DNA of 63,993 nucleotides, filler included, from Diploschistes diacapsis (Eukaryota): NCBI GenBank assembly GCA_023645945.1. It is 6 parts of 6 records of this genome, joined end to end, with 100 filler letters (N's around TTAATTAATTAA, not from the genome) between each part and the next. Parts side by side here need not be neighbours in the genome. Positions count along the whole stretch, not along the records: positions 10,848 to 21,578 come from JALAIB010000897.1; 5 more parts are not named here. The stretch is one strand, 5' to 3'. The translations under genes were made by a program, and so were the position numbers. A model generated the notes under the pieces. That model ran no database searches and was not told the origin of the DNA. It saw only the letters and a program-made list of their open reading frames with translations. Below, piece by piece: positions 1 to 63,993 of the stretch; within the stretch, counting starts at the first letter, position 1; the number at the start of each line of letters is the position of its first letter.

Positions 1-383
1 GTGGTGGTGGGGTGGTTTGGTGTGAGAGAGCGGGCGCGAAGAGGGGTGGAGGGGGCCTGGTAAGAGGTGGCCTGTTGATCAACAAGCTCGAGGTCGCTCT
101 ATGAACGGTTTATGATGTTCACCGAAGAAATAGGTGAAAGATAAATACAGGAAATAAAGGAGTGCGTCTGATATTGTCGCGCGCGCCGTTATCCGCCACG
201 GCAGCCGAGTTCTTCTTTCGCACTGTGGGGTCTATGACGAGTGGATTGGAAATCCACTGGAAAGTGACACAGACATTACTTACGGTCATAGTGACCCAGG
301 AATCAAAAAGAGATCGGAGGCTTCTAAAGGCAAGCAATCATGGATGTATGTATACATACAAACTAGCATTAATACTTGTCGTT

Positions 384-436
384 TCCCTTTTCCTTTTCGA
401 AGAAGGTCGTGGGTTCGACTCCCACTGCTGCCACCA
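384..436 (+). tRNA. Orphan 3' half of a class II (Leu-like) tRNA with encoded CCA; fragment or pseudogene
   Basis: Variable-arm hairpin CCTTTT-CGA-AGAAGG, T-arm GTGGG-TTCGACT-CCCAC, acceptor strand TGCTGCC (426-432), discriminator A433, CCA 434-436. No convincing 5' half. Confidence 0.6.
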
Positions 437-1237
437 CTCTGAAAATATGGAGTAGTAGTGGGGTATGCGGGGTAGCATCTCTGGGGGTTTTCTAGGGATC
501 AATATCTGTGTACATATGGTTGTATGAGCAATCTGTTTTCTAATGCTCACGGGTAGGGCATTGTGAGACAGCTTCATCCAATATTGTGGGTAATCTACTC
601 AATCACATTACTATATTGCGCTAAGGTCCTTCGCAATAACGAGATAGCATCTGTTCTTGACTGAATGTAGAAATAGCCCAGGAATCATCACAGAACAACC
701 AATGTGTGCTTCAGGAGGCCTCAAGCCGTACCCCTCCCCTACACATAACTCGACAAGGCTTTAGGGCCTTCAACCGAGAATATACTTCCTAAACCATATT
801 AGTCTCCAGGAAAGGACAGTATTATATAATGATTGATTGTGGAGTTAGCGCTTTTTTGGAGAATTTTGGTCTGTGGATACGCCCGTATTCCATCCACCGT
901 ATCGCCTTCCGACGACCACCCTCTGCTAGTCCCTGCCCAGAAACTTGAAGAGGGGGATGCTGCGCACAGAACCTTGGACGAGAGAGACCCTTCAGTACAT
1001 CCAAATGCCAGAAAGAAATTTCTGCCCAAGTGCCAAGTAGTAGTGGCCCTAGCTCCCATAGCTGAGACGGTGCGTGAACTCTTGTATGTCCATCACAAAA
1101 GACAGCTTTCCCAATCTGGCTGTGTGACCCTCCACTTGCTTGCCATTGGGTGTCCAGGAACATCCTTTTGTTGGCCAGAAGAAGGGGTCTCCGTCCGATC
1201 CAGATAAAGGTTGCAACCTCTGGACGAAGCTTACCTA

Positions 1238-1245
1238 CATATAAG
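1238..1245 (+). promoter_or_regulatory. Candidate TATA box of the metallothionein gene
   Basis: CATATAAG ~145 nt upstream of ATG 1387, followed by a CT/CA-rich leader and CACCATGG start context. Confidence 0.4.
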
Positions 1246-1386
1246 AGCCTGTATTCTCTCCAGTATTCACTCTTCCTTCTCTTCTTCCAGCATACACGAA
1301 CAATTACACAACCAATCACCAACACTTACTTCCCTTCTCAAGTACACACAACAAAGTTCCCAAGAAACCAAATTTGTTCCTTCACC

Positions 1387-1513
1387 ATGGGTATGATATG
1401 CGAGCTGCTACACACACTGCTGGAAATCTTTTCTGACGCTTTCAGGTCCTGGATGCTCCTGCAGCTGTGGCGCCTCTTGTGGCTGCCCTTCTGGCCAGTG
1501 CAACTGCAAGTAA
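1387..1513 (+). CDS. Small fungal metallothionein, 23 aa (MGPGCSCSCGASCGCPSGQCNCK)
   Basis: Exons 1387-1390 and 1446-1513. The 55-nt intron reads GTATGA...CTGAC...TTCAG. 7 Cys in CxC motifs with Gly/Ser spacers and no aromatic residues. Confidence 0.85.
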
Positions 1514-2029
1514 TCGTGGGAATCTCAAGCCCTGCTTCCTTGGCTTGTGACTGAGATGCCGTAGGAATACACCGCTTGACACAAGAGACATGGCAACGGA
1601 TAATCGCCCACCTTTCTGAGCGTTTCGCTCCCCACAAGACGCTCCTTCCAAAAGTGCAACATACACCGCAAAAGCTGGGCCGTTGCTTCATATATACAAT
1701 AAATATCATTTTCCCCACCCGTTGACAATCTCTAAATAGTTCTCTGAAGCCTCAGTGCGCTGTTGATTTGCGTCCATGACTCGAAGCCCTACCGGCTGTT
1801 GTTGAAAGTTAGCACCATTGCGGTTGATACCGGTTCTTCGGGTAGAGGCTTACTCGCTGTTGTCGCCTGATCGCCTCTTGCATTCGTGTAATGCAATCAA
1901 CATGCAGCCTTGCTGAATGAAGATTGACATGACTGTAGCTCTGCAGCATTCCTAGCAGCGGGAGGGTTCGATGCCACGGCGTAGCGATTGCCATCTTCTG
2001 ACGATTTAGATAAATTGTTCGTTCATCTC

Positions 2030-3607
2030 TCACCCTAGACCCATCTTCACCTCGTCGCCAACCGCCCAACTGTTCTGACCTTCTGACCCACCGGAAAATC
2101 TTTGCTCGTCGATCCCGTCATCGTTCAAAGTCCTCGAGAAGCTACTACTTCTTGTGCTTGCCCGACTCTGGGTCCCGAAGAAGCCCCGTCGCTTGGTGGG
2201 CGTGTCATTAGTCCCTGCCTTTTCCGACGATACAATTGAAGCACTATCAGCTTTCGTTGACTGCGAAATTATTGATCCTGCATATTCTCCAGCACCCGAT
2301 GGTATTTCCAAGTTGCCTTCAACTAGCTCGGCGTCGCGGAACCATTTGCGGCGCCGAGTGTAGCGGCCCCAGCCGTCTTGTCTTCTACCATCAGTCCACT
2401 TGTTGTCATAGTAGATCCAACCATCATTTCTTCCCTTGTCGGAAGTGCCACTGATATCCGTACTACTCCCCTCTACCTTCCATTCACTGCCAGGTACCCA
2501 CGTCCAAACCGCATGGCGACCCTCCACTTGCGGTAACTGAAATTGATCCTTCGATGGTGATGCGTTGAGATGCTCGTCACTCCATGCCGCCCTTTCATAG
2601 GCGAACATCGAGGAAGTCCATCCAAGCCCCAGCCATCGCCGCTGGTTCTCATAAACCACAAAAGTAAAACGCACTCCTGCCGGTGGACCCTCTTGGTTAG
2701 TTGCCAGTGAATTTGCAGCATCACGCTGGCTCTTTCGTCGTGGAGGCAAGGGCGGCCCGGTCTCTGAATCTGCCTTGGCTGTGCCGGAAAACTCCAGTCC
2801 AGTGATTATTGAAGCACATCGACGCACAGTCAAGGAGCGCCATAGCAGGCTCCGAGAAGTGTGCGCTGGTCTTGAATGCCAAGTGAGAAATAGAGTGCCC
2901 GTAATCAATACGACTCGCTTGGTAGTTATGATACATATAGGATCAAGAGAAAGGCCAAACCAGATCGGCATTACCATGAGGATCCTTATCAAAAGACTTG
3001 TGAGCGCTGGTCTGGTGGTTACAGTGGTGGGCGTAACCTGCGTAGAAAGGAAATCGGTCATTTGTAGAAATGGTTCAGCTAGAATGGTACATCGGGAGGT
3101 AAAGGTGTTGAGTGCTTCCACGATTTCGTCTAGACTCTTCTGATGCTTGAAGCCCTCTCCAGCCAAGCCCTTCCTGTCTTCCTTGATCGGCGTATCGGTA
3201 GTGGACCGTGTTGAGAGCGGAGAATATCGACGGAAATACATGCCTGCGATCAATGCTACAACTAGTATGACTGGCCCAGCCAGCCGAGTAACAATATCGC
3301 CATACAGCACAATAGTCCAGAAGCTCGCTAGGAGGAGAAAACTCTCCCAAGAGTCGCCGCTTGACCAGGTAAGGTAACCCAGGAATCTGCTCAATGGGAG
3401 CAAGAACGGGTGCGAAAAGGCCAGAGCACGTGTAACTTGTGGCGGGGTTGATATCAGCAGCGGAGATCTTTGATGAACAAGGAGTGTTTTCGCATGCCCG
3501 TTGCCGGAGACAGTCTGCGTTGGCACGAAAGTCGCTGTCGTTGGGGTTCTAGGAACTTGTTCTGCGCTCCAAGCTTCTTTTCCCATAGATTTGGTTGACG
3601 GAGCCAT
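2030..3607 (-). CDS. PEX30: Pex23/Pex30-family integral peroxin (Pex24p/DysF domain)
   Basis: 525-aa ORF with hydrophobic N-terminal segments and dysferlin motifs YENQRRWLGLGW and GWIYYDNKW...YTRRRKWFRDAEL. Confidence 0.85.
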   Translation of the reverse strand: MAPSTKSMGKEAWSAEQVPRTPTTATFVPTQTVSGNGHAKTLLVHQRSPLLISTPPQVTRALAFSHPFLLPLSRFLGYLTWSSGDSWESFLLLASFWTIVLYGDIVTRLAGPVILVVALIAGMYFRRYSPLSTRSTTDTPIKEDRKGLAGEGFKHQKSLDEIVEALNTFTSRCTILAEPFLQMTDFLSTQVTPTTVTTRPALTSLLIRILMVMPIWFGLSLDPICIITTKRVVLITGTLFLTWHSRPAHTSRSLLWRSLTVRRCASIITGLEFSGTAKADSETGPPLPPRRKSQRDAANSLATNQEGPPAGVRFTFVVYENQRRWLGLGWTSSMFAYERAAWSDEHLNASPSKDQFQLPQVEGRHAVWTWVPGSEWKVEGSSTDISGTSDKGRNDGWIYYDNKWTDGRRQDGWGRYTRRRKWFRDAELVEGNLEIPSGAGEYAGSIISQSTKADSASIVSSEKAGTNDTPTKRRGFFGTQSRASTRSSSFSRTLNDDGIDEQRFSGGSEGQNSWAVGDEVKMGLG

Positions 3608-4117
3608 CGAAACGATCCAGGGGGTTTCTGAGTCTGTCAGCTACCTGTGCCGGCTTAAATAAACTTTTTGGGGTAGCACACCAAATGCAGCCATACAATA
3701 TCCAGTACCTCAATTCGTGACTGGCCTCATAATACTCAAGATACTAGAAGGATAGCACCAAAGCGCGAGGACTGAGGCCATGAACTGAAGCCATGAAATC
3801 TATTCCTAAGCGGCACTCGGTTTCATGGCGTGATCAGACCGATAGCTTCGGCATCTCTCCCTAGTGAGGCACCATACAATAAGCGCTTTACGGACCAACC
3901 CTGAGATGGTTGTCATGGCCTGTAGCATGTGAAGATGAGATCGGATATAAGAGGATACCTTATGTGTAGACCCGAAGCGCTAAACTGCTTCAGAACTTTA
4001 TCAAATATCTAAAGATCCCTTTCTTGGCAACGGAAAAGTTGATAGTATCCTCCAAAACGCACCAGGCCTGCTGTGCACACGTTGTTCTCTGCCAGATAGA
4101 CATAACTGTCTAATTCA

Positions 4118-4600
4118 ATGGTAACATGATTGCTCCCCCGCAATCCCTTTTGTCTAGTGCCGTTGCTAGAGCTGACACAGTTGTAGGCGCACCGGCTCAT
4201 CACTCAGCTGTTCGTAGTTGGTAGCCGAGCAGTCGGTCGAGCCTTCGTGGAGGCCTATCGCCAAGCAGCAGCCTCTGCGAAATACGCCGAAGCAGCTGCA
4301 AAGGACAATCCGGGGGCTGCACGCAACATCTCCTCATCTGGGCTTACTGTAGAAGAAGCTTACAAGATTCTCAACGTCAAAGCACCACAAAGTGGCAAAG
4401 CGGATATAGAGCATGTGATGGAGCGCTACAAAAGATTATTCGACGCAAACGATCCCAAACAAGGTGGAAGCTTCTATCTACAAAGCAAAATAGTTCGAGC
4501 AAAAGACCGAATAGAGCTCGAGATTCGAGAAGCTACAGAAACTGCGGCGCGAGAAGCAGAGGCTCGAAATGGTTGGAATCCCAAGCTTTTCAAGCAATGA
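4118..4600 (+). CDS. PAM16: Mitochondrial import motor J-like subunit Pam16/Tim16
   Basis: ATG-only exon 4118-4120, intron 4121-4186 (GTAACA..CTGAC..TAG), exon 4187-4600. Gives MAHRLITQLFVVGSRAVGRAF...LTVEEAYKILNV...GGSFYLQSKIVRA. Confidence 0.93.
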
Positions 4601-7600
4601 CAATTCGAATGCTAAGAGCTCTTCATCTCAGCGTCTAAAAATCAATGAATTTGGTCTTCAGCCCACCTTTACGGCACGCACTCATCAGTAATATCTGATG
4701 ACAGCTTCTGTTCCGGCCATTCCAGGTTATCTCCACTTTCAACATAGCGAGGCGTTCGGGCTCTTCGGATCTTACATTGAGGGCATCTATTTGGGAGTCC
4801 GGTCCGAACGAGGGCATTGTATATACTAAAGGTTGTATTCTATGAAGCTGTGAGGACTTTTAAGTCACATTCGGCTTGGATTATGGGATCCTGGACTGAA
4901 TCATCTCGAAACTAATCTTGGCGAAGGACAAGCAAGCTTCTGCACTGTATTAATCAGATGAACATAATGTTCTTTATGCGGATGGCACTCAAGGCTTGCA
5001 GCACGCTCGTGCTTAGTGGACCACGACACGCAGATGAACATGCATCCAAGTTGTAGGGTACTTCATTACAAATAAACAACCAGAATTACTCTAATCTATA
5101 TCTGAGATAAGCAGGGTACTGTTGACCGCGGGTTGTGTCCCTGAGGATTGCCCATATACGCAGTTCTGATGCATCACCGAAAAGGGAAAAAGAGTCTGGC
5201 GGACCGGATTTGCCAAGGTGGCTTTGAAGGTAAACTATGGGCTCTTGAAGTGAACCGGCATTCAGGCTTCTAAATTGTTACACGTTCACGAACATTACCG
5301 CCTGCGGATGCTAGGCTCTCGAACTGCCAGTCGTGCAAGTTTTTATCTGTTTGCAGTCTGTCACGACGTTATAGTGCAAAATATCCGCTCTCGTCATTAA
5401 TCCTAGCAAGTAAGAATCAGGGCAACGAGCCTCAAGAGAAGAGTAGTACGATGCTAGCTTCAGAGAGCTCTATAATCGTCTCATACAGGCTTGGACATTC
5501 AAAAAACATAGATTCCTTATGCGAATCGAGTTTTCCTCTCTCAAACCCGTTTGTCTAATTTCAAAGTCTGCTTAGCATATCCCAGCTGCCAGCGAGCAAC
5601 GCCGTCTAATTGCATGTTTCTTGACTACCCATGTTATCACCACCCCAGTTATTTTCCGAGAAGTTCAATGATCGTTACACGAATACGCACCCCTTGGGAG
5701 GATTTTGTGTCCTCCACTGCCGGCATAAATGACCGAAGCCGCAACTAGATCATTCGGCTCGTTCATGGATTTCAGTCTGGGCAAGTGCGTGTATGGAGTC
5801 ACTGATGGATGTCTCGAAATACCCAGGTTTAGTGCGAAGGCGTGACTATCCCGAACTCTCATACTCTAAGAAGAATGTATCTTCCGACATCAGCTCAGCA
5901 TGTTCACTAGTTATACATCCGAAGTCTCCCATGCCTTTGCTTCCTGATCATGCTTTGCGCCGTGATCTCTTCAAGCGTCCAGAAAGTCAGTAAGGCGTTT
6001 CACGAAGCTACGCCTCTTGCGCAAGGAACGCTACAGGAAAAAGTGACCGAAGGCTAGCCTCGTGAGACTGTGTTCAACTACACTGTTGACATGAGAGCTT
6101 CGAGCTTGCATACATACGCTTATATCGCTCGTGCTCGAAGCTAAACTACCGTTTATAAAACGAGTTCACCTTGCGCGGGAAGCTTTCAAGAGCTGGAATC
6201 GCCAAAACCAATGCATGTCTTAAGACGTATGTCAAGATGTGGTCACCATGGCCCCCCTCAATCCTCAACTTAACGACTTCTCGGACTCATTTCAAGCACT
6301 CGCTATTGTGATGTGACGGTCCTGAAGGATTGGATATCGAATTCAAAAGAGAAACCATGCCAGCTTTGAGCTTGGAAGTTGAAACTCAGGGCTTTCGCTT
6401 ATCCTGGTAAACAAGGACGCCAATAAAGCGTACAGAAACCGGACGCCGAAGCTAAGCCTCAACGTTCGGACCAGTTCCTTTGACGACTTACAGTGTCCCA
6501 TGGATTCATGAGCGTTGGGAATATTAAGCAGAAGTACGCTCGTCAACCGCTCATAGCATCCATGGTCGTTATTCATTGCAGGAGTTGATCTAACTAGGAC
6601 CATTTAAGGACCATGCAACTTAACCGGTGTTTATCTCAGGCATATTTTGGAGTACGCTTCTCAACCAAGGCAGAGTGAGCAGACAGAGTTGCGGACAAGG
6701 GTTTCCAAATGCACTTCGGAGAACTTGAGACAAGTTGCACCAGGGGCACTCCCCATACCACTAGCTGTATCTCTGATGAGGTTCTAAGCAAGCCTTGAGA
6801 GCTTTCCTACCTTCCTGATGGATGAAACACAGAATCCGCATCATGTATCCAAGCCATGACAAGCCTCCTTGTGCATACCATACTACTGTGCCAGCTAGGA
6901 AGAAGGGGATCGATAAGCAGACATGATTCTATCATAGCAGCAGGCGGTACAAGTTTTGATCAATAATCACTTCTTTCTTTCCCGAAATCTTTATTTGTTT
7001 CGCTTCGTCCTATGCAGGAGTACTCCTCAACGGCGCAGGGGCAAGCGAGCCGAACCGCACAAATGTGTGAAAACACAAAAAGCTTCTTCATATGCCATCA
7101 GTCCAACTAGCGTATCTCGGAACAATCTAACGAGAAGTCATTTTACTGCTCGTCTTCATGAAGCTGAATCAGTTGCCATCTCCGATGAGCTACCTGCGGA
7201 ACGTTGTGCAATTTGAGACAAAAATTACCAAAGTAGTTCTTCAATAATGTGGCTGTAAATGATGAACTCGCACAGAGCACGCAAACACATCAAGCTCGCT
7301 TCTCCATACGAAGCTACTCTAGCTTCCAGACCTAATCTGTTCAGGCCTCTGATGATCCTCCACCGGAGTCGGCACGCAACACAGCGGATGACTAGGGGAT
7401 CGGTTAAATGTTGACGCAAGAGACGGCCACATTAGACAAGGAATAAGATTAGAACAGCACGCATATTTGGGGTTGCTGGACTAGTTCTTGCTTCCAGCCT
7501 CCAGGGGGACACGAGTTCCGCCAATAGCCTTGCACCGTTGTTCAAGTACACCCTCACCCTACATAGATCTATACCACATGCTAGCATCACAGTACGAAAC

Positions 7601-9007
7601 GAGCCGATCAACCAATTACATGCCATGCATGTCGGTTTCAAGATTTTTGTTTCGCGAGTCAGAAAACCACGATTCATGCTAAATCAATCAGGATAACGGG
7701 GGCTTTACGTACGCGGCACGATGGTCAGAAGTTCTGGCAGTATTCCCTGTGCGCATCGTTGCAAAACGGAGCTTATCCTTACCTGCCACGAGGGCACTTG
7801 TAACGTCCAACCGAGACGGTCACAAGTGGATTGAGACGCGGGTTCTATCATAGGATGCATGGCAGACATGCCTATCAACAGAGTTTTGGAGCGAAGAGAT
7901 CGAAGATGCTCACAATGGTCGATATCTAGTGTCTATCGAGAAAGGCCCAAAGGGGATACTAACCCGACCGTGCCGGTCCGCAGCGTTCTGATAAGAACGT
8001 ACTACAGATGCACATCCAGTTATATCTGCAATAACGATGAAAGTCTCTAACATAGGCACTACATTCTGTCGCTCGCTTAACTTAACGTTGTCCACGAGAG
8101 GCTTCGATCCTCCCACCTCTTTTTGTAACAGAGAATGTGGTTTAGCTTACGGCTTCTATTTTGCTCCACTGAGTGTACTTTGATTGGACCGGCATAGGGA
8201 GCAATCGGAGCCAACTCGAACTGTCTAGTCTGGTTCCGTGTACACCGATAAAGGAATCTGATTGATTTTAGCCTCATTGCTTGCCAGTTATTATTAGTTT
8301 ATTCCACCAAAGACGAAGCTGATGGAAGCGTTTATCACACTTGGCAGGTCAATCTCCCAAGACAGAAGTTGTGGGCAGGGAGTACCTCGATACAAGATAC
8401 AAAGAATTTACGATGGAATAAGATAGCTCTGAAGGGAAGTGCGCGCTACAAAGCCTATGGGAATCAGTTGAAGGCTAGCTAGCCTGTTTGATGTAGCGGG
8501 CATTACGTGAAGGAGTTCAAAACACGCTTGGATTTTAATTTAATCGAACGGGCGGGCAAAAGGGACCGTTTTAAGCTTAGCGGCAGGTGCTTTTCCCAGC
8601 CCATCTTTCTCTGGGGCCGACTTTAGATCTTGCGCACACTATATTCCCACCCGCTCTCTCATCCCTTTGCCCCCACTCGCCCTACCTACCTTCAAGCTTT
8701 GTGATTTCGTACAGCTTACTCTGCACAGTCAGACTGTATGCTTGGTGTCAACCTGCGATCTCGCTGCGGGAACTCTTGTTATCCGGATCCCATGCGGGGG
8801 ATAAGACCTGAGTGAGTGAGTTCTCTCACAGAGGATCTGACGGCATGGGTATTATCAGTACTCGTTTATTGTTGCACAAAGTAGTAGTATACCAACGCTA
8901 TTCCTTGATCATGGTCATTCGTCAAGATTATTGCCCAAAAAAAAAAAAGTCACTTGCTCTGCTCTCAGTGGAAAATGCAGGCAATACTATCGACCCGACA
9001 TTTAGCC

Positions 9008-9044
9008 ACACACACACACACACCCACCCACACACACACACACA
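9008..9044. repeat. Interrupted (CA)n microsatellite
   Basis: cacacacacacacacccacccacacacacacacac seen directly. Confidence 0.9.
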
Positions 9045-9710
9045 CTGCAGCCAATGTCTCATCCCGCCACATGGCAAGGCTGCATAGCCATCCATGTTTT
9101 ATTGAGCATCTTGCACCAACGCCACGGCTTGTGTCAAGGAGGCCCCTCCAGTCGTTGCGAAAAGAGGGCTGTTTACGATATGCACCTGCATTGACCACCT
9201 CATCCGTCTGATCCAACATGCCAGACTCGATCCTTGGTTTTTGCGCAATTCAAAAATCGCAGCACTTTGCCAGGCCGTTGCGTAAAACATTGCCTCAATA
9301 TAAATCTCCACACTAAGAGTTGAGCGGCTGCAAGGTCTATCTAGTCTCGATAATGTGGCTAACAAATGGTCCAGTGATCGACGGAGATTTATTTACTCTT
9401 TGGATGAAGCATAAGGCCATCCAGTAGATCGGTTGATTGTGCAAGGGTTTTTGAAGGTGACGAAGGTCCCAACCATGCCCACATCCACATCCACATCCAT
9501 GCCCACCACAACCAGCCAACCCCTACTTTTCACAATGGGGCTCGTGTAGTATTTGTGTCAGTCAGTCATTCCCTGCTTGGTGCAACGCGGGAAGGCGGTG
9601 CGGGTTTCCCAGCTAATGTATGGAAATCAAAATCCCACCAATGGGGGCAGATACATGCTCCTGCCTCACTCACTCGGCTTTTCAGCTGCAGGCTCAGAGG
9701 CAGCACCACC

Positions 9711-9820
9711 CACTCACTCACTCACTCACTCACTAGTTAGCTACTACTCACTTACTCACTTACTCACTCACTTACTAGCCACTAGTTCACTAGTCACTAG
9801 TCACTAGTTATTAGTCACTA
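9711..9820. repeat. (CACT)n tetranucleotide repeat grading into (CACTAGT)n
   Basis: Direct reading of the sequence. Confidence 0.85.
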
Positions 9821-9968
9821 CCCCTTGTCCTGCCTGCCTGCCTGGTTGACGTATGTGCCGACGTCCACCAACAACAACTACACTTATTCCAATGCGGCTT
9901 TAGTTGCTTTACTATGGTTTTCGCCGAAGCCAGCCACAGCCGCAAACGACTAGAAGGAAAAGCTTCCA

Positions 9969-9996
9969 ACTACTACTACTACTACTACTACTACTA
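9969..9996. repeat. (CTA)n microsatellite
   Basis: About nine perfect CTA units. Confidence 0.9.
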
Positions 9997-10747
9997 GGCA
10001 GAAACTTCGCCTTGTCTTTTTTTCTGCCCATGCGGATCTTGTCCGCTCCTCTTTCCAGTTCCCTTCCCCCCCTCTTACCCTACCTACCCTACCCTACGCA
10101 GTCCATCCATCCTTGTTCTTCTTCCTGGTGGTGGTTTGACGAACATGCATATACAGAGAGAGGTACTTCTCACGAGTCTGTTTCTGATTTGATCGTTCCT
10201 GTTACTTGTCAGGTCACTGAACTCTGGCCAATCAGTCAATACAAAATGTACACGGTGAAAATCTAAAACCACGCCAGCCTTGTCCCTTACCCCCCCCCTG
10301 CCTATCGTCCCCTGTGAGTTCACTGTACTTTACTTTACTTTACCTTACCTTACTTTACTCTGTCCCGTGCAGACTCAGCTTTTCCATCCGAAGCCCTAGC
10401 TGCGTTGGGGTCCCAAATTGTTGTCCACCCTTATGCCTCTCATCTGGGCCCATTTTTACCCTTCGCCATGTGCTCCGATGGAGTCAGGGTTTCGAGAGAG
10501 ATAAATCCCTTCATTATGCCTTGTTGTCCCTCTTCTTCGTCGTACGAACTGCTCGTTTTGTACAGCTACCTTGCTATACAGCTGAATCAGGAACCGGTCT
10601 TTGCCAGCCTTGCCTTGTGCCCAGCCTTGCCTTGCCTCTCGAGCTTACAAGGTCTCGTAGTTAGTTTCTAAATGCTTGCCTTTTAATCATCCGTCCCTCT
10701 TCAGCTCCCTCCACCTCAGCCGGATCCCCACTTTCATACATTTGTCG

Positions 10748-10847
10748 NNNNNNNNNNNNNNNNNNNNNNNNNNNNNNNNNNNNNNNNNNNNTTAATTAAT
10801 TAANNNNNNNNNNNNNNNNNNNNNNNNNNNNNNNNNNNNNNNNNNNN
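10748..10847. other. Artificial contig linker (44N-TTAATTAATTAA-44N)
   Basis: Six-frame stop spacer, identical to the four other linkers. Confidence 0.97.
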
Positions 10848-11179
10848 CAGTTTCGCCAACTTCGCGGATTTTCGCGGTGTTTCGCCGCCAAAAACTTTTC
10901 GTGATGTAAATCGCTTCGTAATTATTAAAACGAGATTAAATTCCATCAAATCGATCTATAATAATCGATCGAGATACTTTAAATACGCGAATAATTTCTC
11001 GAATGTTAATATATTGTTATAATTTTAGGGCCTGTAAACAGTCGTTAATATTAAATTCTATTAAAATCGAATTATTGCGATGCGAGGTAGTCATTATTGA
11101 GAAAAATCGAATGTAAGATGAAAATAGTGATTTGAGGTGGCCGGAATCTGGGGGTGGCCGGAATCCCCGTCAAACACGT
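10848..11179 (+). mobile_element. Right end of a RIP-mutated Fot1/pogo DNA transposon
   Basis: 43-bp TIR at 11137-11179 (GTGGCCGGAATCTGGGGGTGGCCGGAATCCCCGTCAAACACGT) followed by TA. It carries an internal direct repeat and is the reverse complement of the TIR at 63434-63476. Confidence 0.85.
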
Positions 11180-11624
11180 TAAATATAATTAATTCGGGCA
11201 TAATACGCGAACTTATAAAATAGAATCTATAGCTTTTAAGGAAGATACTAATAATTAATATAATAAATTATCGTACGAATTGATTGCGCAAATATAATTA
11301 TAAATTATATAAATCGAGAAGAGTGTCCGTTCGCTATAAATGTCCGCTCGTTATACATATACGTTATAACGAATTCATTTTTGTTACTTATCCTATAAAT
11401 AAAGTCCTAATACCCAGCGAAGGTTTTCGGGCGGATAAATATAGATGCGCGAAAACAGGTTTACATAACGCTCGGAACCGTGAAACTTCAGGCCCCCTTT
11501 AGTACGAAACCTTGTCAAATAGAAAGAACTTGTAGGAATAAACAATATTATAAAACCTTCATATTAAAAAGTAAGATTAATAGAATGATACCGCTCCTTC
11601 CGCATAATACAAGCTAAAAATAAA

Positions 11625-12604
11625 TTATTTTAATACAAGAAACTTTTCTAATCCTGTTCCCTTATTAATCATACCGTCCTGATATATAAAAATCAGTTAC
11701 CGGCCTCTAGCAGAAGCATAAAAGAATACTATAAGACGAAATCTCAACTTACCAACATTCCTGCTAGTACATAGGTAAAAAGGATGTTAATTATACTCGC
11801 TAGCTTGCCGCGATAAACCTTTCCGCTAACCCCATCAGCGATATCGGTAATTAGCTTCTACGTAAACTCCTGCGGCGTTAACATGTCGAGTTCCTCGATG
11901 CCGGTAGCGCGGGCGACGATCTCCTTAGACGCTGACTTATAAAGCGAGTATTTTGGTAAATCTTGCTTCTACGAATTAGACATGAGATTAATCTTAATGG
12001 CACCAGTAATACACGTGATGACATATACATTAAAGGGCGCGAGCTCGAGTCGTATTATTTCGCTAATCATACTCACCGCCGCCTTAAAGCCCCCGTATAC
12101 GCCTGCGAAAGTCAACGACTAGCCACGATGATTTAGATATAGAAATAGAGGAAAAACGATTCATAACGTACTTATCTACGGAACGTGTAGCAGGCCTAAA
12201 ATAGACATAATATTACATACGGTGCTATAGGCAGCAATTAACAGCGGTACAAAGGCCTAGACCATGACCAGTACGTTCCACACATTGATTTCGTATATTT
12301 CACGCCCGAGTTATAGATCAAAGTTAAGTAACGAAGCCACGTACTGCGCGCCCGAGTTGTTGATAAGGACGTCGAAACGGCCGGCGGTTAATTTAATTAC
12401 CGCGTCGCGGGCGGAAATAATGGACTCGGGTTTAATAACGTCGAGAAGTACGTTAATAACGTACGAAAGATCGCGTAATGTACCGAGCTTATTTAAATTA
12501 CGTGCCGTAGCGATAATATAATAACCGCGTTTTTAAAACTCGACGCATAACGTAACGCCGATACCCCTTTCGCTCGAGCTCGTTATAAGGACGTATTTAA
12601 GTAT
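11625..12604 (-). pseudogene. RIP-inactivated short-chain dehydrogenase/reductase (Ayr1-like)
   Basis: Minus strand reads KYVLITSSSERGIG...ATARN...FDVLINNSGA...YGGFKAAV with TAA/TAG stops at former CAA/CAG/TGG codons. Two introns are still visible. Confidence 0.85.
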
Positions 12605-13699
12605 AATAGAATAGATTCTGCTAACGACTACGTTCTCTATTAAAAACGATCCTTTCGTTCAACGGGCGGACCTTTAATAGACCGGGAAGCGGAGACGAGA
12701 GAGGACGAGAACGTAACTTAGCTTAACTTAACTATTAAGAATTAATTATCGAGGACTAATTATCGAAAACTAGAAATTAAAATTATGAGAAATAAAGGAA
12801 ATGGACGGGACAAGAAGACAAAAAGACCATCCGTGCAACGTATGAGCAGTATCTTTTCGTTCGGGGTGATAATGTCTTAAAAGCGAAGTCAAAATAAGGA
12901 TATAACGCTACTTACGAAAAGTATTTTAGAAGGTTCCGGAAACTACCTAAAGCAAAATAACAGATTATGAACCTCGTGTTTTAAATGATATACCGCCGTG
13001 GAACCTCTTTATATTTATAAGAGAAGCAGGTTCCGAATAAGCCCTATTGAAGCCTAACGATTACGCTATTTCGGTTCTACTTATAACGCCTCTCCCACGC
13101 TCCGATACACGTTTTTTTCATATTATATAAAACTTATAATCACATTTATAATATATTTTAGCCCTAACATGCTATCCAGTCCGTCGTCTAGATATAATAG
13201 GGTTCGCGATGCAACCGTTGCGTCTACCTAGCCAGGAGCTAGCCTTACCCCTCGTTATCAGCTCTTACCCCTCACACCGTCTCTCTCTGCATGGGACGTC
13301 GGCGTGTTTCTTGCTCCTTACCCAAGCAGAGATAAGAATCGTTCCTGCCAGAACTAAGCACAATACGGAAACCAGAGATTAATCCAACATTTAAACTATA
13401 TGTATACGGGTATTGAACGGTAGCTCCAGGAAAACCCGCGCGCCTAAAAGGACTGACAGAAAAGGTTATTAATAATTTTATTCTCTATCTAATCTTTTTA
13501 ATAATTTATTCTTCGACGTTATATCTTTTCAACTTTATATACTCATCCTATTTTTTAGGTTATAAGACTTGAAGCTTATTTCTATTACTTATTATTAAAC
13601 CCTTATTTTCTCCTACCCTATTATACGCACGTAGGTCATCTTAATCATATTCAGATCGTTACGCTACGATTTTAATTCTAACGATATTTAATTTTTTAA

Positions 13700-15086
13700 T
13701 TATATCTATAGTTTCCTTTAAAAACGGATCGATAACGTTACTCAACGTTTAACTTACGAATACTACCGTGTAAAAAAAGTTAATATTACATAAAAATCGA
13801 TTAATAAATAAACGTAATTAACGAAAATCAAACTCCGCTACAACGATTAAAAATCTATATATTCTCGTTACAAGTTTACCGGCAACATCTATATTTACTC
13901 GACTACGACCGAGGACGGACGGTCCAGGAACCGGAAGCAATCGTTCAAAAAAACCAAAAGCGATAGAGAAACTTCAGAAAACTCGGGAAGCCCGGTCCCT
14001 AATAATTCTCCGTTACCCACCGCGGAGATGACCGCGCCGCCATCATCGCAACCCCCCCAAGTCTCTGCTCTTACTATCGATCTAATAATATTCTAGCATA
14101 CTTCTAGCCATACCCGGCCTGAAAATAATGGTAACAAGATACAGACACTCGAATACAAGTTCAGTACCGCTATAAACGACTTCTAGGCCACGTTCAGGAT
14201 TAAATTTAAAAGGCCCGATCCCCGTCTTTTCAGTTTCCTCGGCAATCTGCTACACCCTCCCGCTAAAGATCCTAACGAGATGCTCGATAAGATTATATGT
14301 AAATCCGACGCCGACTCCTTTACACTCTTCACGTCCATTAATAATATTATAGAACTTACCGAATAACCCTCGCATTTTAAGCCGAACTTCACGTTATCTA
14401 TTAATTAACACGCGAATTTAAACGATATAAACGAACTCGTTAATTATTTTACGCCGTTATCGCTCGTTAGCGCCGTCTTTAACGCTCCGGATCCACATTC
14501 CGCCGAATATACTACTACGTCGCTTAAACGGGCTACCGTCTCCGTTTCTTTAAACGTCACGCCGTACACCTGCGATTATCTACGGTCTAAGGTGGGTATA
14601 TTGAAGGAACTCCATGCGTCGCGCTGCGTAATAGATTCGGCGTTGAACGAGATTATAAATTATTATAAAAATTACATTACGCGCTATTACGTTATCGCTA
14701 CGTGCTCGACTTATATAACACGTATCGAATCGATATTACTGTTTATATTCGTTTATAACCGATTATTCGTTTTTTATAAAGTTATTATCGACGCGTCCTT
14801 ACGCCGGTCCGGCTTCCTTATAACCATGCGCGACCACGCGAACCACGCGAAGACTCTTCGCGCCGAAACTCGAATTATAATAGGTCGTTATTAGATCGAT
14901 AATAAAAAAAAATATAATAACACGATAATAACGTTAATTAAATATTAAATAAAAGCTTTAAACCGCCTGTTATTAAGTTTACATAAAATAACGGCGGTGT
15001 TAATACGCGGACAGTATTTATAAAGATTATAGGCCTACGAGCGACGAGTGGTGGCCTTAACGGAAAAAGTGATGGCGGGGAGGTAA
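13700..15086 (+). pseudogene. RIP-inactivated Zn(II)2Cys6 pathway regulator (5' end approximate)
   Basis: 13746-13895 reads RLTYEYYRVKK/intron/LRYND*KSIYSRYKFTGNIYIY, i.e. CxxCx6Cx6CxxCx6C with every Cys codon TGY changed to TAY. Confidence 0.8.
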
Positions 15087-15699
15087 GGCTAGTGGTGGCG
15101 GCGGCGGTAATAATGATGATCGTAATGGTAATAATTGGAATATACGGAAGATCTAGACGTCGAGAATTCTACTATCTTTTTTTCGATTCTTTTAAGAAGA
15201 CGTTTTATCTTATAAAGAAAAGGGCGGGTAATGACTAGTAAACGGCATTCGATTTAATAGAAACGCATTAAACAGCAAGTTTTGAAGCTAATAAGGCGTA
15301 CGATAAACTCCTTCACCGTAACGGCTTCCTCTGTATTTAGATACCGTGGTTTCTTTAAATAGCAAATAGTAGACGTACCAAAGTGGTTAGTCAGACGTAT
15401 CCTTTTTGCATAACAACAGGGTTAAGATGTTTATAAAACTAGTTCTATAATTATTATTATTAGATTCGGATTCCCCGAACGTACGATAAACGCTTTATAA
15501 AGTATTTATATTTCAATCGAGCGTTCTTAATCTATCTACCGTGTCTTAACCGTGCTGTAATCTATTACCATAAAGTTTACCACTATGGAAGTCGTGAAGG
15601 TACATTTTGGCCAACTTAGCCTATTCTAGGCTCTAACGACGGGAGTCGTTACTTTTATGAGTTTTTATCTCATCATGTGCGGTAGCTGCGAGAGATATG

Positions 15700-17715
15700 G
15701 CTGTTTATCTGTTGGATGGATATGATGGAAGTTAACTGACCTTTCGGTCCTTTAAATGATTCTTTGGTCCAGTATGACTATCCTTTATAATCTATTCTTT
15801 TATTCTCTTACCCATTTCCCGGGTCTTTTACTCGCTAGATGTAACTTAGTAGGCCTCAAATGCTTTTTAATTATGTTGCATTTTCTCCCTTATTAAGACT
15901 AGCTTGTAGCTGTGGCGTATTTATCACTTTATATCTGGTAAGTTTTATCTTGCTATCGACGATGCACACCGGATCTATAGTGGGTGATCTTTCTACCTTG
16001 AATTTTATAATGTTTATAATCAGCATTAGATCTATAACGGCCAGTCGCCCGTCTCCTACGCGTTTTTTTATTGTCAGACGTTTTTATTAGTAAACTGAAC
16101 ATACATCATAAGCGACGTGTTCCGCGTTTCTTTTAACGAGCTTTCTTTCGCGTTAATGACATTATAGAAAGCTATTTATGGCCATCAGACCGCTACCGAT
16201 AAGCCCATTTTAATCAAGTCCGAGTTTTATAAGATATACGGTGCCGGATTTCGGCGGTTCTACATCGAATCCGAACGAAATCCTACCATCCATAATGGTA
16301 TAAAGAAGCATTTATCGGCTACCTTCTCGAACCGCGCTCTGATCAAACAGGAAAATATTATGGCGGCCGTGTTCGATCGCTTCGTGAACCGGATGGGATA
16401 AGAGGAGCAACATAAGACCAAAAAGAAGGACGTAAATATTACTAAATAATTCGAAATGATGTCCTTTAATATCTTAAATAAAATGGCTTTCGGCGAGAAC
16501 TTCGGCTATATCGAGAATAACGAGTGACTCCGCTGGCCCATGTACTCGTGATAAGTCTTACTTACAAGTGCTATAAAAAAACCTTATTTCTAAGCCGAGT
16601 TAATCCTGAAATATCTTTACTTTATTATTCTCGCGGATAATCTACGCCGGTTCCCCTTAATTAAACGCCTTGCGCGGACCTTCTTCCTATCGACCTTAAC
16701 GATTTAGAATAAGAACTCACAATATAATCAAACGCAAATCGAAAAGTAAGCCTTCTCTACGCGAAACTACGGCCTAGGAATATTATAAATAAACAGCATA
16801 TTAACGGACACATAAACGTTTAAATTTTAAATCCTCGCGCAAAAATTTCTTAATTATTCTTATCGACAAGATTAGGCGAGAAAAGGTGGACAAAAAAGAA
16901 GTAACGGCCTATATCTCGATCTTCGTATGAACAACTTTTTTTAAAAAGGTATAATCCATTCGTATACTTATCGATCGATATAAGATCGCCGACGAAAAAA
17001 TTATATCCACGTTTTTTAAAACCACGATTTATTATTTAATAAAAAATCCGACCGTCTATAACAAGCTTATAGGCGAAATACGGGATCGTTGGACCCGGTA
17101 TACAGAAATTAATGCCACGTCCGCCCAGTCGCTCCCTTATTTACAAACCGTCATCAACGAGGGTCTGCGAATCTATCCACCTAATTCTTAAAGGTTTCCT
17201 AAAATCTCTCCCGGGACGTTCGTTGACGATTATTAGATTTTTACTGATATATATCACGTCTAATTCCAGGCGAATGGTTTTAAATTAAATTAACGCGGAA
17301 CTTTACAGGCCGAAATATACACGAGTACATAAACCATCATTTATAATAACCGCAATTTTCACGATCCGTACGTCTTTAAACCGGAACGATGAACGGATCC
17401 TCTATACACAAATATCAAAGAAGCGAGTCAGCCCTTTTCGCTCGGGCCACGTGGTTACTTAAATCGTAAGTAAGTATAATACAATACACGTACCGCTCTA
17501 ATATAAGATCGCAATCCAAGATTAAGCGATAGATTGACACGTATACGTTTCTTAACAGCTTCGCGTATATAAAAATGAACTTCATTCTAACTAAACTGCT
17601 CTAACGCTACGGCCTACAAGCCGTAAACCAGCAAGACTTGGACTAGACCGGCGAAAGTCGGATACATATAATGTAATAAAAACCATCGCAACACGTTCGT
17701 TTCTTAACGCGATGA
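15700..17715 (+). pseudogene. RIP-inactivated cytochrome P450 (5' end approximate)
   Basis: YNLFFYSLTHFPG (from HPL..FPGP), FRVSFNELSF, ExxR motif NEGLRIYPP, KPER* and heme motif PFSLGPRGY (Cys to Tyr) near 17432-17460. Several introns. Confidence 0.9.
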
Positions 17716-18663
17716 GCTTAGGGAGACGGCTGAGATACTACGACGGAACACGAAGTTACTACAGGATTCGCCAGCTAATTCGATATACGGATCCTACGCA
17801 TATAAATCAAAATCGATAGGCCTATTATAAAGGGCTTTTTGTAACTTTTGATGACCCTTGAGCCATAAACTTGTAAATTGTAATATTAACAAGAATCTGC
17901 GGATTAAGCTAATCGTAGTAACGTGTACTTATACAAGTAGCGACGGCCACGGATAAAACACGTCCTATCGTTGTAACCCTCGCAACCTTACCCGAAAATG
18001 ATAGAAGTTCGGATCTCTTATAAGATTCGTACCATCATATCCTACCCACGGGTTTAGACCGTTGACGGGTCGGGACCGTACAACTTTCCTTCTAGGACCT
18101 AAGATAACTCGAGGTTCGGAATTTATCGTTTTAAGATACGTATTTTCCTATACGTGGTTCTAGCTCGTCTAGGCATAGAAACGGCGGTTATATATAACTC
18201 TATTAATCAAACCCGTGGGACGGCTAGCTTTCGCACGCCTATCCCTATAAAAAACTTTTTCCAAACATCATTTCGATCGTTTACTCCGTCGCTGGTTAAT
18301 CTCCTTCGGCCGAATCCAGTTAGATGTCCCTTAAACGTAATCTCGATAAAAGTGGTCTCGATAAAGGGCAATACGGCCCGACTTCACCCCCGACCTAATT
18401 ACTAAAATTACCCGATCGGGAGCTCAGCATGAGTTACCCTACTGAATATAAACCTGACTGCACCAGCTACGGCTTCGTCAAATACTGCGTCTTACTTACC
18501 CCGACAGAAATATATCCCATCATCTTGGTGAAGTAATATCTGTTATTTATGGCTCCTTTATCCTACCCATGCACCTACCCCGTGACAGTGCTTCGAGCAT
18601 TTCAGGAACATATCTCAATATCTAACTCAGTGCGATCATCCAATAAGCCATTCAATATCAGCA

Positions 18664-21578
18664 ATGAATGGCATTACTGACGATAACTCTACGGTCAATG
18701 GCACAGAGAACCCGGATAACATACACTATAGCTTCAATGGCAGCACGAATGGAACAAACAAGGCATACTATGGCGTAAGCGCGAACGGCGTCAACAGCGT
18801 CAACGGTATCAATGGCATTAACGGCACCGACGGATATCATAACATCGATACCAACGACTCCGTCAACGGGACCAATACCCATACGCGATCCTCGCAACCT
18901 ATTACCATCATCGACCTAAACTATAAGTTCTCAAACGATGCCTCGTCGCCTTAGAAATTTTAGAATTTATTAGCTGAGACCAAAAACGCGTAATCGCCCT
19001 TTCCGAAGGACCGCTTTAACGGAAAAACATTCTACCATCTATAAGGCGGAAGGTAGAACACCGTAAATTTCTTTCGGCGTATAAGCCCGCCGTTATGTTA
19101 AACCAGAATTTAACGAAATTAATATGATATTAAATTAATACTACTAGCGCATATTTTATTAAAAAAGACCTCGGTTTCTTCGACTTAGGCTTTTTTAACA
19201 TGCCCACGGAAGTTATAAATATAAATTACTTAAACAAACACGTTTTACTACTTAGCTCCCAGTTTACTCACGTAGCCGTCCGCAGAACTTAGATCTTCAA
19301 TACCGTCTTCTCTTCGAATCTATATACGAAGCTCTTGAAAATAATTAGTCAGACTTTCCTTCTGGGCCCTCCTGCTTGCCTTCAACCTCCGCGCCCTTCT
19401 AGTTCCCCGCGTCCTTCCCCTTTTCCTTCCTTTGCCTGAACCGACTGATTCTCGTCTTTCCATTCCACAGCGAGTATCCTTCTCTCCCGTGTCGCTGGCT
19501 CCGATACTGCAATTTACGTCAGCAGTTTCTTCCGCGATTTCCTCGATAGTTACTTTCGCGATCCTACGACGATGCCCCGATACGTGCTAACGGGTAACGA
19601 TTTTAACATGTTTTCGAACCGGTTTTCGCATATCTTCGACCTACACGGCTTCTCTTTTACGGTCAATATGGGCTGTTTCTCGGAACTAATAGTTCTATAT
19701 CTAGCGTGTTAGAGCTTACGCGCGGACGAAGCCAGTATAACACTCGTTAATAACGTTAACGTATATTTAAACCCGAATATTTTTATTTTATTCGATAATC
19801 TTAAATATGTTTTTAATTAAAATCTTATTTTTTTCTAAATCTTCTAATCCTATTCGCCTTTACGTTATATATTAATAACTTCGCTTTATCTTCCAATAAT
19901 ATATTCAACGTTAAAGATAAATGCTTCGCCTTTAATTACCGCGCCAACGATTACGGGCGTAGGAAGAACGTAGCCGTTTTAGTGCTTAAACCGCTCGATA
20001 CGACGTTGCGCGACGGCGATCCCGTTCGCGTCGTCATCCGCGACACGGCTCTGAACTAGAATAACCATATCCCGACCATTACAAGTCCTAATAACGAAAC
20101 GTAGGCGGCATTTATACGGCAATACTACGCGGCGGTAGGGATAATGCCGGAAAAGATCGGCTATATGGAAGGTAAGTTTCCGAATATCGATCCTTTAAGC
20201 TTTTAACCGACGACCATAAAGCCCATAATACAAACACATAGGCGGAAGATATGGTCGAAGTAATTTCAATAACTTCGGTTTACGCGAAAGACCGATCTTT
20301 ATCCAATCCATTATTAATTAATTCCGTCAAGTCCAATATTAGCCATCTTAAACCGACTAATGGCTTTATATCGATCATCAAAATCATCCTCGCCTTCGAG
20401 TAAGGTATAATTTTTTCAAATATTAATTTCGAATCTCCGAACGAGAAACTAAATCTCAACGATATATATCTACGGGTAAGATTTTTAATAAATTTTAATA
20501 AATATAAAACTAATATAAGATTTAAATACTTACGGAATATACGGTATAACCGAGTCGGAAACGTAAACTTACATCGGTTAATAACTTTGGCTATGGAAGT
20601 ATTAACGCTTATATAATCTTAAAAAAACCCGAACGGTAGGGCCGAATACAGGCAGTAATGAGCAACGGAACGTACCACACGCGCACTCGCCGACGGGTCT
20701 TTCTCGTAAGCGGCAAAAACGAGGCATCGGCCGAAACCAATCAAAAGAAATTCTGTAAATACCTAGGTAGTATCAAGCCTAATAACGAAGAAACATTCCT
20801 AGATAATCTCGCTTACATGTTCTCGGATCATCGTTCGATCCTTGATTAGACAACTTCGGTATTTACGGATAGTATTACTAGATTAGCCTCGTCGCTAGCC
20901 GATAAAGAAGTCGAGCCGTTGCCCCAGCTGAACGCCGCCCCGCGGATAGGCTTCATCTTCACCGGTCAAGAAACACAGTGGTACGGCATGGGCCGCGAAT
21001 TAATCGAAGCCTATCCAGTCTACAAATAATCCCTATAAGAAGCAGATTCATACTTAAAGGAATTTGATGCTTCCTACAGTTTCATAGATTCGTTATGTTC
21101 ACTAAACGCAGATACACTGTCGAGATTGACATCATTAAAGAAAAATTCTTTAAAAATGAAAATAAATCCCGAGTCAACGACCTTATCTTGAGTTTTCCGT
21201 TTTGCGTCGCCGTTCAAATTGCACTCGTAAGATTTTTAAAATTATAATCCATCTAATCAACGGTAATAACGAGTTATTCGAGCGGCAAGATCGCTGCAAC
21301 GTACGTTGCAAAATCAATCTCCCTTAAAAACGCCATATATATTATATATATCAGAAGCGTCTATCTATCGACCTTACGACAAAAGAATATTTTAAAAAGT
21401 AATATGATTGCCGTGGACCTCGACGTGGCATCTATCCAATCGTACATCCATAAAGTCGCATTAAACGATCTAATTATTACGTACGTCAATAGTCCGTCAA
21501 GCGTCACGATCTCGGGTAATATAGATACAATCACGGTTTTTAAAAAACGGTTTTCTAAAGCTAAAATCTTTACTCGAA
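18664..21578 (+). pseudogene. RIP-inactivated iterative type I PKS (HR-type KS-AT region), truncated at the contig end
   Basis: NG-rich N-terminus, QPITIIDL..KF..DASSP, KS active-site region VNMGCFS...LYLAC*SLR, AT motifs [28 protein letters not shown] (from GHSSGEIAA) and YVNSPSSVTISG. Many RIP-type stops. Confidence 0.9.
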
Positions 21579-21678
21579 NNNNNNNNNNNNNNNNNNNNNN
21601 NNNNNNNNNNNNNNNNNNNNNNTTAATTAATTAANNNNNNNNNNNNNNNNNNNNNNNNNNNNNNNNNNNNNNNNNNNN
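21579..21678. other. Artificial contig linker
   Basis: 44N-TTAATTAATTAA-44N. Confidence 0.97.
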
Positions 21679-22317
21679 GGAAAATATTATAATAATCGCT
21701 TTTATAAAAGTAGACGGGCGCGTTGTATAATATTCCTTCGACGAATACTATATAAATAAACGAACAGCCACCGCCGAAATATATTATCGACTTTTACGCG
21801 ATATTATACCCTAAATTTATAAACCTGGACAAGCTTTTTTACAAGATAATACCTTTATATATATAATTAATAATATTAAAACACTTTTAAAAGAATTAGG
21901 CGTTTAAACGTTCGATTATTTCTTCTATAGCCCGGATCTGAACCTTATCGAGCATCTATAGCCTACGCTTAAAGAAAAAGTTTTAAAGCTTTATCCAAAG
22001 CTTAAAACTATACGCGGGGGTAAGGAGAAGAAGATAAAAACTTTAAAAATAACAATTCGAAACGTTTTTGAAGTACTTCTAAAGGATAGGGAATAGGATT
22101 TACCTACTAAATTAATGCATTCTATGCCGAAGCGAATAAAGGCTTATATCGACGCGCAAGGATGGCAAATTAAATATTAATATAATTTATTATTTAAGAG
22201 CTTTAAAATGATTTACTTTGCGCATTCATTGAAGCTTTATTAAGTGCGCAATGGCTCAATAAAGTTGGTAGGTGGTATTTGTTTATTTGATACCTAACTA
22301 CTTTTGGCACGTGACTG
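21679..22317 (+). mobile_element. 3' part of a RIP-mutated Tc1/impala-like (DD34E) transposon
   Basis: FLQDN...YSPDLNLIEHL* with 34 residues between D and E. The terminus ...CTTTTGGCACGTGACTG is followed by TA (CAGT-type TIR). Confidence 0.85.
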
Positions 22318-22619
22318 TAGGTAGGCAGGTACTATTCTAGCTTTTTACCTACATAGTCACGTGTCGACATTCCGGGCTTATAGGGTTAAAGCAGGGGTGT
22401 CGGAAATTTTCTGGTAAGAAGCGGACACTCTCTACAGTTTCTTTAAACGCCGTCCCTTGGCAGTATAATAGCAGGATCCTCTTCCACGCTTCGAGACCGT
22501 CCTCATTGCCGCCAATGTGTCCAGAATGTACGTCGCCGCTCTCAATCAAGCTATTCGAGATCTGCGTAATACTTAACAATTGTCCAGAATACACCGTCCA
22601 AGGTCAAGGTGGCTACGAC

Positions 22620-23305
22620 ATGGGTGTTGTACAGCGTATGAGAGATTTGAATACTGTGAGACATACTACACCAAACTTTGCCAAAAACTGGAGACTTACC
22701 ACGTTAATGTACAGAAAGTCAGTATTCGAAGATACCTTGATTTCACAGCTTCCTAACAGCAGGTCAACCAGCTGTTAAATCTCCGTCTCGGACCAGGGGC
22801 TGTCATTCTTCCTAAGGATGTAAAAAAACTTCACATGCAATTCGCATTGAAGAGCCATGATGGTCACCTTGGTTCTCGAAAATTCTGGCGAACCTATTTG
22901 CCACGACTGAAATTCCACAATCCAGCTATACCAATGACACTAGAACGCACCACGGATCAGAGCGGCCCCGCAACAATGACGATATTCTTTTCACCCGATC
23001 CGGAATCATCTACAAAAAGGCTAGAACGAGGAAGTGCAACGGGCTCACTAGTAAATGACAAACTGAAGACTATTGATATGAAGCATAGGGATGAGACTGA
23101 GATCTTGGCGGAGTTTCTCAAAATAACAAACGGGGAGGAGGTGATTGCTAGCGAAGAGGACAAGTTGAAGCTCCAGGAGTCAGAACAACAGAGTGCACAG
23201 ACGGAGCAAGACAAGACACGCTCGAGGCTTGACCTCGAAGCGAAGCGAAGTGAAAAGCGGTTGCTGGAACAGGCAAGACATGCAGTTGGTGGACTACGGA
23301 TGTAG
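22620..23305 (+). CDS. MRP49: Mitochondrial large-subunit ribosomal protein Mrp49 (mL61)
   Basis: Exon 22620-22655, intron to ~22762 or 22771, then LLNLRLGPGAVILPKDV...RKFWRTYLPRLKFHNPAIPM. Confidence 0.85.
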
Positions 23306-23543
23306 ATCGATTTCAAGATATCCTTCTTATTGTAAATATATGACCCATACATCTTTGGTGCCAAGTCGGATCTCTATTGAGCGGGACTGTACGAAGCGAC
23401 GTCGATTGTTCCATCGGCGATGTTGGCAAGTTGGCTTTCTTGGCTGAAGAATTGCGCGAACATTGTCTTAGCCCTTTATATATTGTACATAGGCCTCACA
23501 TAAACGTGTCAAAGAAGATGCTGCCATATTCCAACATTGGAAG

Positions 23544-24136
23544 CTATTGATCTAGTCGCGTTGGGAAGGTGCCATTATCTGCTACTCTGTTAGTCGCATC
23601 CACGGCGCGATTGTTCAGACTTGCCTCGCTGATCATCCCATCTTTCAATCCAGCCACTTGGGCATAAAGATCGATAGGCTAAGTAGAACTGGGTGCTTTG
23701 TTCAGCTCAAGTATTCTGATCATCATGGCCCGCTAATACCTGACGGCACGGTGCAAAGTCTTCGCCCTTAGCAAGAATACATTTGTGATAGTCAACGTAA
23801 TTCTGCCAACAGTGCTTGGTTCTGGTGCTGTGAGGATTGCCCAACCCAAGTCTGAGTGGATAAACGTACTGGTTCTGGTGAGGAAAGCGAGCATCAAAGC
23901 CTACAGGAAATGGTTAAAATAAGCATTGTGTATTGGCACAGTCTCCAAAGACAGTCCGAGTCGAGTTAGAGAGCAGGGACAGATCGTGTATAGCAAAGAT
24001 TGGGAGTCCAGGTGAATTGAGATCAGTGGAGCATACCAGCTGAGAGTCGAGGATCAGCAGGCCTCATTGAACAGCACTGTCAAACTTTACCTGTGACAAA
24101 CTTGAAAGGTTTGGTTACTCTTTCTTCGTCAGACAT
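23544..24136 (-). CDS. COX12: Cytochrome c oxidase subunit VIb, 86 aa, 6 exons
   Basis: Exons 24136-24091, 24039-24037, 23900-23870, 23821-23740, 23688-23625 and 23578-23544 give [86 protein letters not shown]. Confidence 0.95.
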
Positions 24137-24392
24137 GTTGAAGTAGATCTAGAGTGAGACGGCGGAGGGTGGTTATGGGAAGATCAAGATTAATCAATTG
24201 AAGCTTTATAATCGTAAAAGGTCCAGGTTATCCGCCGGTTTATCGCCAAGACCACTTGTAGCTTAGTGCCAGTTACCCCAGGTTGTTTTCACCCTTACCT
24301 ACTTGGTAATTAACATTACTGAGAACTTTCATCATCTACTTCCTCAGAGTTCCAGTTTACTCACTCCTCCAACGTGCAAACAGTACACGAAG

Positions 24393-24904
24393 ATGCATCC
24401 CACCTCGATTCTTCGCATGCATCAAACTCGATCTTTGCGATATCCTGTTCCTGTAAGAACCCTCTCACATACATTCCTCTAGCTAGACTTGACTGAATAC
24501 ATTGTTAGAAAGAAGAGCACAGCGGTGGGTTGAATGCACTTTCAATGCATCTAGTAACCTTCAGCTGCTAACATAGCATGTCGCCCTAGCACATACAATA
24601 ACCCAAAGACTTCGGTATAGTGATGATATATTGTTCCGGATCCAATTAACAACTTTAAAGAAGCTTGAAAAAAATCCCGCCTGAGCTTATTCCACTTGGT
24701 TAGTACCAATCCACACGTGTCGTTAATTGCTAATATCCTGAAACTGTAGGGGTCGTTCTAGGGTCGGTTTTTTCCTCGAATAAGGTACACAGACCTCGCT
24801 AACCGCCATTAAGGGTTGCCATAGGAGCGGCCTTCTATTCAATGGGAAACAAGCTTATGAGTGACAAGACTCTCCGTCTAACACGCACGGGAAAGAAGGA
24901 ATGA
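24393..24904 (+). CDS. Small single-TM mitochondrial protein, NDUFA4/MLRQ (B12D)-like, 80 aa, 6 exons
   Basis: Exons 24393-24452, 24509-24524, 24590-24614, 24661-24698, 24750-24762 and 24814-24904 splice in frame to MHPTSILRMHQTRSLRYPVPKEEHSAHTITQRLRSLKKIPPELIPLGVVLGVAIGAAFYSMGNKLMSDKTLRLTRTGKKE. Confidence 0.8.
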
Positions 24905-25057
24905 GCCAGCAAGTAAGGACCGTTCTGGACTTGGGGGCCGTGGAGATCTGCACGTAGACAGTTCGCCGCATACAATTGGCATACAAATTGGCCTAACACA
25001 TTTCAGTGTCTTGTATAATCTCGTGGAGCGCTGATGCTACCATGTTGAGATAGTTAC

Positions 25058-25589
25058 TTAGTTGTCGAACGCTTGTACCGGCTGTGGCCCTGCAAAATCC
25101 AACTGAACAAGTTCCGCCACATGTCTACTTTCCGAATCCATAATGGCAGTGCTCTCTTTATCCACTGGGCTACTCTTTTGATTTCCCTCGCTTTGGGCGT
25201 GTTGCGCTAGCCAGCCCTCCTAGCCAACAGATTAACATCTACTCTGTTTTCGCGAGAGGATCACGTACCTGTTCCCATACAGCAACCTTGCTGCCTAGTC
25301 CCTCGTTACCCTCCTTTTGGGGTTTCGCAGGTGCAACTTTGAGCACCCGCCCGAAGAGTTCACTTTGGTCCATATTGTCAATCGCTTCTTGGGCGTCTTC
25401 AGCGAGCTCGAATTCAACGTAGCCAAAGCCTCTATGCGGATCTGCTGACGAGATGGCTTCGGGTTTGGGGATGGATATGTCTACTACTTCTCCAAAAGGT
25501 AGAAACGCCTCTGAGAGAATGCGCTCGTCAACTGCGTTATCTAAGCCTCCAACGTAGACCGTAGCCTTGAGACGGGCCATGTTGGCCAT
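25058..25589 (-). CDS. Single-RRM protein related to the RRM of cyclophilin E (PPIE/Cyp33), without a PPIase domain
   Basis: RNP2 VYVGGL, RNP1 RGFGYVEF, AIDNMDQSELFGR. Intron 25220-25268; second exon ends at stop 25058-25060. Confidence 0.85.
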
Positions 25590-26846
25590 TGCTCGCCGAA
25601 GAATTTGGAGGATGAGGAATTATAAGGAAAGTCTCTTGGGAGAAAATCGAACGCCAGCAAAAGGAAGAACAGGGAGGGTCCAATGTGAGATATTGGTATG
25701 TATTAGCCGGAGCTACATGCACTTTATAAACTAAAAAGTAAAGTTTTATACTATTATTTCAGTACGTAGAAGATGACTAGCGGCAAAGAATGTTAAGCAT
25801 TAGTAAAACTTAGCTGAGCAGCTATTTGCTCCATGTTAAATATGAAAGCCTCTACCCTCTCGGACCGTTGTTGATTCTCTGCGCCTAACAATTGAGCCTC
25901 CTTTAAGAATTAGGTTTATATATTGGAGAGATCTTATATATCGATTTAAAGTAGCCTCAGCCATTCTAAAATTAGTAAACGCAGCGAAGAGTTATTAATC
26001 CCTCAACACCTGCGGATTAAGTCCAAAAAATTCTCTTTGGTTGGCAATACCAGTAGATAGTGTCGTCTGGAGCTGCCACCAAGGTTCATTACAGAAAAAG
26101 AGTATAGTAGGCACAGACTTAGATTGCAGTGAAAATCGTTCAGAAAACTTATCTCCTCCTTTAAAGATAGCTATTTTTTGCACTAACTATATTTTTAAAG
26201 ATTTAAGTTTGGTGCTCTGTTGTCTTTATTATATTCAGTTGTTCCGAAGCCCGCTTTTCTCTGGTCTACGTCATACTTAGAATGGTATTATATCGAAAAA
26301 ACTAGTGAAACGTTTTGAAAGTGGTTTGTAAAATCATTTGGGGTAATACTGAGAATGATGCCGGCAGCATTACTGGAGATTATACTAAAAGCAATACTAA
26401 GTATAATACTAGGAGCTGCATTTGGAGCAATTCTGAAAATAATGATAAAATAAAATAATCGTAACTCTCGGATTTCATTATTTAAAGTATGGCACCCGAC
26501 GAATCGGAGTTTGCAGCTCCTCAGCGCGGTTCAAGCGTTAGCATGGCCCAGGTTCTTCTTGCATATACCACGGCAAAATCCGTTCCGCAAGCTAACAATT
26601 GAACCCCGCCAAAGGTTTGTAGTCTCGTTGTGCGGATATTTCAAGCTCAGAGGACACAATTCATTCACATACAGCTGATAACTGCTATGTAACTTGTTCA
26701 ACAGGAACGCCCGCGATATAAGCTCCAAATAACCATATCCATCACACACACAAAGGCAAGGCTTTGCCTACTATGATTTTCCGTTTGAGCTATTGTCCCC
26801 TTTCCTGCTAGTACATTCGTTCTCTGTCATTGAGCAGCGTATCAGA

Positions 26847-29800
26847 ATGGTACGCTTACGAGAAATCCCAAGAACTGCTACATTTGCATGGTCACCTGGA
26901 AGTGGGTTGCCACTCATAGCTACAGGAACAAAAGCCGGTGCTGTTGATGCAGATTTTTCAAGTGACACGCAGCTCGAATTGTGGAGCTTGGAACTACAAA
27001 ATGCTCACCAAAGCCTCGAGCTCCAGCCGTCGGCGGTTGTTGCGACAGACTCCCGGTAAACGTTATCCTGATCATAACAGTACCCAAACTGTATCCCCTA
27101 ATCCATTGTATAGATTTCACGATATTGCCTGGGTCAAAGGTCGTGATAGTGACGGAAAAGGGATCATTGCAGGCGCCTTAGAGAATGGATGTCTGGACTT
27201 GTGGGACGCAGAGAAGCTACTGAGGAAGGATAGGTCGTGACTATTATTTGGGCCAGATTGATAAAGCGTGCTGATCATATTAACAGCAACTCAATAATCT
27301 CGCGGACAACCAAACACACGGGCGCAATCAAGGCTTTGCAGTTCAATAGTTTTCGCTCGGAGCTCTTAGCCACTGCAGGCGCTAAAGGCGAAGTTATTCA
27401 AGAAACATGCCGGTGCCTTATGATCAGTTCGCTGATTCTCTTCTTAGCTTTTCATCTCGGATTTGAACAACGTTGCCAACCCTTTCAGATTGGGCAATAC
27501 GGCAGTCAGGGCTGATGATTTTGATTGCTTGGATTGGAACAAGAAAGTGCCTCATATCCTGGTCACTGGAAGCAATGGAGGCTTCGTGACGGTGTGGGAT
27601 GTGAAATCTAAAAAGGAGAGCTTGACCCTGAACAATTTCGGAAGGAAAGCTGTGAGTTCAGTAGTATGGGATCCTGAAAAGGTATGATCTTCGATTGTTT
27701 TACGGTTCGTCCACTTTGTGCCCGCACTTGCTAATGTCGTTCAGCCTACCCGTGTGATCACAGCAGTACCATTGGATACAGATCCTTTAATATTAGTTTG
27801 GGATCTTCGTAACTCGAATACTCCGGAAAAGGTAACACTCTTTTCGCTCCAAGATCTCAAAGCATCTGACGACCTTAGTTCTTACAAGGCCATGAAGGAG
27901 GTGTCCTCTCTCTCTCTTGGTGCCAGCAAGACAACGACTTGTTACTCTCATGTGGGAAGGACAATCGGACCATATGTTGGGATCCACAGACTGGCCAGGC
28001 TTACGGTGAATTCCCAGTGGTCACAAATTGGACTTTCCAAACAAAGTGGAATCCCCATAACCCCGGTCTTCTAGCCACCGCCTCGTTCGATGGCAAGATA
28101 TCTATTCAGACAATCCAGAATACTAAGGCAGATTCGAGTCAGAGTGCTCCAGCCCAGGCTCTGGATGGCGAGGACTTTTTCGATAAGGTACGGTCTCAGC
28201 CACAGGTTGCGTCGTTCTCTCTCCAGAAGCCTCCGAAATGGTTGCAACGCCCTTGTGGCGTCTCTTTTGGTTTTGGTGGGAAAATCGTGAAGTTTAACAT
28301 TGTACACTCGGATGTTGCGAGTTCTCTCAAAAGCGAGATCAGCATTTCCGACTTTGTTATCGATGGAGACATTGAGGCCATGACTGAAACTTTTGCCAAA
28401 GCAATGGGTCACAAGGACCTTAAAAATGTTTGCGAAACCAGAATAGGGCAAGCGACTTTAGAATCCGAAAAGACAGATTGGAGAGTTATTGAAACTTTAA
28501 TAGCGGAAAACCCTCGGAAGGAACTCATCAACTATTTAGGAATCTCCAACGCTGCTGAGAACGCCTCTGAAAAATCGGGCCAGAAGAATGGCGGAGTGGT
28601 GAATGATCAATCAGAGCCGTTGGACGATACTTCAGTGTCGAGAAAAACTGGACTATCTGCGTTCTTTGAAGCAGGTCAAGATGGTGATAATTTTTTAAAC
28701 GAACTGGCCTCCACTAAAGGCGCCAAAACTAACAATCCTTTTGATATCTACTCCGACTCTGAATCGGAAGCAGAGAAACGCATAATTCAGGCATTGTTAC
28801 TTGGCAATTTCGAAAGCGCTATGGACTGCTGCTTAGCAGAAGATCGACTATCGGATGCTTTTATGATTGCAATATGCGGGGGTCAGACCTGCATGGAAAA
28901 GGTGCAGAAAGCATACTTCAAGGGACAGGCCGCCGGTCCACGATACCTTCGCCTTCTGGCTTCAATTGTGGGGAAAAACTTGTGGGATGTCGTCTACAAC
29001 GCTAATCTACAGAACTGGAGAGAAGTTATGGCAACGCTATGCACGTACGCAAGTGCGGAGGAGTTTCCAGATCTCTGCGAGGCTTTAGGAGATCGCCTCG
29101 AGGATGAATCGCGAGACGAGACTACCGACCACAGTCACACAGAAAATGCCTCTTTCTGCTACATTGCAGGCTCGAAACTCGAAAAGGTAGTTGGTGTATG
29201 GATTGCGGAGCTGGAGTACAACGAGGAACGGAGTATGCAAGAAAGTGCAAACGGCTCCAGCTTTTCGATTCATGCTCGGTCTCTGCAGAATTTCATCGAA
29301 AAGGTTACCGTCTTCCGGGAGGTCACTAGATATCAAGACAAAGACCTTTCGGCTTCTGGTAACTGGAAGCTCGCTGCGCTTTATGAGAAGTACATTGAGT
29401 ATGCAGATATAATTGCGGCTCATGGTCAACTGCGCACGGCTGAAGGCTATCTTGATCTCCTACCTACCAAATATCCCGCAGCCGACGTTGCGCGCAACCG
29501 TGTGAGACAGGCGACTAGGAAGGCTGCGCCAGTCCCTAACACAAGACAGTCAACAACTACCACTGGTGCCTTCGTACCTTCGCGGCCTGCTTTTGAGGAG
29601 TCACAGCCTCATGTTTCCCAAACTTCTAGGCCTTATGCACCCTCGAATCTCCCTCAACCTTCCGTAGATTTCCTGCATAAGAGTCATGTGCCCCAAGCCA
29701 CCTCGACTTTTCAACCGTTACAGCCAGCGCAGGCTCCCTTTTCCCGTCCCATCGTTGCGCCACCGCCTTCATTCGGGACACCGAATCAGGGAGCTCCGCG

Positions 29801-30927
29801 AGGGCCCGGTGTTTCCTCTGGAGTAGCTCCGCCTTCCAGAGCATTGAACATGAGCAATTGGAACGACACTCCCGAAGAGTTTTTCAAGCCTTCAACATCC
29901 CGACGTGGCACACCAGGAGCTGCTCCTCCAGTGTTAAATTCGTCGCACCCAACTCAACCGTTTTCATCATCTTCGGCTCCTCCGGTTGCAGTTCAACCTC
30001 TCATCATTCCAAAAGCGACACCGGCCCCTCCGCCCCCACCCCCAAAAGGCCCTGCGCCTCCTCCTCGCACTCAGACGCCACAGATGGGCCAAGTTTATCA
30101 GCAGCAGCCTCCTGAGCGGCCTTCATCCTCCGCTGCCAACATCTATTCACCGCCCCCTGCTTACGCATCCGGGCAGCAACAGGCGCAGACACAAAGAGGC
30201 CCATCTCCTTACAACCCTCCGCCATCTAGTATGCAACCTGGACCAGGAAGATACGCTCCAGCTTCAGGTACTTCGCAGCAGTCGGCACCCCCACCTCAGG
30301 TTTCGCGCCCTCCCCCTCCACCAAATCCTTTTGCATCGCGACATACTTTTACGAGCCCTCAAGAAAATTCTTATGCGTCATCTATAGGTTCAGCCCCAGG
30401 TGCATCACTAGGCCCATCAACAAACACACGTGGAGAAGCTACGCAGCCGCCTGAAGCACAAAAACCATTAACCCCGAAGTATCGTAAGTATGCATCTTAA
30501 CAACAAAGTGAATAGCCTAACTAAGCGACCATCTAGCTCCTGGTGACCGCTCTCACATCCCTCTTGGTGCCCAGCAAATTTACGAATTACTCGGTCAGGA
30601 CATGCGACGCGTCAAAGCGAAAGCGCCTGCATCATTCAAAACTCATGTTATCGACACCGAAAGGAGGCTAAATCTCCTTTTTGATCATCTCAACAACGAA
30701 ACCCTGTTGACACCCGATACTATAAAGGATATGAACGAGTTAGCGGGTGCTATCAACGCAAAAGATTATGAGAAAGCAATGTCCATTCACAAAGACTTGA
30801 TCACAAATAAGACTGAACAATGTGGGAACTGGATGGTGAGTTGTCAATTTCACATACAAATACTAGGACTGACTTCGCACAGGTTGGGGTGAAGCGTCTA
30901 ATCAGCATGAGCGGAGCAACCCCCTAA
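26847..30927 (+). CDS. SEC31: COPII outer coat subunit Sec31, multi-exon
   Basis: [18 protein letters not shown]-terminus, WD40 repeats, PPKWLQRP, Pro-rich region and C-terminal [15 protein letters not shown]...WMVGVKRLI. Confidence 0.96.
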
Positions 30928-31249
30928 GAGCGGCAAGCTGAGCGCAATCCCGAGAATCTTTAAAGGGTTGGTTTGGATGCAGAGTTACATATATTGCATG
31001 CGGAACCCCCCATGACCTCCAGGTAACAACGTACTGTAGTAAGCTAAAGATGGACCTCGGAAACCTCCCTAGGAACAAAGGCCGCTTTAAACATGACAGA
31101 AAAATCCATCAGCCACAAAGAAGTACGAACAGGAATGGTGTATATAGAGCCTTCAGTCTTGAATTCTCCTGCTCTGTATCGAACCCATAGAATCACTGGC
31201 TTGCCCGCACTCACAGCTCGTGCTATGCCTCCTCGGACCTTGACCCTGG

Positions 31250-32110
31250 TTAGTTAAACTCATGCTCCTCTTTGCTATCGGAGTCCTCTTCTTCATCAAA
31301 GCCAAAGAATCTCACTGTAGACTGAACATCAACTGTGGAAGTATCGCTAGCGTTATTTGATGGTCCCCGGATAGGGATAGGCGTATCCCGTGCCTGCACT
31401 TCTCCACTGAGACTTGACGACTCGAGCGAATTTGAGTGACTGCCCATAACAGCTTGCATCGGACTAAGGGTGCTGTATCTGTTGTTTCCTTCTAGCATGA
31501 CTGCACGAACGGCTTCCCTTGTACGTTCTGCAGCCTCCTCTTTATCTTCCACCCATTGTCCATCAACTTTTGCTTTGCCGCCGCTTCGAATCTCCTCATC
31601 CCTTCTCTCAGCAACCTCCACAGCCTCTTGCCACCGTCTTCTACGGGCATCCCTTTCCCTCGTCTCCATGTCCGACTTTGTCGCTAAATATTCCGCCAAG
31701 GCCTTGGCTTCCGTCACAGTCCGTAACCTTCGGCCATCAAGATTGCGACTTGACCCATTATTTTCACCCTGATTTCTCCTCTTCCTGGAGGCCATGCGAC
31801 CCCCCGCTGCCCTCAATTGTGAACCAAAACCACCTTTGCCGCCGCGGAGCGGCACCACAATCCGTAGCGGCAAGAAATCGCGGCTAAGATTTTGCAAGAG
31901 TGACGAGACGGGTTCAGCCGATGTCGGTGATAGTTCTCTTCTTGACAAAGTTGTAATAACATAGCGAACCTCAAGAGGTGGTAGTCGCGACAGTATTTCA
32001 TGTCTAACATCGCGTATCGGCGTACATGAAGGTAGAGAGAGTGCGAGGGTCTGCGGAAGATTCAACCCAGAAAAGGATGTGAGAAGGAGGTTAATGAGCT
32101 TATCTGCCAT
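31250..32110 (-). CDS. SDE2: Sde2, ubiquitin-fold-activated splicing/silencing factor
   Basis: UBL followed by LRGG|KGGFGSQLRAAGGRM and RNLDGRRLR. Likely ATG at 32110. Confidence 0.92.
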   Translation of the reverse strand: MADKLINLLLTSFSGLNLPQTLALSLPSCTPIRDVRHEILSRLPPLEVRYVITTLSRRELSPTSAEPVSSLLQNLSRDFLPLRIVVPLRGGKGGFGSQLRAAGGRMASRKRRNQGENNGSSRNLDGRRLRTVTEAKALAEYLATKSDMETRERDARRRRWQEAVEVAERRDEEIRSGGKAKVDGQWVEDKEEAAERTREAVRAVMLEGNNRYSTLSPMQAVMGSHSNSLESSSLSGEVQARDTPIPIRGPSNNASDTSTVDVQSTVRFFGFDEEEDSDSKEEHEFN

Positions 32111-32404
32111 CTCTACCAGAATGGCAAGGGATGGTCGAATAACCAAATATCGCAGATCGAGCTGTTTGCTGATAGCAGTTTGGTTATTACCCAGGTCTCG
32201 GAGTATCAGATCAATAAACTAGTATGTGGGTCGGAGAACGATATCAAGAGTAACATAAAATCCCAGAACCCCCTGCAGAAGGCAAGTCTAATTCTGCTTA
32301 CTATAAATTGAACCTAATTCGCTATGACTTTGTTAGGTACTTAGATCTTTATATAATTTATATACAAATACATGTCATTTATAGAAATACGCAGAACTAT
32401 ATAG

Positions 32405-32504
32405 NNNNNNNNNNNNNNNNNNNNNNNNNNNNNNNNNNNNNNNNNNNNTTAATTAATTAANNNNNNNNNNNNNNNNNNNNNNNNNNNNNNNNNNNNNNNN
32501 NNNN
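32405..32504. other. Artificial contig linker
   Basis: 44N-TTAATTAATTAA-44N. Confidence 0.97.
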
Positions 32505-32998
32505 TCCCCCTCCCGACCCTTCCCCAGATGGCCGACCGCTACCGCTCCCGCTGCAGCATCCGTCCTGCCCGGAGCATGTGCAGTTCTCGACATCCTCCCC
32601 AAAATCAGCGCGCACCCGGGTTTGGCGTCTCTGCAGGTCCGGAACGGTCCGCGGGATACGTATGATCCTAGCAATTTTGTTAGGAAGAGGAGGCATGGGT
32701 TTTTGGCGAGGAAGAGGTCGAGGACGGGGAGGGTGACCTTGAAGAGGAGGAGGCAGAAGAAGAGGAATATGCTTAGCCATTGAAGTGGAGGTGGAGTGGA
32801 GGAACGGGATCGGCGGGAGCGTGGCAAAGAAAAGGCTACATTATACTCATTTTTTGTAAATGAGAGGGTTTCTACGCGGGGCAAGTACTTAGAATTCACG
32901 GCATTGGTGGGAGCTTTGATATCTGAGCGTTCCTAATATGCATAGAAGTTGGAGCGTTTGTTGCTCTATATGGTAGTTATACGACTAGCTCTGTACAA

Positions 32999-35738
32999 TC
33001 ATCTGTTCGCTCCTCTTCGGATCTCTTGGATAGCTTTTCGCCTATGATCGGAGTCCACAAAAAGCGCTTCAATCAGATCTACCACTTCTTCTGTGCTAAA
33101 CTCCAACGACAGTTCGCCTTCCGTCCAAAGGTACTTAATGTCAACTAGCGAACTCTCCAGAATGTTGGCAAGATACTGAAATTTGAGCCATGTGGAAGCG
33201 TATCCCGCGGTGAGCGGGATTGATTGCTCGTCTTGGTTCGTATGAGCCACTTGCTCTGGTAGAAAGAGCTCATCCAGGGCGGTAATGCTGTTACAAAATG
33301 AGGCCAGACGCTGCGACTCTGGTTCTGAGATGTTGCTCATATCCTCTATGTCGAGTATCATTTTGTTTGTTACGGTTGTAAGGAGGGAGCCGACCGACTG
33401 TAGCACAGCCGATTTCGCAAGGACTGCACTCCATTGCTTGTGAAGTTCGCGGATGCGGTCAATGATAGAGCTAACCGCAACGTCACATTCTTGAGCGAAC
33501 GGGGACTCTGTACAGTTCGCAAAGCCTTGGGCGCCATCCAATAGATCCGTCAGAATTGTCCTTTGTAATTGCATCTCCCTGCCATAGGCGCGTTTGCCGA
33601 ACAATTCGAGTGCAGCAATTTCATCGCCTAGGTCGAGGACACCTGCTCCACTGGCAAGCTGCCTTGTCGAAGAGTGGTGTTGGGCAAACGAGCGCAATTG
33701 TTCTGCAATATAGAGAGAATCATTGAAGAGGTACATGTTCCCATTCATGTGGTTACCATAGATATTTGGCGAATTAGCGCGAAACATAGACAGTAACGAG
33801 CCTGGTAAGGCATACAGACCTTTCGCTGCAGCAGCGACTGGGTTAGAAGAGATACTAAGACACGATTAGCATAACGCCGGGAACTCAAGCGGACAAAACT
33901 CACTCGACGCGGGCAAGAGCATCCGCGTCCTCAGCCGCGACTACGATAATCTCCAAGATCCGTTCTGGGAGCGAGGTAATATAGTATGTTTCCCGTAATG
34001 TTACCTCGCGTTCGCCCGAACCGTTCGCCGTCCTTGCAGGGCTTCCCTGCTTTCTTTTGGGTGGCTTACGCCGTGCAGCAGCTTCCTTTGCCAGAAATGG
34101 AGTCTTAGGCTGGTCTTCGTCTTCGTCTCCCCAGCCCCAAGCGTCGCTCTCATCATCATCGTCATTGTTGGAAGTTAGGTCGTTATTTTGGCCATGACCT
34201 TCGCTTTTATGCTCCATTTCTACCTCAGCATCGTCGAAACCCCAACCACTCACATCTTCGTCATCATCCACATTTGCACCACTCACGGCAGGTGCTCTGG
34301 CCTGAAGCTGTGCCGCTGCGCTTTCCTCATCCGACCATTCTGCACTCCAATCAGCTTGTTTAGTATTATCTGCAAAGACGTTGTCTTGGTTGCTAATTCT
34401 CTGTGTCTCCACGCGCTCAACAGATCGAGAATTGCCTAGCCCTACTTCGAGGAGCTGTCTGATTGACTTCAACGAGCTTTGGGACCTCCGCATCAGCCAA
34501 ATATTTGGCGCATCATGCACCCATTGCAAAAGCTCTTTGTGGCCATACCAACCATGACTCTCCAGAAGGTCCGCAAACTCGGTGGCTTTGACGAGGGTAT
34601 TCCGGAAAATTGAGATTCCGTCCAACTCGGTAGGTACAGCTGCTGCCAATGGGCCAGATAGAAGCATTGGTATCGCATGCAACAGCAAGGCTTCTACTAA
34701 AGGAGACGCAACGGAGTGCGGCAAACGGGAAGCTAGAAACCCAAGAGCTGCACCGATATCGGAAAAATATGTGGATATAGGTTTTTTCAAAGGCGCGGCA
34801 GTGAGCCGGAGCGTGTTCCCCTCCACTATAATAGACGACAATTCTCCGTCAGGGTGCACATGTAGACAAGGTCGGAGGATCGTCCTTTCAAAGTACCTGC
34901 GTAATGACACGATGCTGGCTTGAAGCAGGCCCAAAGTAGCCAAACTTTCAACAACAGCACTTAGCGTAAGGGACCCAGAGCTTGCTGCTCTAGTCAATAG
35001 AAGCCCAGGGACCTAAAGGTGAATACTTACATTCCAGAGTTTCGTAAATAGATATGCTAGGATCTACCACATTTAAATGTACTAGACCGCTCCAAGACTC
35101 CTCCAATTTTGCTGAGGTAGCGTTCTGTATATCATCTAATCGACTGCTGACCAGATCCACGACCCTTGTCCGTTCGCATCTTTTCAAGGCTTTCAAACGA
35201 TCTCTTGATTCGCTCAGCAATTGTGTAGCCCGTAGTAGCTCGTCTGCGTGAAGTGCCTGTTGCGCGGTATCTGTACTTTGTTTCAAACTCTGCACAGACT
35301 TGAAAGTGTCTACAAGCGTAGTATTGAATGCAGTTTCATTTCTCAGAAAGGAGACTTGTTTCGCTGCAACTTTTGCCTTTTCATGTAGCTCCTCTGCTTG
35401 TGCCGCAAAATCTAAAATACCTCGCGATTGTCGCAGCGACCCATCAATATCTGTCCGTAACTGTTTGGCTTGGCCGATCCATCCATCAATATCGGTAGCG
35501 CTCAGCTTGCTGAGCTCGCTGATGCTCGTCTTGGCAGGATGTCAGAGTGTTTCTCCTGCTGCGCTTGGTATTCAAGGTAGCTTACTTTAACATCGCTTCT
35601 CGCTTGCTCTAGCAACTTAGAGAGATCCTGAAGTGCTGGCGACTCGAGCTCTGCCGACACCACATTCTCAGACTCAGGGTAGCTCGAATCGATTATGGAC
35701 CGAAAAACAGGTTCGGTAAGATCCTTTCCTGCCGGCAT
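32999..35738 (-). CDS. Dsl1/ZW10-like tethering/kinetochore protein, 4 exons
   Basis: Four ORF pieces joined by GT-AG introns (~35534-35585, ~34990-35030, ~33855-33903). Acidic Trp-rich lasso (DWSAEW, GWGFDD, AWGWGD) and C-terminal LIEALFVDSDHRRKAI. Confidence 0.85.
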
Positions 35739-36016
35739 TGAATATATCGTGGTGTTTGAAGTACTACATAGCAGCTACCAGACAGCTATTGCATGCATCA
35801 TGATGCATAGGTAGCTAACTCGTACTGTACAAGTACTAAACTTGGCAATTGAACCTAACATTGTTAAGGCTGGCTCTGTTACTCTGGCGGAACGGAAGAA
35901 CAATAACCGGTGGCCAGTTTTTTTTGGTAATACAAACTATTTCATCTTCGAAGACTACAGCGTATATTAATATACCCCCGGAAAAGCTGCTTTAGACTGT
36001 TGCGTGGCCATTAACG

Positions 36017-39000
36017 ATGCTCCCAAGCCGAGTTGGGCGTCGGCCGCTGCGACTGCACAGAATATCGCTACGAGACCTTGGCAAGTCTTTTGGAGTAAAT
36101 GCTCGCAGATATGCTACCATCACGGAGCTTAAGAGCTATCCCAAGCCAGGAGAGCAGCTTCATGGGTTTACGCTAGAGAGAGCAAAGCATGTTCCTGAGC
36201 TGCAACTAACAGCACTGCAGCTTCGCCATAACAAGACTGGTACTGAGTATCTTCACATCGCGCGTGACGACAAGAACAATGTCTTCTCAATCGGGTTCAA
36301 GACCAATCCCCCGAATGACACCGGAGTTCCTCACATCCTCGAGCACACCACTCTCTGTGGGAGTGAGAGATACCCGGTCCGCGATCCATTTTTTAAGATG
36401 CTGCCAAGGTCGCTCTCCAACTTCATGAATGCGCTGACTCACTCCGACTTTACCACATATCCTTTCGCAACGACGAACGGGACGGACTTCCGGAACTTGA
36501 TGTCAGTCTACCTTGATGCAACTTTGCATCCACTTCTCAAGGAGAATGACTTTACTCAAGAAGGATGGCGGATAGGACCAGAGAATCCAGAAACGCTCGC
36601 TCAAGGGGACTTTTCTGGTCCGGGAAGCAAATTAGTATTCAAGGGTGTGGTATACAATGAGATGAAAGGGCAGATGTCAGATGCTAGCTATCTATACTAC
36701 ATCAGGTACCAGGACCATATCTTCCCAAATATCCACAATTCTGGTGGGGACCCCCAGAAAATGACGGACTTAACTTATGAGGACCTCAAACGGTTCCATG
36801 CACAGAATTATCACCCAAGTAATGCGAGAATATTCACTTACGGCGATATGCCGCTTACGGACCATATAATTGAAATAAATCGGCAACTCCAGGTCTTCCA
36901 TAGAACCGGCGCTGATGAGGCAATAAAGTTACCAATAGCATTGGATGAGCCGCAAGAAGTAACTGTGGAAGGATCCTACGACCCATTGGTGGGCGAAGAT
37001 ATGCAACATAAAACTTCCACCTCTTGGATAATGGGCAATACCTCGGATGTCCTTGAGACTTTCTCAGTGGGTGTTATCTCCTCTTTGTTACTGGACGGGT
37101 ATGGATCACCTCTATACAGGGGATTGATCGAAGCGGGCCTAGGGCCTGATTGGAGTCCCAATACAGGCCTAGACACAGCTGGAAGAGTGGGAATATTTTG
37201 CGTTGGACTTACCGGCGTTAAAAAAGAGAACATTTCTAAAGTCAAACAAGCCACACAGGCTGTACTTCGTGAAGTCCATCAGAACGGGTTTGACAAGAAA
37301 AAAGTGGAAGGCCTCCTTCATCAGCTTGAGTTATCGCTGAAACACAAGACTGCAAACTTTGGTATGAGTCTCATGCAGAGGTTGCAGCCAGGTTGGTTCA
37401 ACGGAGTCGACCCCTTTGATGCACTGGAGTGGAACAAAACTGTTACGACATTCAAAGAGAAGCTCACTTCGGAAAGATACTTGGAGAAACTACTGGAGAA
37501 ATATTTCCTTAATGACCGGACATTTACTTTCACAATGGAGCCATCATCTACGTACGGGGAAGAGCTCGTCAAAGAAGAAGCTGATCGCTTGGCTTCCAAA
37601 ATCTCACAAGTCTCGCGGGAAGTGGGCGGAGAAGCCCAAGCTCAAGAGCAACTGGTTAAGCGCGAACTCAAGCTGGTCGAGGAGCAGAATAACGCCCGTG
37701 GCGCTGATTTGAGCTGCCTGCCAATGGTTCGTGTGGCGGATATACCCCGCGAGATGGAGAGAAAGCCCACAAGAGACTTCAAGCTAGGTGATACTAAAGT
37801 CCAATGGCGGGAAGCGAGCACGAACGGTTTAACCTATTTTCGAGCCATCAATACATTGGAAGGTTTACCGGATGACCTTAGGATGTTAATCCCTCTGTTT
37901 TCAGATTCCATCATGCGGATCGGGACAAAAGGGAAGACTATGGAACAGCTCGAAGACCTCATCAAACTTAAGACTGGCGGCGTTAAGGCGAGCTATTTCT
38001 CTACGGGCAGCCCCACAGACCTGGCCGCAGCTTCCGAGGGCATCTCACTCTCTGGATTTGCACTAGACGGTAATATACCGGTCATGTATGAGCTCCTACG
38101 TGAACTTATTCAAGAGACCAATTTCGACAGTCAAGAAGCAGAGAGTATGGTACGGCAACTCTTACAAGGAGATGCAAGCAACGCCTTGAACGCTGTTGCA
38201 AGTGCTGGTCATTCATATGCTCGACGACATGCCGAAGCTGATCTTTCTCCACAGGCCAGGCTTGTTGAACAAGTTAGCGGTCTTACTCAGATCCAGTATA
38301 TCATATCCCTAGCTTCGCGCGATCAGAGCCAAGAGTTCCAGGACATAATAGCTAAGCTAAAGCAAATCCAAAGCTTCGCCATCTCAAATTCCTCTTCCTT
38401 TCGCGCCGCCATCACCTGCGGTGCAGAATCCGTATCCACCAATGAAGCTGCGCTCCGAAACTTCATCTCCCAGTTCCCCTCCTCTTCACTTCTGTCATAC
38501 ACCCCACAACATTCGTCCTCGCTTCCGTTGGCTCATCAATCAAGAACCTTCTTCCCGCTCCCCTATCAAGTCTCCTATTCCGCCCTCTCCATTCCCACAG
38601 TTCCCTATACCCACCCTTCCTCCGCACAACTACAAATTCTCGCTCAGCTCCTGACACATAAGCATCTCCATCACGAGATCCGCGAAAAAGGCGGAGCCTA
38701 CGGCGGTGGCGCTTACGCCAAAGGCCTCTCGGGGGTGTTTGGTTTCTATAGCTACCGTGACCCAAATCCTCAGAACACTATGAAAATTGTGCTCGATGCG
38801 GGTCGGTGGGCAAGAGAAAGAGAGTGGAGCGAGCAGGATATTGAAGAGGCAAAGCTGAGTGTTTTTCAGGGGCTGGATGCGCCGGAAAGTGTGAGCCAGG
38901 AAGGGATGACGCGATTTTTGTCCGGCGTGGACGAAGACATGGAGCAGTTGATGAGGGAAAGGCTGTTGGATGTGAACAAGGAGCAAGTGAGAGATGTGGC

Positions 39001-39121
39001 GGATACATGGTTAGTGAAGGGGGTGGAAAGGGCGAGCATGACGATCTTAGGGGAGAAGAAAGAGTGGGTTAAAGAGAGCGAGGGGTGGACCGTGAAAGAG
39101 GTAAAGGGCATAGAAGCTTAG
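36017..39121 (+). CDS. CYM1: Mitochondrial presequence protease (pitrilysin M16C)
   Basis: 1034-aa ORF with Arg-rich presequence, HILEH inverted zincin motif, [18 protein letters not shown] and YSYRDP. Confidence 0.96.
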
Positions 39122-40239
39122 AAGTGTTGGATACACTGTGATATCTGTATAGTACTCTACTCTGTTAAGGGCTGCGCTTGTTTTTGGATCTCTAGCATAG
39201 CGGATGATTCGGTCTTGGGCCAAGAGCCGTCAAGGGACGGTGCATGGCCTCATGATTGCTGAGGGCCAACTGGACTTACCAGGCAGTCCCCATGTGCCTC
39301 TGGAATTGTGATATCGTTTACCTGCAATGAGTTCTATTACTGCCTACAATGGGACTTCCCTTTTGCGCTACTGAACAGTCACGTCTCCAACATCAACACC
39401 TCTACTGTTGGCAGATCACGAGCTTAGCGCTACAGCAAAAGACCAAGCGTATTCTTCCAGTCTCCAGAAGCCCTCGCTCTCCAGGCGCTTGCGGTTTCGC
39501 GGAACGGGCCATGTGTGCACCAGGAAGGGTCGGGTCTCCGTCTATCAGACCTGCTCTAGGAGAGTTGGTTCCGGAGCGGACTATCGACGTGAGGACATTG
39601 CCGATCTGATATCTCTATATATGGAGGTTCGGTATCTATTTTCGATGTACTTGATGTTTATGTATAAGTTGTATTGAGCCTGACAACCCGAACTTGGTTT
39701 CAAAGTATGGAACTCGAACACTCTGTACTGTCTAGTCTATTATAACTTTTGATGCCATCTTTTCGCAGCCTGCCAGAAGAGGAATAGAGGAGGAACATGG
39801 GCGCAACTGTATGACGCATACACACATACATGTGGGAAGAAAATACCCGGGGATTAGCTGCACAGTAGATCGTTTTCTGAACTAGATAGTAACATCGAGT
39901 GCCTATGGCAAGTGACTTGATTGTCGTCTTCATTGAAGAGAGAGAGTGTCCTACGGTAGAGTTTGTTAGTGCGCTGCATAGTCTGTGGTTTAAGTTTATC
40001 GCCACGGCCCGCTTGCTAGTCGTCTGAGCAATCAATCTCCGACACTTGACGCTCGAAGACGACTTCACATTCGTTGCAGCCAGTCATTTTTTGCCCACAG
40101 TCGTTGTACACACAGATACTTGATATAGCTAACTCTAGCATCTAATAACTAGTCGTTGACATTTTTCCATTGTGGGATTCATGAACGCTTCACCGCCCCA
40201 TCTTGTACGAAGTTCTACGCAAACTCAACCGGCCCGGCA

Positions 40240-41940
40240 ATGGCAACTTCAGCACCACAGCATGCACCCGCAGATGTGGTAGGGTCCGAGGACAACACAA
40301 AGCCCGATGACGACCGAAACAAACTTTCCTCAGCACCTGCACCTCCGAACTCCGCAGCAATGCAAGCTGGCACGACTGCGAAAGCCGCCAAAAAGGCGAA
40401 GGCAAGGAAAGGAGTGGATCCGAATGAGACTGGGAAGTTACTGGCGGCAAAGATCAATCAGTTGGAGCTTGATGCTGCTGGGGAGAAAGATCAGGAACAA
40501 GAAATAGGTATGCCCGATTTCGCCGTCACAGGCCTCTCATATGCCTGCTTCGCCAAGTATGATATCTCAGGGTTATTTGATGGAAGCCTTGGTGCTAGTT
40601 TCGGTAGCTTCCGGAAGTTGAATGCCATACTGACTGTCGTGCATCTTGAACAGAGAGAGAAGTTCGAAAAGCAACCCGCGATCTCAATAATCTCCTCGCT
40701 GGCATGGGTACCCCCCTGGAAAAGATGGAGGCACTGCAGAAGAAGAATCAGGATCTCTTCGCGGACATGAAAAGGCTTGAGAGAGATCATGCCAAGAGCA
40801 AAAAGCGCGCAGATCAGATGCAGAAGGAGCGGGACGCACAGAGGACGGAGCTGAGCAGAACGGTGGGAGTGAAGGACAAGCTTGAGAAACTTGCCAGAGA
40901 ATTTACCAAGGACAACAAGAAGCTCAAAGTGCGTTTCTGAACCCTCACGGAAACCAGGCAGCGTTAACGAGCTTTTGCCTACAGGACGATATCAGGCGCC
41001 TGGAAGAGACCGAAAAGCGGAGCCGCGAGAGCATGAGCGAGAAACACGAGGTTTTGCTTCTTGACCTAGAGCGCATCATCTCCAAGAAACATGGTGACGA
41101 AGCGGAGTTTGTGAGTATGAAGATCGAGGACCAGTGCGTGCTATCTGTCGTATAGCAAAGATAGAGATGCTGAGAGATCTCAGGTTCCGCCAGAAGTTCA
41201 AGACATTTTTCGACCAGTACAACCTCCGTGAGCTACACCTACTTTCGCTATTGCGAACAAAGGAGACGGAAATCCACCATTTGATTACACGCTTGGAGGC
41301 CCAGAAGAAGCTCGCAGAGAATGAAACCACCAGGTCCCGACAACTATCCGCTCAAGTTTCTACCTTTTCCCAAACTGAGACGGAGCTGAGGAGCCAATTA
41401 AATATCTACGTGGAGAAGTTCAAGCAGGTCGAAGACACGCTCAACAACTCCAACGACCTCTTCCTTACGTTTCGAAAGGAGATGGAAGATATGTCGAAGA
41501 AGACCAAGCGACTCGAAAAAGAGAACCTCAACCTCACCCGGAAGCAGGACCTTACCAATCGCAATATCCTGGAAATGGCCGAAGAGAGAACGAGGGTTAA
41601 TAAGGAAGTAGAATCCTTGCGCAAGAAGAACACCACCCTTGAGAGCGTTATCCGGCGCATGCAGGATCAGGGCCGAGGTGGAGGGATGGGCAACGAGGTC
41701 GAGGACGACGACGGTACGGAAAGCGAGTACGGCTCGGAAGAGGAGGACTATGACGACGAGGTAGGCAGTGAGGAGGTCGAATACGACGACGACACCGAAG
41801 AGGATGTGAATATGCAAGCTGGGCTAGCTTCGGCTCCTTACGGCACCGTTCCACCACCTCTTCCACCGGCCAACTCCAGCCTCCCCAATGGCCACTTTAA
41901 CGGCGACGCTCATGTTCATCAGAGAGCCGTTGAGCTCTAG
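40240..41940 (+). CDS. Taxilin-family coiled-coil protein, 4 exons
   Basis: KDKLEKLARE, YVEKFKQVEDTLNNSNDLFLTFRKEMEDMSKKTKRLEKEN and an acidic tail. Introns near 40508-40652, 40930-40984 and ~41111-41182. Confidence 0.88.
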
Positions 41941-42180
41941 GGTTGCATCGCTCTAGAGTCTTTGGGTACCTAGAGCTGCGAATTCAGCGTACATCCCAGC
42001 GAATGCCATTCGCTACCACCCTTAACAGGTTTACCATTGTCAATGTAGAGCGCGCTGCCCTCGTTTCGCTGCGTAACTCAGCGCGCACGGTATGAACAGT
42101 ACCATCCACCTTGTCACGCATACTTGTATACTACAATCCGGGATTAGTTCTCCCCTTCCGCTCCCGGCGCCACCTTTCAC

Positions 42181-43216
42181 CTAGAGTCTGCTCCTCTTGC
42201 CCATCTCCACCCATTCGTTTGCCGCCCTCAAGCATTCAACCGCCTCCGTCACCATGCCCTCCACGATCTCCCGCGCCGGCTTGATCTCGCCCACAACTGC
42301 GCTCACCTGGCCCATCAGGAACGGCATGTCCACCTCCCTCCCTTCCTCCATGTCCCTCTCCATGGGCACCAAGCCCTTCTCGCACAGCTCCTTCACCTCG
42401 TCCTCCCTCTTCTCCCACCCGGCAATGTACTCGTTCCTTCTCGCCCTCAGCGGCCGCCCGCTGACGACCAGCGTCCGCACCGTGTCCCCCCAGCCGGCCG
42501 TGACCACGGCCTCCTTGTGCATGCGGCTGCAGCCGGCCTCGTCGCTGGCGACGAAGCGGGTGCCGACCCAGACGCCGGCGGCGCCCATGCTCAGCATGCC
42601 GGCCAGGCCGCGGCCGTCGTAGATGCCGCCGGCGGCGACGACGAGGCCGCAGCTGCCGGGGCCGAGCCGGTCGCGCACCAGGCGCGGGCGGTAGGCGCGC
42701 GCGACGTCGACGACGGCGGGCACCAGGATGGCGGTGGGGATCTGGCCCGTGTGGCCGCCGCCCTCGGCGCCCTGCGCGCACACCACGTCGGCGCCGGCCT
42801 CGAACGCGCGGCGCGCGTGCGCCGGCGCGCCCACCATGTTCACCACCACCACGCCCGCCGCGTGCAGCCGCCGCACCGCCCACGCCGGCGGCACCCCGAT
42901 CGCGCTCACGAACACGCTCGCCCCCTCCGCCACGATCACCTCGATCAGCGCCCCCAGCTGGCCCCCCGTGTAGTCGTGGTTCGTCTTGCGCGCCGTCCCG
43001 CCCACCGCCGGCAGCGCCAGGTCCACCCCGAACGGCACCGGCGCCGGAAGGAGCGACTTCAGCTCGCGCATCATCGACCGCAGCTGCGCCGGCGTGTAGC
43101 CCAGCCCGCCGATCGTGCCGAGCCCGCCGGCGCGCGAGACCGCCGCGGCGAGGGGCGCGGTCGAGCAGTGCGCCTGTGGCTCGGTGAGCTGGGGTTACGA
43201 TTGGGGGGTGTGTGTG
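42181..43216 (-). CDS. Nitronate monooxygenase (2-nitropropane dioxygenase family), 5' truncated
   Basis: PFGVDLALP, AQGAEGGGHTG, VAAGGIYDGRGLA, GAAGVWVGTRF. The 5' end runs into the linker. Confidence 0.92.
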
Positions 43217-43316
43217 NNNNNNNNNNNNNNNNNNNNNNNNNNNNNNNNNNNNNNNNNNNNTTAATTAATTAANNNNNNNNNNNNNNNNNNNNNNNNNNNN
43301 NNNNNNNNNNNNNNNN
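43217..43316. other. Artificial contig linker
   Basis: 44N-TTAATTAATTAA-44N. Confidence 0.97.
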
Positions 43317-43610
43317 TGGAGGAGGTGTGGAAGTTTGGGGAGAGGGTTTTTGTTAGGAAGGAGGAGGAGGGGATGGTCAGGGCGAGGCTTTAGCATAGCG
43401 TTGTGATGAGTTTTATGAGAGTTTTTAGTATATAGTGGCTTTGTCCCTGCAGGAACGGAACGGATGAAGAAGGATGAACGATGAATGCTGCATGCACGCT
43501 AACCTTCCAAAAAAAAAAAAAAGAATCTCCTCCTGGATTCCAAGCCATAGTAACAGCCACCCAGCAAAAAAACGGCGCCGGCCATACGTCTCTGATCATC
43601 CCCGCTCAAG

Positions 43611-44087
43611 TTAGAAATAGTAAAAGTCGTCGTACATCTCCGCCTCCGCCTCGGGATCCGGATACGCATCCGCCAACCCGCGCCTCCAGCAAATGCTCCA
43701 CGCCCCTTGCGAACAAGCCATGCATATCATCCCCTGCTGTAGAACGTCAGGCCGTCGTCGAAGCCGTCGCCCAGCCCCCGGGCGCCAATGCTGGCCGCCA
43801 GATCGCTCTCGCCAGAGCTCTGCATGTGCTTGATGGAGATCCCCGAGCCGTCGGGGGGATGAAGCTTGATGGATATCCCCGCCCCGCCCTTGGTGGCTTT
43901 GGCTTTCTTGCCGCCCTTCCTGGCGCCAGCGTCGGGGGCTCCGCCTGGAGGGGCACCGGCGCCGTTCGGCTCCGCTGGATGGTCCGTCTGATGCGGGAGC
44001 ATCTCCCTCTTGGGGGGGGCGCCTGGCACTCTGGCGTCCGCTGCGGAGGAGGGCGAGGCAGGAGAGGAGGATAGTCGTTGAGTGCAT
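43611..44087 (-). pseudogene. Small secreted pro-peptide-like gene with three apparent +1 frameshifts
   Basis: Switching frames gives signal peptide MHSTTILLSCLAL-SAADA, a KR site, a Gly/Lys-rich core, repeated (L/F)xARG units and DAYPDPEAEAE. Confidence 0.5.
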
Positions 44088-45408
44088 TGTGGGACGTGTG
44101 CGGCTAGTGACGGGAAAGGGAATGTATTGAGAGGTCTTGATAGCGTGTGGGTTTGTTGCGTCTGTATGGACTAAACTGAGGTCCTGGAGGAGTGCAGACA
44201 GTGGTCTTATACGCTTTATGCATGCAAAGAACAGCTAGAAGCACACGCTTGCGGTCAACTTCTTTCGTCCCTTCCCAGCCGGCAACGCAACCAAGCTAGT
44301 AGCTGATTTGCTCGCAACGATAGATTGTTGCTCACAGCCTGGTCCTTGAGCTGCGCCATCCTCATACGCAAAAGAACACTATCTGTAGCAAAACATGGAG
44401 AAGGGATCGTTCTCTAACACATCTCAACCCATCCGGTGGACTGGTCACCGTGGGAAGGGCCTCTACGATATTTGAGACTGAGTCCCCGGTGAGCGACAAG
44501 CCTAGAATATCCTGAGAAGAGTCTACGATGAGAGGTAGATGAGCCGCTCCTTGACAGGAGGAGAGTTGTGAGGTTTCATATTTCGAAAAGCCTTCTCGGC
44601 ACCGAATCAATCTATTGCACACAACTTCCGATAGCTGTCGGAACCCTGCCTATGCATGACATAGTCCTCCAATATGATTAAGGATTAAAATGGTTGTGCG
44701 GGAGAAATTCATCCAGACTGGCGCGTGCGTCAAGCACATTGTGAGAGTGTGTAGTGTATAACAAGGGAGGAGTAGTCATGTCATTGATTGAAACGAGGCA
44801 TGTAGCATCTCCCTGTAAGGCTGACTTGGACCCACCAAAGCAAGTGCCCTAGTTACGTAAGCGATTTTATTTTCATTTTCATAAGTTAAGCAAAAATGGG
44901 CGATCATTAGACGTTATGGTTTCTTATCTTGTTGATGCCGGCGAAGACATCTTTTCAAGCGATATAACCCCACCATCAAGAACCTGAGGGTAGTTATTGA
45001 CATCTTCGCCTCAAACTTACGACTGCGATTGTCATTGAGATGACTATTTGATGAGCTTACTGAGGTGAGGGATTCAGTCCAAGCGGGCATTAGCGAGACG
45101 CACCGTTTGTGGATTGCTAACTTCCTATTGCGCTTCTGATTTCGTGGCCCAGCTTGATGAAGGTTCATATCTCATCAGTTCCTCTTTGCTGGATTTGGTA
45201 TTCCCATGTCTACTGAATCCGGAGATGAAAACTCTATAGTACACGCATTCGCGGAGCTGCAGGATTTCATTGACTTCATCATTCATATTGCCCACTTTAG
45301 TACTACCGATGTTCATCTACTAATACGCGAAAAGAGTTCCTTTTTCCAACAACTCAGTTGATTCTTAAGAAAGTGATACAGCACTGCCAACCCAGCCATT
45401 ACAATTAA

Positions 45409-46310
45409 TCAATCAGAAGACCAAGTCTCTTTCTCTTCTCGCAACCTCCTCTGAACCCACCGGACACTTGCGAAGCTAGATATTGCAGCACAAAGCCATG
45501 GCAATGTCCAGGCCAGGCCATATACGACCTGTCTAAGAGTCTCATAGCCTGGTCTTGACCCGACCGCAATTAGTATTATCAGAACGATACCCAGAGCGGA
45601 CGTCCAGAGTCCCCATGCCCAGCTCATCTCGCTCAGCAATCTTTGAAAAACAGGACTTCTTTGGTATCGCTGATCTATGGCACGACGATAGGCTTTTCCT
45701 CCGCCGCCATTGACTGCTACAATGTCTTCGACAATAGTGTAGACTGGAGGCCGGACTGAAGAGCCGGCGGGCATCGAGGATAAGCGTACCAGGGTCGGAT
45801 AGTGTGGAGCCATGGTGAACGCGGCGGAGCCGAGCAGGAGCTGAAGGCCGACGAAAGTCAAGAGAAAAGGAAGTGGGAGCGATAGCAGTGATTGGCTGGC
45901 CATGGTAGTCCCGAGCACAAAGAATAGGGTGATAAAAGGAAAGCAAGCAGTATAGTTGATGTGGAAGAAGTCCCACTATGGACGGTATCAGCACAGTTCG
46001 TGACCACATAAAAGTCTTGATTGAGAGGCTCACAGTCCACCGTCCCGAGTTTAGTGGTCGGTACTCGTCTGAAGGCTGCACCATACGCCACGTGCGCCGA
46101 CCAAGATCTAGGAAGGACCATGTCGTAGGGATGGTGATAATTGCGTAGACAATCTTTTTATTGAGGCTTGTGGAGAAATAAAGCGGGTAGAAAATGGCGG
46201 TCTGCACTAGATAATCGAATAAGAGCATGATTGAGAACGCAATGATGATCGCGCGCGCGCTTGTGCTCTCGAAGATTGTAAGGCAATGGCGGTGGTTCGA
46301 TGGGCTTCAT
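45409..46310 (-). pseudogene. Conserved fungal multi-pass membrane protein, frameshifted at a (CG)n run
   Basis: PPPLPYNLREHKR is out of frame with AIIIAFSIMLLFD at 46250-46260. Intron 45976-46033. WDFFHINY and IVEDIVAVNGGGGKAYRRAIDQRYQRSPVFQRLL motifs. Confidence 0.7.
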
Positions 46311-46450
46311 GTTGAGGGTTCGCGAGAGTGTGATTCGATTGCATAGTGTGTTCAAATTAGTTAAGTCTAACTGCCCAAGCCGTCGGGTTCAACAGCTTAT
46401 CTCCGTAATAAAACTACATAGAGTCTTGTTGTGTTTGCTCATTTGTTTAA

Positions 46451-47019
46451 GGCCCTGTTTGGTGGTCAGCGTAGAGCATGCGTAGAGCTTTTACGTAGCT
46501 TGTACGAGGTCACATGACACTTTACGCTTCCACCAAACGCTCCTTTTCGTAGAGCGCGTAGACGCTTTACGATCACCAAAATCTTTATAGAATGCTGTAA
46601 GAGCTCTCGAGCTCTCACAGCACTCTACGAATTAATTCAAAATGAACAGAAACCCTATCGCCGCTGTCTCCGCTATTTATTTCCCCCTCCCATCTGGCTA
46701 AAATGGACGATTTTTAATCCAGATATTACGAAAATAAGGGTAGGATAATCGTCGTTTTGCTCGCTGATGCTGCGCAACTATACGCAACTCAGTATTACAA
46801 TAAATACTACGCCTGCGAGGGGCATCGTAAAGATACCATCACGTATGCGCAGAGAAGGCTGGGAAGGCTGAAAGGCTCGGCCGAGGGTTAAACTACTAGG
46901 CCGAGGTTGGATTACTAGGCCGAGGATGGTAAGCGCCAGCGTGGTGGGGCTGGCTGCCAAACGCGCCACGTAGAGGCAGCTCTACCGTAGAGCAGCTCTA
47001 CGTGGCGCCAAACAGGGCC
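46451..47019. mobile_element. Non-autonomous PIF/Harbinger (Tourist-like) MITE, 569 bp
   Basis: Perfect 12-bp TIRs GGCCCTGTTTGG / CCAAACAGGGCC, TAA target duplication on both sides, subterminal GTAGAG/CTCTAC repeats. Confidence 0.85.
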
Positions 47020-47378
47020 TAAGCCTTTTGTTGAGCTAGAACTCTCGAAGCTTTCTGAGAGTCAGCGCCGTTGGTCTTCATTGATTAATGAGTCCCGGGA
47101 TGAATAGCTGTAGGGCAGCAGGGTGTATGTACGTAGTTGTAGCCTCGGAGGTATGTTGCTGAAAGTAGATGTGCTTCCGTATCCTATCAATAGTCAGATA
47201 GTATGCCAATCAGTTCATAAAGGCTTCACTTTCTCTAATGCGATATACGGATTTCTCTACAGCTTATGCATAGACTGTAGTAGTATCTGTACCTGTTGCA
47301 ATGCTTACCTAGACAACTACTGAACCAAGACTTCCTCTGCGTAGGTCTGAGTCCCAAGAGCCGCGGTTAGATACAGAA

Positions 47379-48452
47379 ATGTATGCGCGATAAGCGAAGT
47401 GGATATCCCATAATAATTCGAGAATTTGTAGGCATTTGGTCATTCGCGATACGCCGCAAGAGGCATCCCGCTTCGTGGCTAACCTCATCATCTCCCGCCT
47501 TCAAGCCTTCAAGCCTACGGTATCTCGACCAAACTTTGTCCTGGGCCTTCCTACAGGCTCCTCACCAGAGCTCATCTATGCATTCCTCGTCGCCGCATAC
47601 AAAGCCGGCGAGATCTCATTCCGCAATGTGGTGACTTTCAACATGGTCCGTCCTCGCTTCTCATGATCAAGAGCTGCCCATATCCCCCTATGCAAATGGA
47701 CGTTTTCGAGATAACGTTGCGATGCCTCTGGCATCTCCTTCGGTCTTCTCCTCTAGGACGCTGATACATGCACCTAGGACGAATACGTCTCCCTTCCCCA
47801 ATCCCACCCCCAATCCTACCACACCTTCATGCACACGCACTTCTTCCAGCACGTCGACATCCCCGCACAGAACGTGCACATACTTAACGGCATGGCTTCC
47901 GACCTCGCGGCCGAATGCGCCAACTACGAAGCCCTCATCGCCGCCCACGCCCCCATAGACCTCTTTCTCGGTGGCGTCGGGCCCTCGGGCCATATCGCCT
48001 TCAACGAGCCCTACTCCTCCCTGAGCTCCCGCACACGGCCCGTTGTCCTCGCATCCTCAACCATCGCCGCCAACGCACGCTTCTTCGGAAGCGACATCTC
48101 GCTCGTGCCGAAGCGGGCGTTGACCGTGGGTGTTGGGACGATTATGGATGCGAGGGAGGTGGTGATTGTGGCGAACGGGCGGGCCAAGGCGGATGCGGTG
48201 AGGGCGGGGGTAGAAGGTGCGGTTAGTGCGAGGTGGACGATTACGAAGTTGCAGGAGCATCCGCAGTGGTGGCTGTGTGCGGACAGGGAGGCGGCCGGGG
48301 GCTTGAGGGGGGAGACGGTTGAGGTAGGTTTTTCTGCGTCCTCTTGAGCGAAGAATGGTTAGCTTGGGGCTAATATATAACAGTACTCGAAGGTTGTCGA
48401 GGCGGAAGAGAGTAAAGACCCCACCGGAGTTTCGGTCAAGGCAATGCTTTGA
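47379..48452 (+). CDS. NAG1: Glucosamine-6-phosphate deaminase
   Basis: Start codon split AT|G by intron 47381-47431; further introns 47647-47777 and 48324-48383. Motifs FVLGLPTGSSP, TFNMDEY, GHIAFNEP and ALTVGVGTIMDAREV. Confidence 0.9.
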
Positions 48453-48627
48453 TGTTGTTTGACATGGTCTAATGCAAACGCCTATCTGACCCTTGACTCA
48501 CAAATAACTGGACTCGGATTTCTGATATTAGAGGTAATAAATATACTACATGTGTATTGGATGACACGAGTGCCTTGGATCAGACCCCAATATTGCAAGC
48601 AAGGTATTAGTTACATGCGCTATAGTA

Positions 48628-48712
48628 AATATTCAGTTATTCGAATATAGAAGGCAATATTCGTATTCGAATATGATTTTATATTCGAATAGAAGTGAAT
48701 AATATCAATATT
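48628..48712. repeat. Cluster of TATTCGAATA palindromic repeats, possible transposon subterminal relic
   Basis: Three TATTCGAATA copies plus partial copies in an AT-rich patch. Confidence 0.5.
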
Positions 48713-50690
48713 TAATACGACTTAGAGTGTATATACGCCCGACTATTCAAGAAGATGTCGACAATTGACTTCCTGTCAAGCCATGCATGCACGAAAAACG
48801 ATACTATTAGGGTTGATGAGCGCTTCGATGCGGCCTCTGCACTGTGTCCCTTAGACCTCACCACCACCGGAGAAGCTTTCCTTCCCTTGTTCATCATTGA
48901 TTTCTTTACCTTGGGATCTATCTGCTTTTCATATTTTTATAACAAAAATTGCTTCCTCTGAATGCTCATAGACTTCGACTTTTTGCATAGACTACTGTCC
49001 ATCTTTAGAGGACTATTGTTATTTATATCAGTTAAGTAATGAATGGTCTTTTTTCCGTCACTCAGTGCAATGCAATGCGATCTGGTGCCCACTTTAACCT
49101 TCTCTCTTTCTTTTAAACTTGCTTGCTTGTTATTTTTAATGCTCCTCTAAAGCTGCATAGGATGCATGCAGATGTTCTTTGAGAATAGCTCATTATTAAA
49201 CGTTTTTCCTATATTTCATGACTGGAACACAGGCTGAGATTTATGTCTCCACCGTACTAAATTTTCTGCAGCTTCCTTATACCAGATGACACCCATTCCT
49301 ACATGGATCACCACCGATTGCACATGCTCTATCCCCTCCCACGTTCCGACAGGATCACACACGAACCCCGTATCTGACTGCATCAACTTATGCCATGAGT
49401 TCTGTTCAATCCTATGGGACTATGGTGATAGCGATTCGTCTTGGCTTTTTGGGGGCCGCGTCCTCCGACCCAGGGAATGTGATTGGTCTAGCCAAGAGAC
49501 AATACAAAGCCATGCACACGAGGCTGATTTGAACAGTGAAGGGTAACACTTGCCAAATTGAATGGCAAGAAACAAGAGGTGTAGGCGCCCCCTCTCTTAA
49601 GCGTGATGGCCGTCTCAGAGCCGAGAACAGGCTTGCAGATCGCCATATCAGCAATCGGGCGTCGGCACTCGAAGTCTTGACGTCCAGAACCAAGGGTTGC
49701 GAGGTCCAATGAAGTCAACACGACTTGGTCCCAAGTGCACACCACCGATCAACCATGAGTACGTGTGGCATCTATCGCACATATTCATTGGACCGGAATC
49801 AAAAAGCTACTGCTAAGGCTAGAAACGCAATGCTCTGTTGTATTTCTTTCATTGGATGGTAGGGTTACAATTTTGGTGCCGAATGACATCTAACGTAGAG
49901 TGATAGAAAGCGCCAGTTCAGTACCGCTACACCACATAGCCAAAAAGACTAGTATTGGACTAAAGTGATATGTATCCGTGAGACTAGAGACTAAATGAAT
50001 GGCTTGCAGATAGTGTATTACCTTTTGCAGGTGATCACTTTGACAACCCGTTGCTCAGAGCAGAGATCGTTTCAAAGATACGAGATATCTTGTAAGACAC
50101 AAACGGTTTCGTGATGAATATATCATAAGATGGTCAGAAATAGGGGCCGAGGCGGATAGATACTGGAGAGAGATTCATCAACATAAAAAAGCTCAAGGAC
50201 CGGGTTATTCCTGTACTTCTCAACTTGCAGCACCGCACAATGTTGGTCGAACCAGACATCAGAAAGCAGCAATCACCCAGGGTGCAGGAGGAATCAGGAT
50301 TCCCTGTAACTTGCCTTTCATCACAGAGCTGGAGTAGTCTGGGAGAGTCCACAAAGCCTATTTTCGACCATCCTTCAGCTTCATGGTGCTGTATGCTTTT
50401 GGACAGGCTTCACCACACCCCATGCGGACTCTCGTAAATCATTCAGACTGCTTGAATATTCTCTAAACCACCCATCCGAAATATGTCGGGCCTCTTCAAT
50501 CGGATGCTTCCCCATCCAACCCTCTTCTGTAGGCAGTTACGCAGAAAGTCTCATTTGTGATGTTATCACTAAAGAACGGATTTAGGAGACCGCTTTCCCC
50601 TCTAGAATTATATAAAGAACGACAAACCCGCATGAAACCCTTGAACGAAACCATTACTCAAATATTGTTATTCTTCTCTGAAGAGCAAAC

Positions 50691-51911
50691 ATGTCGCCAT
50701 ATCTCCCAAACACCAATCTTACATCTCTTTCAATTGGATCAAAGATCTATTGCTACGCTCAATCCTACCATGGAGCATTATTGAACTCGAAGGCCGCATC
50801 GACACGACCAAAAAGCATAGCGATGTCTACTTCCGAGAGAACCAGACGAACATAGGAATCACCGTTCGTTATCGGGATGATGATAATGATGATGACGACG
50901 ACGATGAAGTTCCGCCCTCTGATGTCCCCAAGATGTTTACTCCCCAGCAGCATCTCTCGGAAACACCCGGGTCAGCACTTCCTTCACATCCCACTTCCAT
51001 CGAGATAGCTCACGCATAACACAGTACCTAATCTACGCGAACGACGCTAACATCCTCCACGACATCGTCTTCAAAGATGGCTCCTGGCAAAAAGGCAGCC
51101 TCTGCAATCTCAAAGGCGCCGACGGCAAAACCGGCATCCGCTGCGCTCCCTACTCCAAACTCACCGCCGCAACCATCAAAAAAGACGATAAGGAGATCTT
51201 CTGCGTCTACTACTAAGCCGACGGCAAACACGGGCCCGTCCGCATGATCAGCTTCATCCCAGGACAGAGCTGGCACTACACCTTCTGGCCCGACGGCCGC
51301 ATGACAGTCCAATGGATCGACCCGCCCCTGTACGGCACCTCGCTAACAGCCGTCAAGCCGCGCGAGGGCATCAACCTCGCCGAGGACGAAATCGGGAAAC
51401 AATTCTCCGTCGTGTATCTGCAATGGGACACGCAGGCGATCGCCGAATGCCAGGGTCTCAGTGCGTCCTTCCCTTCCTCCCTTTTTACCATCCCACGCCC
51501 AAACCCGGCCCAGCTCAACCCCCACCCCTCAGCCTAGACTAACCCCCCGACGTAGAAATCCAGCCCATTCCGGGCCTAGAAACCTTTCAACTCTCGCCCC
51601 ACACAAGTCTCACTGCCGTTGACGACGGCAGCAACCTCTACGTCTTCTACAAGACAAACGACAACATCGTGCACATGGTGCGCATCGGCGACGGCAGAGC
51701 GGTCGAAGCGGTCGCCAACGTCGCGGTCCCCATTCCGCGCAGCGCCATCGCGGCCGTCATGCCGCTGAAGCACAAGAATCGCGTTGTACTGTTTTATCAG
51801 CGCTGGGCGCAGGGCAAGAGCGAGAAGGTCGATATTAAGACTAAGACGCTGAGTAAAGGGTCTGCTGGCGTATGGGAAGTTACTACTGAGACTAACGTTT
51901 TGTCGGGGTAG
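50691..51911 (+). pseudogene. Fungal fucose-specific-lectin-like beta-propeller pseudogene
   Basis: Repeated blades (LPNTNLTS, FTP.AAS, APYSKLTA, LYGTSLTA, SPHTSLTA, IPRSAIAA), each followed by a xYxFY-type strand. Introns 50971-51024 and 51461-51555. Frameshifts near 50778 and 50945; nonsense TAA at 51214-51216. Confidence 0.65.
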
Positions 51912-52494
51912 AGAAGGGGAAGATGGCGCGGATGGATGTGGGGTGTGAAGGAGGGGGTTTTAACGCAGGACTGGATGGTTATGAGATATGCTGAACGGCC
52001 GACCAAAATTTTCATACTGTTGATGCGCGATATTCGGAAGGACTGCACTCCTTGATTTGTAGCTCGTCGAGTGAAATAGTGTGAACTAGAAGACATCCGA
52101 AAATTTTTGAGTGATGATTGAAACGGATGGGGATTTCGAATATTATTATGTTTAGGCTATGGCGGGTTGGCCGTTAAATATATCCGTAGTATTAAACGAC
52201 AATCAATATGGAGGAGCCTGGTCTTACATAATTGGAAATATCCTCCTCAACTGGCTACTGGACCTCTGATACACATCTAAGAGTTCTCCATGCGATCAAT
52301 GTTTGTTGAAGAATTACTTATAGTAATACCTTGATACCTTTTACGTGCCCTTCAAACTCAAGTTAAAATTTGCGGATCTTTGTCAGGCTTTCCAGCGACC
52401 GTCGTTGAAGGAAATCACTTATTACCCCTTTCCCCCCGAAATTACCCAATTTGTTAACCTTCCACCACAGCCGTTCCTTCAGCTGAGAAGAACA

Positions 52495-53439
52495 ATGGCC
52501 GATCCAGCAGACCTCTCCCAACATCCTAGCGCACAGTCCTACCAGAAACCACCCCAAAGCCCCAAACGAACCCTCCTCCTCTACCAACAAGACCCCACCC
52601 TCCGCACGCACACCACCCACATCCAATCAATTCAGCCGTTCACTACCCTTGCCTCAGACCATCAAACCCTTTTCAAAACCGGCACACCAAGCCATCACGT
52701 CGTCATCACCGCCTCCACCATCTTCTGCGCCCAAGGCGGGGGCCAGCCCAGCGACACGGGACTCATGCACGGCACCTCCTCTTCCCCCCGGTGTTCCTTC
52801 TCCGTAGAATCCACTCGATACGGATCTCACGGGCAGATCTTCCACTTCGGACACTTCCTCCCCCCGCCCTCCTCCTCCTCCTCCACCGCCACCACCGCCA
52901 ACAACAGCGCCCCCATGTTCACGGTCGGCGAGGAAGTCTCGCAAACCATCGACAGCCCCAAGCGCGATCTCCACGCGCGCATTCACACAGCGGGACACAT
53001 CCTTGGGCTCGCCGTGCGGCATCTGCGGCAGATGGGCACTATCCCCGACGACGTGCGGGAGCGGAAGGCGATGCACTACCCCGACTCCGCGTTTGTGGAG
53101 TTCAACGGTCTGATAGACGGGCGGCACAAGGAAGCCATCCAAGCGAAGGCGGACGAGCTGGTGGCTGCGCAGATCCCGGTCCTTGTGCACTTCTGGAGCG
53201 AGGCGGAGATGGAGGAGAGGTGTGCGATGCCCTTTGATCCGGCGCTGAAGGCGCAGGCGGGGGAAGGGGATGGTGATGGGCGCGGGAGCTTGTTGAGGGC
53301 GGTGGAGGTGCAGGGCGTTGGGGCGTATCCGTGCGGGGGCACGCCGACGGTGGATACAGGGAGCTGTGGGCTTGTGGTTAGAAGGGTTTCGAGGCAGAAG
53401 GGGGTCAGCAGGGTTTCTTATCAGGTTGTGGAGGTGTGA
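52495..53439 (+). CDS. AlaX-family free-standing tRNA editing protein (ThrRS/AlaRS editing domain)
   Basis: QGGGQPSDTG, HTAGH and YPCGGT motifs. ATG at 52495. Confidence 0.88.
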   Translation: MADPADLSQHPSAQSYQKPPQSPKRTLLLYQQDPTLRTHTTHIQSIQPFTTLASDHQTLFKTGTPSHHVVITASTIFCAQGGGQPSDTGLMHGTSSSPRCSFSVESTRYGSHGQIFHFGHFLPPPSSSSSTATTANNSAPMFTVGEEVSQTIDSPKRDLHARIHTAGHILGLAVRHLRQMGTIPDDVRERKAMHYPDSAFVEFNGLIDGRHKEAIQAKADELVAAQIPVLVHFWSEAEMEERCAMPFDPALKAQAGEGDGDGRGSLLRAVEVQGVGAYPCGGTPTVDTGSCGLVVRRVSRQKGVSRVSYQVVEV

Positions 53440-53496
53440 TGAAGTGTGAGGATGATTGGGAAAGGGGGGGGAAGTTGGATTTTTTTGTTGTTCTAG

Positions 53497-54024
53497 TTAG
53501 CCCAGTTGTCCTTCTTCCAACTGTACTATGACTGGTGCATACTCCCCCCTCTCGTCTTCGCCTTCTAGCTCGTCCAGTTCGAGCTCGACATCCTCGCCGT
53601 CCTCGAGCTGTACCATGCCTTTCCTTACAAAGCTATCGCCCATTTCCCACTTCCACCCCGTGGACAGAAACCCCTCCAACGCCTTCATCTCCGTCCGAAC
53701 CTCGCTTTCCTCGTCTCCACCAAAGACGTCCTCGACCGTCCTCCCGAACCCCTTCAGCAGCCCCTTCAAGAAACCCCCAGAGTCATCCTTAATATCGAAC
53801 ATGCCTCCCTCAACATCATTGCAATGCCCAAGCTGCATCCTCAACACCCTCAGAAACTCCGCGAAAAACCCCGGCTGCCTCTCCAAAGCGTCGCGGCACG
53901 TCAGCACAAGCCCAAGGATCCTCTTCCACTGCTCCAGACACGAATAATTGGCCAGTAGCAGGCACATGAGGAAGCACACCTGCATCTCACCCAGCAACTC
54001 GCTCCCCCACACCTCGCCACCATC
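53497..54024 (-). CDS. AAR2: U5 snRNP assembly factor Aar2, C-terminal part
   Basis: LLGEMQVCFLMCLLLANYSCLEQWKRILGL and EDERGEYAPVIV. The 5' part is lost at the linker. Confidence 0.9.
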   Translation of the reverse strand, partial: DGGEVWGSELLGEMQVCFLMCLLLANYSCLEQWKRILGLVLTCRDALERQPGFFAEFLRVLRMQLGHCNDVEGGMFDIKDDSGGFLKGLLKGFGRTVEDVFGGDEESEVRTEMKALEGFLSTGWKWEMGDSFVRKGMVQLEDGEDVELELDELEGEDERGEYAPVIVQLEEGQLG

Positions 54025-54124
54025 NNNNNNNNNNNNNNNNNNNNNNNNNNNNNNNNNNNNNNNNNNNNTTAATTAATTAANNNNNNNNNNNNNNNNNNNN
54101 NNNNNNNNNNNNNNNNNNNNNNNN
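54025..54124. other. Artificial contig linker
   Basis: 44N-TTAATTAATTAA-44N. Confidence 0.97.
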
Positions 54125-54325
54125 ATAATATAATATCCGTGTTAATATTAATATTTTAAATTTTTTAATTACGATATCCGTGTCCGTGAATTTATAGAAA
54201 TATAGTATCCGTATTAATATCCGTGTTTTAAATTTTTAATTATAATGTCCGTGTTAGTATCCGCGTTTTAAAATTTTTTGTTGTAATATCCGTGTCAGTG
54301 ACCGTGGCACGAAATGGCCAGCCTA
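54125..54325. mobile_element. End of a RIP-mutated hAT-like element
   Basis: At least seven RTATCCGTGT subterminal repeats ending in GGCCAGCCTA (reverse complement TAGGCTGGCC). A similar end, TAGGCTGGCC...ACTGACACG, lies at 63030-63051. Confidence 0.6.
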
Positions 54326-54663
54326 GTTCTAACCTCCTAGAACCCTCGGGTCCCACTAGTGGCTCATGCAAGACAGACTAACCTGTTTAAGGCTAATATT
54401 CTGACAATATCAATATAAAAATAAACCAGTTATTATTAAAAAAGCGCCAAGACGCCAAGACAAGTCGATTAACTTTTGCAACGTACTATAAGTCAATTTT
54501 GGAGAGGAGCGTACGATCATTCCTTTAAACAAACATTTAATTTCTCTATCACCTGCTAGGCTCTAACAACTACACCTGAATGCAAACGGCATTGTTTTCG
54601 ATCTGTCAATGATACATCTCGAACTCTCTAAGTTGGCAAGAGCGCGACGATTAGTAGTTCAGA

Positions 54664-55287
54664 ATGCCACCAATCAAGAGACGTCGTGAGCCTCGGACCG
54701 AAGACGAAGTAACAGGCAAGAAAGCAAAGATGTCACCAACGTTGAATCTTCCTAGCGAAGTCAGCAAAGATGCTGATGGTAATGATTATTGGAAAGTGAG
54801 GCATCCTTACCCGTCGTCTAAGATTGTGAGAGGATATTCTCTGATTCTTGTTTCAACACATAGCTTGAGGGTACAAAGCGTGTCGTGATCTCCGAGTTCA
54901 AGGGTCAGCAGATGGTTAGTATACGAGAGTATTACGAGAAGGATGGACAGGCTTTGCCGGGCAAGAAGGTGAGTTTGGTGGTGCGCCTGCCCTATGGTCT
55001 ATATTGCATTTCCCCTTGGTAAGGAGAGACGCAATGGTAAGTTTATAAAAGGATTCAATACTAACCCCAGGCCCCAGGGCATATCACTTCCGGTGAAGCA
55101 ATTCTCTACGTTTATTTCCCTTTTACCCCAGATTGAGACGACATTGCATGAGAGGGGCGAAGTTGTCTCGAGGCCGATCTACAGGTACATGCCACCAGAT
55201 GAGAAGGATCCCCATAAAGACGAGAAAACTCCTTCGGATAGCCAGATGGGCAAGCAAAATTTTGAGGAGACTAGTGATGAAGACTGA
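54664..55287 (+). CDS. SUB1: Transcriptional coactivator PC4/Sub1
   Basis: Introns 54797-54862 and 54969-55077 give [46 protein letters not shown]. Confidence 0.92.
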
Positions 55288-55634
55288 ATGGCTACGTCTC
55301 CGTCCTGGATTAGTACTTCGGTAATGTTTCACGAAGCCTACACAACATCTTCAATGGCAGGCCTCTATTAACCATACTCGGTGCATAGCTATCTAATATA
55401 TCCCATTCGTTTGGCCCGTGCTAAGTCGTTCGCGGGCAATCAATAAAGGCATAGTGTTGTTGATCGAACACGACGCCCGAGAGGTGTCAACATTAACTGA
55501 CATCCCGTTGTGGAGAAGACAACGACAGGAACGATCAAGTTGGATTGTCATTACTTTGCGGTCGGTGAGCTTAAAACACAGACTGATTAGTTGCATGGAG
55601 CCATCCGGTCTTCGCAATCTTATGCTTACTATCT

Positions 55635-58600
55635 TTAGACGGATGATTCTTGTGTTTCTGCTCTTGACGTGAGGCTACCTTTTCTCCATGCGGCTTGCAC
55701 GTCCTTGGGCTGGATTGCCTTGCTTTCCATGCCTTTCTTACCCCAACCACCCCCTCCTGGTGTCATTACAACAATGCGTTCCCCTTTCTGCATATTTGCC
55801 GTGTTCTTGCCGCCTAGACTGACCCGCAATTCCTCAAATTCCCCGTTGTTGCCTCCACCTTTCTTGGGCACTTTACGAACCCAGATGTTTTGACCGCAAA
55901 GAGCATCCTCACCGCCTTCAAGGCCATATGGGCGATAGACTCGCCGCTCACTGAGGATAGAAACCTGCATTGGAAGGCGAAATTCGATGTCTCTAATTAC
56001 CCCTTCGCCGCCCGGATGCTGACCGTCTCCTCGACTTCCGCTTCGGACACTAAACTCGCGAAGCAGTACAGGGTATCTACGCTCAAAGACTTCTGTATCA
56101 GTAATTCGCGTGTTTGTCATATGAGTGTGCACAGCATCTGTTCCATTCCACGTAGGGCCGGCTCCGGAACCACCTGCAATTGTCTCGTAATAGCCAAAGC
56201 CTTTGCTACTGTTTGCATCTCCAGATTTGTTACCACCGAACCCAAATGTAAGGTTATTGCAATCGCCTTGAGAAGCGGCACAAGCACGGAAGCAGCGTAA
56301 TATGACATCCGTAACACGTTGGCTCGTCAACACGTTACCACCAACCACGGCAGCCTCGCCTGATGGGGACAGAATGGACCTAGGCGGAATCTGAACATTT
56401 ATTGGCTTCAAGCATCCTTGGTTGAGTGGTATATCCTCAGATATCAGACATCTAAGACAGTAAATGATAGCCGAATATGTTATCGCTTCTGGTGCATTGA
56501 TATTGGCATAGACCTCGGGACCGGTTCCATCAAAGTCGAAAACCGCCTTGCCTTCGTTTGGATCAATTGTAATCTTGAGCTTAATTGGACTTCCATCGTC
56601 CATGAAGTCTGTAGCTCTAAGATCTTGTCCTTTGAAGCGCACACTCACTTCCTTCAGCAGGTTTCGCACGCTCAACTCGGCATTGCTCTGTATGGATCGC
56701 ATGTAGAATTGCACTACGTCCTCCCCGTAGTCATCTATGAGTGTTTTGATCAGGCTGATCCCCTTCCTGTTCGCTGCAATTTGCGCCTTCAAATCGTTTA
56801 GGTTGTCCGCGAGGCACCTCGTTCCACTACATTCTGGAAACATAGCTGGCTCGTCGTAGAGAAGTTCAGTGATGCGTTTCTCGTTGAAACTGCCTTCCGA
56901 TACCAACTTTTCTGTTTTGATAGCTGCCCCCTCCTGATAAAGCTCCCTTGAATGAGGGGGCATCGAACCAGGGAGAGTACCACCGATGTCGGCATGATGA
57001 GCACGGGATGCTACATAGAATACGATCTTGCCTCCACTGAATGCCGGGGTTATTACAGTGATGTCAGGAAGATGCGTACCGCCGAATTCAGGATGGTTGG
57101 AAACCAGCACATCTCCATCCTTCAGCCTACCTCTCCAAATCTCGGCCTGAGTCCTAACGCAAGTTGACATGCTTCCCAGATGGACCGGTAAATGAGGCGC
57201 TGAGAAAGAAGTCAATCGAGATTTTCCTTTGAAAGAGACAGCATACCATTAGCTACTAAGCCACCACTGGAATCAAACAATGCGCAAGAATAATCTAGCC
57301 TCTCCTTCACATTAGTACTGACACTGGTTTTCTGCAGCGCCCTACCCATTTGTTCTGCTATGGCCATAAATCTGTGTGCAAAAATACTAAGCATGATCGG
57401 ATCCATATCCTTAGTGTTAGCTTGGGTTTCTCTGCCACCAGTTCCAATATCAATAACAACGTGTGTTTCGAGCATTAGAGCAGTTGATCCAGGAGTGATG
57501 ACAATTGTTTGCGTGCCATCTGCCAATATAGCAGGTCCATTGATCTGCTCTCCAACGTCGAGCTGTTCCAGCTTGTAGATTGGAGTGTCCAGCCGACCAC
57601 CCTCGTAATAAACTTTCGAGGTCCTATATTGCTTTTTGCTATCCACATGCCTTGCCCGTGCTTTGTTATTGGTCAACTGTTGATCTACCGATTTTTCCAA
57701 ACCCCTAAAACTCTTGCCAATCCCTCGTACCCTTACGTCGTCCACTATTATGTCTCGATCCGGCAACGTAAAGCCAAACTCACGTTCGTGCCGTGCGACG
57801 AAAGCTTTTCCAAAAGCCCAATGGTCTCCGCCATATAGGTTGGATGACTCTTCAGCGGAAGGTCGAACAATCATCAGCGCAGATTCAGTACCTCTATAGC
57901 GCATGTTAAGATACTCTTCAAAAACTATGCTTTCTTCACTAAAACCTTGCTCCTTCAAGCGTTCGGAGGAGTTTTTCTTGAGATTTTCCAAAGTGTTTCT
58001 AAGCTCGTTTTGGACCGAGTCATTCTCGCTCCATATTTTCGAATCAGGACTCTGGCTCTCATCCACGACGTCCGCGAGAGCCATACCATATGCCGATAAA
58101 ACAGAGGAATATTTGTGGATTAGTATCTGACGAATTCCAAGGTTCTCAGCTATGGCGACGGCATGCTGGCCACCTGCTCCTCCAAATGTAGCAAGACGGT
58201 GCTTCGACGTATCATGGCCTCTTGCCTCAGTGAGAGACCTTATTGGCCGGGTCATTGCTTCGTTAGCAATCTTAAGGAAGCCATATGCCACTTCATCCAC
58301 TGTCTTTTCCTTCGTACTATCGGCATTGGAATTTGCGGCATTAACTTGTTTTGTCAGTTCTTGAAAGAGCTTTGCACTTGCATCATAGTCAAGCCCCTCA
58401 TCCTCATTTTCGCCAAAGATGCTGGGGAAGAAGTCTGGGAGGAGCCGGCCGAGCAATAGATTCGCATCGGTAACGGTCAGGGGACCGCCTTTCCGATAGC
58501 ATGCCGGCCCTGGATGTGCGCCCGCAGATTCTGGACCGACCACAAAGAGTCCATTCTTAAAAAACAACCTAGAGCCACCTCCGGCTGCAACTGTGTTAAT

Positions 58601-59734
58601 GTCAAGTTGCGGGGACTGAATCGTAACGCCAGCTGTCGTGGTCTCAAAAACATGTTCATATCTTCCTGTTCCATAGCGGCTGACATCTGTGCTGGTCCCG
58701 CCCATATCGAAACCAATAACGGGAATCTTGATCTCGGGGTCGTACGAGGTCTGTGCGTACCCAACAACACCTCCTGCAGGACCGGACAAAATTGCCCGCA
58801 AGCCCGAGAACTTCGAAACATCGACCAAACCTCCATCAGATTGCATGAACTCACAACGAGCCCCTTTACTTCCGTTCTCCGACCTAACTTTCTCGGATCC
58901 CAGGCCTCCTTCAAAACCAGCCTCGAAGCCTTTAATATACTTTTTTATGGCTGGCGTGAGATAGGCGTCGGCACAAGCGGAGGTCGCACGAGGTACGAGC
59001 TTGATCATCGGCATAAGTTCGTGACTCAAGCTAACATGTTCAAATCCAACTTCTTTGGCGAGATTGCCAACTATTGTCTCATGATCTGTGAAGGTGTATC
59101 CATGGACTAGGCACACCGCTATACTTCGAAAGCCCTCGTCGTATAGGGATTGCATCTGAATCTTGACCTTTTCACGTGATGGTCGTTTCAAAATTCTGAC
59201 TGCTTCTCCTGATAAGCCTCTAACAATATCGGCATCTCTGGGCGTCTGGTTACGGGGTTCAGTTCTAGTGGCATGTCTGTATGGGTCTTCGGCGTAGTCT
59301 TCGAGTGTAACCCTTTCGTCGATTTCGATTACCCGCTTGTAAAGTACCTCAGGCTTTGAGATAGCGAGATCAAATATTCGTGGTCTAGACTGGTTACCAA
59401 TGACTAGGCAGTCTCGAAAGCCTTTAGTAACAACGAGAGCGATTTTCTCGCCTTTTCTTTCCAATAACGCGTTGGTTGCAACCGTGGTGCCCATGCGGAT
59501 GCTTTCTATCTTGGAGGTATCCAAAGGTTCTCCCCGTTGAATGTCCCGACCTTCGAACTTCGATAGTAAACGTCGAATTCCTTCAAGAGGAGCATCTTCA
59601 TAGTTCGTGGGATCTTCCGACAAGAGCTTAATAATGACATCGTCTTCCATCTTGCCTGTTCCCGGATTCCCCACACAGTCTGTAAACGTCCCGCCACGGT
59701 CGATAGCAATACGGATCCCTTTGAACTTCTCCAT
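55635..59734 (-). CDS. OXP1: 5-oxoprolinase (hydantoinase A/B fusion)
   Basis: IAIDRGGTFTD, MGTTVATNALLERKG, GFDMGGTSTDV and YYETIAGGSGAG. Single intron 57200-57246 joins AN-APHLPVHLGSM. Confidence 0.96.
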
Positions 59735-60581
59735 CTTTTTCAAAGCACCTGTCTAAGCTGTAGGAGTTGCAGTCAAGTAGGTAGCGTTAAGTCGCGAATG
59801 AATCAACACGAAATGAGCGAGGGTCGCTTCTTTGAGCAACCAAAACAGACGACCTGCGGTTCGAACGTATGGGTACTGCGAGTGGTTGCAAGATCATCGA
59901 TAAGAAAATAATACATGTAGTATGAAAATCTTCTATGGAAGTAATCAACAGACCAACATTTAAGCGGCTAAAAGTAAATCTTCAAACGCGCATCAAAAAG
60001 TTCCTCTGGCTATACAGCCAAATCCCTAACGTTCATTAAAGCCACGGACGGTAGGGGATTCAGTTATACTTGAAGGAGATTACAGTAGGCCAATTTGATG
60101 ATAGTTGAAATGTAAAACATTGTGCGGAATTGCGAAATAACCTGGTGATGATTAATGACGCAACGCAAGCAAATCGTGGCAGTGGAGAAACACCAGTCGT
60201 GAGAAACCAATAGCACAGGAGCTCCTAGTCTGAGCTCAAGTTCCACAGTTCTACCAAGTTGTTCAGTATTTGGGTAGTTGAACGGTCGACGCTTGGATAC
60301 TAGTAATGACGATCTAGTCATGCAAGTGCTCTTTGATGTTCATCTCAAATTTAAAGGGTATTTCATACAACGGTTTCCTGGTTTCCCGCAGCATCTTTTG
60401 AATTCCATTGGGCGTTGCATGCTGGATTGTCATAACGGACTGCGATTGGAACCTGCAGATCACGCTCGATCCATTCCCAAAAAGTTCGTCATTGAACGCA
60501 TACATCGCAGGTGATACTCTGTACATCCTATAAAACATGTGGATGGATGGCGCTGAGGTCCTAACGCTCCCTCAGTTGGGA

Positions 60582-62204
60582 TTATAGATCACCCCAAACA
60601 CCAACTCCAGCGAATATCGCACTCCCTGTGCCGAGACTTTCGCCTAAATCCCAATAGTTTCTACTATCTTCATCGCTTGTCGCAAGTCGACTTCGCTTGG
60701 TGCTCCATGAAGCACAACTGTTATTAGCTCGCTTGAGGCTCGCATTAAAAGCAACCGTTTTTGACAACTTGGAGATCGAGCGCATGTTGAGATCGTTATT
60801 TGCTTTGGACTTGTCTGGTCTGAGGCTGGAGGCCAAAGGATGGTGCTTCTGAACAATAGCGGCCCGACGTAGAGCCTCCGGACTTTGAGAAATTGCAAGA
60901 TCGGTCTTGCGCTCTTCAGTCGTATCTGGAGTCACTGTAAGAAGCTGGCCGCACAGAAATCGAAAAACAGTACGCAGGCCTGTAACCTGAGCCAAGTATT
61001 CGGTTCCAGCAGCGAAGCGACCGTGGCTTCCGTCACTTGAGTCAAGAACCTTCTCCGTATCTAAGCCAAGGTTGCCCGATTTTGCATACATGGTACGTAA
61101 CGTCGGGGAAATTTTTAATATTTCAGTTGTTTCATCGGAACTGGCTGCCTTCCTGTTTCGACATCCGTTAGCCAGCCATTCAATTGGCATCCCTGCATAG
61201 TCTAGCTTTGGGGGTTCGAATTCCGAATTGGAAACTGGCGAGAACTGCAACGCAAACTTGCGAATTTCCTGCGTCAGCCGCCATAGCAGCCTGGTTCTCC
61301 AATTTAATTCTGTCTCAGAAGGCGTCTTGCAGGAATTCGACGTCGAAGTATAAGGCCCTTTCCCTTCCGCAACAATGTTCTCGCCGAAGATGATACAAAG
61401 TGTTGCATCGTCCGTGCCCATCAAGTCTGTAACAATACGGTGCGCAAAACGCTGCCACATGGCATCGCCTAGAGATTCCTGGAATGATGCTGAAGACAGG
61501 CAACCTTTCTCGGGAGCATCACGCTTTGGTTTGTCTTTTTGATGCTGCTGCTTTTGTCCCAGATTGCACTTCCTGTCCGCAGTCTCTTGAAGCAGGTGCT
61601 TCGAGTGTTCGAGCCTCCATTGCTCGATCCTCGCAATTCTTATGTCGTCCAGGCAGGATGAATTGCCTAACTTACCTACAGCAACGGACTCGAGAGGGGG
61701 TTGTCCAGACCTGGTCCCAGTGATAAGTCCAGGCTCAAGCTGCCGGGTTCGACTACTTGGACTTCGCGCCCGGTTATTCGGAGGAGTACGTGAAGGGGGA
61801 AATGTACCCAGGCCATCGTGGGCGGGCAGTATTGCATGAAGATTTTGATCCGAGCGCTGATGTGCGCGCTGAGAAGCGGGATCCCGAAAGGCGTAAAGGC
61901 CTTCGTCAAGACTGTCCAGCTCGTCCACAGCATCTGCGATTGCCACAGATAAATCGCCTTCATCTGATTCAGAATGGGGGACAGTGTTGAGTGATCCAAA
62001 GTCGCTCAAAAATGGAGGCCCAGGCTGTTGGTGCGAAAGCCAGCGGGGCACAGGGGAGAAACATCTAGGTGAAGAGAGTAGAGAAGCTGCTTTCTCATCG
62101 ATAAGCCTGCCTGTAGGCCCGGGCGTTGACTGTGGGAGATGATGATTGTCACGCTGTATCAGCGCACGCTTTGAGGGCGCGCATATAGACTGCCTGAATG
62201 CCAT
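60582..62204 (-). CDS. Conserved hypothetical fungal protein
   Basis: ~540-aa uninterrupted ORF with RIEQWRLEHS, WQRFAHRIVTDLMG..D..L.IIFGE and C-terminal NYWD...GVWGDL. Confidence 0.75.
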   Translation of the reverse strand: MAFRQSICAPSKRALIQRDNHHLPQSTPGPTGRLIDEKAASLLSSPRCFSPVPRWLSHQQPGPPFLSDFGSLNTVPHSESDEGDLSVAIADAVDELDSLDEGLYAFRDPASQRAHQRSDQNLHAILPAHDGLGTFPPSRTPPNNRARSPSSRTRQLEPGLITGTRSGQPPLESVAVGKLGNSSCLDDIRIARIEQWRLEHSKHLLQETADRKCNLGQKQQHQKDKPKRDAPEKGCLSSASFQESLGDAMWQRFAHRIVTDLMGTDDATLCIIFGENIVAEGKGPYTSTSNSCKTPSETELNWRTRLLWRLTQEIRKFALQFSPVSNSEFEPPKLDYAGMPIEWLANGCRNRKAASSDETTEILKISPTLRTMYAKSGNLGLDTEKVLDSSDGSHGRFAAGTEYLAQVTGLRTVFRFLCGQLLTVTPDTTEERKTDLAISQSPEALRRAAIVQKHHPLASSLRPDKSKANNDLNMRSISKLSKTVAFNASLKRANNSCASWSTKRSRLATSDEDSRNYWDLGESLGTGSAIFAGVGVWGDL

Positions 62205-62764
62205 TCTTTGCGGCAAGATGACTGTAGTAGAGGCACGAGTGAAGTCAAGTTAGCTGACGCATGGTTTGCTCTGTGGATACAGGAAATCTAACTTCGTAGA
62301 CAAGGTTAATCATCAGCGGATGACCGATTTGCAAAGGCTTTGTGCTTTAGATGTACTTGCTGGCTGTGGCTAATGTAAGTAGCCAGATAGGTGTCTAGAT
62401 GCGATGGTCTACGAGGCTTGGTGACCACCCAAAGCTTGGTCATGTCTGCTGCAAAAGTTAGTAAATGGGTATGGTTTAGCCCGGCCGTGTTGCGACTAGT
62501 AAACGAGCGGCCTCTAATAACCGAACAGCCATAAACACTTTTTATACTTAAAATGCCTTTCCTTTCCTTATAGATTATGAGCTGCGTTATGATTTTCCGC
62601 TGAACCAAACCTAAATACATTCATTAACAAAAAATGCTTTCATCCACGGGATAACCGGATCTTTCATGAAATCGCTCGCTGCAACGACGTCTCTCTTTCC
62701 TCCTTTCACGATAAGCTTGCTGGCCGCCCTAAAAAAACTTCTAATCAGGAATCTTAACGTATTC

Positions 62765-62901
62765 CACAAGTCATCCGCCCACTTTGTACCTCTCATACAA
62801 AAATACATGTGATGGTACTTAATTGTCGCTCTCCACGTGATTATCACGTACCGTCACATGTATTTTTGTATGAGAGGTACAAAGTGGGCGGATGACTTGT
62901 G
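62765..62901. repeat. 54-bp inverted repeat with a 29-nt spacer, probably two back-to-back transposon TIRs
   Basis: 62765-62818 is the reverse complement of 62848-62901 with one mismatch. Similarity extends to 62752/62931 across a 17-bp tandem duplication. Confidence 0.9.
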
Positions 62902-63433
62902 TGGGCGGATGACTTGTTGAATGCGTTAAGAGTTTTAAATTATTAAGCAAAGGGATATTCTAATAAAACATGTAAAACCGTTTATAAATCGAAAACTAAT
63001 TTTTTCTTGCAATATTCAAAAGTTTAGCGTAGGCTGGCCGTTACTGACACGAATACAGCGGTGTTTATTGTTGAAAGTGGTGGAAGTTCCTAATAAACAA
63101 ATGACTAAGCGTGTATTCTGTAGCTAATCCTAACTAGAAAATAATCCCTAGCCTGTCTAGCCTGGTAGCTGACTATTGTTCAGTAATAATATACTGAAGA
63201 GGTTAAAGGTTATATCTATAAAAATTGGAGGGTGATGTTACGATCCAGGTATCTGACCTGTCCCATCCCAGCCACTCACTTAAGAACCTCGCATGGGCGC
63301 TAATCACGTGAATAATTAAAAAAAGCGGCGCCGCTCCATATAACTTCTTAAAAGCAATAAACAGCGCTCTTTTTATTTTATAAAAATTATCGTTACCGTT
63401 TCTTTCGTTCTTTAAGAATTAAAGAAATAGATA

Positions 63434-63993
63434 ACGTGTTTGACGGGGATTCTGGCCACCCCCAGATTCCGGCCACTTTTGCCAAGAAATAGTTTAAATC
63501 TCAATAATTCTTCGAAATTAATCGTAATTTTATTTTATTTTCAAAATATTACTTTTTAGTCAATTATCTATCATATGTAAAAAGTGCACATTGATAACGT
63601 CATCAGTTAACATTTTTAAGCGAATTAAGAATGAAGATTCGAAAAAACGGATTTGTGAATCTTTTAAAATCTGCTTTAACCAAGCAAAAGATATTTTATT
63701 TAACTGATCTATTATGAGAGTTATTATGCGTAGGTTTCATTAAAACTATAAGAACAACAATTTTTCCACGTTATACAGTCGTTGTGTGGCTTTATTCTTC
63801 AAAATCCGAAAGATTTTAAATAATTTGGCCATAGAACGGCTAGTTTTCGCTTAATCTAAATTTTCTAAAATGACGGAAAAATGATGAACAAGGTCACACA
63901 ACAACAGTATAACGTCAAAACAATGGTTTTTTAATATTTTAATGAAATCTAAGCATAGAACCACTTATACTAGTTTATTTAAATAAAATTATT
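63434..63993 (+). mobile_element. Left end of a degenerate Fot1/pogo transposon
   Basis: TA plus the 43-bp TIR ACGTGTTTGACGGGGATTCTGGCCACCCCCAGATTCCGGCCAC, followed by stop-riddled transposase-like sequence (GFILQNPKDFK*FGHR). Confidence 0.8.

What the first reader, a model, noticed from the sequence alone, without database searches (positions are those of the whole stretch)
11625..21578. A polyketide gene cluster executed by RIP and still reconstructable
Seen: SDR, Zn2Cys6 regulator, P450 and PKS lie in order with introns intact, but the DNA is depleted of CA/TG, rich in TA and retains CG. Stops sit at former Gln/Trp codons, and damage is mostly transitions. Known: RIP acts on duplicated DNA in the sexual cycle and leaks only a limited distance into flanks. 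Inference: 10 kb of heavy RIP over normally single-copy genes implies that the cluster was duplicated, or was cargo of a large mobile element such as a Starship. Reversing the transitions could resurrect a lost pathway.
Basis: partly seen in the sequence, partly recalled or inferred. Interest (0 to 1): 0.72.

Follow-up and report, generated by a model that had tools for sequence, protein, structure and literature searches.

The report
Fungal polyketide cluster destroyed by RIP
A lichen fungus carries a complete five-gene polyketide pathway that its own anti-transposon defence (RIP) has riddled with C-to-T mutations from end to end, most likely because the pathway was briefly present twice; the process is known, and this is an unusually clean example.

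Summary
The window is six unplaced contigs joined by 100-nt linkers, and the RIP block is exactly one contig (10848-21578) of a fragmented 29-Mb genome from a lichen metagenome. The cluster continues on three more RIP-mutated contigs. Together they give about 18 kb of single-copy DNA: SDR, Zn2Cys6-like regulator, P450, a complete HR-PKS (KS-AT-DH-CMeT-ER-KR-ACP) and an MFS transporter. Of 305 changed conserved residues, 193 fit only C>T/G>A and 15 only the reverse; CpG is largely spared and no frameshift was seen. No second copy was found in the assembly or in the sequencing run's contigs. RIP is as strong as in true repeats and shows no gradient, whereas at a transposon border in this window it fades within about 250 bp. 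Best reading: direct RIP of a transient duplicate whose partner was then lost. Starship cargo is possible (captain-type genes on 8 other contigs) but unlinked. 'Still reconstructable' is overstated: with one copy and distant homologues, 25-33% of codons stay open, and some splice sites are broken. Known process, new instance.

The parts
10748..10847 (.). Assembly linker (N-run with TTAATTAATTAA): left end of contig G000:C4248, not a biological boundary
10903..11182 (-). End of a high-copy RIP-mutated DNA transposon with a terminal inverted repeat; pogo/Fot1-like by recalled motifs, no Pfam hit. Repetitive DNA continues to about 11430
   Evidence: 39 matches at 86-91% identity in the genome, 39 of 640 candidates scored; summed depth about 2,000-25,000 in run X1; 352 transitions vs 85 transversions among 15 fetched copies plus one window copy; Pfam negative
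11700..12604 (-). SDR pseudogene (AYR1-like short-chain reductase), one intron at about 12114-12170, 8 stops inside the match, start codon reads ATA
   Evidence: Pfam adh_short E 1.7e-19; 54-55% identical to intact P0009; 22 of 27 changed invariant residues RIP-only
13740..15100 (+). Putative Zn2Cys6 regulator pseudogene; all six Cys positions read Tyr, first intron acceptor lost; limits approximate
   Evidence: spacing by eye and weak pattern test; no Pfam, NCBIfam or homologue hit
15585..17707 (+). Cytochrome P450 pseudogene, multi-exon, many stops, some splice sites lost
   Evidence: Pfam p450 E 2e-5 and 9e-15; 28-38% identical to an intact P450 on C4174
18400..18950 (.). Patch that largely escaped RIP: PKS upstream region and Asn/Gly-rich N-terminus
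   Evidence: 72 CA+TG dinucleotides vs 36.7 expected at the tract rate, P 1.6e-7 for a patch chosen after inspection
18664..21578 (+). 5' third (KS, linker, AT) of a highly reducing PKS pseudogene. It continues on G000:C1105 (AT end-DH-CMeT), C2289 (ER, KR start) and C1051 reversed (KR end-ACP, then a convergent MFS transporter pseudogene)
   Evidence: collinear tblastn to squalestatin tetraketide synthase residues 31-797 | 797-1810 | 1888-2320 | 2321-2593; 9-nt end overlaps C4248/C1105 and C1105/C2289; Pfam domains; MFS by tblastn E 9e-12 to an intact transporter on C358
21579..21678 (.). Assembly linker: right end of contig C4248; the true continuation is C1105, not window 21679 onward

Best explanation
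This is a once-functional five-gene HR-PKS cluster (SDR, Zn2Cys6-type regulator, P450, KS-AT-DH-CMeT-ER-KR-ACP synthase, MFS exporter) in a lichen-derived ascomycete. The whole region, intergenic DNA included, was present twice in one haploid nucleus entering the sexual cycle. RIP converted roughly a quarter of its C:G pairs to T:A on both strands, mostly outside CpG, and killed every gene. The partner copy was then lost by meiotic segregation (unlinked copy) or by recombination (tandem copy). Shown: gene content, RIP-type spectrum, extent, flat profile, no second copy detected. Inferred: the duplication, its cause, loss of the partner, and a recent date (no frameshifts). Inferred product of the intact pathway: a methylated, highly reduced polyketide, oxidised by the P450, reduced or released by the SDR and exported by the MFS; compound unassigned.
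For: Spectrum: 193 RIP-only vs 15 reverse-only of 305 changed invariant residues, controls 14 vs 7 of 70. The same genome's transposon copies show CpA 0.43, CpT 0.38, CpC 0.26, CpG 0.11 mutated. Load: coding GC 0.363 vs 0.486 in the nearest intact paralogue and a mean of 0.496 in 28 other DH loci. Extent: 18,066 bp single-copy, 32 of 34 500-bp windows RIP-positive vs 7 of 98 in control contigs; CA+TG o/e by thirds 0.53, 0.58, 0.46, like the transposon-bearing loci (0.39-0.89, n=15); no trend with distance from the left transposon (rho -0.21, p 0.22) or the nearer end (rho 0.19, p 0.28). Three intergenic stretches are hit at the tract rate. Internal control: at the Tc1/mariner-like end at 21679-22319 the index falls from 0.5-0.8 to background by 22429-22679. 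Only 1 of 59 fetched PKS DH/KS loci of this genome is RIP-positive, and it is this gene's continuation. Frames run unbroken for 1003, 328 and 276 codons. Precedent: crosses of a two-copy Starship strain gave RIP-mutated progeny, and one cross changed 8.3-8.8% of a 4.3-kb fragment (passages). Leakage in L. maculans shows a gradient near repeats (passages of PMC2973834).
Against: No second copy was found: DNA searches of the genome returned only the contig itself. Protein searches returned only distant paralogues (SDR C785 49% to P0009; PKS C4174 27% and C365 31-38%). In run X1 one 7,914-bp contig covers 13703-21578 with no other letters. The duplication is therefore inferred, not seen. A high-copy transposon lies about 500 bp from the SDR and the right flank beyond the MFS is unknown, so the cluster may sit inside a repeat-rich block. 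Tens of kb of single-copy RIP-like DNA per chromosome have been attributed to leakage in C. fulvum (passages of PMC9453070). RID was not looked for.
Confidence: 0.68

Rival explanations
1. Sub-case of the best explanation: the duplicating agent was a Starship. The cluster was cargo, two insertions met in one nucleus after a cross, both were RIP-mutated, and this strain inherited one derelict.
For: The genome has 14 DUF3435 matches on 8 contigs; the three on C3847 have no stops and C1427 (2.3 kb) is wholly RIP-mutated at a similar intensity (o/e 0.42). The mechanism was shown experimentally in Paecilomyces. Lichen fungi have Starships with RIP-mutated nested transposons (passages of PMC13486527). 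A nested transposon flanks the cluster.
Against: No DUF3435 match on any of the 4 cluster contigs, and no end overlap of 7 nt or more between them and the fetched stretches of the 8 DUF3435 contigs, of which only 2 were fetched whole. No boundary or empty site can be seen in this fragmented assembly.
Confidence: 0.25
2. Cumulative RIP leakage: the cluster was always single-copy, became surrounded by repeats, lost selective value and was eroded by leakage over many sexual cycles.
For: No second copy. Transposon at the left edge. The least-mutated patch (18400-18950) lies inside the tract. Leakage into single-copy genes is documented.
Against: No gradient over 18 kb, intensity equal to true repeats, and leakage at a transposon border in this window is under about 0.5 kb. 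No repeat was detected inside the tract: depth in X1 is flat at 40-56 from 11564 to 21578 apart from one dip. Slow erosion should leave indels, and none was seen in the long exons.
Confidence: 0.13
3. A second RIP-mutated copy still exists in this genome but was dropped from the assembly or bin because it is AT-rich and fragmented.
For: The assembly has 4,361 contigs and breaks at AT-rich spots inside this gene. Contigs drop rare variants, 32 variant rows were not displayed, and only C4248 was laid against the run.
Against: At 80% likeness no second long contig of run X1 lay on the genes; depth is flat and all 37 displayed X1 variant sites lie in the transposon end. RIP-mutated transposon copies of this genome remain 86-91% alike and are found easily.
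Confidence: 0.1
4. Not RIP: ordinary decay, methylation-driven CpG deamination, or an AT-rich contaminant contig.
For: The genome is metagenome-derived, and no RID gene was searched for.
Against: CpG is enriched, not depleted; the change is directional; the flanking transposon family also occurs on long contigs of the same assembly and at window 63427-63476.
Confidence: 0.03

Closest known systems
RIP of a duplicated Starship (Hephaestus/Pegasus) in Paecilomyces variotii (bioRxiv 10.1101/2022.08.04.502770; passages seen)
   Same: Multi-gene cargo inactivated along its length by C>T/G>A changes at a load near 10%; progeny of a two-copy strain carry mutated copies.
   Different: There the duplication was made and observed. 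Here no captain, boundary or second copy is seen, and the genes form a biosynthetic cluster.
X3X3R8 RIP-degraded duplicated gene cluster of Stagonospora nodorum (PMC3017866; passages seen)
   Same: A cluster of ordinary fungal genes turned into pseudogenes by RIP after duplication.
   Different: Nine copies survive there and allow deRIP. Here one copy was found, and the genes are a secondary-metabolite pathway.
RIP leakage into AvrLm6/LmCys1 of Leptosphaeria maculans (PMC2973834, PMC3105345; passages seen)
   Same: Single-copy genes with RIP-made stops next to RIP-mutated transposons.
   Different: Leakage there is graded with distance from repeats. Here about 18 kb is hit uniformly.
Large RIP-affected regions and the Tangerine Starship in Xanthoria (PMC13486527; passages seen)
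   Same: Lichen fungi have RIP-affected regions over 4 kb and possibly degraded Starships.
   Different: Those regions are described as repeat-rich. This one is gene-dense, non-repetitive DNA.
Squalestatin tetraketide synthase (Phoma sp.; P0192/P0193)
   Same: Same domain order over the whole length; best named homologue (31-47% per segment against the damaged sequence).
   Different: Too distant to be called the orthologue. The neighbours here are SDR, regulator, P450 and MFS, not the second PKS, citrate synthase and acyltransferase recalled for the squalestatin cluster.

Membership tests
RIP-mutated DNA | Directional C>T / G>A changes | tested here: met
   193 vs 15 of 305 changed invariant residues; controls 14 vs 7 of 70
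RIP-mutated DNA | CpA/TpG depletion, TpA excess, CpG spared | tested here: met
   o/e CA 0.59, TG 0.51, TA 1.19, CG 1.88; transposon contexts CpA>CpT>CpC>CpG
RIP-mutated DNA | Large RIP-affected region (over 4 kb of RIP-positive windows) | tested here: met
   32 of 34 500-bp windows over 18,066 bp; size definition from PMC13486527; the RIPper program itself was not run
RIP-mutated DNA | A duplicate (about 400 bp or more, about 80% identity or more; thresholds recalled) in the same nucleus | tested here: inconclusive
   none found now; past presence cannot be tested
RIP-mutated DNA | RID methyltransferase and a sexual cycle | not tested
   not searched; RIP-mutated transposons show past activity
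Starship cargo | DUF3435 captain at the element's 5' end | tested here: inconclusive
   14 matches on 8 other contigs, none on the 4 cluster contigs; no link found
Starship cargo | Element boundaries, direct repeats and an empty site in a relative | not testable with these tools
   fragmented assembly, no relatives held
Highly reducing PKS | KS-AT-DH-(CMeT)-ER-KR-ACP in one gene | tested here: met
   Pfam hits for each domain and collinearity over four contigs; the C2289/C1051 join rests on collinearity alone
Zn2Cys6 transcription factor | C-X2-C-X6-C-X5-12-C-X2-C-X6-8-C cluster | tested here: inconclusive
   no HMM hit; six Tyr codons in that spacing across an intron
Squalestatin cluster | Second PKS, citrate synthase and acyltransferase beside the tetraketide synthase (recalled) | tested here: not met
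   neighbours within the 18 kb are SDR, regulator, P450 and MFS; DNA beyond the tract is unknown

The most novel reading that the evidence does not exclude
A mobile (Starship-borne) polyketide cluster was destroyed whole in one or two sexual cycles when two insertions met, leaving a single derelict. RIP of mobile clusters would then be a fast, heritable way for lichen fungi to lose a metabolite and so create chemotypes. The intact relative hinted at in another lichen run (a 34-kb contig matching the P450) would name the lost compound class.
Probability: 0.2. Interest if true: 0.62.

Novelty: new member of a known kind. Interest (0 to 1): 0.38.

Why it matters
It is a clean natural case of the cost of RIP: an entire secondary-metabolite pathway, not a transposon, erased by genome defence. 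Such clusters are invisible to gene callers, and in short-read assemblies they fall apart into small AT-rich contigs (four here), so this route of metabolite loss is probably under-counted. It gives a testable route to chemical variation among lichen individuals. It does not reveal a new mechanism, and the fossil alone cannot yield the compound.

Tried and rejected
Second copy: five DNA searches of the own genome gave only self hits. A whole-contig search was swamped by the transposon end. A sensitive blastn of the four contigs against the other loci fetched by then gave at most 55-70% identity over short stretches. An insertion inside the KS at 19296-19730, suspected at first, was rejected: 19467-19805 is KS coding sequence and about 19348-19471 is an intron. 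Stop-containing PKS loci C3744, C3901 and C3767 were checked as possible RIP partners; their DH/KS loci are not RIP-positive. An intact orthologous cluster was not obtained: the metagenome scan with P0009 returned 16 loci at 36-46%, none with a tblastx match to the regulator, P450 or MFS, and the regulator found 0 homologues among 895 candidates. No atlas result is available for the regulator, so its family rests on the spacing alone. Housekeeping proteins gave no taxon names, so the organism is placed only as an ascomycete from a lichen metagenome. No RNA holder listed. The MFS had no Pfam, NCBIfam or PDB hit and was identified only by tblastn. No paper describing a whole biosynthetic cluster killed by RIP turned up in four searches; of their 32 listed rows, 6 papers were read as passages (one more, PMC9453070), the library lacks most subscription papers, and no supplements were opened. 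Earlier scan findings were not available.
Full report
Setting. The window is not continuous DNA. Five 100-nt linkers split it into six contigs of about 10-10.7 kb. The only listed run that holds the stretch is a lichen metagenome and may be the source sample. With 29 PKS dehydratase matches on 27 contigs, the genome looks like that of a lichen-forming or lichen-dwelling ascomycete; no finer taxon was obtained.

The signal is real. C4248 has GC 0.392, CpA and TpG at 0.59 and 0.51 of expectation, CpG at 1.88 and a composite RIP index of +0.51; the other five contigs are negative. With stops read as X, Pfam confirms an SDR, a P450 and the KS and AT domains of a PKS. The regulator has no HMM or database hit, but six Tyr codons lie in Zn2Cys6 spacing across an intron, as expected if each Cys codon took a G>A change. 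The formal pattern test is weak, so this identity is inferred. At columns invariant among intact homologues, 193 of 305 changed residues can arise only by C>T/G>A and 15 only by the reverse; two intact paralogues give 14 and 7 of 70. Copies of the transposon at the contig's left end differ by 352 transitions and 85 transversions, with CpA most and CpG least affected (sites mutated in all copies are not counted). RIP has therefore acted in this genome, with the context seen in the cluster.

The cluster is larger than the window shows. Of 59 fetched PKS DH and KS loci, one was RIP-positive. That contig, C1105, begins with the last 9 bases of C4248. A search with the C-terminal part of the best intact homologue found C2289 and C1051. 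The four contigs align collinearly to squalestatin tetraketide synthase residues 31-797, 797-1810, 1888-2320 and 2321-2593. Among 15 contigs or stretches compared, the only end overlaps of 7 nt or more were C4248/C1105 and C1105/C2289; the last join rests on collinearity alone. All domains of a highly reducing PKS are present, and a convergent MFS transporter pseudogene follows (E 9e-12 to an intact transporter). The single-copy tract is at least 18,066 bp with five genes; its right end is open. Coding GC is 0.363 against 0.486 in the nearest intact paralogue, so about a quarter of G+C pairs are gone (inference). C1105 has 47 stops but no frameshift in 1,003 codons, which suggests a recent event.

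No second copy was found. DNA searches of the genome hit only the query contigs (C1105 and C2289 were not used as DNA queries). The closest paralogues are 49% (SDR, to the intact query) and 27-38% (PKS), by established thresholds too distant to trigger RIP. In run X1, contigs of 2,051 and 7,914 bp cover the genes with no other letters at depth 40-54, while the transposon end is at thousands; the 37 displayed X1 variant sites all lie in the transposon, and 32 rows were not shown.

Duplication or leakage. Leakage was reported at 930 bp or more in Neurospora and is graded with distance in L. maculans (passages of PMC2973834), although tens of kb per chromosome are attributed to it in C. fulvum (passages of PMC9453070). 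Here 32 of 34 windows are RIP-positive against 7 of 98 in control contigs, the intensity matches the transposon loci, and there is no trend with distance. Three intergenic stretches are hit at the tract rate. The window has its own control: the RIP-mutated Tc1/mariner-like end at 21679-22319 (DDE_3, E 1e-3, below the Pfam cut-off) gives way to background within about 250 bp. I therefore favour direct RIP on a transient duplicate of the whole region, followed by loss of the partner. In Paecilomyces, crossing a two-copy Starship strain gave RIP-mutated progeny, and one cross changed 8.3-8.8% of bases in another element (passages of bioRxiv 10.1101/2022.08.04.502770), close to the load seen here. 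Against this reading, the duplicate is not observed, a transposon lies about 500 bp from the SDR, and the right flank is unknown.

Starship. DUF3435 matched 14 times on 8 contigs, including one apparently stop-free set (C3847) and one fully RIP-mutated fragment (C1427), but none lies on or overlaps the cluster contigs. RIP-affected regions and possibly degraded Starships are described in lichen fungi (passages of PMC13486527 and PMC3897900). The idea is plausible and untested; a tandem or segmental duplication, or a doubled accessory chromosome, would look the same.

Reconstructability. Gene order, frames and domains are readable, so the pathway class is clear. The ancestral sequence is not. 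DeRIP chooses among bases kept by other copies (passage of PMC3017866), and there is one copy. Allowing any T or A to be a former C or G, homologues leave 333 of 1,003, 90 of 328 and 75 of 302 codons unresolved. This count ignores context and so may overstate ambiguity, but the 'resolved' codons are only plausible. Several splice sites and the SDR start are also lost (by eye). The practical route to the product is an intact relative: run X2 holds a 34,125-bp contig that matches 74 nt of the P450, with its three listed differences in the unmutated direction. It could not be fetched.

Verdict. A real and well-supported RIP fossil of a complete HR-PKS cluster. RIP of duplicated gene clusters and of Starship cargo is already described. 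Four literature searches found no report of a whole biosynthetic cluster in this state, but the library is partial, papers were seen only as listings or passages, and no supplements were opened. New member of a known kind; interest 0.38.

Noticed in passing
window 17105-17178 vs run X2, record 11: A 34,125-bp contig at depth 58 in another lichen sample matches the P450 (14 differences in 74 nt; the three listed are T>C, A>G, A>G) and its loose ends continue the P450 frame: a lead to an intact relative of the gene, perhaps of the cluster.
   Followed up: partly
window 18400-18950: The PKS upstream region and Asn/Gly-rich N-terminus escaped RIP (72 CA+TG vs 37 expected); a weaker escape lies at 15570-16050. 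It may mark DNA that differed between the two copies; unexplained.
   Followed up: partly
window 21679-22319: RIP-mutated 3' end of a Tc1/mariner-like transposase with a terminal repeat, next to an intact gene with an L51_S25_CI-B8 domain (22757-23305); used as the leakage control.
   Followed up: yes
window 11137-11186 and 63427-63476; 62752-62931: The transposon terminal repeat at the cluster's left end recurs inverted at the end of the last contig, where a 59-nt-arm inverted repeat (MITE-like) also lies.
   Followed up: partly
G000:C4174 (L045, L168): The nearest intact paralogous HR-PKS (27%) has a related P450 (28-38%) on the same contig: possibly an ancient sister cluster.
   Followed up: partly
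G000:C1427 (L160) and C3847 (L157): A wholly RIP-mutated DUF3435 fragment and an apparently stop-free DUF3435 gene: candidates for a derelict and an intact Starship captain.
   Followed up: partly
G000:C3744 (L103, L104): Another PKS with many stops (9 in KS, 3 in DH) but no RIP signature: a pseudogene that decayed by a different route.
   Followed up: partly
window 42148-43272 and 52327-53496: GC-rich stretches (up to 69%) with long ORFs on both strands, in contigs that otherwise run near 50% GC.
   Followed up: no
window 54125-54300: Short degenerate repeats of 39-61 nt at the start of the last contig.
   Followed up: no
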